DNA of 62,129 nucleotides, the filler included, from Diploschistes diacapsis (taxonomy: Eukaryota): the NCBI GenBank assembly GCA_023645945.1. It is 10 parts of 10 records of this genome, joined end to end, with 100 filler letters (N's around TTAATTAATTAA, not from the genome) between each part and the next. Parts side by side here need not be neighbours in the genome. Positions count along the whole stretch, not along the records: positions 1 to 26,347 come from JALAIB010000182.1; 9 more parts are not named here. One strand, given 5' to 3'. Shown one piece after another: positions 1 to 62,129 of the stretch; within the stretch, counting starts at the first letter, position 1; each line of letters opens with the position of its first letter. The notes below the pieces were generated by a model, which saw only the letters and a list, made by a program, of their open reading frames with translations, made no database searches and was not told the origin of the DNA. The position numbers were made by a program, and so were the translations under genes.

Positions 1-705
1 CACCCCCACCTCGATCCTCGCCAGCTCCTTTCCCCCCTCGCTCAGCACTGCCCTCATGACATCCCCCGTCTTAACAGGCCCCACCCCTTTCGGCGTCCCC
101 GTCAGCACCAAATCGCCCTTCTCCAGCGTCATCACGCTCGAGATATCGCTCAACTGTCTCGGGATGCGAAACAGCATCAGCTCCGTATTATCGCTCTGCC
201 TGCTCTCGCCATTGACCGTCAGGCTCAAATCCACCCTGTGCGGGTCCTTGATCGCCGTCTTGGGCACGACATCCGAGACCGGGCAGAAGGTGTCGAAACC
301 CTTGGCTATGCTCCAAGGCAGGCCCTTCTTCTTGGCCTCCTCCTGGACGTTGCGCGCCGTCATGTCGATGCTCAGGCAGTACGCTTCGATGGCGTCGAGC
401 GCGGCGGAGTCGGTCTCGGGCAGGTCCCGCACTTCCTTGCCGATTATGCAGCCGAGTTCGACTTCGTAGTGGAGGGAGACGCCCTGTGGAGCGAGCACGG
501 GTCCGCCGTTCGGAGGGAGGATCGAGGATGGCGGCTTGAGGAAGAAGAAGGGCTGCTTTGGGCGGACGTTGTTGAGCTCTGTAACGTGGTCGCTAGAGGA
601 TATGGTTAGCTTTTGGGGGAGCGCCGTTGGGGTAGGTGGGAGAGCTTGCGCATAGTTGCGACCTATGCAAATCACTTTGCGGGCGTTGGCTCTTATGGAG
701 GCCAT
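1..705 (-). CDS. Fumarylacetoacetate hydrolase (FAH/FAHD1-like) family protein, 3' end runs off the window
   Basis: Manual translation: MASIRANARKVICIGRNYA / intron 593-649 / DHVTELNNVRPKQPFFFLKPPSSIL...LHYEVELG...GDLVLTGTPKGVGPV. The IGRNY, HYEVEL and LTGTP motifs are typical of the FAH family. Confidence 0.9.
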   Translation of the reverse strand, partial: MASIRANARKVICIGRNYAQALPPTPTALPQKLTISSSDHVTELNNVRPKQPFFFLKPPSSILPPNGGPVLAPQGVSLHYEVELGCIIGKEVRDLPETDSAALDAIEAYCLSIDMTARNVQEEAKKKGLPWSIAKGFDTFCPVSDVVPKTAIKDPHRVDLSLTVNGESRQSDNTELMLFRIPRQLSDISSVMTLEKGDLVLTGTPKGVGPVKTGDVMRAVLSEGGKELARIEVGV

Positions 706-1160
706 GGCGGGGTAGAACCGATTGATTTCGTGAAGGGCACGGACGCGATAATAGTGAAGAGAAGGCAATTGCACGCAATGGGAAGAATTCGAGACCTGAC
801 TTAACTTCCGGGTTTAAAAGAGCGTGAGATTTTATCCAGGGTTCGACATCCACGCAAGGTGCAATGCCCTCGTACGTACGGTTACAGGCATTGGCAGAGC
901 AGCGGAATGATGCACTTACCTACGAGAACGCTGTTGATATGGTCCGTGGAGTTTGTATATGGCGAATCAGCTAATGATAACTGAATGTCCTGGCTCTCGT
1001 CAATCTCCTCTATTTCAATGCTTTCTAATCCTTCTGTTTCTTATCAATCTTTGCCTTGATTCTCTTCTGTTGTGTACCTATCATTAGTGGGCAGATATCA
1101 TTTGTGGCCTTTGCATATTTTCATTTCAAGGAGACAACACTTTCTAGGGGACCCTGAAAC

Positions 1161-1538
1161 ATGAAGGTCGCAGAGATTCTTTCTGACTTGACATCGCTGC
1201 GAGTCTGCGTTCGTTATGGTTTTCTTCAAGGCTGGGCAATCTACTAATAAGCTGAACAGGACCATGAAGCTGCAATGGCCCTTGTTTCTTGCAGGCCCGC
1301 AAACTCAGCACAGCCAACTGCAGCGGGTACGAAAGACAAAGACAGCAGAATGCCAGCAGTATCCAGAAGCCTTTCAGCCTTGAGGAACGAGGGCGACACG
1401 GACCTACAGCGAGCGCTGGATCTTATTGACCTTCATTACGGGGTGAAAGAGAAGCACATGCAGGGCGCGGATCGGGGCCTGCAGACAGCAAGAGCTGAGG
1501 TAAACGAAGTGCTTAGACGCCTAAAACAGAGGAGATGA
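1161..1538 (+). CDS. Small conserved-looking fungal hypothetical protein (2 exons: 1161-1208, 1260-1538)
   Basis: MKVAEILSDLTSLRVC joined by a GT..AG intron (1209-1259, branch CTAAT) in frame to DHEAAMALVS...DLQRALDLIDLHYGVKEKH. Confidence 0.7.
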
Positions 1539-1711
1539 AGATCTCCAGATTGGTGAGTGATGGTGGTTGAATGGGGACGAAAAGATTAGGGGGAATAGGG
1601 GGGGCTTATGGGGGGCTATACCAAAGCTGCTCCCCCTGGGCAGTCTCCTCCCGGAGCGTAGATCCAGGAACCCCCGATGGGCGAGCCCGGGGCAGAGGAA
1701 TGTGATAGATA

Positions 1712-1742
1712 GGATGGATGGATGGATGGATGGATGGATGGA
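1712..1742. repeat. (GGAT)n microsatellite
   Basis: ggatggatggatggatggatggatggatgga read directly. Confidence 0.9.
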
Positions 1743-1995
1743 GCAGTCTTGATGCTATCTCACTTCAATGAATTTACTTACGCCTAACTGATCAAGAGCC
1801 GTCTTCCCAATAATCCATGCTAGAGCATTGACGAGACATGCCTAAGATGACCAACCACCCAATATAAGTTTACAATCTCTGCCTTCGGGCATTCACAGGT
1901 GTACGAATATCAAGCAACCGTCCCCCGCCTTATTCACTGTTCGAGGTTCCAAAGTCTGGCAGCATACTGCAAGTCGTGACATCAATAGATGTACC

Positions 1996-3809
1996 ATGGC
2001 GACCTCAAAAGACCAAAAGCTGCTAAAGCAGACTAAGTTCCCCCCGGAGTTCAGTAAGAAGGTGGACATGCAGAAGGTGAACGTCGAGGTTATGAAAAAG
2101 TAGGGATGGACTTTAGCTGGCTTGGTCACAGGACTGACTAGCCTGTGTTCTAGATGGATAGCAGGCAAGATCTCTGAGATACTTGATAGTGAGGACGATG
2201 TGGTTATTGAACTATGCTTCAACCTGCTAGAAGCGTCTCGCTATGTTGGTTACTCCTTCCCCGGCCCTGTGATTCAGCTAATTCCTTGCAGCCTGATATC
2301 AAAGATCTCCAGATCAAGCTGACAGGCTTCCTCGACAAAGATACGGCCAAGTTTTGCAAGGAGCTATGGAACCTTTGTCTAAGTGCACAAAGCAATCCCC
2401 AGGGCGTACCAAAAGAGCTCCTCGAAGCCAAGAAGCTTGAATTGATACAAGAGAAGGTGGAAAATCTAGTTATGCTGGGAAGCAATGATCTGACTATATC
2501 CATAGATTGATGCAGAGAAGTCTGCAGAGGCCGCAAGGAAGCGGAAAGAGGAGGAACGGCAGCGGGATCGTAACATTGACAGCATCCGCCAAAGGGAACG
2601 TGGTGAGAGAGGTTTCGGGCGAGGAAGGGGTGGTGGAGAGGCATTCCCTGATCGACATCCACCACGCTACTCGAGGTCCCCACCTAGAGAATTCGATCGT
2701 CGCAGATACTCTAGATCCCCACCACGGCGTCGTGCCTCGCCGCCGCCGAGAGGCTACTACCATGGCCCTCCACGACGAGACACAGATACATACAAGCCCG
2801 GGGGAAGGCGTGGTCGGGATCGCTATGACGATCGCAGACGCCCATCTCCACCACGTCGACGATCACTAACTCCCTCATCTAGGTCATCTCGCTCTGCATC
2901 CCCACCACCCCGAAGGCGGAGAAGCCCACAGTTTGGAAGGGGCGAGAGGAGGCAACGGAGTCCTCCACCACGTGGTGATCACCGCACACGATCCTACACA
3001 CCCTCCGAGGCTTCACGCTCACGTTCCCCTAGAAGACCCCGCAGTCCATCATCCAGATCAATGTCTCGCTCATCATCTCCGCGCCGTTACCCCATCGAGC
3101 GTCGACGAAGAAACACGTCTTCATTTATCTCTCGATCCAGATCAATGAGTCGAGAACGGAAGTCTCAGAGGCCAGGGAGATCTGCTCAATACCCACGTTC
3201 AGAAGCCGGTGATAGAGATTCAACTACTGACCGTCGCAAGGGCCGTGAACGTCAGCAATCTCGAGAAGTGCCACACCGCATGCCGCCCAAGCGTGAAGAT
3301 GACAGAAGCAGGAGCAAAACGCCAGAGAAGCCGCGCAAGCGTCACCGGTCGCTAGAACGCTACCAGCCGGCTGCCAGACGCAGGCGGGACACTTCTTCCG
3401 TGTCCTCCACGGCGCAAAGAAAGAGACAGAAGAGTGCGGACGTATCCGATGACGAGCGAGGAAAAAGCAAGCGTCGAAGACGTGATGCGGACGAGGGAAC
3501 GCTCAAGGGAGAAGAGGTGAGCAGTGACTCCTGAATTTCAGAAGCTCACGTGGTCATTCGGGTACTGTACACAAGTTTTCTGGCGAGGGGTTGGGTACAT
3601 CATCTCATTCGCAACCCTTTCCTCTTCTATTATGCATCAAGATCATGCTAATAGTTTCGCCACCCTAGGAACCATCCCCGTCCGCCGCTAGAAATCACAA
3701 AGCCACGGAGAACGAGCTGAAAGAGAAGGTACTGAAGGAGAAGATCATCGCAATGAGGAGGCAGTCTGTCAATGGAACAAAACCAGCGAAGGGTTCGCTT
3801 GAAAGGTAG
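1996..3809 (+). CDS. PWI-domain, RS-rich splicing coactivator (SRm160/SRRM1-like), multi-exon
   Basis: MATSKDQKLLKQTKFPPEFSKKVDMQKVNVEVMKK/WIAGKISEILDSEDDVVIELCFNLL/PDIKDLQIKLTGFLDKDTAKFCKELWNLCLSAQSNPQGVPKELLEAKK is a PWI domain, followed by long Arg/Ser/Pro repeats. The last exon ...ENELKEKVLKEKIIAMRR...SLER* ends at 3809; the 3' exon structure is inferred. Confidence 0.85.
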
Positions 3810-4858
3810 CCGAGAAACCGATGGGGGTGTGCTTTGCATACCCTTCATTACATAGCTGCCTTAGTTAGGATGATCATGTTCAAGCAATTTTGTGCTAGAT
3901 AGCCATGTAACTGATAGCTTGCCAAACTCTTCAATACTCCTTATCAGCGCTTCCACATACCGGTGGTTTTCACCATCGTGTCTATCCTTAGACATTCCGC
4001 TACAAGTAATCACTACCGACGACGCAATGCAGCCATTTGGTTTTTGCATTCTCATTTCAGGGCAACCCACAAACTAGGCTAGGGCGAAACCAGCTACAAA
4101 CAGAGCGGCAGTAGAAGGCGGTACCGCAAGACGCGGTCCCAGCTCCACCGCCCAAAGTGACCTTCAACGGAGGGATAGTAGCGGCATCTGCCCAAAAGAC
4201 GGTAGTAAAAAAGGCCAGTACCAACCCCCGATGCGGTCCCTTTGTTTCGCCAGTAATATCCCACCACCGGCCCATCGCCGGGCAAAAGGTTTGGATGGAG
4301 TTTTAGCCCGTGGCCTTCTCTTCGTTATTCGCTCCGGGCTCTTGCTGAGTGGGCTCGATGGGCTCGCCTTCCTGTCTCCATGCCTTTTTCGCTGGAAAAT
4401 CCATCTGTCGTTTTATTTGTCTGTTTTTTTGTGGGTTGTTTTGGGTAAGCACATGTGTAGAGGAAGAGATTAGATGTACAGGTGTCGTGGGACTTGTTGG
4501 TACAGGGTGGCTGTCGGAGACTGAATGTTGCCAAAGGTCGAAAGTGAGTGGATAGTAGATGAATAGTAAGGGAGGTATTGTCCGCCATCCACTGCCCCCG
4601 TTTGTTTGTCGCTTAGTCGTCCGTTGCGCACGCCCTCCATTTGTCCCGTCCTCTTCTGGAAATATTTTCGCCGCGACTGCTCCTTCACAAGATTTCCGGT
4701 CTCGGCCGTTTAGGCACGAGGGTCAAACCGCGATCCATGTCCGTCTTGTTGCTTATCCTGCCCTACACAATACGACTACGGCCGAGAAAGCAAACCCGAC
4801 CGACCGCAGCCCTATACGCCACCATGAAAAATAAAAAAGGTTGACGAGGTTGCGGCGC

Positions 4859-6979
4859 CTATGCGGTAGCCTCATCCGTTTCGGCAGCATCGCTGGGAGG
4901 CTTGTATTCAGCGGCAGGCGCGTTTTCGACATCGGGCGCATCGGTTTCGCCATTGGTGGCAGGCTCAGCTGCTTCTTCAGCCTCCTTCTCACCTTCGACA
5001 GTTGTCCCAATCTTCGTCGAAGACTCGTCTTTACCAGCCTTGTCAAGAGCGCCAGAAGCCTTGGGCTCCGCGTCAGTGGTAACGCCGTTCGTATCTGCTT
5101 TATCTTCGGGTTCTTCCTTGACTGGAGACTTATCCTCAGTCTTCTCGGGCTTGTCGTCGTCCTTGTCGGCAGCACCGGTAGCGTCTTCTGCCAGTACCTT
5201 GTTCCACTTGCTCAGTAGGTCCATAGATCGCTTCTTGAAATTGTATTCTTCATCCTTGGGAATGGAATTCAATCTAAGCATGGCCTTCAAGACCTTGTGG
5301 ATCTTCGTGGACCTGATAATGCTGCTTTCCAGATCGGCATGACCTTCGAGCTTCGTGAGGTAGTTCGACATGTTCTATTAGCGATCAGTTTGAAAGTCAT
5401 CTATAGTGAGCGTCGCATCTTACACCAATCTCCTCGTCGTTGGGAGTATCGTCGCGGGAAAGGAAACCTTTCTGAAGCTTGTGGCGGAAATAGCGGACTA
5501 AATTAGTTAGCTTACTGAATGCCGGAAACCTTTCCTTTCAATACTAACTTTCTTTTTCCTTCCTTTCCAGGATCTCAGCTGGGCTGAGAGGCTTCTCCTC
5601 CACAGCAGGCGTGTCGTCCATCTCATCGTCGCTGAAGGTTGCAGGGGCAGCTGCCTTTTTCTTTGAGGAAGATTTGGACTTGGCTTGGGTCTTCTTTTTG
5701 GAAGAAGGCTCGGCCGTAGGAGTCTTCGGTGCGTTGAGCTTGAGCTTCTGCGTTGTCTTTGGGGTCTTTGCCGGCTGATGTTCGTACTCTTAGCTATGCT
5801 GTAGGTTATGAAGAAGGGGTACCTTACCTTTTCATCCTCCTCGCCTTCCGTGCCCTTCTTACGCTTCTTCGACTTTGGCTTCTCCTCTTCTTCCCCGTCG
5901 ACCTCCATTTCATCCTCATCGACGGCTTCGCTCTTGCGTCTCTGACGCTCGGCCTTGCTAGCCTTTTTGGCTTGACGTTCCTTCTGGAGTTCGAGGTCCT
6001 CGTTGACCGCTTCCTGATGCTTCCTAAGCATTTCTTTCCAGTGTTTGAGATCGTGATCTTCTGCCGCTACTCCGTATGCCTCGAGGAGAGCCTTTGTCTT
6101 TCCTTTCTCAGGGACGTCTTTGCACTCATCTGGAGTGATGGCGGTCAAGTCTGTATTTGGCATCCAGGCACTGCATATGTTAGCTGTTGAGTTCTTGGAT
6201 ATCTAATGAATGGCGAATGATTGAAACGTACAATTCATTGGTGTGCCTGCAACGTGTTAGCTGGGACTTGCGGCAAACTGAAGGATAGACTTACAAGAAC
6301 ATGACGGGGAAGGTCCTCTCATGAGCCCGTTTGCCGCCATTTGCATATTCAGGCTTCTTGAATGTTCCGTCGGGCAAAGCTGTCGTGACCGGACGGTTGT
6401 TAAGGAGCTGCGAGGGTAACATTTCCTCGTCGCAGACAACAGACGGCCAGGCAGGATGTCCCTTCATACGCGCTAGGTACAGTTCGCCAGGCTTGCAATC
6501 CAAGTGCAAATCTGCCTTCGACTTTTTCCTGTTGAGCTTCTTCACCCGGTGTTCAGGCACGCCAGAGCTCTTCTTCTTGGAAGAGCCGCTCGACCCCGTT
6601 TTGCGACCAGTAGCCGGAGTAGCTGGGACGCCATTCGGAGCAGCGCCCGCTGCCTCATCTGCCGCTGCGGCGTCCTTCATCTCTGTGTCGTGGGCATGGG
6701 CTTTTGCATCTGCATCTTTCTCAGACCCAGCCGCTTCGTCGGTTTCGCTCTTAGGCTCGGCTTGAACTGATAGAATCGCGTTAGCATTCTCCGGTGACTG
6801 ATTAATGAGCAAGCCTTCCTACCTTCCTCAGTGTCCGAGGCTTTCTTTTCTGCTGCTGCAGCAGAGGTAGCTTTGGTGCCGGAGGGCGCATCGACCTCCT
6901 TCGACCTGCCGATCCCAGTAGTAGCATGAGCAGTCGCGTCAACTTGAGGGTCTGCTCCAGTATCCAGTTCCTCGGGCAT
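4859..6979 (-). CDS. PWWP-domain chromatin protein, multi-exon
   Basis: LYLARMKGHPAWPSVVCDEEMLP PWWP motif. C-terminal LESSIIRSTKIHKVLKAMLRLNSIPKDEEYNFKKRSMDLLSKW helical domain. GT-AG introns join the ORF pieces, including a 15-nt micro-exon at 6232-6246. Confidence 0.85.
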
Positions 6980-9696
6980 TATGGCGCAAGTGAGGATGGT
7001 TGGAGGAAGCTTGAGCTGCGACTTAATGTGAGCGATACACGTAACTGCCACCAAATCAAAATACGCTTAGTTGAGGGCAAAGACAGCTGCGACGAGCCGA
7101 AAAATTAAGATGGGGGCAAAGAGTAGACTGCCAAGAGGCGACAGAGAACGTGTATGTGAGTAGAGGGATGAAAGGTTGATGAATGAGGAGAAGCTGTAGA
7201 TGATGGATGTGGTGGGCAAGGGTGCAGGAGTGGAAATCCTCTGGGAAGCTGGGAAGGGGTCTTACCGCAGTTTACTTGGCGTCGGACAGACACTGTGTAG
7301 GGGCGATCGAGTTTTCACGCACAAAGTAATCCTATTGTCGTCTCTGCAACTAACTAGAAGCTGATGGCCGTCGATGACAGACGATCTTCTGAAGTACAAG
7401 AGTATGTAGAATAATCTCCAGATCCAACCCAAGCCTGTGTGCGGGTGCGAGTGTTGAGAGATAAAGGTTGTTGGAAGAGAGAGAGAGAGGGAGAGAGAAG
7501 TTGTGAGAAGTTGAAGGGAAGGGAAGAGACTCGCCCGGATGCGCTAGCGCCCTATGACCGGAATCATTGGCCGACGCGGACGGGGTGCGCGCTCTTGCCT
7601 CACCCACAGACACAGACACAGACAACATACCACAGACCCTTCATGGCACGGGCAGCAAATACTGCCTGCCTGCCTGCCTGCCTCCTCCCCTAGGTACTTA
7701 CTCGTACTCGTACCTGGCCATCGGTCCACACCGGGTCCGCTCCTCCAACGTACTCGCTGATCAAATTCTCACCATATCCAAGTGTCATTGAAATCGAACC
7801 TGCCATGCTTCAGCCGAACCACAGGCCTGCCAGCTCGCGTCGTGAGCCCGCACTTGGCAGCAGCTCCCCATTTCAGGGTAAGCATTGGCCCACCCTCGTC
7901 GCTCGACTTCTCGAGCAGAGCAACAGCTGTAGCCACCATAGGCCATGATCCTGGACTGTTGTGTACCATCTGCGAGCGCATCAGCTACCTTATCCACTTC
8001 GCGCGGGGAAAGGCCGGGGGCCAAGAGACCGTGCAGCCCCGCAACAAACCCAAGCAATGCCGTCAAGCTGCACAATGCGGCAAACACCCTCAAGGCTCAA
8101 GGGCGCATGGGACGAACTCACAATCGATATCTCCCGGACACACAGCAGCCTCGCGTGTCGTGCTCAGCATCACCTCGTCCACACAAACTAGCTTTCCAGC
8201 TAATTTCTATGATTACAAGCTGAGAACTGACATCATAACCAGGTGAGACTAAATTCAATAACTTCAGACAGCGTCCGCACAATAGACATGGCGGTATCCT
8301 CTGGTACTTCACCTTCTTCCTGGCCACGAGCGACGAAGATTGGGTGGCACTAACTAGAAAACGCGACCAGAACCACCATCCAGGCCATCACACCAACGAA
8401 AAAAGTCCGCACGCAAATCAAGCATGAACATCGATAGCATGTCGCATACTTCAACAACTGCTCTCTTGGTGAGAGATTTCACCACGCCGAGAACACAATA
8501 GTAGGTCAATCTGACAGGTCTATACGAAAAGACACAGATAAATGCCAAGACAAAGGTGTACAATAAATATATATGGTGGGTTTTTGAAAGCGTTTTTGCT
8601 TCGATTTTTTCAAGGGAAAGTTGTAGCCATCAATGAAGCGGCTGTAAAAGCCCTACCTCTGAGTGAAAAGCATAAATCCCCGAATCATGTTTTCGCCAGA
8701 TGGCCTCAAATTCGACCCAGAGATGGCTAAATAATCTTCCAATTTGATCAAGGCTTGTGCCCTGGACGATTTCTCAATGTGTCTCCTGACATGCGTTCTT
8801 CACAGTCGTTAAGGACAAGTTCTTAAAAAGGCCGAACCGAAACTGAAAGCTTAGACAGCATGGCTGAGATTTCACAAAGCGCGATGTCGCATCTTCAGCA
8901 CTTGAGTTTCGATTTTGAGCCAGCCAGTGTTGGATGAGAGGTTGTATGGCGCACTAAAGAGGTCATGAATCGGCCAATCTGAAGACTCCATCCAAACCAT
9001 GTTGGTAATATCGAGACAAGGCAGTCATTTCGTGCAGCCTTTCGAATGACTCCAGATGAGCCTGAGGGGTCAACAATTCGGAGGTGGATTCTTCAGTGAT
9101 GGAAATACTGATGTTCAAAAAAGTGGTTAAAGAAGAGAGTGGGATTGGCAAAAGGCAGAGAGGATGATGGCGCGAGGGGATTGTGTCGGCTAAGGAAAAA
9201 CCTCTTCGCCGCAGCCTTATGAGTTTGAGCGACAACTGCTTAGTCACTCATGTATCTCAGCCACATCACGTGATTTCTCCATTTTAACCAGTTTTGTCCA
9301 CTCTCAAAACGTGACAAAGGGCATGTCCGAAATAACCTCAAACTCACCCCCTGTTGAGAGAAAGCATGGTGTAAATATAGACCAAAATGCTCTCTCATGC
9401 CTGCCATGGTGCAAAGAACAAAGGTAAGCGCAGAGCAGATGTTTGAGCCAAAGCAGTCCTTTGTGCTGGAAATTCTCCCGTCTTTTCTTACAGCCAACCT
9501 CTGCCCGTTTGAGCGGCAGAGGTTACGGGAACTGACTTTCAACGTTGAAATCTAGACAGGCCAGTATCAGAGAGAACGAGGATCCGGTATCCTCGAGAGT
9601 TCTTCTTACTTATAAACTGCGAACCACGCGATTAGCGGCATTCTGAATATATATGAAGTTAAGAGGTTGCATTCTTCCAGCAAACATCCACCGTTA

Positions 9697-10152
9697 ATGT
9701 CGGACTCTACAAACCTCCTTCCAAGGCCAAATCACACCACGAGCCTCCAGTTCCGTCGCCATGTAGCACATCTAGCGACTCCGCTCCACCCCTTGCTCTC
9801 CGTCGCGACAGGCAAGCCTCATCCTGCGTTCCCCAAGTGCTTGCTGAGTTATTACCTCCTGACAGAGCTGCAGTTGGATGAGCTAGCTCACTTCTACCAC
9901 CAACGCACTCCTCATAGGCTGAGCTTTGCGTATCCGGCCCCCATCATCAGGAGGTGGACTCGAGATGCCCAACTCAGTGATAAACGGCGGCGCTTCGGCC
10001 GTTTTGTCGGGCTACAGGGTTGTGCCAGCCCCGGCATGGAAGCTCCAAACTCCCCTGAACAGTTCGATATAGAGAAATGGATCGACGAACTAATCCGGGA
10101 AGGACTAAAGAGGGAGCGAGAGCTCGAGGCGTGGAGGTCAAAAGGTTTTTGA
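9697..10152 (+). CDS. Conserved fungal hypothetical protein
   Basis: Intronless ORF with a non-random, family-like pattern (PLLSVATGKPHPAFPKCLLSYYLLTELQLDELAHFYHQ...KRRRFGRFVGLQGCASP). TATAAA upstream at ~9611. Confidence 0.65.
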   Translation: MSDSTNLLPRPNHTTSLQFRRHVAHLATPLHPLLSVATGKPHPAFPKCLLSYYLLTELQLDELAHFYHQRTPHRLSFAYPAPIIRRWTRDAQLSDKRRRFGRFVGLQGCASPGMEAPNSPEQFDIEKWIDELIREGLKRERELEAWRSKGF

Positions 10153-10760
10153 GGGGAAATAGGTTGTTCAATTATATTATGAATCGACATACTCCTTTCC
10201 GCCATTGGGAATAATCATCATGTATTTCTTTAATATCATATTCTATGCGCCCCATTAGCGATATATATATATATATGTATAACGTACAGCGCGCGCAGTA
10301 AGTCCTATCTTTCCCAACTCTGCCTTTTTACGTGCACCTGCAATCTATGATCTACCGTAATGGCCACAAGCCAAAGTACGGAGACGCATCCCCTCTCGCC
10401 CACAAACTCGTCGTTAAGAATCCAGGTAGAGGCCGAGGAATAGGAGGAGAGGATGCACCTGAGCGCCCTAGTCGCTTCAGATGCTGCGCGTTTTCTAGAC
10501 TAAGCACCAATAGCAGAGCAACTCGGTCTCGACCAACCGTTCGACGGCTTTGAACATTACTAGGGGTAAGCTGCTATGCAATGTCTGTGATCATCTGAGC
10601 GGAGGAGGTAGCTGAAAACAGTAAAAGACACAGCATCAAGCGGATGTACTAGAATTTCAAGAATTGTACACTTTGCATCTTGACCTAATCGATAGCTTCG
10701 GCCTAGACTACTACAAATCTATCTCGCATCGCAATCGCTGATAAACCGCGCGGACACCCT

Positions 10761-13700
10761 TTACTCTTCATCCTCTTCGTCCTCGTCTTCGTCCTCGTCC
10801 ATGCCCTCCGCCGCCGTGACCGTAAACTCCTGCTCCTGGTCCACGCCCACGTAACTATCCGAAATCAAAAAGAGCTTCAGATCCTGCTTCCCAGGCTCCG
10901 GCACCACATACTCCAGCTTGACCTCCAGCTTCGCGCCAAAGCTAACCTTCTTGATAGCCAGCAACGAGGTCCCGCCACCGACAACCAGCCACCAGTTCTC
11001 CATCTTCTTGACGGGGAAGTACGGCGCCTCGACCGTCGTGTCCGGCTCCTCCTCGTCGTCCTCGTCAACCTCTCGCTGGATCTTGACTTTCAGGTAGGAA
11101 GGCGTGCCGGCCGTGACCTCGTCCGGCTCCAGCACTTCGAACTCCATGTCCACGCTCGGGTACTTGTTCGTGAATTCGGCAGCCTGCACGAGCTGCTTTT
11201 TATCGAACCGGAGCGCCTTGACCATGGCGGCGGACTGCTTGCCGGACATGGCTTCTATGAAGTCAAAGACGTCGTTGATACCTGCTTTCTGCGCCGCTGC
11301 GATGGCTTCGGGGGTGAAGTGCGGGATTTGCTTGAGGGGGCTGTCGCGGTCCCACATTGCTTGTACGATCATCTGGCACACCTCCATGGCGCTTGTGGCG
11401 CTTTGAAGATGACCTTCTGAGGAGAGCACGTCGACACAGCCACTGAGCAGGGTGATAATCTTCGAGAGGATCACTTCTTGGTCTTTGACAAGATCGACCG
11501 GGAGGTCTAGACGGGAGAAGTGGGCTTGTAGGAGGATGAAGGCTTTGAAATGGGGAGATTCAAAGGCCACCTGAGCTAGCTTAACGGGTAGCCGGTCGTA
11601 GATTCGCTTTAGCAGGCCGTCTTCGTGCCGGCGAATTTGGATCGATTCGAATTCCGTGGCAGAGGTGACAATCTCGAGAATTTGCTTCAACTTCGTCTTT
11701 CCTGTCAACGACAATAAGAACGTTTGTATTGTGATGTATGAGATGTTGTAGTATGCTGCTATCATTGCGGCGTTGAGCGGCGTAATCGTATCGTCTTCCT
11801 CGTCGAGTTCGATCAGCTTAGCTTCCATCAAGTCCTTCAGTGTATTCTCGACAAGCTCGGAGAGGTGTGCGCTGAGTCCCTCGTGCGAAACGTCAACCAA
11901 ACCGTAGTAGCTGGGATTTGCTAATAGCCTCCTATAGAAGTAGGTGTACGTGGCCCAATCCACAGCATCCTGAGTCGAACCAATGACTTTTGTGCTTATC
12001 TCAGACACGAAAGCATCGTGCAGGTACACCTGCAGATGACTCTCTATAGGCAAAGCCTCGTTCAGAAACTTCTTGTAATAATCCCGCTTGACTTGAGGGA
12101 CCATCAATACGCCACGGCTGGATGTGTCTTCCACCCTGTTTGCTTTGCCAAACATCTGGAGTATTTCGCTAATAGGGTAATCGATGTACCGATGCTCTCG
12201 GCCTTCGAAAAATTGAGTGTTCATGATAATGACGAGATGTGCTGTGACGTCGAGTTCCCAACACACATCTCTAGACGCGACCATTACTTGGATTGCTCCA
12301 ATGCTGTAAAGATGCGAGACAATGCGCTTGTCGCTATTGCTCAGGGCCTCGTGGTAATAGCCAATGCCGTGAGAGATTGATTCAGCCAGAGCAAGCTCCT
12401 GGACTCGATCGAGCAAAGGCTGGATCTCCTCGATGTTTGCGTGCAGAAAGCGGTCCTCATCATCGTCGGCAATGCATGCGGACAGAAGATCTGCAGTTGA
12501 TGATCGAACTTGCTTTCTCGTGGGAACAAACACGATTGCTGGCTTATCTGGAGACATTTGCACGAGGTTCATGTAAGTCGGCCGGGCCATTGCAAGCATG
12601 AGCGATGGAAAGTGCGGTATCGAGAAAGACTGTATATGGAGATCAATAGGGGTGGAGCGAACATGGGGACTGAAGTTATAGATCGTATGTTTTGATGCTC
12701 CTATCCACTCTCCCAAGTCTCGAGCATTAGATAGAGGCACACCGAGGCCAATGATGCGCATTCCATTCTCTGTTTGTAAAGAAATGTAATGCATTCTCGA
12801 AACTATTACCTCGTACGTGAAGCCTCCTTGGCCACCGAGCATGTGAAGCTCGTCGGCAATGAAAACCTTCACAGTCTGAACATTCTTCCGCCGCTGCCAT
12901 TGTTTGGACAAGACATCCCACTGCGGTGGGGTAGCAAGCACAAGATCGCCTTGCTCGAGAATTTTTAGATCTGTCGTGATGTCGCCTGTCAATTTCACAA
13001 TACTCTTGCCTCCGCCCAATTGACCGAATCGTTTGCTCCAATCCGCATGTTTTTGATCAACAACTTCTTGAAAAGGAGCGATGTAGATAGCTCGGCCCTG
13101 AGCTCCAGAGGCCCAATGCCTCAACATCGCGAATTCCGCACACACGGTCTTGCCGCTGCCGGTTGAAGCGCCGATGAAGACATTATCGTCCGTAGAGAAA
13201 AGAGAGTTGAAAGTCTGCGTCTGAACTTTGTTAAAGGTGGCGAAGTCAGTATACAGCTTTTGGAAGTCTGGTCGTTTTAGCGCTGCTACCGACAGAGGCT
13301 GAAGATCAAGGAGTTGTGTATGAGCAGGAAATTTCTGAGGCAGAATGAGCTTCTGGAAGGAGAGCGTGACTCGAGTCTCAGAGTGCATCCACCTATCAGA
13401 GACTAGAGACACGAAGTAATGTGGCGGTTTAGGCTCTGCCATTGGTACTGTGAACTCGACGAGATGCTCGTTCATCTCAGCCGTTGCGTAGTCGCCTCGA
13501 AGCATGAATTGATCGCGATAAAGAATCTCTTCACCATCGCAATCTTCTACGAGAATCCAAAAATTTTCTGCTCTGCCATGTATCTCATTATCCCATTCGA
13601 ACGTGGGTGTGATTGTCAATTCGACTCGTAACATGGATCTCGTTATTGGTTGGACCTGCGCCTGGATATCTAGTCTTGGGAACTTTGCCACAAGGTTACA

Positions 13701-16700
13701 GACAGTCTTGCCAGCTCTAGGCATACCAAGCAACTCTCCCATTCGAGGAGGATCAAGGTCGAAGTAGCTTGACCAGGGCACGTTGATCTTCTCAGCTCTC
13801 TGCATTATGTCCTTGGGACACATCGAGAATTGTCGCAGAGGCGTCATGATGGGCCACATTCGCTTTTCAGCCATTTTGCAAAGATCCAATGCAGTCTTTG
13901 CGACAGACGACCATCCTTTCTCCAAAGCAATCTCAAAAATGGCACGTAATATTCGCCCGGCTGATTGTGTGACGTATACCAGATCAGCCATTAATGCCAG
14001 ACCCTCGAGCTTGAGTCGTGATATGTATGCCTGAAGGAGAACGTTGATTTTCGCGTGCGGCTCCTCAACGCTTTCCTTGACCGGAATAGGAACACGACCG
14101 AGAAGTTTCTGTAGCTCCACTTTTTCGTCCTGGCGTACAGGAATATACTTGAACTCGTCACTAAGCGCGAATATCCTAAACAGTTCGATGGTCGAGGTCA
14201 TGGGTTGGATGTGGTGATTGTAGGTCGACATGCTGGAATGGGTGATGTAGTAGTGCGAAGCGATTCGGCCCAAATCTGTAGAACGGATAGTACCTTTCTT
14301 CTCATCGTATTTAACAAGACCGCATTTATGAAGCACAGTCGCAGCCGAATGGATGAGATCGACTCTTTTTTGCTCAAGAGCATCATCTTCTTCGTAGTCG
14401 GCTCCAACGCTATACAAGCCAGGCGAACGAAGCATTCGTACAAATAGATAAGTGTATCCAAGCCATTCGACCCCTTCGGTGCGCGAACGTATGTTGCCAA
14501 GTACAACCTCTGCATTGAGGTTGTCCGCCAGCTTACCAACAAGTTGACTTTCTATTGGTAGCTGTTGGTTTAGCAAGGAAAGATAGTACTGAATCTCAGA
14601 CTGCGTCGTGATTATTATACCTTCACCATATGTGTCATATTGAGGACGACCAGCGCGCCCTAGCATCTGCAGAACGTCTTGAGGGCTAAGCTCAACCCAA
14701 CTTCCTTTTTCTGGAGAATAGACCTGCGTTCCCTTGATAACGACAGCATGAGCTGGGAGATTGACGCCCCATGCAAGAGTAGCCGTGCAAACGAGTACCT
14801 GGATCATGCCTTCCGAGAAGAGTTCTTCGACTGATGTCCTATCAGGTCGGCTCATTCCAGCATGATGGATCCCAAACCCGTAAGGTAGTAGATCCTTGAG
14901 ATCGCGATCTTGCACGTTTTGGGCTTCTTCGTTAAGCACTTCACGACTCGCGGCATCGCTTCTCAAGATCTGGCCAATAGTCTCAAGTTCAAGAGCCTTA
15001 TCCCTTATATACTTAGCGGTCTTTGCAGTCTCTTTTCGCGAATGAACGAATATAAGGAGCTGCTGCTTGTTCGTGCCAACTTGTTCTATGACCTTGGTGT
15101 AACAGACGTCGTTCATCGTCTTGAGTTGCTTAATCGGCTTTCTATCTGTGACCCCAATGAATTCTTGTCGAAGCGGACAAGGACGATAGGAGCTGTCGAA
15201 ATGGAACAAGCCTTTCTGAGGATCGACTCGAAGGAAGCTTGCAACATCGCGGTAGTTAGGAAGTGTAGCACTGAGCCCAACAAGGCGGACAGGATCTCCT
15301 GTTTTTTCAATCTTGCGTATTGTTCGACTAACGATGCTTTCCAGGACCGGACCTCGATCGTCATGGAGCAGATGGATTTCGTCGATGCATATCAAACGCA
15401 CCAGATTTGTGTAGCTTAAGTCTGTCGCTTTGCGGGTGATTACGTCCCATTTCTCCGGGGTAGTGACAATAATTTGGGTATCAGCAATTTGCTGTTTGGT
15501 AAGTTGTCGGTCGCCCGTAAGTTCTGATACCCTGATCCCGTAGGATTCAAGACGCTTGCCAAAGTTCCCTACCTGTTCTTGAACCAATGCTTTCAATGGG
15601 GCAATGTAAACTATCTTGAAATCGTCGAGCATAATCTCGCCTGTTTCTGGGTTTCGATGCTTACCAATTTCTCGTAGCATTGCAAGCATCGCGACATTGG
15701 TCTTTCCCGAACCAGTTGGTGCACATATCAGTAAATTACCATCGTCGTTGAAAGCAGAATCGTAACAAGACGTTTGAATTCGGTTGAGCTTTGAAGCTGA
15801 ACCAAACCCAGGGCGCGCCCATTCTGGCAATTCAGAAGAAGACATAAGAGCTTTGTCGTCGGCGTTCTTGTGCGATTTTGGTGCAGGGACGTGGATTTCT
15901 TCGTACCCTTTGAATGACCTTTTAGTGGAGCCTTGAGGAAGTTTGACATTGGGATTTGTCATAAGATGATTGCCTTGGTCGAAAACCAGGTTCTCCAGAT
16001 TAATTAACTTCTTAGGCAATAAACTTCCAAGACGGTTCCCCTCTTCCTTGACCTTTGGCTCCTCCTTCTCCGGCATACTTATATCCATCAAGTCAAGCTT
16101 CATCTTTTTGCTAGCTCTGGCGGTATCGCTTTCCTCGCGGCCATACAACTCGTTAACTACAGTCCTTTGGCCCGCGGCAACCAACTCCTGTTCGAGATCC
16201 GCTCGCTCCTGTGAACCTTCCGGCAACCGTCGCCATCGAGTAACAAAAACGACTTTGCTTCGGTTCACCACAAGCAGCCTGACAATCTCGTTATGTTCGT
16301 AGTCAAATAGCTCCATGAGATCGTTTTCGACTTCCCGTGTGCCGTACTCTGCATTCTCCAGTATTTCCAGTGCTTTTTGTGTTTTTGACTGCTGCTCATG
16401 AGGATCAAAGTAGACTGATCCAATCTTTCTCTGCAACCAGTAGGCATCTATATCCCTTGCAGAGAGTGCATAAACCCGGTCTTTCTCGCGGTCTTGTATT
16501 CGTGTAGATACGCCGCCATCAATTATCATCTCATCGTCTTCGGACGCAATGGATTCGTCCCCAGGCTTTCGTGTATCGCCGTCTCTGAATTCTTCATCAG
16601 CGTCAGACTCGCTATCCTCATCTCGAACTTCGTTGTCCCGGGCGATCCCGTCTTCGTCCTCGTTCTCCGAATCATCAAAAACAACAGCGACACCTTGTTT

Positions 16701-17330
16701 CTCATCCAAGGCTTCTTCTTCGCCGTTCCCTGTACCGTCCATGTCTTCATCCTGGGCATCGTAGTCGGTAATCTTCTTTCCCAGATTTACGAGCTCGTTG
16801 AAATGCTTCGAGTTCATAGATATCCCGAGAAGATCATCTATCTCTTTCTTTTTGTCAAAGTCCTTCATGTTCTCATCCTTGAGGTATTCCAGTACGGCAT
16901 CGGCCGCGCTGCGAACCACTTCATGTGGTACGTCGCCCAAGCTGTTCGCTGTTTTCGAAAGGATATGGTTGTAAATTTCCCGAGTCGCTGGCGTCCTTGG
17001 CTTATATCGCAGACCTTCGACAAACGAATCTGCCGTCGAAAAGGCTTGTGTGGGTTCTCTCTTCCTCTTCCTCTCTCGCTCTAGTACATCCGCCCCTTCC
17101 CGAATATCGCCGCGCTCAACGTCCGCTCCTGGCCGTTTCTTTCTCGTTTCATCAACCTTTACGCGACTGGCGCGCATACCCATATCTCTGACGTTGATGC
17201 GCCCAGCGAGGGACTCGGGATCTCCTGTCGCCTCATCTGTGCGTCGAGTAACGAATCGGCGGTCATGCTGGAGGACCAGATTCGACATCGCCGAATACTT
17301 GTATTGCGAGACATTGTTGGGGTCCGCCAT
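10761..17330 (-). CDS. BRR2: U5 snRNP 200-kDa Ski2-like RNA helicase Brr2
   Basis: 2189-aa intronless ORF with the N-terminal QYKYSAMSNLVL and two helicase cassettes (APTGSGKT/DEIH and STGSGKT/DELH), each followed by a Sec63 domain. Confidence 0.98.
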   Translation of the reverse strand: MADPNNVSQYKYSAMSNLVLQHDRRFVTRRTDEATGDPESLAGRINVRDMGMRASRVKVDETRKKRPGADVERGDIREGADVLERERKRKREPTQAFSTADSFVEGLRYKPRTPATREIYNHILSKTANSLGDVPHEVVRSAADAVLEYLKDENMKDFDKKKEIDDLLGISMNSKHFNELVNLGKKITDYDAQDEDMDGTGNGEEEALDEKQGVAVVFDDSENEDEDGIARDNEVRDEDSESDADEEFRDGDTRKPGDESIASEDDEMIIDGGVSTRIQDREKDRVYALSARDIDAYWLQRKIGSVYFDPHEQQSKTQKALEILENAEYGTREVENDLMELFDYEHNEIVRLLVVNRSKVVFVTRWRRLPEGSQERADLEQELVAAGQRTVVNELYGREESDTARASKKMKLDLMDISMPEKEEPKVKEEGNRLGSLLPKKLINLENLVFDQGNHLMTNPNVKLPQGSTKRSFKGYEEIHVPAPKSHKNADDKALMSSSELPEWARPGFGSASKLNRIQTSCYDSAFNDDGNLLICAPTGSGKTNVAMLAMLREIGKHRNPETGEIMLDDFKIVYIAPLKALVQEQVGNFGKRLESYGIRVSELTGDRQLTKQQIADTQIIVTTPEKWDVITRKATDLSYTNLVRLICIDEIHLLHDDRGPVLESIVSRTIRKIEKTGDPVRLVGLSATLPNYRDVASFLRVDPQKGLFHFDSSYRPCPLRQEFIGVTDRKPIKQLKTMNDVCYTKVIEQVGTNKQQLLIFVHSRKETAKTAKYIRDKALELETIGQILRSDAASREVLNEEAQNVQDRDLKDLLPYGFGIHHAGMSRPDRTSVEELFSEGMIQVLVCTATLAWGVNLPAHAVVIKGTQVYSPEKGSWVELSPQDVLQMLGRAGRPQYDTYGEGIIITTQSEIQYYLSLLNQQLPIESQLVGKLADNLNAEVVLGNIRSRTEGVEWLGYTYLFVRMLRSPGLYSVGADYEEDDALEQKRVDLIHSAATVLHKCGLVKYDEKKGTIRSTDLGRIASHYYITHSSMSTYNHHIQPMTSTIELFRIFALSDEFKYIPVRQDEKVELQKLLGRVPIPVKESVEEPHAKINVLLQAYISRLKLEGLALMADLVYVTQSAGRILRAIFEIALEKGWSSVAKTALDLCKMAEKRMWPIMTPLRQFSMCPKDIMQRAEKINVPWSSYFDLDPPRMGELLGMPRAGKTVCNLVAKFPRLDIQAQVQPITRSMLRVELTITPTFEWDNEIHGRAENFWILVEDCDGEEILYRDQFMLRGDYATAEMNEHLVEFTVPMAEPKPPHYFVSLVSDRWMHSETRVTLSFQKLILPQKFPAHTQLLDLQPLSVAALKRPDFQKLYTDFATFNKVQTQTFNSLFSTDDNVFIGASTGSGKTVCAEFAMLRHWASGAQGRAIYIAPFQEVVDQKHADWSKRFGQLGGGKSIVKLTGDITTDLKILEQGDLVLATPPQWDVLSKQWQRRKNVQTVKVFIADELHMLGGQGGFTYEVIVSRMHYISLQTENGMRIIGLGVPLSNARDLGEWIGASKHTIYNFSPHVRSTPIDLHIQSFSIPHFPSLMLAMARPTYMNLVQMSPDKPAIVFVPTRKQVRSSTADLLSACIADDDEDRFLHANIEEIQPLLDRVQELALAESISHGIGYYHEALSNSDKRIVSHLYSIGAIQVMVASRDVCWELDVTAHLVIIMNTQFFEGREHRYIDYPISEILQMFGKANRVEDTSSRGVLMVPQVKRDYYKKFLNEALPIESHLQVYLHDAFVSEISTKVIGSTQDAVDWATYTYFYRRLLANPSYYGLVDVSHEGLSAHLSELVENTLKDLMEAKLIELDEEDDTITPLNAAMIAAYYNISYITIQTFLLSLTGKTKLKQILEIVTSATEFESIQIRRHEDGLLKRIYDRLPVKLAQVAFESPHFKAFILLQAHFSRLDLPVDLVKDQEVILSKIITLLSGCVDVLSSEGHLQSATSAMEVCQMIVQAMWDRDSPLKQIPHFTPEAIAAAQKAGINDVFDFIEAMSGKQSAAMVKALRFDKKQLVQAAEFTNKYPSVDMEFEVLEPDEVTAGTPSYLKVKIQREVDEDDEEEPDTTVEAPYFPVKKMENWWLVVGGGTSLLAIKKVSFGAKLEVKLEYVVPEPGKQDLKLFLISDSYVGVDQEQEFTVTAAEGMDEDEDEDEEDEE

Positions 17331-17783
17331 CTTGCCTGGTTTACTCGGTCTCAGACCTTGGCGTTGAGTATTACCTCGATATTGAGCGCAGACTGGGACA
17401 GCTTCAAAGAAGGAGTCGATGCTCTAAGAAATTTCCCTAGCACCGCCACTTTGAGCGCCACAAGTTGCGGGGAGCTAGGATCGGGTCTGTGGCGGATCCG
17501 TGGCTTAGGTCAGTCTAAGATGCGACTCAGAAGCTCAGAGATGAACAGGATTGAAAAGCTTCTACTGGTATACAATCACACTCAACGTCCCTGTGAGAAA
17601 CGAGGAGCCTCTTTTCACTTCCCTTGCAGGCGATTGCAGTACTCTCACATGTGTGAAGTCGACTTCTCAAAGCCCCTCGGTCCCTTACATTAGTGGCACC
17701 ATCGCCCGCTGACATATTGGACTCATCTAGAATTCGTTGCGTTTGGAATTCCAAGGATTGGTCGCGATTGGTTTTAAAGAAAC

Positions 17784-17791
17784 TATAAATA
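17784..17791 (+). promoter_or_regulatory. Candidate TATA box for TRR1
   Basis: TATAAATA ~80 nt upstream of the candidate CUG start and ~220 nt upstream of the ATG. Confidence 0.45.
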
Positions 17792-18002
17792 CTAGGGACA
17801 ACGTCTACGCTCGACGTGTTTTCGTCCTAGAACCTCCGCATTTGCTTCTACCCAGTCTTTCAAACTGTTTTCCTCGGCCTTTCGCAGAGCCACCACCTTC
17901 CCCTTCAGAGCCGCCGCACCCTTTAGCGTGGTAGCCACCAGCTCTCTGCATAAGCAACGGTCCACGGCAGCAAGCGCGCCTTTGCGCAGCTTAGGCAGGA
18001 AT

Positions 18003-19181
18003 ATGCATACTCGGGTAGTCAGTACGTGTCCTCAGATCCCCATCATATTGACATACCCTGGCTCACTATAGCGCCCCAGTCATCGGCTCCGGCCCAGCAG
18101 CACATACAGCAGCTGTCTACCTAGCTCGTGCGGAGCTCAAGCGTATGTCTCCCTCTCTTCCGTCTCTTGATTCATAACCCGCTAACACCCCGCCTCAGCC
18201 GTCCTCTATGAAGGTATGCTGGCCAACGGCATTGCGGCCGGCGGCCAACTCACCACCACCACGGACGTCGAGAACTACCCCGGTTTCCCCGACGGCATCA
18301 ACGGCTCTACGCTAATGGACGGTATGCGCGCCCAATCCGCCCGCTTCGGCACTACGATCCACACGGAAACCATCTCCCGCATCGACCTCTCCTCGCGGCC
18401 CTTCAAGCTCTGGCGGGAATACTCCGATTCCCCCACCGACTCGCCCGCATGCACCGCCGACGCTGTGATCATAGCGACGGGCGCCTCTGCAAGGAGATTG
18501 AACCTGCCAGGAGAGGACAAGTACTGGCAGAACGGGGTCTCCGCGTGCGCGGTATGCGACGGCGCGGTGCCGATATTCCGGAACAAGCCCCTCTTCGTGA
18601 TCGGCGGCGGCGACTCAGCCGCCGAAGAAGCGCTATTTCTAACAAAATACGGTAGTTCCGTAACGGTGCTGGTGCGGCGGGAGGTGCTGCGCGCCAGCAA
18701 GACGATGGCGAAGCGGCTGACGAGCCACCCGAAGGTAACGGTGCGGTACAACAGCGTCGCGACGCAGGTGCTGGGCGAGGAGAAGAAGAACGGGCTGATG
18801 ACGCACCTGAAGGTCAAGTCGACGAAGACCGGGGAAGAGGAGACATTGGCGGGGTCAGGCCTTTTCTACGCGGTCGGGCACGACCCCGCGACGGCGCTGG
18901 TCAAGGGGCAGATCAAGACGGACGAAGACGGATACGTGCTCACGACGCCGGGAACGAGTTACACGAGCGTCGAGGGCGTGTTTGCCGCGGGAGACGTGCA
19001 GGATAAGAGATATCGGCAGGCCATCACGAGTGCGGGGAGCGGGTGCATCGCGGCGCTGGAGGCGGAGAGGTGGTTGGCGGAGAAGGAGGATCTGGAGCTG
19101 CCGCTGGAGAAGGTGAGCGAGGTTAAGAAGCCAGAGGGGGAGAAGGAAGGGCCACAGTATAGTTCCAATCCGCTGTTGTAA
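18003..19181 (+). CDS. TRR1: NADPH thioredoxin reductase (low-MW type), 3 exons
   Basis: [38 protein letters not shown]..., redox motif CAVC, GGGDSA NADPH motif, [21 protein letters not shown]. Confidence 0.97.
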
Positions 19182-19629
19182 GAGAAGGGTAAAGAGAAAG
19201 AGATGTTGCTAGAGGGGTTTGGGGAATAGCTGTAAACGGTGTACTTGGTAGAGGTGCATATTCAAGACTATATTAGCAATAGAAACAATATATGGTTTTT
19301 GTAGGTAGGAATATACAGTGATGCAGATTGGCGCAAAACCTACCGAGTTCTCAACATAGTCGGGTGCTGATGAGATTGGGCCGAGACGGGGGATCAGGTC
19401 GTCTGAATTAACTGCCGATTATTTTGTGCGTTGTAGCCATGACAAATTCAAAACATTCCTCCAGCGCCTAGCTACATGATGTGGTTCTGAAGTAATCCAA
19501 CTTCAGTCAAGTATCGTTTTCAACCTGGAAAGATGCAACGGTTGTCCAAGTCTATCTAGCGTAAAAGGAAGGAAGGCGACACTCGAAAGGCGTAAAAACA
19601 GATAAGCAGTCTCCCTCGAAACAAATTAT

Positions 19630-21274
19630 TTACATCTCAACCAACTGCCCCAATCGGCCCTCGATAGCTTCGCGACCCTCGAGAGTCTTCCACACCTCGT
19701 GCGGCGCTTTTTTTACAACATCCCAGGCAATCAAGTTCTCCGTGATCTTGGTCAGCTGCTGCTGTTTATCGGCCCAATCTTTGTTGCTTCTGTAAAGAAT
19801 TCCAGAGCTCACAACGACTAACGCAGTATCTTTATCTTGGATATTTCTCGCTTGCGTAATCTCCGTCTTCGTTAGTGACGTTGCAACCAGGTTTTCCTGC
19901 AGCTTAGATTTGATGAATTTGCCACTTTGATCCGCCGATCTTCCATACACACGATCCTCGCGGGTTCGCCCGCGGAAGAGGGCGCCCATCAGGCGTTGAA
20001 GTCCAAGAGGCGAGATGATACCCCACGCCCATAGCAGAAAGCCATGAGTGGGTTCTCCGATTTTCCAAAGTAGATCCTCGTGAAGGGGGTCAATCATAAG
20101 AAGGGCTTTAACGTATCCACGGTTGCGGCTTGAGAATATCCTAGAGTGGATGCTACCTATACCAGCCGACACGAGAATCCATGGACCCTCTTCACCTGCC
20201 TGTGCCAAGGATTCCATAAGGGCTTCGACAGACATGCCAGCCGAGTGAGGTGACGGAGCATTATCCGAGAAGGCCAACCCAGGGCGATCCCAGTAGCAGT
20301 ATCGGGCAATCGTGCCGTTCTTGTATGCATTGTCAAAGAATGGCTCCATGGTACCCTCGTAGGGGTATTCGCCAGCTTCGACTAGTACAGTTGGGAATCC
20401 CTGTTCTGCGTACGTTGCATTGCCGATGCACTGCACGTGAACCTGGTATTTCCCATCATCGACGTACCATCGCTTGCCGGGAGCCTCCAGCGACGCATCA
20501 CGCGCTCTGAGGACAAGAGTCGCAGTCAAAAGTACCGTCACAATGATGATGACGACCATGATGATCGTGTAAGCAAAAACTCCGCACCATTCCCTTAACG
20601 ATCGTCTCGTCTCGCGTCTGCCTGTAAGACGCTCTTCTTCCTCGGATTTACCCCATGCAACGATCCTGTCTGTCATGACGCTATATCCAGCGATTGCTGT
20701 GGCCCACACCACAGAAGCGATACCGACCCATCCCTCCTCCAATCGCAATTGAGGTATCGAGACAATCATGATCATGTCAACCAGAAGTAGCACAGCGGTC
20801 AACATGCTTGTGACTTCTAGTGCTTTTGATGGGATTGAGAAAAAAAGTATCGCAACGAGAAGATTGCCAAGGGTAAGCGTGGTGTAGGATACGTCGAAGA
20901 ATCCGGATCCTCTGGAATGCATACCCGGTGGACTGACGAAGATTGAAACCAACAGTAGTACCCACCAAAGAGAAGTGACAACAAGCAAGAGGATGGCGAA
21001 GTAACGAACGGCTCGGACGCTCCAAAGGTTGTATGGTGTAACCTGCATGAGAATTTAGCATCAATACTCCAACTTATTGAGCGTTGACTCTTACAGCTGG
21101 GTCATCGGGGTCTAAGTAGCCGTCATTTCGCGAAGATGGGAGAAGCCTCGTCCTTTCGTCTGCATCTTGACTTCGACGCTCATGTGCATTGTGACTACCC
21201 TCAGCATGGCGTTGTCCATCTTCGTCTACTGCATTGTCTCGTTTCGAATCCCTGGTGCCCCAAAGTGAGACCAT
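19630..21274 (-). CDS. Integral membrane protein with C-terminal alpha/beta-hydrolase-like domain (2 exons)
   Basis: Exon 1 MVSLWG...LDPDDPA joined by a GTAAGA..CAG intron to VTPYNLW. About 5 hydrophobic helices, then RYCYWDRPGLAFSDNAPSP and ILVSAGIG, where the nucleophile elbow looks degenerate. Confidence 0.85.
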
Positions 21275-21673
21275 GGTGATTAAGAATTTAACAAGCCAGA
21301 AGACCCGAGCTTAATCAGAAAGACTCTGAAGAAGGAATTGCTGTCCCAGATGAGTTGAAACACAGAGCTCATGTGCTATAAGCGTAGATGCCTTCCGAAA
21401 GATCCAGATCAACTTCAGCTTCACAGTTCACGACTAACTCAAGAAAATAACTGGTTTAGGATAATGAAGCGAGGATAGGGAGTTGAAAACCAAGAGAGAT
21501 GAAGCAGAGTTAGCAGTCTATGATCACACAGGAAGCATCAACCCGTGTAGCCATGATTTTACCTTAGACGTAATGGTGATGGGGTGGGGAATGCACGTGG
21601 TGGTGGTCAGCCCAGCCCTGGATGTATTACACCAACAACCTCATAGCTTCAAAGCAATCAAAAAAAATACTTC

Positions 21674-21678
21674 AAAAA
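21674..21678 (-). terminator. RNA polymerase III terminator (T5; second T-run at ~21660-21667)
   Basis: TTTTT 6 nt downstream of the tRNA discriminator base on the transcribed strand. Confidence 0.8.
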
Positions 21679-21719
21679 CAGAGACTCTCCTGCTGGGAAT
21701 CGAACCCAGGTCTCCCGCG

Positions 21720-21727
21720 GTTTGTTA
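21720..21727 (-). other. Canonical tRNA intron at position 37/38 (8 nt, TAACAAAC)
   Basis: Insert one base 3' of anticodon GTC. Its removal restores the 7-nt loop and the TCCGC/GCGGG stem. Confidence 0.85.
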
Positions 21728-21740
21728 TGACAAGCGGAAA

Positions 21741-21789
21741 CTACATCTCGTTAGATGTTTTCCCAAGAATACCATTTGATTTGACTTAC
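21741..21789 (-). other. Spliceosomal (U2-type)-like intron inside tRNA-Asp, between nt 24 and 25
   Basis: GTAAGTCAAATCAAATGGTATTCTTGGGAAAACATCTAACGAGATGTAG: consensus donor GTAAGT, branch CTAAC, acceptor TAG, 49 nt. Confidence 0.85.
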
Positions 21790-22412
21790 TCATGACCACT
21801 AGACCACAGAAGATGGTGTGAGACTTCAAAGGGATGTGCATAAGCCTTGTATGTGTATACCACCACCACCACCAGCCCATGGCCTTTGGCAATACCAAGT
21901 GGAATAAGGAAGTGCCTCCCTACCGTCATCTAGATGTGCATAATATCTGAACTTCAGCCCACAGCATGCATTGGTTGCCGACAGTTACTTGACTCAAATC
22001 ATACGGAGACCAGGTATGTTTAAAATCTACTATTCCCATATTCGTCCCCAGGCATGAAGAGCCTGACAGGAGGAACATTGAGTTATGAGTCAAATACGAC
22101 ATGACTTAGCTTGAATATGTAGTTCAGGGGAGGGCGGAGATAAAGCCAGGAAGTGGATAGATGATTAAAAGGTAAACCATTAGTTTCATGGGAAAGCCAT
22201 TCTTGTCTGCCTCCACTTCGCCACACCTTCATAAAGACCAACTTTGCCTCCATTCTTCTGCTATCCCTTATTTTGCTGGAGCATTGTACAAAATCGCGCA
22301 AATTATGCATGCCTTGACAAAAGATTGAGCGCCTGTTGCTCTTCCTCTCTCCATTTAATTACTAATCGGAGGAAATCTGCTCTCTCATCCTTTCCACTAT
22401 TCAGCGGCACGT

Positions 22413-24343
22413 TTACTGCTCAGCAGCAGCCGAAGACCGCGTGGTCCTCTTCTGCACCTCGCTCTGAACCTTTTCGCTCCCCGTGGTCGCCGCCTCAGCA
22501 ACTTTATCCTTCACCACTGATGCCGCCTCCTTTGCCTTGGCCGTGGCCTTCTTCGCGTTGTCCTGAGCTACGGCACTGTTCACACCTACTACGGCGAAGA
22601 GACCGGCGACGACAAGACCAAAGATGGTGACAAGGACGCCAGCGACTTCGGGGACGGTCTTGATAGCCTCCATAGGGTCGTGTTTGGCAACGGCTATGAA
22701 GACTTCAAACTTGTCTTGCACGTAGCGAAGAGGGTCATCCATGAAGTTAAGGTCCAGCGGCGATTTGGGCTTAGGTACCTCCTTGGGCTTGGAGGCGTCC
22801 TTTTCGGCTTGCTCGGCCTTGACCTTGAGATCGTACGTTTCGGCCTTAAGCTTGTCGGCGTCGGCGATGGAGTGACCGATGTAGATGTTATCGAAGAGAA
22901 TGTCGCTTTGCATTGTCCAGATTTCAAAACCAATCTAGGATTTCATTAGTGAGAATTAGAGCGCTGGTGTGAATACTCACAGCGCCCATCGGCTCAAGGT
23001 TAGCAGGTGTTTTGTCCTCGAAGTAATCAGGATTCTTGATCTTTCTTGGGGCCCACACGCCTTTGTATGCTGGGTTATCGATGAAAGGTGCGGTCCACTT
23101 GCCCTTATAGGCGGGGTTCTTCTTGGTGGGCTTCTCCCATTTGCCGCAGCCAGAGGCTTCCTGGCACTTGGGGTTCGGGATGCTAGGTGGGATCCAGTCA
23201 CCGTCCTCCTCATCATCCCAGTCCTCAGGCTTTTGGGCCTCTGGGTCAGGGATAGTGGTTGGCTCATCTTCAAGCCAGTCGTCAGGCTTCTCGGCTTCCT
23301 CGTCGACGATTTCGTATGGAGCGTTCTCGTCCCAGTCTTCCGGCTTCGTCGCGTCTGGGTCGGCGATTTTGGCCTCGTCTACCCAATCTTTAGGCTTCTC
23401 GTCCTTGGCATCGTCAATCTCCGCCGGAGGATTGAAGGCGGGTGAGAAGTCCTCCAAGAGGGTTCCATTCTTGGACGATGCACCGTCGACCTTGATCTCA
23501 AATGTCTGGTCTGGCCGTACAATCAGAGTGTAAAGATGGGTGATATCGTCAATCTTCGCGCTTGGCGGGGACTTGAGATGCTTCTCCTCATACTCGCCAG
23601 TCTTGGGGTTCTTGTGTCTAATGATGAAATGGACCTGTATTTTCGGGTAAGTACTAGCAAGTGGCATGTATTGAAGTTCCTACCTTGTTGGTAGCACCAC
23701 ACTTGTCTGGGCCAAACATGACAATGTAGGGAGATGAGTTCGAAAACTCTTCTGCATGTAGCTGTTTATTGTCCTGGAGAAGCTTCATGTACGCACCGCC
23801 GCACTCGAGGCCATCTAGACCAGAACGTTATCATTGAGCACAACAGGAACTCTGTTCAACCTACTCTGAAGCTTAACTTCGTACTGGACAACCATAGTCT
23901 TGCCATTGTTGTCAATGGTTTTGGGAAATTTGGCGGAAATGGCGTGATGGGCAGCAGCATTCTTGACGATCAAGCCCTTGTCGCCCGCCATGCCTTTCCA
24001 TTTCGTAGGTTCTTCAACTGCCCATTCACCCACGTACGCCCAATCTTCCTCACTCTTTGGGTCATCCTTTTTCGCTTTGGAAACGGTCCACCGAGAATCC
24101 CAATCATCGGTAAACTGCTCGAGAAAAGGAGCTGTTACTTTGGTCGGCTATTCCTCAAATTAGCTACAATCCCCCAGGGTACTATTCATCGAACAGCATG
24201 AAAAAGCTTTTCATAAAACATACCAAGAAGACGGGCTTCTCGACGACAGGTGGAACTGTTGAAGTATCTTCTGCATCTGCTCGCACGCCTCCAAGAAGGA
24301 GCACGGAAGAGCAGATGGCGTTTGCCAAAAGAGCGTAACGCAT
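22413..24343 (-). CDS. CNE1: Calnexin (ER lectin chaperone), 5 exons
   Basis: Signal peptide [35 protein letters not shown]-domain repeats (KPEDWDE, IPNPKC, GKW.AP.I.NP.YKG), [11 protein letters not shown]-terminal TM helix. Confidence 0.96.
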
Positions 24344-24697
24344 CTTGCCAATATCTATTACAGAGTTGAGGCGAGGATGGAGAGAAAAGTAATGTTGAAC
24401 TCAAGAGGAAAGAGAGTCCCAGTAAAAAGGTTTGAATACTTGGAAATGAATGAAATATTCTGCAGGAAAATTATAGTTGCGGGTGCTGTGGAGAAGTCTG
24501 TCGAATCTTGCCAACTGGCCTCTTTCCGGTTTTGGTCTAGTACTGTAGTATGATAGGGGATTCTGCGAGGCACTCCAAATCGCCTGTGTAGATATACTAT
24601 ACCTTACTGTCTGCATTCTTTTCTCTTCTATCAGTAAAGATTATGTGACCCACTACTAACCTCTCCCTCTCCTGACTGCTGCCGATCAAAGCCAAAG

Positions 24698-25579
24698 ATG
24701 AGCGGAGCTCGAGAACAAGCAAGTACCGGTGACAACCAAGATAGTCTCATAACTTCTAACGACCCCCAACACCCTGCAAATCTCATATGTACCCTATGTC
24801 GTGCCTTCTACAGTCTTGGCTGGGTCACTGGCACTGGCGGCGGTACGTCGATTCGCCATGGTCCGCACATATTCATTGCCCCGTCGGGTGTTCAAAAAGA
24901 ACTCATGCAACCGACTGATATGTTTGTGATGGACCATGCCTCGAGATCTTATTTGCGAAGGCCCGCTGTTTTGAAGCCTTCACAGTGTACGCCCCTTTTT
25001 ATCGCTGCTTTTGATCGTGGAGCCGGTTGCTGCATCCATACACACAGCCAGTGGGCAGTCTTAGTCACCCTCCTAGTAGAGAGAGATGCTAAGCAAGCTG
25101 GAGAGGACATTGCCGCTCGCTGCTTTGAGATTGAGCAGATTGAACAAATCAAGGGAGTTGGTAAGGGAAGAGGAAAGAAAGGCAATCTAGGTTATTACGA
25201 CCGCTTGAGTATCCCAATCATAGAGAACACCGCCCAGTACGCTAAAATTTCTACCCTCAGAGCTTGCCGTTAACAGTCTTAGTGAGGAAGATCTTACCTC
25301 CAGCCTCGAGATAGCTATGGAGAAGCATCCACACACATACGCAGTACTAGTCAGGCGTCATGGGATGTATGTCGCAGTGAACGCACCTCAATACGTCGTT
25401 TCACTAATGGCGCCAGATACGTATGGGGAGATAATGTGCACATGGCCAAGACACAATGTGAAAGGTAAGAGACCTCAACGATGAGGTCTTGTTAGCCCTT
25501 ACGGTTCAACAGCCTCGACTATATATTTCAGCTTGCCGTTAGAATGAGGGAGATGGGCCTCTCGTGGACTACCAGTTGA
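24698..25579 (+). CDS. MDE1: Methylthioribulose-1-phosphate dehydratase (methionine salvage, MtnB), 4 exons
   Basis: [68 protein letters not shown] across GT-AG introns. Confidence 0.95.
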
Positions 25580-25988
25580 CCCTGACTGCAAATGTTCCCG
25601 CAACATCCAGGATCCACTCATGTTGTCGTTAACACAGACACTGGGCCAAGGGACTGCACCGTTACAGATAATCTATGCATCGTACTGGTTTCAAAGACTA
25701 CGGTGGCCCGGGCATGTATCTTGGGATGACGAAATTTATGGGACTCGTAGCATCAGTGCTCATGCAAGTACCGATATTAAAAGGTTATAGAAGACTAGAT
25801 CTCCATGCATTGCACCAGGGTCCCAACTAGTAGTCTTGTAATCCAAATTTGCATGAGCGAAGCATCGCATGCGAATTCCACCCCCTTATAGACAATTGAG
25901 ATGTTGAAGTCACTTTACGGCACTAGATTCTTCCGTTGGGTCCGCTGGGTCCGCTGCAAGTCTCGTGATTAACGGGCTTGTGTTATTC

Positions 25989-26347
25989 TAGGCTGGCCGT
26001 TTCGTGCCACGGTCACTGACACGGACACTGTAGCAAAATTTTTCAAAACACGGATACTGACACGGACACGATAATTAAAATTTTAAAACATTAATATTAA
26101 TACGGACACTATATTTCCGTAAATCCACGGACACGGACATTATAATTAATATTTTTAAAATATTAATATTAATACGGACACTATACTTCCGTAAATTCAC
26201 GAACACGGACACCGTAATTAAAAAATTTAAAACACGGATACTGACACGGACATTATATTTCCGTAAATCCATTAACACGGACATTATATTGCAGTGAAAA
26301 CACGAAAACATTTTTTTTTAATAATTTTAAAATTATTACGTTTATTT
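25989..26347. mobile_element. AT-rich, RIP-like end of a probable DNA transposon with subterminal ACACGGACAC repeats, truncated by contig end
   Basis: Abrupt switch to TpA-rich sequence. About 3 imperfect ~70-bp tandem units (26073-26287), each with ACGGACA(C/T)TATA(T/C)TTCCGTAAAT. Confidence 0.55.
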
Positions 26348-26447
26348 NNNNNNNNNNNNNNNNNNNNNNNNNNNNNNNNNNNNNNNNNNNNTTAATTAAT
26401 TAANNNNNNNNNNNNNNNNNNNNNNNNNNNNNNNNNNNNNNNNNNNN
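26348..26447. other. Artificial contig spacer N44-TTAATTAATTAA-N44 (also at 30348, 34336, 38319, 42298, 46273, 50243, 54206, 58168; each 100 bp)
   Basis: Identical 100-bp spacer with stops in all six frames occurs nine times. Confidence 0.99.
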
Positions 26448-26488
26448 GGATTGGATTAGGTGGGAGGGAAGGGGAAGAGGGTGCTTAC

Positions 26489-26518
26489 TTTGAAGACTTC
26501 GAGGTTGGGGCCGCCCAT
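26489..26518 (-). CDS. PET100: First exon of Pet100-like cytochrome c oxidase assembly factor (rest lost at contig end)
   Basis: ATG GGC GGC CCC AAC CTC GAA GTC TTC AAA|GTAAGC = MGGPNLEVFK, matching the N-terminus I recognise for filamentous-fungal Pet100. Confidence 0.7.
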
Positions 26519-28265
26519 TTTGTGTGGGTTCTGGGAGAGATTCACTGTTATTTGAGGGTTGATTTTTGGGGGTCAGCTAAGTGCGATACTCATGGAAAGA
26601 CTCGGGAGGTTTAGAGCGGACAGGTAGGTAGGTTGCTGTAAGGGCAGTTTCTCGAAATATCTCCAGGCTCTTATCTCCGCTTTAGAATCGTGCAGCGTCC
26701 AAGCATGGTTCAAATATTAGCTTGCTTTGCTTCTTCCACACAATCGGTGTGGAAAAGTGGAGAGCACACTAACTGCTAGACCGCACCAGAGGCTCTGGGT
26801 GTTTCAGTATGGTTAAAAAGTTTTGAACTACTCAGGCCGTCACTTGCTCAATCATAAAATGTTCTATATTCCGCTGTCGACCAACACATCGCAGCCGCAG
26901 GGAGGCGGATGAACCACAACTATCATAGCTACGAGCTAACTCTTAACATTTGAAGTTTCTATACCTCCTGGATGTTAATAACGACCATCTATAGTACTGC
27001 AATAATATCCTTTCAAAATGCGCCAATTTCTATCCATCCCAATCCCCCAAGCGCCTAATACTAATACATCCACAACGCGAACTGTCATACCTATATAATA
27101 AGCAAAAATATCATTAAGGCTTCTAGTCCTGAGAATTTCGTAGTGATAGTGAAGGTGGAAATATCGACCCCAGTATGCAGTCCCTCCTGCGTGAGAACGG
27201 CCGAGGCGTTGGAAATACCTCCCTCGTGTGGTTGGGCAGCAGTTGTTTATCTCGCAGTTGGCCACAACTTTCCGCCTCTGTATGAGTATGAAGCTTCAAG
27301 GTCGGTCGTGCTGCACGATTCTTCTAATGAGGTTCTATTACTGGAGTTCTCTTCACCGATTCTCTGTCGGGAAATCGCAGATCTCGCTTCAGCTGCGAAA
27401 AGTCACACAGCTGAGGCTCAACCGGAGGTATACGGAACCTAATCTAATGTGAAGAGGGCGAGTTGTCGAAATAGAAGACATTGCCAAGCTGCGGATATCG
27501 TCGCCGGATCGCTATAGGCATGTATTGCGGGTCCCCGTCTGGAGGAAGGTTTGTTATGATTTCTTTCACGGCGACGAGGTTTCCGAAGGATGGGATGGTG
27601 AGGCGCAAAAGACTGGAGGTGGTAAGCTTGTAGATCTTTGAGACTTCTGCGGTGATGATTACACGAGACCTTCTTTCCGTAGTTTGATGGCTCGTTGGCG
27701 AATAACGAAAGCTCTATACAGGACCATGACCGCAAGGCTGAGAAGACCACTGGCGGCTGCCACGAGTTACCGACCGTACATTAACGGACGAGGTTGAGCG
27801 TTCCATAATAGTAGGAGGTAGCCAAGCTCATTGGAAAACACGATCTATTGTGAATAAGTCCAAGCTGTTAATTTGGGAGTCGACACGGAGAATATTTATT
27901 TAAAAAAAAGAAGATAGCGTGGTTCATTTAAAAATAATTTACGAAAAGCATTTACGGCGTTTGTTGCGCTAAAGTAGAGATTGCTTGTGCCCATCTCGCT
28001 CCCGAGGTAAATATTCAATCTGAATGAAAATTGTGATGAGTGGGCCATGGTGGTTGAGTCATAGCTTGTTTGTTGTTTGTCTGGTAAGACTCATCGAGTT
28101 TTACCACTTAAATAGGATCTTGTTCCTTCCTCCTCCTCCTCCTCCTCTTCTTTACTTATCAAGGTAACTGGAGTAGTTGCTACTAAAGTTTGATAATCTA
28201 AGACTCTTGTGTTCTTCACATCTCATACTTAGTGTAGCCCTCATACATAGAGATAGAGAACCATC

Positions 28266-30143
28266 ATGGCCGCGTCCGGGTTCAGAGGAAGCCTTTCTTC
28301 TGCCCCTAATCTTCAAGTCCCGTATCCGACACGGCCGCCCTCGCCACGCAAGCGGCGAGCAATCCAGCGCTCTTCAGAAGAAGTTGATGGGATAATGTCT
28401 CTTAACGAATATATCCTAAGATCGGACCCGTATAGATTTACATACCCTTACCTGGACCCGGCCCCAATGGGGAAGCGACCTCTATTGCCGGATGATCCTC
28501 TATGGACAAGTTATGGGACCTTAACGAGGATTGCTGAGAATGAGCTTTGAAGTTTTGGAATTGACTGGGTCCAAGTGTTGGTTGCGGACTACCAGAGCAC
28601 TGTCCTTGATCCCAACAGCCCGATCCGATATGTTTTGAGTATAGATTCCAGGTCAGAACTGACACGGTCATGGCCTGATGCTGTTAAAGCCATAAGACAA
28701 GCGTTAGTCCAAGCCAACTTCGGTCATATAGCAGTGGAGCTTCTGAACGAAAGAGAAGTGTTCGTTTTGCGAGCATTCACATTTCCCGACGAAGGAGTAG
28801 GTTCAGGGGTGGATAAGATGTGGAAGAAAATCTATCCCGGCATTCTCAATATCCTGCAAACTAATCTGGAGAATTCCGATGCACGTTGGAGCTCGCTGAC
28901 TGCTTTTCTCTGTGGGCCGGAAGAGGTCAAGTCAAAACCCACCGTAGTTGTAACCATCGATGGTACAATTATCGGCCGCGCCAACGCAAATTGGGCTCAA
29001 CTTACACTACAGATCCAGAGCGTGCTGACAAAGAATGATTTGCAAGACTGGGAGGTTGAATTTGCCTATGGAAAGGTCTCGTTCTCAAGAGCAGTACCTA
29101 TCATGAGTACCAGGAATGCTGGAGATAGCCTGGGCGTGGTTGATACCAAGTTCACTGGTAGTATGGGTGGTTTTATCGGCCTCAGTACTGTTTCTAACAC
29201 GCAGATGCGTTGGTGTGCCGTGACCGCGCACCATGTAGTAAGACCGGAGCCAGAAGACACAGTAGAGTTTCAGAGTGACTTGCTCCTGCAGCCGCAAGAC
29301 ACTAGCCATCCTCGTGCGGTCAAGGTGAGAAGCCCAAGTCCAGGAGATTATAAAGATACTTTGGCGCGGCTGATAAAAGAACTCGATATGAATGGCAAGA
29401 CACGAGAAGGTTTGGAAGTCCGGCGAGCCAAGCAACATAGAGGGCTAAGCGCGAGACAAGAGAGTGAAGCCAAAGAGCTTGAGAATGTACAAAGAAAATT
29501 GGAAGAAAAGCTCGCTTGGCTTACCTCCAGAGAGCAGCCTTTCGGCCGAGTTGTTGCTTGCTCGGGGTTGCATGCAAACGAGCGATCGCATATGCTAGAC
29601 TGGGCTTTGGTCGAGGTTGGTAGAGAAAATCTCTGCCAAAATTATCCTATTGCCTTCCATGAACTGCCTGACGATCCCGGTCACGCCCCCCCAGAGGATT
29701 ACCAGTGGGATGGAAGATCTCCCAATAATAAGATCGAGCGAATGAAGCTTGGAGAATGGGTCGTGATGCGTGGGCGAACGTCCGGTACAAGAACTGGCAG
29801 AGTACACAAGCTTCCGGTTGCCGTCAAGAGGTGGGAAATACCAGGCCTGCCAGAAACCTTGGAATGGTTAATCGCTCCCACCCGATCAGCATGGGAGCCA
29901 GCCGAGCCAGCCGCCTTTGCCAAATCTGGAGACTCTGGTGCGTGGGTTTACAACGGGGCTGGCGCAATAGTTGGCCAAGTGATTGCGGAAGGCAAGAGGG
30001 AGGTTGGCAGGGACTTTGGACTGTCAATCGTGACGCCCGTACATGATCTTTTTCAGGATATCGAAGAAGCCACTGGGGCCGAGTTATACCTCCCGATGTT
30101 TGATGAGATGGAGGAAATGGAGGAATTTGGGAGAGAAAGTTAG
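28266..30143 (+). pseudogene. Trypsin-like (PA clan) serine protease-like protein interrupted by one in-frame TGA at 28548-28550
   Basis: ORFs 28266-28550 and 28575-30143 share a frame. Catalytic-triad-like motifs VTAHHV, LDWALV and KSGDSGA are intact. Confidence 0.7.
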
Positions 30144-31344
30144 TTTTTAGTTTGGCGGAATTGGATGTACAGTGCAATCAAGCCGAGGCGAAAAAGGGAA
30201 GAAGCTCTCTAATTCCCCTCTCTGCTTGCAATATTCTCCATCCATCTCCATATGTGAATAAAAGACCACCACCATCCGCTGCCCCCCCCCTTTCCATTCT
30301 ATCCCATTCCACCTCCCATCCAGACCGCCAACCAATCAACCCAGGATNNNNNNNNNNNNNNNNNNNNNNNNNNNNNNNNNNNNNNNNNNNNTTAATTAAT
30401 TAANNNNNNNNNNNNNNNNNNNNNNNNNNNNNNNNNNNNNNNNNNNNGAATATAGATAATTAAGTTGAATTATTATTAAACGCCGAATATTACTTTAATA
30501 ATAGATATAGAAAAATTAAAAAGATTTAGAATATATAATCATTTAACGACGAAATATTAAGTAATATTAGGAAACTTAGAGTCTTAAAAAAGAATCTTTA
30601 ATTAAAAGAGGAAGATAAGGTTTATGTATATACGAATAATTTTAGGACACGTAGATTCTTTAAGAAGTTAAATTACGTTAAAGTCGGATCTTTTTTTATC
30701 GATAAATAACTCGTTATACCGGACGAAATTAAACGAGTTAATTATCGATTTAAATTATTAAAAGACGCGAAAGTTTATTTAATGTTTTATTTTAAGTACC
30801 TCGAATTAGCATACTTAGACACACCGTTACAGGAAATCTTTTATTTTGAATCAGATAACGAAAATGAATAGGAAATCGAAGCAGTGGTATATTATAAAAA
30901 CGATAAATATCTAGTTAAATAAAAAAGCTATTTAGAGTCGGATATAATATAGGAACTTAAAAAAAACATAAAGTATTATAAAACGAAGTTAGCGAAATTT
31001 TATAGCGTTAACGGACCCACTATTAAAGATAATCAAGATTGAGGGTGGAGAGTTTACGGAATATACGTACATCTAATATAAGAATCTCACGGAATCGACG
31101 AAATAGAGGTTTCTTTCTGCGCTATTGGCAGCGTATTATTTCTTAACTCCTAGTTTATTTGCGACGGCGATATGCTCGTTAATAATTGAAGATCCTGCGG
31201 GTTACCCGTGAGCACCATGTTGTTGTTCGGATCGTTAATCGCCTCAGCCTTTTTATTTAACTAATTAGTAAGATATTTGGCCTATTTTATAAATTTCTTT
31301 TCGGCTAGTTTCAGAGTTTTTCGTAGTTTCTGTATCCGGGTTTC

Positions 31345-31507
31345 TGTAAGGCCTGCGGGGTTACACATCTGCCTCGGCTGCCACAGCCACGCACCTACAT
31401 ATAGTGTAATAGGGAAACAGTGCTTCGGGGTTCCTGAAAGCATTGTGTTAGTCTTTTGGCTCAGTGGGATAGCGCTACCCTATTAGGCACTAACCCCCGC
31501 TGTTACA
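31345..31507. mobile_element. Nested solo LTR (163 bp) with 5-bp target-site duplication GTTTC
   Basis: GTTTC|TGTAAG...TGTTACA|GTTTC. TG..CA ends, TGTAA/TTACA inverted termini, and GC-richer than its host. Confidence 0.85.
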
Positions 31508-31880
31508 GTTTCATATTCTATTAGTTGAAAAAAGAGTTTTCGTCTTTTTTCTTCTTTTAATTTTAATTTAGATTTCGTCTGAACGCGTATCTTATCTACA
31601 GCCTTTTAAGATGTCGAGATATAGTTCTTTCGTTCGAGATAAGCATATCTTTCGTAGCGAGAAGAGATGGACAACATGATAATATAGTGATAAGAAACAG
31701 TTTAATAGAAGTAAAAGAAGTTAGCGGTTTTGTTTACTCGAAGGATTTAATTAATAAGTTTGTGGTTATAAGAAGTTGAAGAAGATATCGTTGTTCTATG
31801 ACTTGGGATTTTTTTTTGTTTAGTACTTATGCTTATCTTTCGGCGTTTGTCGGGTCGATAAGGCTGAAGGAGGGGGATAG

Positions 31881-32345
31881 TGTTATGATTTAGGTTACCG
31901 AGTGGTTATCTAGTACGTTATAGCTAGTCGGGTATTTCTTAGTTATTTCTTGTATATAGCCAATTACGGATATTAGATTACGTGGTTAATAAATATTTAG
32001 TGATAGATATTTATTAGGGACAGATCTGCCTGGATAGTTATTTGTTAGTAATAGTTTTGTCGTAATAGTTCGGTTGTCGGTAATTAACTATCGTTTTGGA
32101 TTATATAGGAACACCGTTATGGTTCTTTTGAGTTGGGGCGTGTTTATTTTTATAAATATCTTTAGCGATTGTTCGAGATCAATCTATATTCGTTATTTTT
32201 TATTATTAGATAGTAATCTTTTTAGAGATTAGTATAGATTTATACTCGATCTATTTCTTCTCCTTCCATACTCCTCTTCTACCAGAGACCAAACTTACCT
32301 TGATCAATACCTCGTGTCCACGTTGTAGAGATAGAGATCATAACA
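31881..32345 (+). repeat. 3' LTR of the Gypsy element (465 bp)
   Basis: Starts TGTTATGAT right after the PPT and ends ATCATAACA, a perfect 9-bp inverted terminus. Confidence 0.85.
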
Positions 32346-32440
32346 GTATTACCGTTTGATTACGTAGTTATTATCGACGCTATTAATATCCAGATCGATA
32401 ATATTTTATCCGTTAATATCGATTACGATAAATAACTTAA

Positions 32441-32737
32441 TGAGAAATATCAGCCCAGGCGTGCCAAGCCACCGGGGTCACATGACGGCCGGGTCACATT
32501 ACGGGTACCAACCGTGCCGAGGATGTTAGGGGGTGGCTCTGTAGGCGGGTAGAACCCGAACCCCGTAGGGCTGGCACTTACACATTATTTATTCCTGCCA
32601 CCCTCCCACCTAGATAGTTCTTCTCTAGCTTTTCGAATCGAGACCTTTTACCTGCAGATGCCCAGCTACACGTAATCTCACCGGATCAGGCCCAGCCCCC
32701 CGGTAGTGTAGTATCCCATTCCTGCGCTGGCGTTTCA
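32441..32737. mobile_element. Solo LTR (297 bp) with 5-bp TSD CTTAA
   Basis: CTTAA|TGAGAAA...GTTTCA|CTTAA, a GC-rich island in AT-rich RIP background. Confidence 0.75.
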
Positions 32738-32742
32738 CTTAA

Positions 32743-34335
32743 TAAGTTAATCGATAAGCAATGAAAGTTAAGAAAAAAAAATCATAACATATTTATTCCG
32801 TTAAAAGAAATCTTCTCGACGATCCGACGAGAAACGACGCCGCCGTTTTAACTCAAGAAGCTTATCTGAAAGATATTTATTTTATGATAATAATAATTAT
32901 CGCGCGATGCGCTGTAAACTCGCGAAAAAATTTGAACAGATGGTCATCGTAATAAAAAATAAGAACCGAGAAAAGAAATCCCGAGATATCCGCAACAAAT
33001 AAAAAGACAATAACAAACGCGCCGGTAACGTAAAGAGTTCAGATAATAAAAGTTCAAAGACCGATACTGAACCTAAACCTAAACCTGAATCTTAAATATA
33101 ACTAACCAGTTTATCTGTTTAAGTATTAAACTCCTATTCGAGGTCGACGAATTAAAGTCGGTGAAGAAATACTCTATTTAGATATTAAATCCTATCATCT
33201 AGAATCTTCGACAAATCACAGTATCTTAGAGATTCCTGCTTCCTATGATCGTCCCGAACCAGATGATGGTGGCCGACGATTAATAAAGTTAAAAAAGCAT
33301 TTTTAGATTTCAATACTCTACGTTTAGGATATATTATATTTTCTTTCCGTATTGTCGGAATAAAAGGTTATATAAAGTAGGATTTACGAAATAGTCGTTG
33401 ACGGGATTACGACGCTTAAGACAACGCTGCTATATTACGAAATGTAACGTTTCCACTAAGGACAATCGGTCTTAATCGAAAAGATATTTAAATGAATTAA
33501 CATGCTGAATGATTTCGTCTGTAGGGAATATTGAATAAACGGACGGAAGTTATGGCTGTAAGTTCGGCTTGTTCCGGGAGGTTCACTGGGAGAATCCGGG
33601 AAGTTCACATGAACTTACTGAGGTTCAGCAGTTCAGTTCAGTTCAACTGAACCTTATGGAATCCGGTGGAATCCTGACTAGACCGATCAGGTGTAATGTG
33701 GGTAGTAAGGCTTAGCGAGTCCCGTGGGGTATAAAAGTCTGCACAGTAGGATTACTTCCTAGGACAAGACCTCTAGACTTCAATATATCCATTACGTTGC
33801 CAAACACTTATTAATATTCTTATTAATCGGAGTTTTTATTTCTCGTAATTAAATCTACTGATTAAGGTTTTCCTTAATTCCGGTTCGGGAGTATTATACA
33901 ATACTTTTGTTTTATCCGTTATAGTCGCCATAACTACGTCCGGGCGGGATATATTAATATACGTATATCCGTTTAACTTAAAAATCCGTGTCTCAAAATT
34001 AATCGTTAAATTATGAATATTTAGTTAAGGATTTCCGAAGATGACGTCGTAGATAATTATATCTATTAAATCGAAAATAAGTTTTTTAAGATATTCTAAA
34101 ATCCTGACCATTAACGGTAACGTACGTTTAATAATTTATAAAACGTTACGTGTCGTCACGGTTTCGAATGTGTATTTCTATTTTAATTCGTAATTGTTAT
34201 TTTCAACCGTTGTGTATAAAAAGTTAAAATAACGTTTATAATAATATTTAGATCGATTAATACCCGCACGGCATGTCAATCTAATTTAATCTCGGAAATA
34301 ATTTAAATTCTTTATCGTTTTAGAACCGTTATGCC
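32743..34335. mobile_element. Unclassified RIP-degraded repeat DNA containing an LTR-like GC-richer island (~33557-33900)
   Basis: TpA-rich with no intact ORFs. The island starts TGTAAG, contains TATAAAA and ends TATACA, but has no clear TSD. Confidence 0.5.
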
Positions 34336-34684
34336 NNNNNNNNNNNNNNNNNNNNNNNNNNNNNNNNNNNNNNNNNNNNTTAATTAATTAANNNNNNNNN
34401 NNNNNNNNNNNNNNNNNNNNNNNNNNNNNNNNNNNATGCCACGTAATAGTTCAGTTCAGTTCAGCCAATCCAACCCTTGACTGATACTTTTCGGAGTTAA
34501 TTTCTTATCTACGGTTTTTTCTGCGCCCATAAACACACTAATATGCCAATATAGTCCTGCGCTTCGCTTAGGAATAAATCGAAAATTCTCTGCATGCTGC
34601 TTCTCGCATAGCCGAGTCTGCGCGTATCTACGTGCACAATCTACCATCGTGGTCCTCGTTCAAGTCGCTTTGGACAAGTTCAGT

Positions 34685-37600
34685 ATGGGTGATAGCTATC
34701 GGCCCTCATATCCTTCGCATGGTCCTTCGGGCTATCGAAACGGCTATGGCCAGGCTCCAGCACCAGTGCCGTATCCTCCGCTTCCACCAGAACCCCCGCC
34801 AGGTTATGCTCCACCAGCATACTATTTTGGACAACATGGATCCGGCAATGCGCAGCAGCAACAGTTCGCCTTTCAATCCAATTCTATAAATTCCCAGTAT
34901 CCCATGAATTCTGCACCGCCTCGAAATGATCAATTCAACCATGGTCACCCGTACCGTGGCGGAGATCGCTATCGTGATCGCAATCGGAATGATAGACCCA
35001 GGCCGCGTGAGCCGCGTCCTCGTATTCCGACTGCAGATCGGCCGTTGCTCAAGTTCCCGCGCGGTAACACGCCTGATCAATTACTTGGGATGGAGGCAAA
35101 TGAAAACACTGCTCAGCGATTTCGAGACGTTCGGGACATGTCGGATAGCGAAGAAGAGAAGATGATTGAGTCTCAATCGGAAGATGGAACACCTGAACTG
35201 CCAGATACAGATGCCGCGCCGTTGCATGACTCTCAGGCTCTTATACAAGAAGAGCATTCAACTACGAAGTGGTCCAATCCAGAGCTCTATACTGCTTTAC
35301 CACCACTTCAAGATGGTTCTCGCAAAAAGAAGGATGTTGTGAAAATGATACGCAAAGCTCGCGTTACTGGTACCACGGAAGTCAATGCGCTTCAGCAGGT
35401 CGCTCATAATGACGACTTTATCTCTTTCGATCTTGGTGATGAACAAGAGGGCACAGAGCTCGACAATGGCGAATCGTCGCAAATTAATAGACCGCCACCC
35501 GGCGCTCCCAGCGGTCCACGCTCGTCCTTGCCAGCGCCTGTTTACCTTGCTGAGCAAGCACCATCAACATCAGAAACCAATGTAACAGAGGTTGTTTCAC
35601 AGGCCGCCGATGGCAGTGTCGCCGCGAAACTTGAAGAGTACAGAAAGAGGAAACGCTCACCAGAGGACACGGATGAAGTATCTGAGAACCTCGAAATCGA
35701 GCTACCTGCCGCAAAACGTCGAATGCTTGGACTCAAAGTCACAGGCCACGTTCTCGCTAAGTGGAACGCCGGAAATGGGACGAACCCTACGCCATGGGTA
35801 AGCGCAAGCCATCACCGTCTTACAGAGAAGGAAGGTTTTCGGTATGACCCCTGCATTTCAAGGTTACATTATGAATAACTGACATGTTCAGTTTGCACAA
35901 AGAGATCTGCGACTTCTACGACTTTGTGAAGCCGCAGGACTTCGAGGAAGCAATGCGCCAAGATCTTCTCGAACGGACTCGCGACGCGATCAGGCGGTAC
36001 GACCGGGAATGCGATGTTCAGTGTTTCGGGTCCTTTGCTGCTGGCCTTTACTTGCCGGACGCAGACATGGATGTTGTAGTCCTCTCCCAGACCTACTTAA
36101 ACACCGGCATCGCTATTGTTGGTCGGAGCTACAACCAGCTCAGCAAAATTGCCGGCTGGCTGGTGAAAGAGGGATTGGCGCACTACAACTCAATCGAGAT
36201 CATCGCAAAGGCTAAAGTACCTTTAGTCAAGTTTGTCGATAGACTTACAGGCATCCGTGTCGACATGTCCTTCGAGAATCTTACCGGCATCCAAGCAGTC
36301 AGCACATTTGCTACCTGGAGAGTCCAGTACCCTGCGATGCCGATCATTGCAACTCTTATTAAGCAATTCCTCTTGATGCGGGAACTGAACGAGGTCGTTA
36401 GCGGAGGAATAGGCGGACTGACGGTCACCTGCCTGGTTACGAGTCTCCTACAGAATATGCCGAGAGTGCAGACCGGAGCATTTGTACCCGAACAGAATCT
36501 GGGCGAGCTTCTTCTTGAGTTTCTCGACCTGTATGGAAACCAATTCGATGTTGGCAGAACAGCCATCCAACTGGATCCTCCCGCCCTAGTACACAAGGTA
36601 TTTGCAAAGCTCTATCTCCCTGATGGCCACAGCCTAACGATGACAGTCCGCCCTTGATCCGGTACGGTGGATGAATAAGTATGATCGACTGCACATTGTC
36701 GATCCCAACAATCCTGCTAATGATATATCTGGCGGCTCCAAAAACGTTGATTTGATTTTCCACAAGTTCGCTCAGGCGAGAGCAGAAATTCTGGTCGCTA
36801 TGCGGTCAACCACTGGCCTGAGCTACCTGGAATCCATGCTGGGTGGGAATTATCAGCGATACATTTCGTCTAGGGAGCGCTTGAGAAAGCTAAGCAGGAG
36901 GCTTCCAAGCCGCAGGTAAGGACGTATTTCTCGTTGTTCGCATTTTCCTCTGAGCAACGTTCCAGTGACCAGCCAAGCGAAGATGGCGTCCAAACCATGG
37001 AGATTCCATCCATGCTCTCCAAGGTTAACCTCCCTACTAAGGCCCCGCTTTCTGTCAAGATTAAGAAGCCGAAGGTCTCCAAGTCGGAGCTCGCAAGTCG
37101 CGATCGAGCTCTTTCTTTCTGCGATCAATACCCGGATGCCAAAAATGTTCCTGATAGGCTTAGCAAAGAACAGTTTCAGGCGCTTGCGAAGCACGAAAAG
37201 GAAACGGGTGGAAGGCACATAACAAAACCTGGAATTATATCAGGGCGGAAAAGGGCCATGCATATGAAAAATAAATTCCCTGAGCTGAAAATCCCGGATC
37301 AGATCTCTTCTTCAAAAGCACGAGAATTAGAAGGGCGAGGAATCTCGGTGCAACTCCGTGGAAGGTTTCCCCAGTTCGCAGACCTCATTCCATCGTCGCT
37401 CAAGAGAGAAACAATGGATCAAATGTCGAAAGCGTTTACGCTCCACCTGGAACATCCAGAGCTTGATCTCCCAAAGGTATTCACAAAAAGATCCGTTGGA
37501 GGCATGAGGGGCAAAGCTACCAGCAAGGTTAAGGGGGCAAGGAAGATTGAGAAAGGGCAAGAAAGGCAGGCCGCCCCGGCCAAGAAGAAGAGACGCGCTT

Positions 37601-37707
37601 TTATACAGGCTGTTGATGGGATTCGCGCTGATCTGTCGACGGGTAACATTGGCCGTGCATCTGCACCCCATGGACGTTCGGCTGACGACCCCGTAGTTCT
37701 CGACTAG
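34685..37707 (+). CDS. TRF4: Trf4/Cid14-like non-canonical poly(A) polymerase (TRAMP), 4 exons
   Basis: LHKEICDFYDFVKP, CFGSFAAGLYLPDADMDVV (GS..DxD), AKVPLVKFVD, LNEVVSGGIGG, IVDPNNPANDISGGS. The last exon 36966-37707 is inferred via intron 36916-36965. Confidence 0.9.
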
Positions 37708-39716
37708 GTTCTCCAAACTGTACGGGACGCGCAATCTACAATTCCAATTTTGAGCTTCTTGTGGGGATTACACAATAGGTGTGAAAATTCATCACGCTGG
37801 AAACAGGTGCCTTCGGATGGGATTTGCTACGAATGATACCCCTAGAATCATCAAAGGGCGGCATGCTGTTGTTTACTCGCTCCCACTACTTGGTGGGGCC
37901 AGCGAGACTTGACCCGATGTACACGAAGACCAAGGTTTACTGCCGCGCACGCTCGACCACGTGCTCCATGAAGCTGAGGAAGGCGAGATATGGTGTTATG
38001 AGCATGCTGATCTGTCACTATAATTTACTCTCCTTGCTCTCTTTCCCTTAGCGGTTGATTTACCCGACGAAGTGATGCCTACTGCTTGCTTGAAACCCTT
38101 CAGACCCTAGCATTAATATCATATGGACTGACTTTGTTGCAGTGACCTGAGCTAGCAGCGCGAGGCACGGTTTTTACGCCTTGGACACTATCACAAAGCC
38201 TCTTTCCACAGAATAGTATGCCGAGAGCATCGTGTGAATTCTAACCCGAGCAACGTCCTTTCCGTTGGAACGCGCAGGCACTTCCTGTTGCGTCGCCACT
38301 GCTAGCCTTGAGTGGGGGNNNNNNNNNNNNNNNNNNNNNNNNNNNNNNNNNNNNNNNNNNNNTTAATTAATTAANNNNNNNNNNNNNNNNNNNNNNNNNN
38401 NNNNNNNNNNNNNNNNNNGCGCTTCCATATTTGTACGAAGCTAAATCTGTTCTCAACTACACTACCCCGTTCTTCGGCCTTTAAGAAATACATTTTACGA
38501 AGGTGCAGGGATTGTGACCCGCTTCGTGGTGTGACCCGTTTCCTGGTGAAACACGTTAGCCGCTGTCGATGCTTACATAAACTCAATTGAATCCGGAAAT
38601 AGGAAATAGTACTCCCTACCATGACGAACAGCAATAGCAATTGAACTGGACTATCCTGCTTTAAGGATAAATGTCGACTGCAATTACTACTACATGGTGT
38701 CTCAACTACAAGCTAGAAACGACAAAGGTAGAGAGGTAAGTAAGCAGTGAGGTCTGAGTTATGCCGATGCCTAGCGCCAGGTCAAGACCCTTGGACTCTG
38801 TGACATTCACTTCTTCCTTTTTCTGACCTATACTAGTACTCAAAACCCGCAAGACCATGCTTATTGCTGGATGGAAGAGCCTTTCGAGACCTCTCACCCA
38901 ATATTCGGTGCTAACGCCCTGGATTAAGCCGACAACAGGCCTAGCACCATTTTAATATTGGAAAACACACGATATCAGAAGACCAAGGCTGAGTATAGGA
39001 GGCTTCTTATTACAAATCACGTTCTTGGCAGTCCAATTCCTTCAATTATCTGGCTAGTTTAATTATGTTGCGTTGCATTGGTCTATATTCATGCTGTATC
39101 ATCTATATCTAGCCGCTTCCATGAATACCGCCCTGTATCGAGATCATAACAGCTCGTCTTCCACTCCCACCGCTCTCTAACGTCCTAGCCCAACGGTTAC
39201 GCTTGCGGCATCCTCCGCAGTCATATGCATACCATGGTTACCATCAGCCTCGTGCTTGTTCGCTGCTTGTTCGCTGCTTATTTCATGCTTAGATCAGGTC
39301 TTAGTGGAGCCAGTCATCAGCAAGAGTATACACAAGCGGAGGGCCATATGGAGCGTTAGGCCTTATAACAGACACTATTGAGGCCTCCATTCTGTAAGTT
39401 CTGGCTGTCTACGCCTGCTCATCAAGTGGGTCACTCTTCTATAATTAGTAGCGAGCTTTCATTATGCACGGAATCAAGTGCTTTCTTCATCTTATCTTCT
39501 TGCTTGCGTATTGAAAAGGTTGCATATCTTCCTGCCTCATTGAGAACCTGAAGGAAAAGTCAAGTCCTTATCTACCTCAGCCGCAATGGCAGTTTCGCCA
39601 CTTTCCTCAACCGCTTATATAAAGAATGCTTCACCAACGGTCAAAGCCAAGATATCCATCCCAGCACTATAGCACACAGCTCAGGAGCATATCAAAACGT
39701 TACCGCCCGGACACTT

Positions 39717-40641
39717 ATGGATTCAAAGCTCAGAGAGCGATTCAATCGTGTTGAAGTTCTTTTATCCAGGAATGGTCCTGTCTTCCAAAAGGATACTCGA
39801 GATTGGCAAGAGACAGTCAAAAAAGCAAAGACTCTTATCAACCACCTTGAATCTGTCCCACAAGCTAGAAGCTCGCTGGGAATCCCTCGCTGGATAAACT
39901 TTGTAGGGTTGCTTCAGAGACTAGCCTATGTTGATCCTGACGATGGAGCTGAAGTACGGATTGCGAGTTGGTGCGAAGAACAGTGGGCAGAGGTGCTTCA
40001 AAGCCACCCTCAGAATGTCCCAGCATTACAAGGTAAATTCGAACCCTGGACATACACTATTCGGATCTAACGTTCGAGCCATAGGCCTTGGCCATGTTTG
40101 GCTTCTCAAGTGCCAGCGTGTTCTGGCCCAAATTTACAGGGATGATATTGGATTACCAGGACAGGGAAGTCCCGGGTTAGGGCGTTCTCGCGCCGTGCGC
40201 CCCTTGACACATACCATCGGCTGTATCACGGAAGAAGATATACAGAAAATCAACTCGCCTAGCTGTGGTGAGGCCAGGTCCCTTCTTCGTCCGTCCTTAG
40301 AGTCACTCGACCGTGCCATTGAAGCAGCAGACCTGCAGGGTGCAATGACGGGGCAGCTCTTTGAACTAGTAAGTGCACCTGTTTCATGCCTGGGTAGGAG
40401 ATACTAATGAACTCCAAAGGCTGCGGAGGCCTACTTGAGCTTTGGCAATGTTTCGCACCCACGCAACAACGAGATCTGTTATCAAAAATCACTCAACTTT
40501 CTTCAGAGAGCATCTCAAATCGAAGGCTACATCATGGATCCCTACCTCAGCTCGTAGGTGGTTTTTTGGTTCTGCGCTCAATCCAAGTCTAATTGCTGCA
40601 GGTACCTACAGCAGAACATACAATTCATCAGTGTGGACTGA
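39717..40641 (+). CDS. Fungal hypothetical helical (TPR-like) protein, 4 exons
   Basis: ORF segments joined in frame by GT-AG introns with CTAA(C/T) branch sites: ...LQRLAYVDPD...HPQNVPALQG/LGHVWL...GQLFEL/AAEAYLSFGNVSHPRNNE.../YLQQNIQFISVD*. Confidence 0.7.
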
Positions 40642-42248
40642 TTTGGCAACGATCATGCGGGCGGCGCAGATGTGTACAAAAAAGGTTGTTGCTTTTCTTG
40701 CATCTAGTTTCTTGCAACGTCAACCAACCTTGGTTGATAATTTCTCTAATAGAGCGCACGCTGGCTCTGACTTGGCCACCGAGAGCCGTAAAACACTCTC
40801 ACATTCGAGCACATCAATATATATATATATATAAATACTATATCAGCAACATGCAATCAATGTCCACCTCTCCACACCCTTCCCAGCATGCCGGATCCCC
40901 CTACACACCCTCTTGCAACACATAATCACCGTTCGCCACCCTTTCCACAGCCCTGGGACCAGACCATCCAAGTGTAATGCACCCCCGTTTAGACCCCCAT
41001 AAGGCTCACACCGAAAGCAATCGCTTCCTGCCGCCGCTTCCGCTAGCCTCTCTCACGCGAACAATGTTCAAAAATCAAGCCCAAGTCCGATCTATTCTTG
41101 CATTCTCGTTCTCGCACTTCAACATACCCTGCAGTAGCTTCGCTTCCTGGCCCTAAACCTCGGAGCTCTCCTCTCCTGAACGGTGGTCAGTTCTGCTCCG
41201 AGTTATTCTACTCATAGTTTTCTATCCTTTGGCCTCCGTTCTAGATTCGTGATTGACTCGTGCGGGCTTTTCTTCTGAACAACTTCACCCAGTGTGTATG
41301 TGCGGCCATTGACTCAGACAGCCGTGGCAACCTAGAAGGTAGCCAGCTACATTGTACCCAACAGCCCTGCCTACTTTGTGCCCTTCAATCGCTCCCATCG
41401 TACGGTAGACGGGACCTCGAAGCGTAGATAGCACACAGAGCCGGGATGTACTACCAGCTGGTGGTACCTAGCGCGAACTCGATTTCCCAATCGAAGGCAA
41501 ATGAGCTCGCCGATATCCAGAAAGATGTAGAATGCGGTGACGACGGGATCGGATTCAAAGATGGAAACCCGATGGACCCCGTTTAACTACCTACCAACTC
41601 AGGATGGGCTCGAAAGGCCGTCCGGGGACCATCTGGGCAATGAAGTAGTGAAAGAGAGATGGCAGGACTCGCACGCGAAATGAGGTCGTTAACGGTGGAT
41701 GAGATGAGAGACGAGAGGATCATGGCGAAAGGATCAAGGGGGATTCGAGGAAAGTGGGTTGAGCCATGAGAGGAGGGTCGGTGTGAGTGTGTTGTGTGAA
41801 TTGGACTGCTGCTGCTGGAATATTCAAGAGTATAGATGCGAGTGCGCGCCATGTTTCATTTGTGAGATGAGGCAGGGTCAGGCCAGGCCCAGACTGTTGT
41901 TGCCAGGTGGCGTGCTTCCTTGTGGCAATATCTGCTAAGAATTGATCATGTAAACGGTGAAGAGAGGGATTGGGGCGTTTGGGGGTAGGTCTCCGGAGTT
42001 GGTAAGCTGGGATAGACCAAGGGGAGTGTGGGTGGCGATGTCAGCTGCCTTGCGTCAACAGGCTCCCATAAGGAAACAAGTCTTGTAGCGTTTTGATAGC
42101 GCGCCACCGCTTCCTGTCCCCATGATTGGAATGCCAAACACATCCCACGCAATCCGACCCAACGCCATGCTCAGGTATATCAAAAAATCACAAAGCTACC
42201 TCCTCCAAAGCCCCCAAAACCAGTTCAACGCTCCCGCCTTATCCCCGT

Positions 42249-42284
42249 CCTTCTCCTTCTCCTTCTCCTTCTCCTTCTCCTTCT
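42249..42284. repeat. (CCTTCT)n microsatellite at contig end
   Basis: Read directly. Confidence 0.85.
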
Positions 42285-42641
42285 CCCTCCCCTTCCCNNN
42301 NNNNNNNNNNNNNNNNNNNNNNNNNNNNNNNNNNNNNNNNNTTAATTAATTAANNNNNNNNNNNNNNNNNNNNNNNNNNNNNNNNNNNNNNNNNNNNGGG
42401 TATGGGGTATGGGGGGGAGATAGATGGGTTCTTGTAGATAGTTTGTATATGGCCTGGTGTTAAGAGGTTGGGAGTGCTCTTGGTGGCATTGGGAATGGAT
42501 GGATGGATAGACGATTCCGATTCCGGTCCGATAGACGACCGCTACCGAGACATGGTTTCATCTATCTTATAGCTATTATTGGGCTATAGGTAAGCATAAG
42601 CATATACAAAGCACTTCCACTAAAGCAAACCTCATCCCCCC

Positions 42642-45348
42642 TCACCTCTTCCTGAATCTAAACTTCGGAACCTCTTCCTCGCTACTCCCCTCCTCGTCCT
42701 CCTCCGCCATGAGGTTCAGCTTCCTCTGCCTCTTCGCCGTACTCGCCGCCGCGCTCTTCGAAGCCGGCCTTTTCCTCGACGCCACCCCCTGCGACCTGGC
42801 ACTAGCACCCGCCTGCGACTGTCTCCCCCTATCCGACTGCCTTGTCGCTCTGGGCGCGACCACGTCAATGACCTCCGGCTCTCCCCCTCCAATCACCAAC
42901 TCCCGCGGCACCGCCTCCTCCTGATGGCTCGGCGCATCGGCATAGCTCTGGCTGGGCGTCGTCTCCTCCCTCTCCCTCTCCTTCTCATGGACACGGTGGT
43001 GGGCCTGTGCCTTCTTCTTCCGCTGCTCCCGCGCGCGCTCCTTCTCGGCCCAGAAATCGTCCTGGACGCCGAAATCCGTGTTCTTGACCTCTTCGAGCGG
43101 GACGATGACGGCCTGCATCCCGCGCCGCGGTCCGTCCTTCTGGCCCTTGCGCCGGAACTTCTTGAAGTTCCTGCGCCCATTCCAGCGCGGGTCCCAGCGC
43201 GAGCTTTGCGCGCCGTTGCGCTGGGATGCCGTGGGTTTCGTGCGCTCGGGGACGTCCATATTCTCGACGATGGCCAGGCTCTGCATGTCGTCTACCGTCA
43301 TGTTCTCGAGATATTTGTGCATGGGCTCCTCGTCTTCCTCGGCCTCGCGCTCTGCTTGGCGCTTCTTACGGAGCGCCTCCTCGACATCGAGCTCTTTTTT
43401 CTTGATCTTTCTTGGCGCTTGCTCCTTGGTCTTGGTAGTCGTAGTACTAGACTTGGGTTGACCGCGGGCTTGGACATCGGTTGCTTCAAGTAGTTTCTGA
43501 CGTTTGACTGCCGCTTGGGCAGGAAAGAGATCGTCTTCGTTGTCCTCCTCGCGTGGCGGGCTCGACCGTTTCCGCGACCGTTTGTACTGCTGACCATCTT
43601 CGACCGGAGTCCCACTGCGCGCATCAACGTCCATCTCTCCATCCTGGTGGGCGGCTCTTCCTTGCGAGAGACTATTGTCCGGGCGTGTCTGGTAGCTATC
43701 CTCGAATGATTCCACAACGTCCAAGGGCTCAGATTTGGCAGGAACGTCATCAAGAAAGCCCGTGAACGCCCTAGTTGCAGTGCCACGTAATCGGTTTCTT
43801 CTTGCTGGACGATCCGTGGCTTCAGACGTCTGTTCGTTCTGGTATCGGTTTGCACCGTTCCCATTATTCTGGGCCTGGCTCGGAGCATACCCGCTATACG
43901 GTTGCTGCATGGATCTCATCTGCGTTGATCCGCGTTGGGTAGAAGCGTGACTAGGAGACTCATTCTGGGTTGGGGCCGATTGTGCTTGCGATTGTGTTCG
44001 TCGCGAGACGGAGTTCGTCGAGGGCAACTCGCTCGTTCCCGGGGGCGAGTCTTGTAAGGCTATGCGCCGCAGTAGCCTGCTTGCGTCCTTTAGTAAGATA
44101 GCGTCTAAAAACTCGTTTTGTTCAATTATTTGCTGGCCCGTTAGGATCATGCTCTGTTGCTGTACGTGGGTAGCCCATTCTTCATAGCCCCTTTCACCAG
44201 GAAAGCGGACCTGGATGGCCCCTTTTCGCCGATCCTCCGCAGCATCTTTGACGTGTTGTGCGAGCTCGGATGCCGTCGTTCTGCCCATATTAACAGGAAA
44301 AATCTGGGCTTTACCTGCACCTTCAGTGATTGGTGCTTGCAAGGTTTCAAACTGCTTCTTGTCGAAAAACACGAAGCTGTAGCCTTCAAAGACATTTGCT
44401 CGACCTGCATCAGGGGCGAATAGCTCGGATGGTCGCTGGTTGGGCTCCTTTCCAGGACCGGGAAGAAAGTCCAATGCATTCGGCCAGTTGCTCTCAAAGT
44501 CTGCTTCCAATGGTGAGAGACTCTCTGGCTCGTTTAAGTTTTCCGGAGCCGTCGCATATTCCAGTGCGTCGAGAAATCCATGGTCTACTAGATAGGTCGC
44601 ATGAATCAAGGCTTGTAAAGACTTTGCTGTATTGCGCTTGCCAGCGACAACGTGGGTTGTTGTGCCGGGCAAATATAGCGTGATCGTCTTGACGTCTAGG
44701 TCTTCTAGTCGGTTGCGAATCGGTATTAAGGGGTCTTTGCCCCCTTTGGTGTCCTTGGAAGAGAATGTGAAAGTCAATACAACGGGGTGCCATCGGATGC
44801 TTGAGACACATTAGCAACAGACTAATCCATTTCTGAGTGGTCCATACTGAAAAGCATGCTCGTAGCTGCCAAGACGAAAGGTGTGCTTGTCGTTCCTAAG
44901 CAATTTCTGATCTGTCGGTATCCTCTCCCCGTCCACCTCGGTGCCATGTTTACTCTTCTCATCTGTAAGAGTTATCTCGGACCGGCTCCGTAATGAGCAC
45001 TTTATAAAATTCAGCAAGAGCCTTCGCTGTATCCGAGAGAATCATACGCCATCCCCTGGCTTCACTGCAGATACAGCCAAGGTCAAATGCTTGCGTGAAA
45101 TGGAACTATGATCGACCTTGATTCCTGTTTGGGTTAGTTGTCTGCTCGAATTGCAGTTGTTAAAATATTTGTTGTGTGCTAACCTTGCTGCTTTCTGTCG
45201 GCTTGACTTCCAGTTCGCCCAAAGAGGTAGCGCTTGCCCGGGCGAAGCCATATCCGTTTACCTTTTTGACGCTTAGAATGGCTGGTGCTAGATTTTGCAC
45301 CTTTGACTAACCTCGTAGTATGTCACCGTCACATTCTAGAATCCACAT
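42642..45348 (-). CDS. NBS1: Nibrin/Nbs1 (MRN complex), 5 exons
   Basis: N-terminal FHA domain (MWILECDGDILR/GKRIWLRPGKRYLFGRT...SISRKHL...SKHGTEVDG), BRCT region (TTHVVAGKRNTAKSLQALI), Mre11-binding-type motif WNGRRNFKKFRR, C-terminal KFRFRKR. Confidence 0.92.
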
Positions 45349-45721
45349 CTTGAACCAAGTGAGTAAGGAAGATAGATGCTTCAGCGCCTCTATGCTGCGA
45401 CTCAGGATGGAAGACGCGTTAGGCGGCAAACAGGGCGATTCGGGAGCACCACCTGCTCCCCACCCCGGTCACATATAGTGTGTCTGCCAAGCTGTTTAGC
45501 TCATATCTAGTTCCCATAGTAATTAGTATGCATTATATATACGAGCCACACTGCGCGTGCCATCTCCGATGCATTCATGTAGATCATAAAAAGTTGATTT
45601 TAAAGCAAACGCGGATTAAATCCGCCTAAATAACTATATGAGAGGCCAAATCTCTATGTAGAAATGCCGTAAAAAATTAAAACTGATTAGATTAGGGCTT
45701 TAAAGCCCTCTGCGCCCTAAT

Positions 45722-46272
45722 ATGGCCCTCAATAAGCAGTCACCACACCCCCTATCCAGTCCCTATATCCCCCTCGCCGCCTCCTCCTCCTCTTTCAAAG
45801 GCCCTCTACCCTCGTCGTCGCTTTGGGGGGGATCCACGCCGCCACGGCAAGCCTCCTTACCCTCCAAAGCGCCGCCCAGCACCGCCCTTCCTCCATCCCC
45901 CGCCCCCGCCTTCGACTGGTTAGCCCCTGAGCTCCTCGAGAAGGTGGAGACTCACCTTGCCACCATCCCGGAAGCTCACCTCACCACCCCCATCGACGGC
46001 GAGATCTTCTCCACCTCCCCAAGACCCGCGAGCGCGTGAAGGACTAGGCCTTCGCCAACGGGTACTGCGCCATCGTGAAGCGCAAGTCCCAACGACTCGT
46101 CTGCAAGCATCACGGCAAGCAGACGCTCAACACACGCAAGCTGAGCGAGTCCCAAAGGACACGCAAAGCCACGCATGTCCACCAGAAGGACTGTCCCTTC
46201 GGTATCCGCGTGTGCAAGGGGGGCGGCGAGTATATACTCGCTGTCCATACCCTGCAGCACTCCCTCCCCCCC
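45722..46272 (+). mobile_element. Mutator/MULE-like transposase 5' fragment, pseudogenised
   Basis: After a frameshift near 46025 it reads ERVKD*AFANGYCAIV...LVCKHHGKQTLNTRKL...KDCPFGIRV...LQH, a FAR1/WRKY-GCM1-like DNA-binding pattern. TAG at 46045 sits where Trp is expected. Confidence 0.65.
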
Positions 46273-46719
46273 NNNNNNNNNNNNNNNNNNNNNNNNNNNN
46301 NNNNNNNNNNNNNNNNTTAATTAATTAANNNNNNNNNNNNNNNNNNNNNNNNNNNNNNNNNNNNNNNNNNNNGGGGAAGGGGAAGGGAGAGCGGGGTGTA
46401 GCTATCGGGGATGTGGGAGTTGTCCTTTGGTGGCGTGGGTCAAGAGATGGGGTGGATGAGTTAATGGATTTCGAGATATAGACTGCATGCCCCCCGTATG
46501 TGAGAAGCGTGTGAGGGTACCGCATAGCGGAGGGAATGATCAAAGCATGAGAGTTCTCGGTTTTGTTCTATACAAGTTTTTTTTTGTTTGAATTTCTAGC
46601 CATAGTCGAGCCATATCAAGTCGTCATGACGCGACCCGTACGACAACAGCGCATGACAAAGCAAAGCCATTCATCGTTCTCCCTTCTACCTGCACTCACT
46701 GTAGTGTGGTGCTCTTCGG

Positions 46720-47920
46720 CTATGTGCTCAGCATCTCCTTCTCAATTTGATCTGATCTCCTGGCTTGTTCCAGCTTCAGCCTCTCGTGCTCTTCTTGCTT
46801 CAGCCTCTTCTGGGTCAGGTCCCACCCAAGACGAACCACATACTCGTACTCAGCGCCTCGAAATACTTTGCATGCTTCCTCCATATTCAACAGGTGGCTC
46901 TCGTAGTGCAGCTCATCGCTGTCCACGCCGGTACCTTCATGCTTCAATGGCTCGTACACACTTTCCTTGCCATCTTCACCTCTGGCCTTGTCTAGCTCGA
47001 TCCTCTGAGCAAGCGTCATGTCCTTCGGGAATGCTGGAGGCGATATGTATGGTGTTGGATTGTCTAAAGTTGCTTGTGCAGTCATGCTGCAATTGAGTTC
47101 CTTTTCAATGGTTGCAGGTACCGTCTCTGCTACAAACCAGGACAATAAGTAGTCGGAGTTGTTGGTATGACGCATTATCTTCGTAAGAATGGGTTCTGTC
47201 ACATTGGGCGACTGTGGTCCTGAGAAATTATGGGGCTGTGGTTGCGCGTGCTTGATGGGAAGTGGTAGAAGACGGTTCCGATAGCCTGACTGTCCTCGAT
47301 CAGTATTCTTTGTACGTCGTTTCACTGTGCTGATAACATAACTTGAGATTGAAATTGTCTCAGGATATTAATCAAGACCTAAGGAAAACCGGGGAGGCAT
47401 GCTTCGCGAACAGAACGGACATTCCGTGAAGAACAGCTAGCATACTTCTTCGTAACCTTCCCTTTCAGCGCCCACCCGTGAGTCCTCGTTTGGATCTCGC
47501 CTTCCTTTTGGAAGGAACCAGTAGCCGTTCCTAGAATCTCGGCAAACCACGATACGCAGAGTCGCCAAATGGAAGATGACAACCCCGCCGGCCATACAAA
47601 GCTGGTTGCTTTCCCAACAAGCTCGGTAAAGTCTATTGTATAGATCTTCTGGTTTCCATTCGCTTTGGGGGGTAAAAGCAGCCGTTTTAGCCTTGCCGTG
47701 ACCATCATTGGCTGGGTGGTGACTTGCAGTTGATATGGTAGTTTGAAGGCTTGGAGATCGGTCGCCCCTATAAAGAAGCAAGTCGTTAATATTATATGAT
47801 ATAATTCCACGGTATCACAGCAATGTCTATTGGACAAAGAATAGCAATGAAAGATAATATAACAACTGGGTTTTGAATGTCTCACTTTTGACTCCTGGTA
47901 ATCTTGAAGAGGTCAATCAT
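46720..47920 (-). CDS. NUDIX hydrolase, 3 exons
   Basis: Nudix box WFLPKGRRDPNEDSRVGAEREGYEE/SGY assembled across an intron. First exon MIDLFKITRSQK splices in frame to GDRS. Confidence 0.82.
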
Positions 47921-48262
47921 ATTGACTATAAGAAAATAGACTTTCTAAGTGTTGGTGAAAGAGAATATCTGTTTAAGGATGAATACTTATAGAAGTTTGT
48001 CGTTGCTGGAGTGTTAGCAAAGCTCTTAGCATTGTGGGTAGTAGCGCGGCGGTCTAAGCGAGGTAGAAGTCCTGGAAACTATTCTGTTTCTTAAAACAAA
48101 CATCGCAATGCATTCTCCAGAATCCTAAACAGATGAGTTGTGTTTGGCTGATGCATATCATGACAAACAAGTTTTATTTTTCCTTCTCGCTGAAGTACAG
48201 CACTGCATTAGGGGCGGGCATAGACTACTATCCCCGCGGAGCAATGCAGCAATTGCTACATA

Positions 48263-49258
48263 CTAAAGCTCATCTCTAAATGACTTGTTGATCTCCGGCA
48301 AAGTATGTTTCCCAAAGAACTCCATGATAATGGGCGTAGCATTGAATGGCGATGGCCCATATCTTTGGTCATCATCACCTTGCTTTTGTGCGCTGGGCCA
48401 GCCATGTCCGAAATCCTGGATGCAATAATGTAGAACTGTATCTTTGGATGAACCACATTTCCAGGCCATTCTTTCCACTAGATTGCCAAAGAGCATAGTG
48501 TTTTCGCTTTCCTGACCTGCTTGGCAACCGTTTCTCTCCGCCCACGTTGGACCCCAATTAGCAATATCAAACGTTTGTCCGTCTGGAGTGCCTTTGCCAT
48601 GGTAATGTATAACGGGATCCTTGGTACCATGAAACTCCATAGCTGGGAGAGGAGTGTGGGCTGGTGTACAATGACCGAACAATGGTTCCTTCAACGACTC
48701 ATCAAGATAAAACGCGCCAGATGCGATTGCGACTGCTGCTAGCTTACTAGACACCGTAGGGTCGCAAGCAAGGAGCTGGGTAAGCCCTCCGCCATTGGAG
48801 AAGCCTACGGCATAGATACGTCGCATATCAACACAGAAGATCTGGGTGACATGCTCGATCAAATGACCTGCAAACTTGATGTCGTCGATCTGGCTCAAAG
48901 GAGGAGATGCTGGATCGCCGGTCCACTGCTTGTCAATGGCTTGCGGATATGCCACAATTGCTTCATTATTAAAATGATGTTCGGAGAGCTGGGTCTGCTT
49001 CCTGAACTCCAAATTCTCCTGGTTCTTGCCGTGGAAAGCAATTATCAGGGGTGACGGCTGCTCCACCTTCCAAGATTGTGGTAAATCCAAAATGTATTCC
49101 CGCACGCCATTGTTGGAAGTCCCAATCTTTAAGACCTGGGAGGGAGCGTGCTCCGCGATTTGTGTGCTCAATGAGTGACACCCAGGGCCAGCATTTGGCT
49201 TGTAGGCAAGAGCATTGAGCGAGAAGGATACAGAAACAAAAGTCAAGAAGGTTTTCAT
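48263..49258 (-). CDS. CE1-type (feruloyl esterase / PHB-depolymerase-like) alpha/beta hydrolase with signal peptide and C-terminal RDEL
   Basis: Signal peptide MKTFLTFVSVSFSLNALA, PLIIAFHG, nucleophile motif GFSNGG, FHGTKDPVI, GHGWP. The ORF-track start at 49297 is a GTG; the first ATG is at 49258. Confidence 0.88.
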   Translation of the reverse strand: MKTFLTFVSVSFSLNALAYKPNAGPGCHSLSTQIAEHAPSQVLKIGTSNNGVREYILDLPQSWKVEQPSPLIIAFHGKNQENLEFRKQTQLSEHHFNNEAIVAYPQAIDKQWTGDPASPPLSQIDDIKFAGHLIEHVTQIFCVDMRRIYAVGFSNGGGLTQLLACDPTVSSKLAAVAIASGAFYLDESLKEPLFGHCTPAHTPLPAMEFHGTKDPVIHYHGKGTPDGQTFDIANWGPTWAERNGCQAGQESENTMLFGNLVERMAWKCGSSKDTVLHYCIQDFGHGWPSAQKQGDDDQRYGPSPFNATPIIMEFFGKHTLPEINKSFRDEL

Positions 49259-49475
49259 AGCCTCGATAGACGTGCGGTCTGCCTTCTGTGTGGCCACCTA
49301 CCTCTTGGTGTGCTTAGATTCTTCCACAAAGAAGTTTCGGCATGTTCAATGCTAGACTTTTGAGCCTGAGATAACGAAAGGACTGTCAAACGTATGCCAA
49401 GAAGAGAGGAGTGCTAGGGCTGAACAACGGGTAGGTACGGCAGGGGTTGTTAGGTCATCCTTCTCAACTTCTGTA

Positions 49476-50242
49476 GAGTGTTGCCCCTAGTAACCGAGCG
49501 GACCCTAGTAACCGATCATCCATAAACGCTTTTTACACCCAAAATACCTTCCCCTTTTTTATCCATTATAAGCTCCATATATTTTTTTATTTTTTGCTAA
49601 TTTAAACCTAGATATTCTCGATAATAAAAAATGTTTTTATCGAAACGAAAATTTAATCCCTTCCGCTATCGTTCCGTGAAATCGCTCGACGTAACGGCGT
49701 TTCTTTCTTTTTCCTTCTCGACAAGCTTAATGGCCGCTCTAAAAAATCTACTGACCATTAATCGCAGTAATTTTTAATTATTAAATAAAAAAATGTCTTT
49801 ACGAGATATATAGAACGTTTATAGGCCGAAAGATTCTTTATTTCTATCATAATATTTAAAAACTTAGCGGCGGAGATCTAAAATATTTCCGAACCGAATA
49901 ACTAACGCTAACCAGACCGTCACTAACCGCAGCGCTTCTTAAAAAGGTATCCAAAACTAAGTACAGTTTAGAATAACTTTCTTTTAAATAAAAAAACCGA
50001 CGCCGCGGTGTCGGGAATTTTACGCTCGTTTTTAGAACGTTTTTAAAAACTCCGCGTCTAGTACGACGTTATTTCTAGAAATATTTAGAATATAGACGAA
50101 AAAGGGATCTAACTCGGCGCTAAAGAACGTACGAAGATCGTCGTATATATCCTTTATCGCTAAATCGATCGCTAACGCTTAATCGCGGGTAATCGCGATC
50201 TAATAACGATAATCGAGACGGTCTTAATTAAAAGAAAATAAC
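49476..50242 (+). mobile_element. RIP-degraded pogo/Fot1-type (Tc1/mariner) DNA transposon, 5' part
   Basis: Preceded by TA. Terminal region has a CCCTAGTAACCGA direct repeat. Relic HTH (EIARRNGVS) and DDE-domain motifs IDEKGI*LG and GNRDLITIIE. Confidence 0.8.
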
Positions 50243-52194
50243 NNNNNNNNNNNNNNNNNNNNNNNNNNNNNNNNNNNNNNNNNNNNTTAATTAATTAANN
50301 NNNNNNNNNNNNNNNNNNNNNNNNNNNNNNNNNNNNNNNNNNGATTTCTTGGAGGTGAGTTTCGAGCTGTTGCGAATAGGGGAAGGGGGAGGGGTTTTTG
50401 TTCATCTGGTCTAATGTGCGAGATTCATTAGGTCGAGGACTTGGAAAAGCTGGCGCCTCAGTTGATCCTTGATTTCTGAGAGCATGTATACCGGAGGATG
50501 GCCTCTGTGTATATCGAGGCATTCCAGACAAGTGGCGGACATCAATGCGTCAGCTTTGTTACTTGAAGTTTGCGATCTCTAGGAGCCTCGCGATTGATCA
50601 AAAATAACCATGGAGCAAAAAAGCTGTCATTTCTCCAACGGCGCCGCAGAGAGACCCCTGTCAGTTCAGACGATATGAGCTGTGGTGTTCTCTAGCTATC
50701 GAGGAATCGAGTTTGGTTTGTCTACTTTGCGATCTATGCCTGATCGTAAACGCCGTATGCAGTTGTCACTTGCCGACTTAGCGTGCGCCTACTGCCTAAT
50801 TATAGGGGCCAAGAACTCTGTGATCGTTGGCGTCGGCTTCTTCAGCCATGTATGGTTAACAGAAGCCCTGATACCTAACACTATTAGATTCGGCCGCATC
50901 TAGGAACTTGGGATTGACTTGAGCTAAGCTTATTAGTAGTCAAGTTCAATGCAATCAAGAAGACGTAGGAAGCAGTCTTCCAACAAGACGCAAGTGCATT
51001 TCGAACACGAGTCGCGAGAACTTAAGGTCACGCATATTTATTCAATGGGATCTGTCACAACAAGAAGACACTGGATGCGTCCATGTCTGAGCACGCAGGG
51101 GCTTCGTGATCCTGTGTCATTTCTGTAAGACTATATGCGCCGGTTTGGAGGGTCTCGACTCCCAATCCTTCAGGTTGAGCCGCAAGTCTCGTATCGGTGA
51201 TCGTCGACGGAACGGAGTTGATGCTCACCAAATGGTAATTCTAAAGATACTGACTCCTTATAGATAGATGCTATATGCCTGGCATACCAGGCCTACTAGT
51301 CTTAGAAGCGGGTTCAATGTGCCAACAGAAATTCCCTATACACATCAAGGAACGTAGACATGCAACCTAGAAACGTACCTCAGAAACCACAAGCCTGTAT
51401 CTTCGAGCCATAAGGTACTGCTTTTCTCTTCAGCCGTGCTTCACAGCCATTCCTACCGATGGAGGAAGCTTTCACGTGACATGGAAAGGGTAAGGGGGCT
51501 TGGCTAGGGTTCGGCGCATAAGAAGCGCCCGAGGAATCTCAAACACAAAAAGCAACAGCTGCCTCTCATCGTCAATGCATCCATCATCCATGGCAACTGT
51601 GTCGCTCAGACTTGGAAGCCTATTCTCAGCATCTCACTGTCTCACCCCGCAAAAGAACTCGGGTGCCTTGCAAGGCTGAATTAACGATGGTCTCTTGTTT
51701 GCGAAGCGCTTCTCCAACCGTGATGACACTTTTCGTATAAACTACAACGACCATGGCGACTTCAGTTCTTATCTCGAAATAAGGTAGTTGATCAAAGAAG
51801 GCAAAAGTGGCTAGCCTCACTGGCCAGTTTCTTGATATCCCGACAGGCTAAAGATATGGATAGATCTGAAACCTTCGGAACAATGGTGATTTCATGCTTT
51901 ATGCTTACGACCCAGCCATGTCGTATCGAGGCCAAGACACTTCATGCTTCCCACCTCAGACCAAGCATACTAAATTAGATTCTTATGCCGAGCTTGAGTT
52001 GGTATATAGATCCGGCATTCAACATGTTTCTTCTTCACCCAAACAGCTTTCCTTTGCTACTTTTCTGCTGCCTTCTGCTAGCCGTGCTTGACGCATTTAC
52101 GCCCTTTTCCGCATAGAACTATCTAATAACTCTTCATTCACTCCTTTCCCGGAACTTTCTCAGCGCTAGTCGCAAGCCCAGTTCTTAGCCCAAG

Positions 52195-53052
52195 ATGCAT
52201 TTCCTCAGCGCAATCACCTCCGCTCTTCTCCTTGGTGGTGCCGCTGCCCAGCAGGACATGACAGGAACCACCTCTGGAGGTGCAGCATCTGGCAAAACAG
52301 TCAACGTCCACGTTGTTACTGTATCCAACAGCACTGGAAAGAAGCTCATGTTCAGCCCGGACAACGTCCAGGCAGCCGCTGGAGACATGGTTCAGTTCCA
52401 ATTTGCTGGAGGAGTGCGTTCCCACCGCTTTACGCTCCTTTACACACGCTAACTGTTGTCCAGAACCACACAGTCACGCAATCCACCTTTGCAAATCCTT
52501 GCGTACCAATCCAAAACATCATGTCGAACACTACTGGCTTCTTCTCCGGCTTCCAATTTGTCCAGCCAGGGTCGACCGCAATGCCAACTTACACCTTGAT
52601 GGTAAACAACACGAGCCCGATCTGGTTCTATTGCTCGCAGGGTAAACACTGTCAAAGCGGGATGGTCGGCGCCATCAACGCGTAAGTCATATCTATCACC
52701 AAATTCCACATCAAAGTTTCTAAAAGTTTTCAGAGCCCAAACAGGCGCCAAGACCCTCGCAGCATACGCCGCGCTCGCCGCCAACGCGACTCAGAACCTT
52801 TTCCCAGGCGAGGGCAGCTCCGGCTCGAGCAGCAGCTCCGGTGGCTCCAACAGTACTAGCACCGGAAGCGGTTCCGGCAGCAGTTCGAGTTCCGGTGCCT
52901 CTCCGGTTTCGCCGTCTGCACCTGCTGGTACCTCTCCCGCCCCACCTGTCAGCACCGGCGGCGCATCAGGCAGCACCTGGGCCAGCTCGAAGGGGTTCTA
53001 CACAAGCGCTTCTGTTGCTGGTTTTGTTGCTTCGATCATCATGATGCTGTAG
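52195..53052 (+). CDS. Secreted cupredoxin-like, Ser/Gly-rich, probably GPI-anchored protein, 3 exons
   Basis: Signal peptide, LMFSPDNVQAAAGDMVQFQF/NHTVTQSTFANPC...PIWFYCSQGKHCQSGMVGAIN (His/Cys/His/Met ligands), Ser/Gly stalk, hydrophobic C-terminus. Confidence 0.88.
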
Positions 53053-53502
53053 AGCACCATCCAACGGGTATACTGGGTATGGAGTTTCTGTACTAGGCTA
53101 GGGATGTTTACAGGGGGCGTATGGTGCATCTCTTCTTTTCTTGTCGGAACCATAGGGCGACTCGCCAGGTTGCGCACTTGATTGGTTGAGTAAGCAGGCG
53201 TTAGGTGGCATTGAGAATAGCAATACGCCAAAAAATAGAAAAGCAGAGCTTCAAATTGTGCATGAACGTGGAGTGCTTCAAGACTGTTGCGTTGTCGAAA
53301 CTGATGGCGTTACAGATCGCCTTTGCATAAACCAATGGGTGGCGTATACGTGATGTGACTTCTCGGCTACTATCTCTGTCTAGCTTAGCTTGCTTTCTTT
53401 CTTTCATGACTCGCGTCCTTTATCCAAGGTAAACATTGACCAAGATTGAATCTTGATGGTAGCTGGCATCAATTGCCAGACATCGAAGCTCCTACACTCT
53501 AA

Positions 53503-53969
53503 ATGGCCAGCAACTCCCGTGCCGCTGTCGACGCGCTCCTGACAGAGCACTTCCGGTACACTCCTCTCGTGCGCATCCCCGTTCCACACCATCATCCTTC
53601 CCGCTCACCACTCCCATTAACCCCTCTCTCCAGTCCCTGATCGACGACATAATCAACACCGTGAACGCCATAGTTTACCGTGCCCTCGGCGCCATCGAAT
53701 CCGGGCTCCTCAACACACGCCCCGAGATCCTCGGTTACACCGCCGACCCCTCGCCCCGGCCCGCCGAAGAGGCCGCCGAGGCGCCGCCCGCGCCACGCGA
53801 TGCGGAGGAGGTAGCACGCGCAGAGATCGAGGACGGCGTGCACCAGCTGGAAACGCTGCTGGAGACGACGGTGGACAAGAAGTTCGACATCTTCGAGCTG
53901 TATGCGCTGCGGCATATTCTTAACGTACCGGACGGGCTGGAGGAGTGGGTCATTTTGGGGCACTACGAG
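53503..53969 (+). CDS. MIS12: Mis12/Mtw1 kinetochore protein, 5' part (truncated at contig end)
   Basis: LLTEHFRYTPL/SLIDDIINTVN...EIEDGVHQLETLLETTVDKKFDIFELYALRHIL. Confidence 0.9.
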
Positions 53970-54305
53970 GTAGGTAGGTAGGTAGGTTCGGGCGCATCGG
54001 CAGTTACACACCCATCAAACCATACGCGCGGCTACGCCCCGGCTGGCTCTCATCTCCTGCCTCCCTCATGAGCATTCAGATCGACGCAAGGTCTCTCTCC
54101 ACTCGAGGCTCTCTCTCCCCCAAGGTCTGTTCCGGACATCTTGCTAACGCAGCGCCCCAAACCACAGAACATATTGCGGGGGGGGGGGGGGGGGGGGGGG
54201 GGGGGNNNNNNNNNNNNNNNNNNNNNNNNNNNNNNNNNNNNNNNNNNNNTTAATTAATTAANNNNNNNNNNNNNNNNNNNNNNNNNNNNNNNNNNNNNNN
54301 NNNNN

Positions 54306-55366
54306 TCCCAATACTCCCCAGCCCCCTCTCCTTCGCCCCCAACCTCATCCCTCGGCTCCCGCGGCTCCTGCGCCTCGTGGAACTGGATGGCGTCGTCAAT
54401 GTACGCCAACACGCGGCCCACGCTGTCGCCGCCGTCCGTCGCATCCAGCTGCAGGAAGCTGACCATGCTGAAGTCGTCGATCAGCCGCGCCACGGCGCGG
54501 TTCAGCGACTTGAAGGCGGTGCCGGCCATCAGGGCGGTTGTCGAGGCCGGGTCGGAATTTGGATCGTTGTTGGAGAGGGAGAGGGAGGAGGGTGGGTGCG
54601 TGAAGAGTTCGTCTTGGTCGGGCAGCAACCTAGTGCTGGGATCCCGGTCGTCTTCGTAGAGCAGCCCCGAGTCCGGGTCGAGGAAGCGGCGCAGCTGTTT
54701 CTTCGGCAAGACACCCTTCACCAGGTCCATTTTCGACAGCACGTTGACGTGCGGGATCTCGAGCAGGAGCATGGCAGACATGGCGGATAGAGTCCCTGCG
54801 AAGAAGCGGGCTGTGTCGAGCGTGGAGCTGGACTCGAGGAGGTAGGTGGCGCACAGGGAGAGGCCGACAGAGCCGGAGGTTGTGAGGAGCTTGACCAGTT
54901 GGGGGACGAGCGGGATGTGCGTGTAGAGCTCGATTTGGCCGGGCATGTCGATTATTACGAGGGTTGTTTCGGGAAGCGGGTCGAGGGCGTCGGTGAGGAA
55001 GGAGGGGTTCGAGAGGAGGAATCTGATGAGGTGGAGGTTAGTTGGGGGGTGGGTTGGTGGTGCATGGGGTGGCTTACTCGAAGCAGTAGATTAGCCCACC
55101 GTTCGGGCCTAGAGACATTTCTTCCATGACATCTTCAAGGGAGATGAGCTCTTTGATGTCAAGGTCTGGCTCATAGGCGAACTCCTCGGCGGCCGGATCG
55201 AGGTTGACGTAGAAGCAAGAGCGTTTCGAGTGTTGGAGGTGCTGGATTAGGGCTGTACAGAATGTTGTCTAGCGTTTGTGAGTAAGGGAAGGCAGGGCAG
55301 CAAAGGAGAAGCGCACACCTTGCCCGCCCCCGCCGGGCCCATCACTATCGTGCCAAACTTGCTCAT
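54306..55366 (-). CDS. GPN3: GPN-loop GTPase 3 (3' end at contig edge)
   Basis: MSKFGTIVMGPAGAGK/TTFC, YVNLDPAAE, LGPNGGLIYCFE, DMPGQIELYTH, NVLSKMDL, IDDAIQFHE. Confidence 0.93.
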
Positions 55367-55408
55367 GATGGAGGTAGGTTTGCGCTTATCCTTTCGTATG
55401 GGCACCTA

Positions 55409-55441
55409 TGTAGGTAAGTAGGTAGGTAGGTAGGCAGGTAG
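55409..55441. repeat. (TAGG)n imperfect microsatellite
   Basis: Read directly upstream of GPN3. Confidence 0.7.
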
Positions 55442-56143
55442 ATACCGTGTGAGGTTGATCTATGATTGCATTTCTGAAGAACCAACTACCTGGTGGCTGG
55501 CTCACGACGGGCCTTTGCAGCACCGGGTAGTACCAATATGCCCGGTACCTGCAGCGTCCAATGAACCTGTAGTTTCAAGAAAATATCTTTGGTTGGCTAA
55601 CAGCTCAATTGATGCAATTGCCGTTCCTGTTCCTGTACGAGGGCAGCACGATGCTAGACTCTGGCAGCATATACTCCCGAGTCTGGTAAACCAACGTTGA
55701 ATGCTGTAAGGGTCCAGTCCAGTCCATCTAGTATCTATCTTCTACTACCAGTGCTTAAGTTAGTTCCCGTTATTGGAGAGACTCATATACGCTTGTAGAG
55801 GGATGAAATAAGTTACTACCGGCATCAAAAAAAAAAAAAACACCTGCCGGCTGAAGCCTGAATGTTGCATCAACAGAAAGATCCCTGCGAGTGCGGACGT
55901 GCGGACGTGCGTTGTGCGTTGTGCGTGCTGAGGTTAGTGAGTAGTAAAGTGAGAAAAAAAATACATAACGCCATCCCAACCCGGCCTGACATCCCATCCC
56001 ATCCATCCTCTTCCTTTCCCTTTTGTTGGATTTTCAGCTTCATCCCCTCCTAACCTCCACAACAGACACTCGCCCGACTTATCTCCGGCTCACTCACGTT
56101 CTTGTTATTTACGTTGCTTGTTTACTTTTGTGATTAGTTCATA

Positions 56144-57506
56144 ATGGCCACCAATGGTGTACACGACACCTTCCTCTTCACGTCAGAGAGCGTGGGGGAG
56201 GGGCATGCGGACAAGATCTGGTAAGTAGAGCTCTAAACCTAGGCATTTTGCGCACTTGCTGAATACCACAGCGACCAGGTCTCCGATGCCATCCTTGACG
56301 CCTGTCTTGCGGGCGACAAGCTGTCAAAGGTAGGCTTGTTTCTCGTTCCACTGCAGTTCTGCTGATCACGCCCAAGGTTGCCTGCGAGTCAGCAACGAAA
56401 ACAGGTCAAAACGCCACAGATTCGTTCCTATTCTACAGCTGACACAGATCAACAGGCATGATCATGGTCCTCGGTGAAATTTCAACCGGCACCAAGCTTG
56501 ACTATCAGAAGATCATTCGGGAGACCATCAGGGACATCGGATACGACCACTCCGACAAGGGTTTCGACTATAAGACCCTCAATGTCTTGGTTGCTATCGA
56601 AGAGCAATCCAAAGATATTGCTCAAGGCCTACATTACGAGAAGGCATTGGAGGAGCTCGGCGCCGGCGACCAGGGCATAATGTTCGGCTATGCCACCGAC
56701 GAAACCCCGGAGTATCTCCCTCTCACTATCAAGCTCGCACACAAGCTCAATGCCGCCATGTCAGAGAAGCGAAGAAATGGCAGCTTGCCATGGCTGAGAC
56801 CAGATACCAAGACCCAGGTCACGGTCGAGTATGCCAAGGACGGCGGTGCAGTAAGGCCTCTCCGTGTGGACACCGTCGTCGTCAGCGCGCAGCACTCCGA
56901 AGAGATTTCGACTGAGAAACTACGTAAGGAGATCAAAGAAAAGATCATCCAGGAAGTGATCCCGGCCGAGTTGCTCGACGATAAAACCAAATATCACGTA
57001 ACTGTTCCTACTTATTCATGAGCTATAAATTACTAATCGGACGGCAGATTCAACCCTCTGGCCGATTTGTGATTGGCGGTCCTCAAGGCGATGCAGGCCT
57101 CACTGGCCGCAAAATCATTGTGGACACCTACGGAGGCTGGGGTGCTCACGGCGGTGGCGCTTTCAGCGGCAAAGACTACTCCAAGGTTGACCGTTCAGCT
57201 GCCTACCTTGCCCGCTGGATCGCCAAATCCCTTATCTACTCCAAGCTTGCTCGACGCGCCCTGGTTCAGCTTTCTTACGCGATTGGCGTCGCCGAGCCAC
57301 TCTCTATATTCGTCGAAACCTACGGCACCTCCGACAAGTCCTCCCACGAACTTGTAGATATCATCTGCAAGAACTTCGATATGCGCCCAGGCGTCATCGT
57401 CCAAGAACTTGATCTTGCCAGGCCCATCTACCTCAAGACCGCAAAGAATGGGCACTTCTCCGACCAGAGCTTCGCTTGGGAGAAGCCTCGGTCTTTGAAG
57501 TTCTAG
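56144..57506 (+). CDS. SAM2: S-adenosylmethionine synthetase, 5 exons
   Basis: [32 protein letters not shown] signatures. Introns at 56221-56271, 56330-56376, 56405-56455, 56998-57047. Confidence 0.97.
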
Positions 57507-57948
57507 GTTCCTTCGTGTTCCCACGGCAATGCCACTCCCAGCCTGCTCAACACTGGCTGGCTCACATATCAGGCTTGCCTGTGTGTTGCTGAAATTTGTT
57601 TCGATAACCCACGTTTTCAAGTGCGCATTTTTAGTAGATGGTAACGAAAAGTCTTGGGTTTGGTGAGGGGATATTCAACATAGATTTGTTGCTGCATGTA
57701 AGCGAGCGATGGTGTTCGGCGAATCCTTCAACAATGATTCAACGAAACGCTTCAACGATATAAATGGGAGGGAAAATAAACAACACATGTGTGGCAGCAG
57801 CATGTAGACGCGATGGATACCCCTTGTGTGGCAGATACCCGAGATCAATGCATTCAACAATTGCATTCGCAAGTACTGCGCTTTCTCGGCTGCCTCGCAA
57901 TATACAGTGACATTACTTTGCTCTTTTCCACCACGAATCCCATTCCTG

Positions 57949-58167
57949 CTACCAAACCAGCTGCATCTTCAACTTCCTCTTTCCCGAGCTTTCCTCCCGC
58001 TCATCGTGGATTCTAACCATGACCCTATCAAACAATCCCACAACCCTCTCCACGCCCTTCCCCTTGACCGTCAATACATACTCCTCCGCGTCAAACTCCC
58101 CCTCCGGTTCCCTCCCTACTCCTTCCCCATCACCACCACTACCACCTATATTCACCACGTCCCCAGC
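57949..58167 (-). CDS. DIS3: C-terminal S1-domain fragment of exosome nuclease Dis3/Rrp44
   Basis: EFDAEEYVLTV...LFDRVMVRIHDEREESSGKRKLKMQLV* resembles the fungal Dis3 C-terminus. 5' part lost at contig end. Confidence 0.65.
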   Translation of the reverse strand, partial: AGDVVNIGGSGGDGEGVGREPEGEFDAEEYVLTVKGKGVERVVGLFDRVMVRIHDEREESSGKRKLKMQLVW

Positions 58168-58780
58168 NNNNNNNNNNNNNNNNNNNNNNNNNNNNNNNNN
58201 NNNNNNNNNNNTTAATTAATTAANNNNNNNNNNNNNNNNNNNNNNNNNNNNNNNNNNNNNNNNNNNNCCCCTCCCCCCCCCAATCTTCAGAAGAAGAGGT
58301 CTTCGGATCTACTTCAACGTCTCGCCCATCTGGCTTCGACTGCAGATAGAGAGATAGATTCCTCCTCTCTTCTGTAGGGTCAAGCCGTCCATTCCTTGCA
58401 GCTTGCACCTTTCATTCGCTCATTCGACCATACATTCATTTATTCGTTCAATCACTCAGTCACTCAGTCAGTTCTTCTCGGTCGGTGCGAAACATTCTTT
58501 GCTCGTGAGTTACCCCCGTTTCCGTTACAACATCCAGACGTTGAACGGTTAGACATGGACAACGCTCGTACTGACCGAGAATGCCAATAGTATCCACCGC
58601 CCTTTCTTGCTGTCCGTTCCGGTTACCTGATCGTCAGCACCTAGTTGCCAGTTTCCACCTTCCTCTGCCAGTGCACATCAACCGTGGGCGTCGTCTCATA
58701 GCTCGAAGTGGCTGCTAACACAGAGAAATTCCCCGTTGTGGGAGCATAGACGCCAGTCTCCTTGACCTTCTGTGCACGCC

Positions 58781-61438
58781 ATGGCAGGGACACCGCTACC
58801 TCTTGTGGGTAGCCGCTTCGAGGAGGATAACCGGATCGGAGGAGACTTGTACCCCTCACAGTCCTCTGTCACCTTTGCACCAGAGCCGAACCCAAGCTTC
58901 GTCTTTCCGCTGCTACCTCCTGCATCTCCTGCAAATGATGGAACCGGTCCATTTTCGGATACCACGAACTCTATTCCAATCCAAGCCTCAGGCCGTCCTC
59001 GTCCGGAGCGTATCAACCTCAACTCTGTCCCTGCCTTTTCCTTTCCGTCGCCCACCACCCCTCCCGCTTCAGGATCCTCGCAATCATCTCCCACAAAAGC
59101 CGCTCCAGCTTCTCGTGGACATCGAAGAGGTGGTAGCGAATACATTGGCGGTGATGGATCGGTTCAAGGCCTGGGTCTGATGAGTGCAAGCCCGACAAAA
59201 GGAGGAAGTACCTTGCCGTCTCCCAACATGCCTGGTCGAAGGCGCGGTCATGCCCATCGTCGTTCTGGTGCCATTTCGACCCACGAATTGCCCATCCTTA
59301 GGTCTGCCGATTCCGCGTCGTGCAAAACCGGAAGTGCGCCTGCTACACCGTGTGAGCCGGACGGCCACCGGCAATTCATCCCTTCTCTGGATAGTTCGAC
59401 TTCACAGCCCACTCTGGCCCAAGCCAACACGGCTACCGAAGCATCACCAAAACCTCCTGATTCTTCTTCCCCACCCACCGTCCAGAATCGGCCACGTGTT
59501 GGATTCTCGGACAGGCTTGAGTACATCCCCAGGCCTCTGTCGATCATTTCTTCAGCAACATCCAGCTCCGTCTCCACAGTCCGTCCTGTTCATTCCTTGA
59601 GCGAAAGTATTTCTTCATTGAGAAGCAACAATACACCCAGTCCATCGTCCGCAGGGAAAAGCGATGGTGATGACGTCTTTGAAGGAGAGCTGCGTGCGAA
59701 TCCTGATGAGTTCTTGGATGAGCCGGGTACCTTTCGCATAGCCATCAGGACGCCCCGTCACTATTCGCCGCCTCCGCCAGACACTTCAGAATCTGACGAA
59801 GAGACGCTCGTACCCCAAGCGGGGAATAACTCGACCCCAGGTGCAGTACCTTTACCTGACTCTGCTTTGTCTCCAGATTACTTCCGTGAAGCCGAAGAAG
59901 ATGAGTTCGTAACCAACTATTATGAATCTCAGGGCGTTGGGGATGAAGCATCCAATATCCCGCCGACGAACTCTTCGGGAGCCAAATCGAGCAAGAGACG
60001 GGTGAAGGGCAAATCGTGGGCAGGTCTGCTTTCCCGCAGATCTAAGCCATCCGGATCTGCGGATAGCGGTGACGAGATGTCACCGCTCCAGATCCAAGGA
60101 GTCAAGCAAACCTACAGTCTCCAGGAACCTGCCACCAGTGGAGAGTTCTCTCTCAGCGAGGTCAATTTTGACGAAGATAGTACTTTCGTTGTTCGAAGCC
60201 CGCAGTTTGACGTTCCAAGATCTGCTCCCGCGAATCCGACCCCGGCCTGGAACTCAGGCTCCGACGACGAGATGGACGTTAATGGTGTCCTGGACCTTGA
60301 TGCCGCTTGGGACTCGGCTGGTAAAGAGATTCGGGCCAGAGGTGGTAGCAAGACGTTCCGGCCAGCCAAGCGTCGTCTGCACAGTAGCGGCACGACCGGT
60401 GCTTTTATTGGTCCTGGGATGCACTACCATCGACGTGCCGAAAGCGCTCCGGTCATGACGCCAGTAGATTATCAGTTTGGCTTTCCTCGGTTCGGAAGTA
60501 ATCCTCAGATGGCGGACGTGTTTGAGGAGGACGAGGATGAAGACAACCACAAGACTCCAGCGCCGAACAGGTGGACTCCGCCCAAGCGCTCAAACGACCA
60601 CCAGAAACCTTCGGGGCTTGGTGTTGAGGTCGCCGGGAACACAAGTTTTGTTGCTCCCGCTTCACCACGGTCGCCAGAGAAGAGAAATTCAAGATCGGAT
60701 CTATCGGTAGTCGTACAGAAAGAGGAGCAGGCTTGTTCATCCAGAGTCGACCCCATGGAACACTCAGAAGTGACTGGGGAAATGGCAGCTGAGATTGTCA
60801 ACGCAAAGGACGAGCTTCGCTTTTCAGTGGTAACCAAATCATCGGATGGCTCCACTATCACTCCCACTCTTTCCAACGATCCTCTTCGTATTCGTCCGAT
60901 TCCAGCATCTCTCGATTTCGCCAGTGCGAGCCCTGAACATCTGACTGGCTTTGGGTCTCTGAATCCCTCGCCTAGTCCTGCAAAGAGTTCCTTTGATATT
61001 CCTCGCCTGGGAACTGCTCACTCCTCAACCACCAACCAGTCCGGCTGGAGCTCGACCCGTGGTGGTGAAGGTGTTGTAGGAATGGGATACTCTGCCGAGG
61101 ATGTCCCATCCTTGACCAGCAGCGCATCAACGATGGTGAGTCACAGAGTACCAATCACCCCTCTTGTGGGCACGCGACCCGAGGCGGAAAGATCTCACTC
61201 CCTATCGGAAGCCGTGCCGGACCGGACAGACGCTTCCAGTACGTCCAAACGCAGAAGTTTGGCGAGTTTACCACTGCTGAGACTTGGATCTTCGTCAGGG
61301 AAGAGCAAGCTCTCGACCGAGACTCGCCCAGGACAGGACGGAGCGGAAAGGGGGGAACGCACAAAGGAGAAGAAGAGGCACAAGATCAGGAAGATGATGA
61401 AGTTTTGGAACAAGTCCAAGGAGGATCTCAAGGCTTGA
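58781..61438 (+). CDS. Ser/Pro-rich low-complexity conserved fungal protein (often annotated cell wall proline-rich protein)
   Basis: 885-aa intronless ORF with recurrent HRRxxS motifs (GHRRGGSEYIGG, GHAHRRSGAIS, MHYHRRAESAP). Confidence 0.85.
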   Translation: MAGTPLPLVGSRFEEDNRIGGDLYPSQSSVTFAPEPNPSFVFPLLPPASPANDGTGPFSDTTNSIPIQASGRPRPERINLNSVPAFSFPSPTTPPASGSSQSSPTKAAPASRGHRRGGSEYIGGDGSVQGLGLMSASPTKGGSTLPSPNMPGRRRGHAHRRSGAISTHELPILRSADSASCKTGSAPATPCEPDGHRQFIPSLDSSTSQPTLAQANTATEASPKPPDSSSPPTVQNRPRVGFSDRLEYIPRPLSIISSATSSSVSTVRPVHSLSESISSLRSNNTPSPSSAGKSDGDDVFEGELRANPDEFLDEPGTFRIAIRTPRHYSPPPPDTSESDEETLVPQAGNNSTPGAVPLPDSALSPDYFREAEEDEFVTNYYESQGVGDEASNIPPTNSSGAKSSKRRVKGKSWAGLLSRRSKPSGSADSGDEMSPLQIQGVKQTYSLQEPATSGEFSLSEVNFDEDSTFVVRSPQFDVPRSAPANPTPAWNSGSDDEMDVNGVLDLDAAWDSAGKEIRARGGSKTFRPAKRRLHSSGTTGAFIGPGMHYHRRAESAPVMTPVDYQFGFPRFGSNPQMADVFEEDEDEDNHKTPAPNRWTPPKRSNDHQKPSGLGVEVAGNTSFVAPASPRSPEKRNSRSDLSVVVQKEEQACSSRVDPMEHSEVTGEMAAEIVNAKDELRFSVVTKSSDGSTITPTLSNDPLRIRPIPASLDFASASPEHLTGFGSLNPSPSPAKSSFDIPRLGTAHSSTTNQSGWSSTRGGEGVVGMGYSAEDVPSLTSSASTMVSHRVPITPLVGTRPEAERSHSLSEAVPDRTDASSTSKRRSLASLPLLRLGSSSGKSKLSTETRPGQDGAERGERTKEKKRHKIRKMMKFWNKSKEDLKA

Positions 61439-62129
61439 TCGACGACGGTTAACGACTGATTGCTTGCAGTTTACTTTTATACCCATGGCGTGTTTAGCTC
61501 GGTATGGGTCCCATGCGGCCTGCTTCGGAACCCAGTCCGACGTCGGAGCCATGCTCATCTGATTTACAAACCATTGGTTTTTGAATGTTGTTCGGTAGCT
61601 ACTTGCATGGCGGTCAAATAGATCGTGGGGGCTGTTCAATTGGCTCGGATAGATCTGGGAGGCTAGCTATCTGAATGGGGAGGCAGCACTTACACGACTT
61701 ATGAAGCGAATTTTGTTTATATCTGAAATGATCCACTCTTTTGAACAAGTTAGGTGCATATTTTTTCGATCACGCAATGAACAGACATGGTGATTCCTTG
61801 AAAATGCTTGGACATCCGTAAGCGAGTATTGATCTCTGATATAACGAAATCAAGTGTTGCAATACAACGACTGACAGAGCCGCTGTTGTATATTCTATGG
61901 TAAGCCTCCCAGGACGCGAAGCTACGCATTAGATTCTCGTTCATATCCAAAGAAGGTTCCACAAGCACGGACCAAACAGCCATGAGCCCGTGGACTCGGG
62001 GACTCGAACATATAGAAACCCATCAAGTTGGAACAACTCCATCAACCGCTCTGAATCTTCCCCGAGATCGGAAACTACTTTACACCGCCGAGATGCCGGT
62101 TTGTCAACATTTCCCATAGCTCCCCTTCC

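Follow-up and report, generated by a model that had tools for sequence, protein, structure and literature searches.

Spliceosomal introns are on record in U6, which is a Pol III gene, in U2, U5 and U1, and in rRNA genes, and introns of the mRNA type interrupt U6 of Schizosaccharomyces pombe and many other fungi as well as U2, U5 and U1 of Rhodotorula hasegawae (PMC5855946). The rDNA of lichen-forming and other ascomycetes also contains spliceosomal introns (Bhattacharya et al., 2000, cited in PMC8527467); removal by the spliceosome has been shown for rRNA, and engineered yeast removes such an intron from Pol I transcripts (PMC8527467). U6 and the rRNA genes of lichen-forming ascomycetes are the precedents that the initial annotation of the present locus had invoked. 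For tRNA, that annotation took it as established that introns are removed without the spliceosome, and a 2026 review classes tRNA splicing in just this way, as spliceosome-independent (PMC13149111). The initial annotation also knew of no spliceosomal intron described in a tRNA gene, and our search of the full-text literature, from which subscription journals are largely absent, likewise found no paper describing one.

The locus under study is a tRNA-Asp(GUC) gene in what we call the window, that is, the whole stretch of 62,129 nucleotides of DNA that was analysed. The features of the gene are as follows.

21685..21813, minus strand: whole tRNA-Asp(GUC) gene, made up of exon 1, a 49-nt D-arm intron, exon 2a, an 8-nt canonical intron and exon 2b (ARAGORN, on the form spliced in silico)
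21790..21813, minus strand: exon 1, tRNA positions 1-24, with the 5' strand of the acceptor stem, the 5' strand of the D-stem, the D-loop and three of the four 3' bases of the D-stem
21796..21806, minus strand: A box TGGTCTAGTGG, part of the internal Pol III promoter (read from the sequence)
21741..21789, minus strand: 49-nt intron of spliceosomal type between tRNA positions 24 and 25 (kept in run X2, with counterparts in loci L001 and L002)
21784..21789, minus strand: 5' splice site GTAAGT (read from the sequence)
21750..21754, minus strand: branch-site motif CTAAC; the branch A is presumed to be that at 21751, 10 nt short of the end of the intron
21741..21743, minus strand: 3' splice site TAG (read from the sequence)
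21728..21740, minus strand: exon 2a, with U25, position 26, the 5' strand of the anticodon stem and the anticodon loop to position 37; anticodon GTC
21720..21727, minus strand: canonical 8-nt tRNA intron at 37/38, whose 3' end pairs 4/4 with the anticodon loop
21685..21719, minus strand: exon 2b, with C38, the 3' strand of the anticodon stem, the variable region, the T-arm, the 3' strand of the acceptor stem and G73
21696..21706, minus strand: B box GGTTCGATTCC (read from the sequence)
21660..21678, minus strand: Pol III terminator-like runs T5 (21678->21674) and T8 (21667->21660), just 3' of the gene

Read along the minus strand, 24 nt of exon are followed by the 49-nt insert, 13 nt of exon, the 8-nt insert and 35 nt of exon ending in G73 (21685); the T5 run begins 7 nt past the gene, with the T8 run behind it. 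When the 49 nt were sliced out, ARAGORN returned a clean cloverleaf, a tRNA-Asp(gtc) of 72 nt whose remaining intron, of 8 nt, lies at 37/38. The unspliced gene gave no tRNA call with ARAGORN, either by default or with introns allowed (-i), and Rfam reported no tRNA at its gathering thresholds and, when E was relaxed to 10 for the 501 bases surrounding it, chance-level matches only; the expectation that standard tRNA finders would miss such a gene was therefore correct for both tools. Moving the cut by one base in either direction alters the tRNA product, and in an uninterrupted tRNA-Asp gene from another run (X3) exon 1 continues straight into the 13 nt of exon 2, which is precisely the junction that a GT/AG cut would produce, so that the exon boundaries of the 24/25 intron are unambiguous. 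After the cut the tRNA carries G73, the GTC anticodon, C38 and G10/U25, which serve as identity elements for aspartyl-tRNA synthetase in yeast. The A and B boxes, assigned by their consensus, are 57 nt farther apart in this gene, a lengthening that Pol III should tolerate. The anatomy first described for the locus (the coordinates, the GTAAGT, CTAAC and TAG signals, and the exact GT/AG cut) was reproduced from the sequence and by ARAGORN on the spliced form, and these two readings also bore out the statement that the stems, G73, the A and B boxes and the T5 terminator are intact.

By every sequence test available, the insert is an intron of the spliceosomal type. Its size and signals resemble those of mRNA introns in neighbouring genes, as had been proposed, and two such introns were verified independently: a 52-nt intron in the DUF2417 gene (21043-21094, GTAAGA...CTAAA...CAG; tblastn) and a 46-nt intron in the calnexin gene (22935-22980; continuity of the Pfam profile). 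Further local candidates, which come from noisy reading-frame heuristics, are 46-56 nt long with a branch-to-end distance of 9-15 nt, and the 49-nt insert falls within the local range of lengths. With both strands of the 62-kb window counted, the strict motif GTAAGT-N15-80-CTAAC-N2-20-YAG has two matches, more than chance would give (50 mononucleotide shuffles averaged 0.32), and one of the two sits exactly where the tRNA needs a removal. In the 49-nt insert the terminal TAG provides the first usable AG past the branch; the sole earlier one (GAG) lies about 3 nt past the branch A. A check for repeats and introners, covering the 62-kb window, found no second copy of the insert.

A search for other tRNA halves around GT..YAG inserts had been suggested, and a metagenome scan was carried out in which 14 nt of exon 1 had to be followed, after any 35-65 nt, by 13 nt of exon 2, with GT/AG not required. 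The scan returned two loci, L001 and L002, both of them tRNA-Asp genes split at the same 24/25 site, and both inserts start with GTRAGT and end with TAG. There was no match in prokaryotic genome contigs or viral contigs, as expected of a fungal gene. The L001 insert is 54 nt long (GTAAGT...CTAAC, 8 nt, TAG) and the L002 insert 53 nt (GTGAGT...TAG). Across the three inserts, the 5' splice site at the exact exon boundary conforms to the fungal U2-type GURNGU (GTAAGT in the window and L001, GTGAGT in L002) and the YAG of the 3' splice site is TAG in every case. A CTAAC fitting CURAY puts the presumed branch A 10 nt from the end of the intron in the window and 12 nt from it in L001; the only CTAAC of L002 lies 4 nt after the donor, leaving that insert with no usable branch site. 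The intron interiors cannot be aligned in any of the three pairings (z of 0.27, -0.16 and 0.19 against shuffles). The canonical 37/38 introns measure 8 nt (window), 17 nt (L001), 21 nt (L002) and 17 nt (the uninterrupted X3 gene), and all of them end in a short motif that pairs 4/4 with the anticodon loop, forming the usual anticodon-intron helix.

These inserts bear on the idea that the 49 nt are a non-canonical tRNA intron cut out by the tRNA splicing endonuclease, as happens in Cyanidioschyzon merolae, nucleomorphs and archaea, the GT..AG ends being incidental. Excised D-arm tRNA introns are indeed known in a few eukaryotic genomes (PMC4090602, PMC3728597). However, none of the three genes has a bulge-helix-bulge (BHB) motif at its D-arm junctions, whereas their canonical introns show the expected helix (a central helix of 4/4 in 3/3 genes), and the recurrence of GTRAGT...TAG in three unrelated inserts, with CTAAC in two, is far beyond chance; for L001 alone the chance was estimated at about 5e-4 x 1/32 x 0.03. 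Excision by the endonuclease is on this evidence very improbable. A BHB (3-4-3) model was fitted to the D-arm junctions and rejected, the best fits having 8, 8 and 9 of 12 pairs, with fractions of 0.65, 0.56 and 0.17 of 500 shuffles reaching the score. The identity of a canonical TSEN-dependent intron was likewise rejected for the 49-nt insert on account of its position at 24/25 and not 37/38.

The locus was also compared with closely related DNA in other runs. In X2, a DNA run of a close relative from another study, a contig of 284 nt covers 21675-21955 and retains the insert without any indel, all 9 gap letters of the alignment lying outside the tRNA gene. Seven of its 12 substitutions are listed, one in the intron interior (21764) and six in the 5' flank, and the other 5 may lie near the contig ends, including the last 27 nt of the gene. 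Across 21712-21813, which covers 102 nt of the gene, the one substitution among those listed is that at 21764, away from the splice signals, a sign that changes in the interior of the intron are allowed. By comparison, 6 substitutions and 3 indels (9 events) are listed for the 105 nt of 5' flank next to the gene. The change at 21764 (minus-strand G to A) makes a TAG upstream of the branch site, which should be harmless for the choice of 3' splice site. Run X3 contains, at similar depth, a relative about 98% identical to the window's fungus, together with the uninterrupted tRNA-Asp gene, whose flanks differ from those in the window. The contig of this relative has 80 other letters in place of 19 nt at 21608-21628, and it stops at 21659, just before the T-run behind the tRNA, without reaching the tRNA locus. 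Run X4 gave only a 33-nt match to the 3' part of the tRNA, with unlike sequence upstream. Run X1, the one run that contains the whole stretch, is labelled lichen metagenome and is the probable source of the window. Since X1 and the independent run X2 both show the same arrangement, as do two metagenome loci unrelated to them, an assembly artefact or chimera, in favour of which nothing was found, is scarcely credible.

The main rival to a working gene is a dead or dying paralogue, in which one of several tRNA-Asp genes received a spliceosomal intron, or a duplicate of such an intron, and makes no functional tRNA, having not yet decayed or being kept clean by gene conversion. L002 is a decayed copy of this kind: it has 2 broken pairs, changes in its T-loop destroy the B box, and ARAGORN rejects its spliced form, so interrupted copies can decay. 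The uninterrupted tRNA-Asp gene of X3, found in the same run as the 98% relative, means that the interrupted copy may be redundant, and a review takes eukaryotic tRNA genes with insertions in the D- or T-arm to be presumed pseudogenes (PMC4090602). The usual marks of a tRNA pseudogene (broken stems, loss of invariant bases, loss of the promoter), which are present in L002, are absent from the window and from L001, which when spliced in silico is a clean tRNA-Asp (ARAGORN). Comparison of the mature tRNA of the window with that of L001 shows 9 differences in 72 positions, confined to stems, and every difference preserves pairing (4 pairs with double compensatory changes, 1 changed on one side yet still paired, 0 broken), which argues against decay. 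So does the retention of the donor, CTAAC and TAG in the window and L001 despite interiors that have diverged beyond alignment, and so does the contrast in X2 between one listed change in 102 nt of gene and 9 events in 105 nt of flank; moreover, if intact copies were converting the gene, the insert would probably be lost. Splice signals kept in X2 and L001 around an interior free to change are what one would expect if the intron has to be spliced out. In the three genes, a small sample, integrity of the tRNA and integrity of the intron go together. The initial annotation had held that loss of the splice signals alongside decay of the exons would indicate a dead insertion; in L002 the exons have decayed and no usable branch site is left, with GTGAGT and TAG still present, while the window and L001 retain both signals and exons, as does X2 among its listed changes. 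Taken together, the comparative data point to selection on the intron signals and on the tRNA, and we consider a dead paralogue unlikely.

The genomic setting raises a different question, that of the polymerase. The DNA of the window is fungal, and the tRNA gene lies between a calnexin-family gene upstream and a DUF2417 gene downstream, all on the minus strand; the calnexin reading frame ends about 600 nt upstream of the tRNA gene, and the DUF2417 ATG at 21274 is 411 nt past it. Among named proteins related to the DUF2417 product, the best show 65-69% identity and come from several Pezizomycotina classes, with many lichen-forming Lecanoromycetes among them, and other relatives reach 84% identity. 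A database protein (P0001, 430 aa) that is identical to the window's DUF2417 product begins at an internal Met, and full-length relatives (529-556 aa) align to an additional first exon from 21274 (window 21092-21274, minus strand), so that the P0001 gene model appears to be 5'-truncated. Elsewhere in the window, positions 30001-34000 are low in G+C (0.34-0.38 against about 0.5 in the rest) and may be degraded repeat DNA. The contexts of L001 and L002 are AT-rich and unrelated, with no recognisable genes and no synteny with the window, and no Pfam family was found in their flanks in 8/8 reading frames. On the plus strand of L002, positions 2191-4447 hold long same-frame reading frames across single stops (2191-3108 then 3109-3558, and 3569-3931 then 3932-4447) that match no Pfam family, one frame of 305 aa having unnamed relatives only; the block may represent a mobile element that has decayed, like the tRNA copy next to it.

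With same-strand genes on both sides, the tRNA might be carried on a Pol II transcript, either read-through from calnexin or a long 5' leader of DUF2417, with the intron spliced co-transcriptionally and the tRNA then released by RNase P and RNase Z. Spliceosomes do normally work on Pol II transcripts. However, the A and B boxes and the T5 and T8 runs are intact in the window, and T6 and T5 runs follow the tRNA in L001 and L002, where the surroundings are unrelated and no neighbour genes are recognisable; Pol III signals kept in three unrelated contexts argue against the need for a Pol II precursor. U6 and rRNA, furthermore, show that Pol II is not required for spliceosomal removal (PMC5855946, PMC8527467). 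Splicing on a Pol II transcript is thus improbable in our estimation, though less so than excision by the endonuclease. The insert had also been said to avoid a T4 run that would stop Pol III, and this holds for the window and L002 and fails for L001, whose intron contains TTTT. This run (at about L001 375-378, minus strand) directly follows the GTAAGT donor. T4 is a Pol III stop in some eukaryotes, and if the Pol III of the L001 fungus stops there, the L001 copy would need another polymerase or read-through.

The explanation that we favour, and regard as fairly probable from the sequence comparisons, is that the window's tRNA-Asp(GUC) is a working nuclear gene of a Pezizomycotina fungus from a lichen sample, carrying a selected spliceosomal intron in addition to its canonical one. 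Transcription would be by Pol III, directed by the intact A and B boxes and ending in the T5/T8 runs. The nuclear U2-type spliceosome would then read GUAAGU, CUAAC and UAG, the 49-nt D-arm intron leaving as a lariat and A24 being joined to U25, and only after this removal could G10 pair with U25 and the D-stem and tRNA core take shape. The tRNA splicing endonuclease picks its cut sites by a ruler mechanism, measuring from the folded tRNA body. Through Sen54 it contacts the D-arm (PMC4090602). Because the enzyme needs the folded mature domain, it should act second, and together with the ligase it would take out the 8-nt intron at 37/38, after which the ends would be trimmed and CCA added. The 24/25 intron would be old or recurrent, given that a second, diverged lineage has an intron at this very position, and selection would have kept the splice signals and the tRNA exons while the interior drifted. 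Several points count against this explanation. Even in a functionless copy, the exons could be kept clean if intact paralogues converted them, and an uncapped transcript with a 5' exon of 24 nt and a short leader may be a difficult substrate for a spliceosome; the explanation is also opposed by the 5 unlisted X2 substitutions, which could fall in the last 27 nt of the gene, by the decay of L002, the TTTT of L001, the uninterrupted gene of X3 and the pseudogene view of D-arm insertions in PMC4090602. Of the wider proposition, that spliceosomal introns form a third, unrecognised class of nuclear tRNA intron and that in a group of Pezizomycotina including lichen-associated fungi the tRNA-Asp 24/25 intron has been carried through speciation, we would say that on these sequences the case is evenly balanced.

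If a working gene is indeed spliced in this manner, it would provide the first example of a single 72-nt RNA processed successively by two splicing systems, and it would show that the spliceosome can accept tRNA precursors made by Pol III in which the 5' exon is 24 nt long. For the decoding of GAU and GAC, the cell would rely entirely or partly on the spliceosome, which would have to process a Pol III transcript ahead of the tRNA endonuclease, and together with the introns of lichen rDNA this would imply that these fungi tie the supply of both rRNA and tRNA to splicing capacity. It would bear as well on intron gain, because reverse splicing into an abundant RNA that is absent from the spliceosome would be needed. 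Since ARAGORN and Rfam miss the split gene, the tRNA sets of such fungi may seem short of genes that are actually present.

Set beside the known systems, the gene has one intron of a familiar kind and one that differs from each of them. Its 8-nt intron is a canonical 37/38 tRNA intron, whereas the position of the 49-nt insert, 24/25, is one that the ruler of the endonuclease does not reach. With the tRNA introns of Cyanidioschyzon merolae, nucleomorphs and archaea it shares a D-arm intron in a nuclear tRNA gene accompanied by a second intron, but those introns have a BHB motif and are removed by the tRNA endonuclease, in contrast to the present insert, which has spliceosomal signals and no BHB (PMC4090602, PMC3728597). 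The snRNA introns are like it in being short, with a canonical 5' splice site, branch site and 3' splice site, in a small structured non-coding RNA gene; U6, moreover, is transcribed by Pol III, conservation is limited to the signals, and an origin by reverse splicing has been proposed (PMC5855946). The host RNAs listed in that review are U6, U2, U5, U1 and rRNA, without tRNA. Unlike the snRNA hosts, tRNA plays no part in the spliceosome, so that proximity to the catalytic centre cannot explain an insertion into it, and tRNA-Asp has a second intron handled by a different enzyme system. The rDNA introns of lichens come from the same kind of organism and are likewise ectopic, in genes of the translation apparatus outside Pol II transcription (PMC8527467). 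They differ in residing in an rRNA made by Pol I and not in a 72-nt tRNA made by Pol III, in which the 5' exon is 24 nt long and the intron blocks the D-stem.

Follow-up and report, generated by a model that had tools for sequence, protein, structure and literature searches.

The window, a stretch of 62,129 nucleotides (nt), filler included, from Diploschistes diacapsis, contains on its minus strand a tRNA-Asp(GTC) gene that is interrupted twice: by a 49-nt insert with spliceosomal-type signals in the D stem, and by an 8-nt canonical intron at 37/38. We consider it likely that this is a working nuclear gene of the Pezizomycotina, most likely transcribed by RNA polymerase III (Pol III), the precursor of which needs two unrelated splicing systems. 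The textbook view assigns the removal of eukaryotic tRNA introns solely to the tRNA splicing endonuclease and ligase and confines spliceosomal introns to Pol II transcripts; the known exceptions to the Pol II rule comprise U6, U3, a few other small RNAs and the rDNA of lichens. The parts of the gene are as follows:

21685..21813, minus strand: tRNA-Asp(GTC) gene, 129 nt with both interruptions and 72 nt without them; called by ARAGORN after removal of 21741-21789
21790..21813, minus strand: exon 1, 24 nt, tRNA positions 1-24, with the A-box-like TGGTCTAGTGG inside
21741..21789, minus strand: spliceosomal-type intron in the 3' strand of the D stem, at 24/25; 49 nt, unique boundary
21728..21740, minus strand: exon 2, 13 nt, positions 25-37, comprising the 5' strand of the anticodon stem and the anticodon GTC
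21720..21727, minus strand: canonical tRNA intron TAACAAAC at 37/38, 8 nt; ARAGORN intron call
21685..21719, minus strand: exon 3, 35 nt, positions 38-73, with the discriminator G as its last base and the B box GGTTCGATTCC inside
21660..21678, minus strand: Pol III terminator-like T runs, with T5 at 21674-21678 (6 nt past the discriminator) and T8 at 21660-21667

ARAGORN found no tRNA in the intact 62-kb window, with the intron option either on or off, and Rfam gave no tRNA match on the window at the gathering threshold, nor at E values up to 10. When the 49 nt were cut out by coordinates, ARAGORN reported a tRNA-Asp(gtc) of 72 bases with an 8-nt intron at 37-38; deletion of the 8-nt intron alone produced no sensible call at this locus. 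The first-pass annotation had described a tRNA-Asp with two interruptions and a 13-nt middle exon, and its coordinates and description are correct, as follows from the ARAGORN result after removal, the single B-box match of the window (GGTTCGATTCC at 21696-21706, minus strand, exon 3) and the A-box-like match (TGGTCTAGTGG at 21796-21806, minus strand, exon 1). The acceptor stem is paired at 7/7 positions and the T stem at 5/5, and the D-arm is identical to the commonest D-arm among the insert-free relatives in the matches listed (described below). In a boundary test that required the joined 5' half to carry a D-arm of the 69 insert-free relatives, a T stem of 5/5 and an acceptor stem of 7/7, exactly one solution was obtained for the window insert: 49 nt after position 24, with GT..AG ends. 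Both the anatomy of the gene and the uniqueness of this GT..AG boundary are direct observations.

The genes on either side of the tRNA were identified by Pfam:

22413..24147, minus strand: calnexin/calreticulin-family gene (exons), upstream and co-oriented; PF00262
23815-23864, minus strand: calnexin intron, 50 nt, GTAGGT...TAG; from reading frame and Pfam continuity
23635-23683, minus strand: calnexin intron, 49 nt, GTAGGA...CAG; from reading frame and Pfam continuity
19630..21054, minus strand: DUF2417-family ORF, downstream and co-oriented; PF10329, E value 1.2e-85

The ORFs of the calnexin exons match positions 1-91, 89-131, 130-353 and 351-369 of the PF00262 profile. The tRNA had been described as co-oriented with both flanking genes, and all three do lie on the minus strand. 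The upstream neighbour had been named calnexin; the downstream one had been called a hydrolase, an identity that gave way to DUF2417, the only assignment that Pfam supports. For an ORF encoding thioredoxin reductase, 2.5 kb away, the best matches among named proteins come from Lecanoromycetes and Eurotiomycetes (75-78% identity), and metagenome proteins match it at 82-87%. These matches place the source in the Pezizomycotina, with no close named relative among the proteins compared.

The 49-nt insert carries each of the signals of a spliceosomal intron. Its 5' site is GTAAGT (21784-21789), which fits an extended GTRNGT-like pattern; a branch-like CTAAC lies at 21750-21754, its A (21751) being 10 nt away from the 3' end; and its 3' site is TAG (21741-21743), a YAG. 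The insert contains no T run longer than 2. It falls in the same size class as the two calnexin introns (50 and 49 nt), a small sample. The pattern GTAAGT-N20-50-CTRAY-N4-16-YAG has three matches on both strands of the 62-kb window, versus 0.84 expected from shuffles. An intron finder based on frame-switching ORFs returned 33 groups, many of them false positives, and was not used to derive an intron consensus. As part of the two-splicing-system reading, the assignment of the 49-nt insert to the ordinary U2-type spliceosomal introns appears strongly supported by comparison with related genes. The signals alone would prove no ongoing splicing, since an intron that had been reverse-spliced and copied back would carry them by origin.

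Metagenome contigs were scanned for the anticodon arm and the start of the T loop, with 0-30 nt allowed at 37/38, and at least 112 fungal-type tRNA-Asp loci were found to share the anticodon arm. Flanks of 3 kb were used for 80 loci and of 300 nt for the others. Together with the window, the matches listed comprise 113 entries: in 97 both the 5' half and the 3' end are uninterrupted, 11 contain extra inserts and five could not be modelled (three end at the 3' end of a contig, one at the 5' end of a contig, and L072 has no recognisable 5' exon). The 108 modelled entries represent 78 distinct gene sequences among the matches listed, the window's included, and nine of these 78 carry extra inserts, ten in all and 47-60 nt in length. 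The insert-bearing genes are those of the window, L017, L047, L001 (with two inserts), L006 (identical to L105), L008 (identical to L086), L061, L085 and L097, and the inserts occupy six positions: 14/15 (one insert), 24/25 (two, in the window and L017), 25/26 (one), 58/59 (three), 60/61 (one) and 61/62 (two).

The boundaries of these inserts were enumerated blind to splice signals, by allowing all inserts of 20-124 nt that left a D-arm seen in the 69 insert-free genes, a T stem of 5/5 and an acceptor stem of 7/7. For nine of the ten inserts (eight genes) there is one boundary each, and every one is GT..AG; the L047 insert has three equivalent boundaries, one of which is GT..AG. The 5' sites (n=10) are GTAAGT in six inserts and GTACGA, GTTAGT, GTAGGA and GTCAGT in the others, and CT[AGT]A[CT] is present in 10/10, with its A 9-14 nt from the 3' end. 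As encoded, none of the nine insert-bearing genes is called by ARAGORN (0/9); after GT..AG removal all of them are (9/9), as Asp(gtc) in six cases and under another label in three, because ARAGORN places the 37/38 intron differently in these. By way of control, among the 37/38 introns of the 78 distinct genes listed, one starts with GT and 46 end with AG, and none does both. The recurrence of the inserts in relatives is, like the anatomy, directly observed. The proposal that a spliceosomal-type and a TSEN-type intron share one tRNA gene draws strong support from this comparison, and the two-machinery reading appears to be the best explanation, with ten introns of one class now behind it instead of a single intron.

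Sequence similarity among the inserts is limited. The L017 insert lies at 24/25, the identical site to that of the window's; their identity of 0.61 equals the shuffle maximum, and the two do not align beyond the splice signals, which gives no sign of a common ancestry for the 24/25 intron. The acceptor stems of these two genes differ, and each is paired 7/7. Among the ten inserts, clear alignment is confined to those of L061 and L085, both 52 nt long and located at 58/59. Gap-free identity between them is 75%, which exceeds the value of every one of 200 shuffles (maximum 0.69), and the three splice signals of each are valid. The exon sequences of L061 and L085 agree at 72/72 positions, and similarity between the 100-nt flanks of the two genes is that of shuffled sequence (0.61 and 0.63). 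This is the pattern that would be expected of a maintained, spliced intron in a maintained gene. When the ten inserts were compared by blastn-short with the window and all loci (407 kb), only the inserts themselves, two duplicate loci and chance matches of 12-16 nt were found; the inserts are not copies of one another, and a repeat or introner origin was rejected on the grounds that no copies are present in the 407 kb.

An alternative that takes the splice signals as leftovers is that the gene is dead or dying, an mRNA intron having been reverse-spliced into the abundant tRNA, copied into DNA and recombined into the gene. We regard this as unlikely. It would accord with the minority status of the insert-bearing genes (9/78 distinct genes among the matches listed), with the resemblance of the relative L072 to a 5'-truncated pseudogene and with the want of an alignable homologue of the window insert; it is opposed by the flawless exons of the window gene, with an acceptor stem of 7/7, a T stem of 5/5 and a consensus D-arm, and by the presence of a Pol III terminator in 9/9 insert-bearing genes. 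In L061 and L085, all exon positions and the splice signals have been kept while the flanks have drifted to shuffle level, which also speaks against decay. Furthermore, where the acceptor stems of the window tRNA and its nearest relatives differ, the changes are paired and leave the pairing intact, and any gene conversion from copies that lack the insert would tend to remove it rather than preserve it. A working gene with two introns of different classes continues to be our preferred reading.

The 8-nt intron had been described as canonical, and this description is upheld by its ARAGORN placement at 37-38 and by its pairing with the anticodon region: bases 32-35 of the anticodon loop pair with the intron at 4/4 positions, including U32-A(-3), and the adjacent anticodon-stem pairs are formed at 3/3. 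Among the matches listed, 76 of the 78 distinct related genes have a 37/38 intron (8-28 nt), and base -3 is A in 69 of these 76, which fits the U32 pair. The window intron thus resembles the canonical eukaryotic kind in sitting at 37/38 and in pairing with the anticodon loop, 32 with -3 included. Compared with the canonical 37/38 introns of the relatives listed (range 8-28 nt), it ties for shortest; compared with canonical 37/38 introns elsewhere, it differs in sharing its precursor with a spliceosomal-type intron.

Ectopic, endonuclease-cut tRNA introns of the bulge-helix-bulge kind are recognised by two 3-nt bulges that contain the cut sites, with a 4-bp helix between them. Strict geometry only was scored. 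The 8-nt intron of the window scores 4/4 and 3/3, and the 49-nt insert 3/4, 2/3 and 1/3. A 4/4 helix is present in at least 32 of the 76 canonical introns among the matches listed, and the 4-bp central helix of the strict geometry in 0/10 GT..AG inserts, two of which reach 3/4, at about the chance rate. By these results, the endonuclease is a good candidate for removing the 8-nt intron; for the 49-nt insert it is a poor candidate. They bear directly on the possibility that one machinery removes both, the 49-nt insert being an ectopic bulge-helix-bulge intron cut by the endonuclease. Ectopic and multiple tRNA introns excised by the endonuclease occur in a red alga, as described in PMC3728597. 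We nevertheless judge such an origin highly improbable here: the contrast between the inserts (0/10) and the canonical introns (at least 32/76) counts against it, and a bulge-helix-bulge intron would have no reason to start with GT, to end with AG and to carry CTRAY 9-14 nt upstream in 10/10 cases.

The starts of the A and B boxes of the window gene lie 100 nt apart instead of approximately 44. Both boxes are kept, as is the T5 that follows the gene, and this retention of Pol III signals is again an observation. Among the matches listed, a run of at least five Ts occurs no more than 40 nt downstream in 9/9 insert-bearing genes (median 6 nt) versus 50/85 other entries. The longest T run in any of the ten inserts is 4; runs of this length occur inside three of them (L017, the D-arm insert of L001, and L085), which could weaken read-through by Pol III. 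The avoidance of T runs was rejected as a test of Pol III passage, as it does not discriminate: the two calnexin introns likewise lack long T runs. The inserts at 58/59 (L008/L086, L061 and L085) split the B box after its first seven bases, in the T loop. As a separate observation, the first bases of the 58/59 introns partly replace the part of the B box that is lost.

A Pol III precursor is uncapped, and an uncapped precursor with a 5' exon of just 24 nt plus leader is unusual as a spliceosome substrate. The gene might instead be functional with its intron spliced from a Pol II transcript (read-through from calnexin or a unit of its own), the tRNA being excised by RNase P and RNase Z. Pol II transcripts are the normal substrates of the spliceosome, and the tRNA gene, which has the same orientation as both neighbours, is located approximately 600 nt past the calnexin stop codon. 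We consider this source of the precursor quite unlikely, since the A box, the B box and the immediate T5/T8 terminator are intact, and a gene transcribed by Pol II only would not need the run of five or more Ts that is kept within 40 nt in all nine insert-bearing genes. A Pol II read-through precursor, while possible, is not needed and leaves these conserved terminators unexplained. Pol III is the simpler source of the window precursor, given that the A box, the B box and the T5 are intact and that such T runs follow all nine genes. Neighbours of the metagenome loci, sought by ORFs and Pfam, were found in just two cases, both downstream: the DASH-complex gene Spc34, co-oriented (L001), and a beta-eliminating lyase ORF, convergent (L061). 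As no upstream gene was resolved, the orientation of metagenome neighbours is silent on read-through, and the lone neighbour of L061 says nothing of its upstream side. Nor is Pol II obligatory for splicing, as spliceosomal introns occur in the Pol III-transcribed U6 genes (PMC5855946) and an intron in Pol I rRNA is removed in yeast (PMC8527467).

Under the Pol III reading, the maturation of the window tRNA would proceed in four steps. Pol III would transcribe the gene from the internal A and B boxes and terminate at T5; the spliceosome would take out the 49-nt intron (GTAAGT ... CTAAC ... TAG) in the nucleus; the tRNA body would fold after the 49 nt have been removed; and Sen/TSEN would cut out the 8-nt intron, with tRNA ligase sealing the ends. 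That RNA is made from the locus, that the spliceosome removes the insert and that the two steps occur in this order is what we infer.

The eukaryotic Sen complex measures its cut sites from the tRNA body by a ruler mechanism, according to PMC4090602. The spliceosome probably acts on the window precursor before the endonuclease does, because with 49 nt in the D stem the tRNA body to measure from probably cannot form. In a nearest-neighbour model, the forced cloverleaf of the precursor with the 49-nt insert lies 16.3 kcal/mol above the minimum; the figure is 4.3 once the insert is taken out, and 3.5 for the mature tRNA sequence. The folding argument for an order is weak, as the cloverleaf is not the model minimum even for the mature tRNA. 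In the fold predicted for the full precursor by the same kind of model, the acceptor and T stems form and the D and anticodon stems are absent, and a G/A-rich stretch of the insert is predicted to pair with the first bases of exon 2, which are the 5' strand of the anticodon stem. A 6-bp hairpin is also predicted in the 3' part of the insert (21741-21775, minus strand), with the branch motif CTAAC in its loop. As described in PMC4090602, tRNA splicing in S. cerevisiae is cytoplasmic and takes place on the mitochondrial surface after export; if valid in the window fungus, these compartments would alone set the order of splicing. Any link between tRNA-Asp supply and the activity of the spliceosome would hinge on how many insert-free copies the genome has.

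Spliceosomal introns have precedents in other genes for structural RNAs. Fungal U6 genes, which are transcribed by Pol III, have up to four spliceosomal introns with canonical signals and otherwise unconserved sequence (PMC5855946, which cites Tani and Ohshima 1989 and 1991 and Canzler 2016 for mRNA-type introns in fungal U6). Like U6, the window tRNA gene is a short Pol III structural RNA gene with canonical 5', branch and 3' sites, and the tRNA-Asp inserts as a class share with the U6 introns an otherwise unconserved sequence, varied positions and the occasional presence of several per gene. The host RNA is different: it is a tRNA, the maturation enzymes of which all read the folded body, and its precursor has a second intron of a different class. 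A further difference is that splicing of U6 has been demonstrated in S. pombe, whereas that of the window tRNA is proposed.

Fungal U3 genes also carry spliceosomal introns (PMC5832005), as does the nuclear rDNA of lichen-forming ascomycetes, and one such rDNA intron, of 57 bp, can be removed by yeast from Pol I transcripts (PMC8527467, which cites Bhattacharya 2000 on lichen rDNA introns). The lichen introns and the window insert are alike in that both lie in non-Pol II structural RNA genes of Pezizomycotina and are approximately 50-60 nt long. The rDNA transcripts, however, are made by Pol I and extend over several kilobases, whereas that of the window gene would be a Pol III transcript of approximately 130 nt; in addition, the rDNA transcript has no second, endonuclease-type intron, and the window tRNA has one. 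The features by which ectopic spliceosomal introns are recognised in U6, U3 and rDNA, namely splice signals, unconserved sequence and patchy sites, are all found in the tRNA-Asp class.

Multiple and ectopic tRNA introns of the bulge-helix-bulge kind are described in Cyanidioschyzon merolae, nucleomorphs and archaea (PMC3728597, PMC3978253 and PMC4090602). These tRNAs resemble the window class in having more than one intron, introns in the D- and T-arms and very short internal exons. Their introns form a bulge-helix-bulge and are cut by the endonuclease; the inserts of the window class, in contrast, lack this geometry and have spliceosomal signals in its place. We found no description of a spliceosomal intron in a tRNA gene in the full-text literature searched, which excludes most subscription journals. 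The GT..AG-interrupted tRNA-Asp genes probably represent a real and undescribed way of splitting tRNA genes.

More generally, we lean towards the view that spliceosomal introns are recurrent and selectively maintained in Pol III-transcribed tRNA genes of a group of Pezizomycotina, with several gains at six or more positions of tRNA-Asp; that the spliceosome would act on uncapped nuclear pre-tRNAs of approximately 130-190 nt before they are recognised by the endonuclease; and that standard finders miss such genes. If this is true, the most abundant Pol III product, tRNA, would join the non-Pol II substrates of the spliceosome, and two splicing systems would act on one small RNA in a forced order. 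The window gene would also offer a natural test of how the spliceosome copes with a highly structured RNA that lacks a cap and has a 5' exon of 24 nt. The tRNA-Asp insert class bears on intron gain as a question, for which reverse splicing into abundant RNAs has been put forward as one route. As ARAGORN misses all nine genes and Rfam missed that of the window, tRNA counts for such fungi may be too low.

The search was extended to other isotypes: each of the 10,930 GT..AG candidates that have a branch motif in the window and all loci was removed and ARAGORN applied, with no decoy control. Seventeen junction-spanning calls were obtained, all at tRNA-Asp loci; those at L075 and L099 are regarded as artefacts, as they adjoin genes already shown to be uninterrupted. 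No interrupted tRNA of another isotype was found in the approximately 407 kb by this procedure of GT..AG removal and ARAGORN.

Two of the metagenome loci have unusual structures. At L001 (2923-3112, plus strand), a tRNA-Asp is interrupted three times, by GT..AG inserts of 52 nt after position 25 and of 54 nt after position 61 and by a 12-nt canonical intron at 37/38; the internal exons are 12 and 24 nt long. Spc34, identified by Pfam downstream of this tRNA on the same strand, marks the contig as fungal. At L072 (2580-3058, plus strand), the 3' part of a tRNA-Asp with a 27-nt canonical intron is present, and no 5' exon lies within 400 nt upstream; this is either a truncated pseudogene or a gene with a much longer interruption.

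Other observations concern the surroundings of the tRNA gene in the window. An uninterrupted ORF of 2220 codons (10761-17423, minus strand), 4 kb from the tRNA, is one that by eye we take to resemble the spliceosomal helicase Brr2; its proximity to the tRNA gene is probably a coincidence. The GC content is low at 30001-34000 (0.34-0.38, versus approximately 0.5 elsewhere in the composition profile). A short (CCA)n / (TGG)n run is located at 21860-21875, approximately 50 nt upstream of the 5' end of the tRNA.
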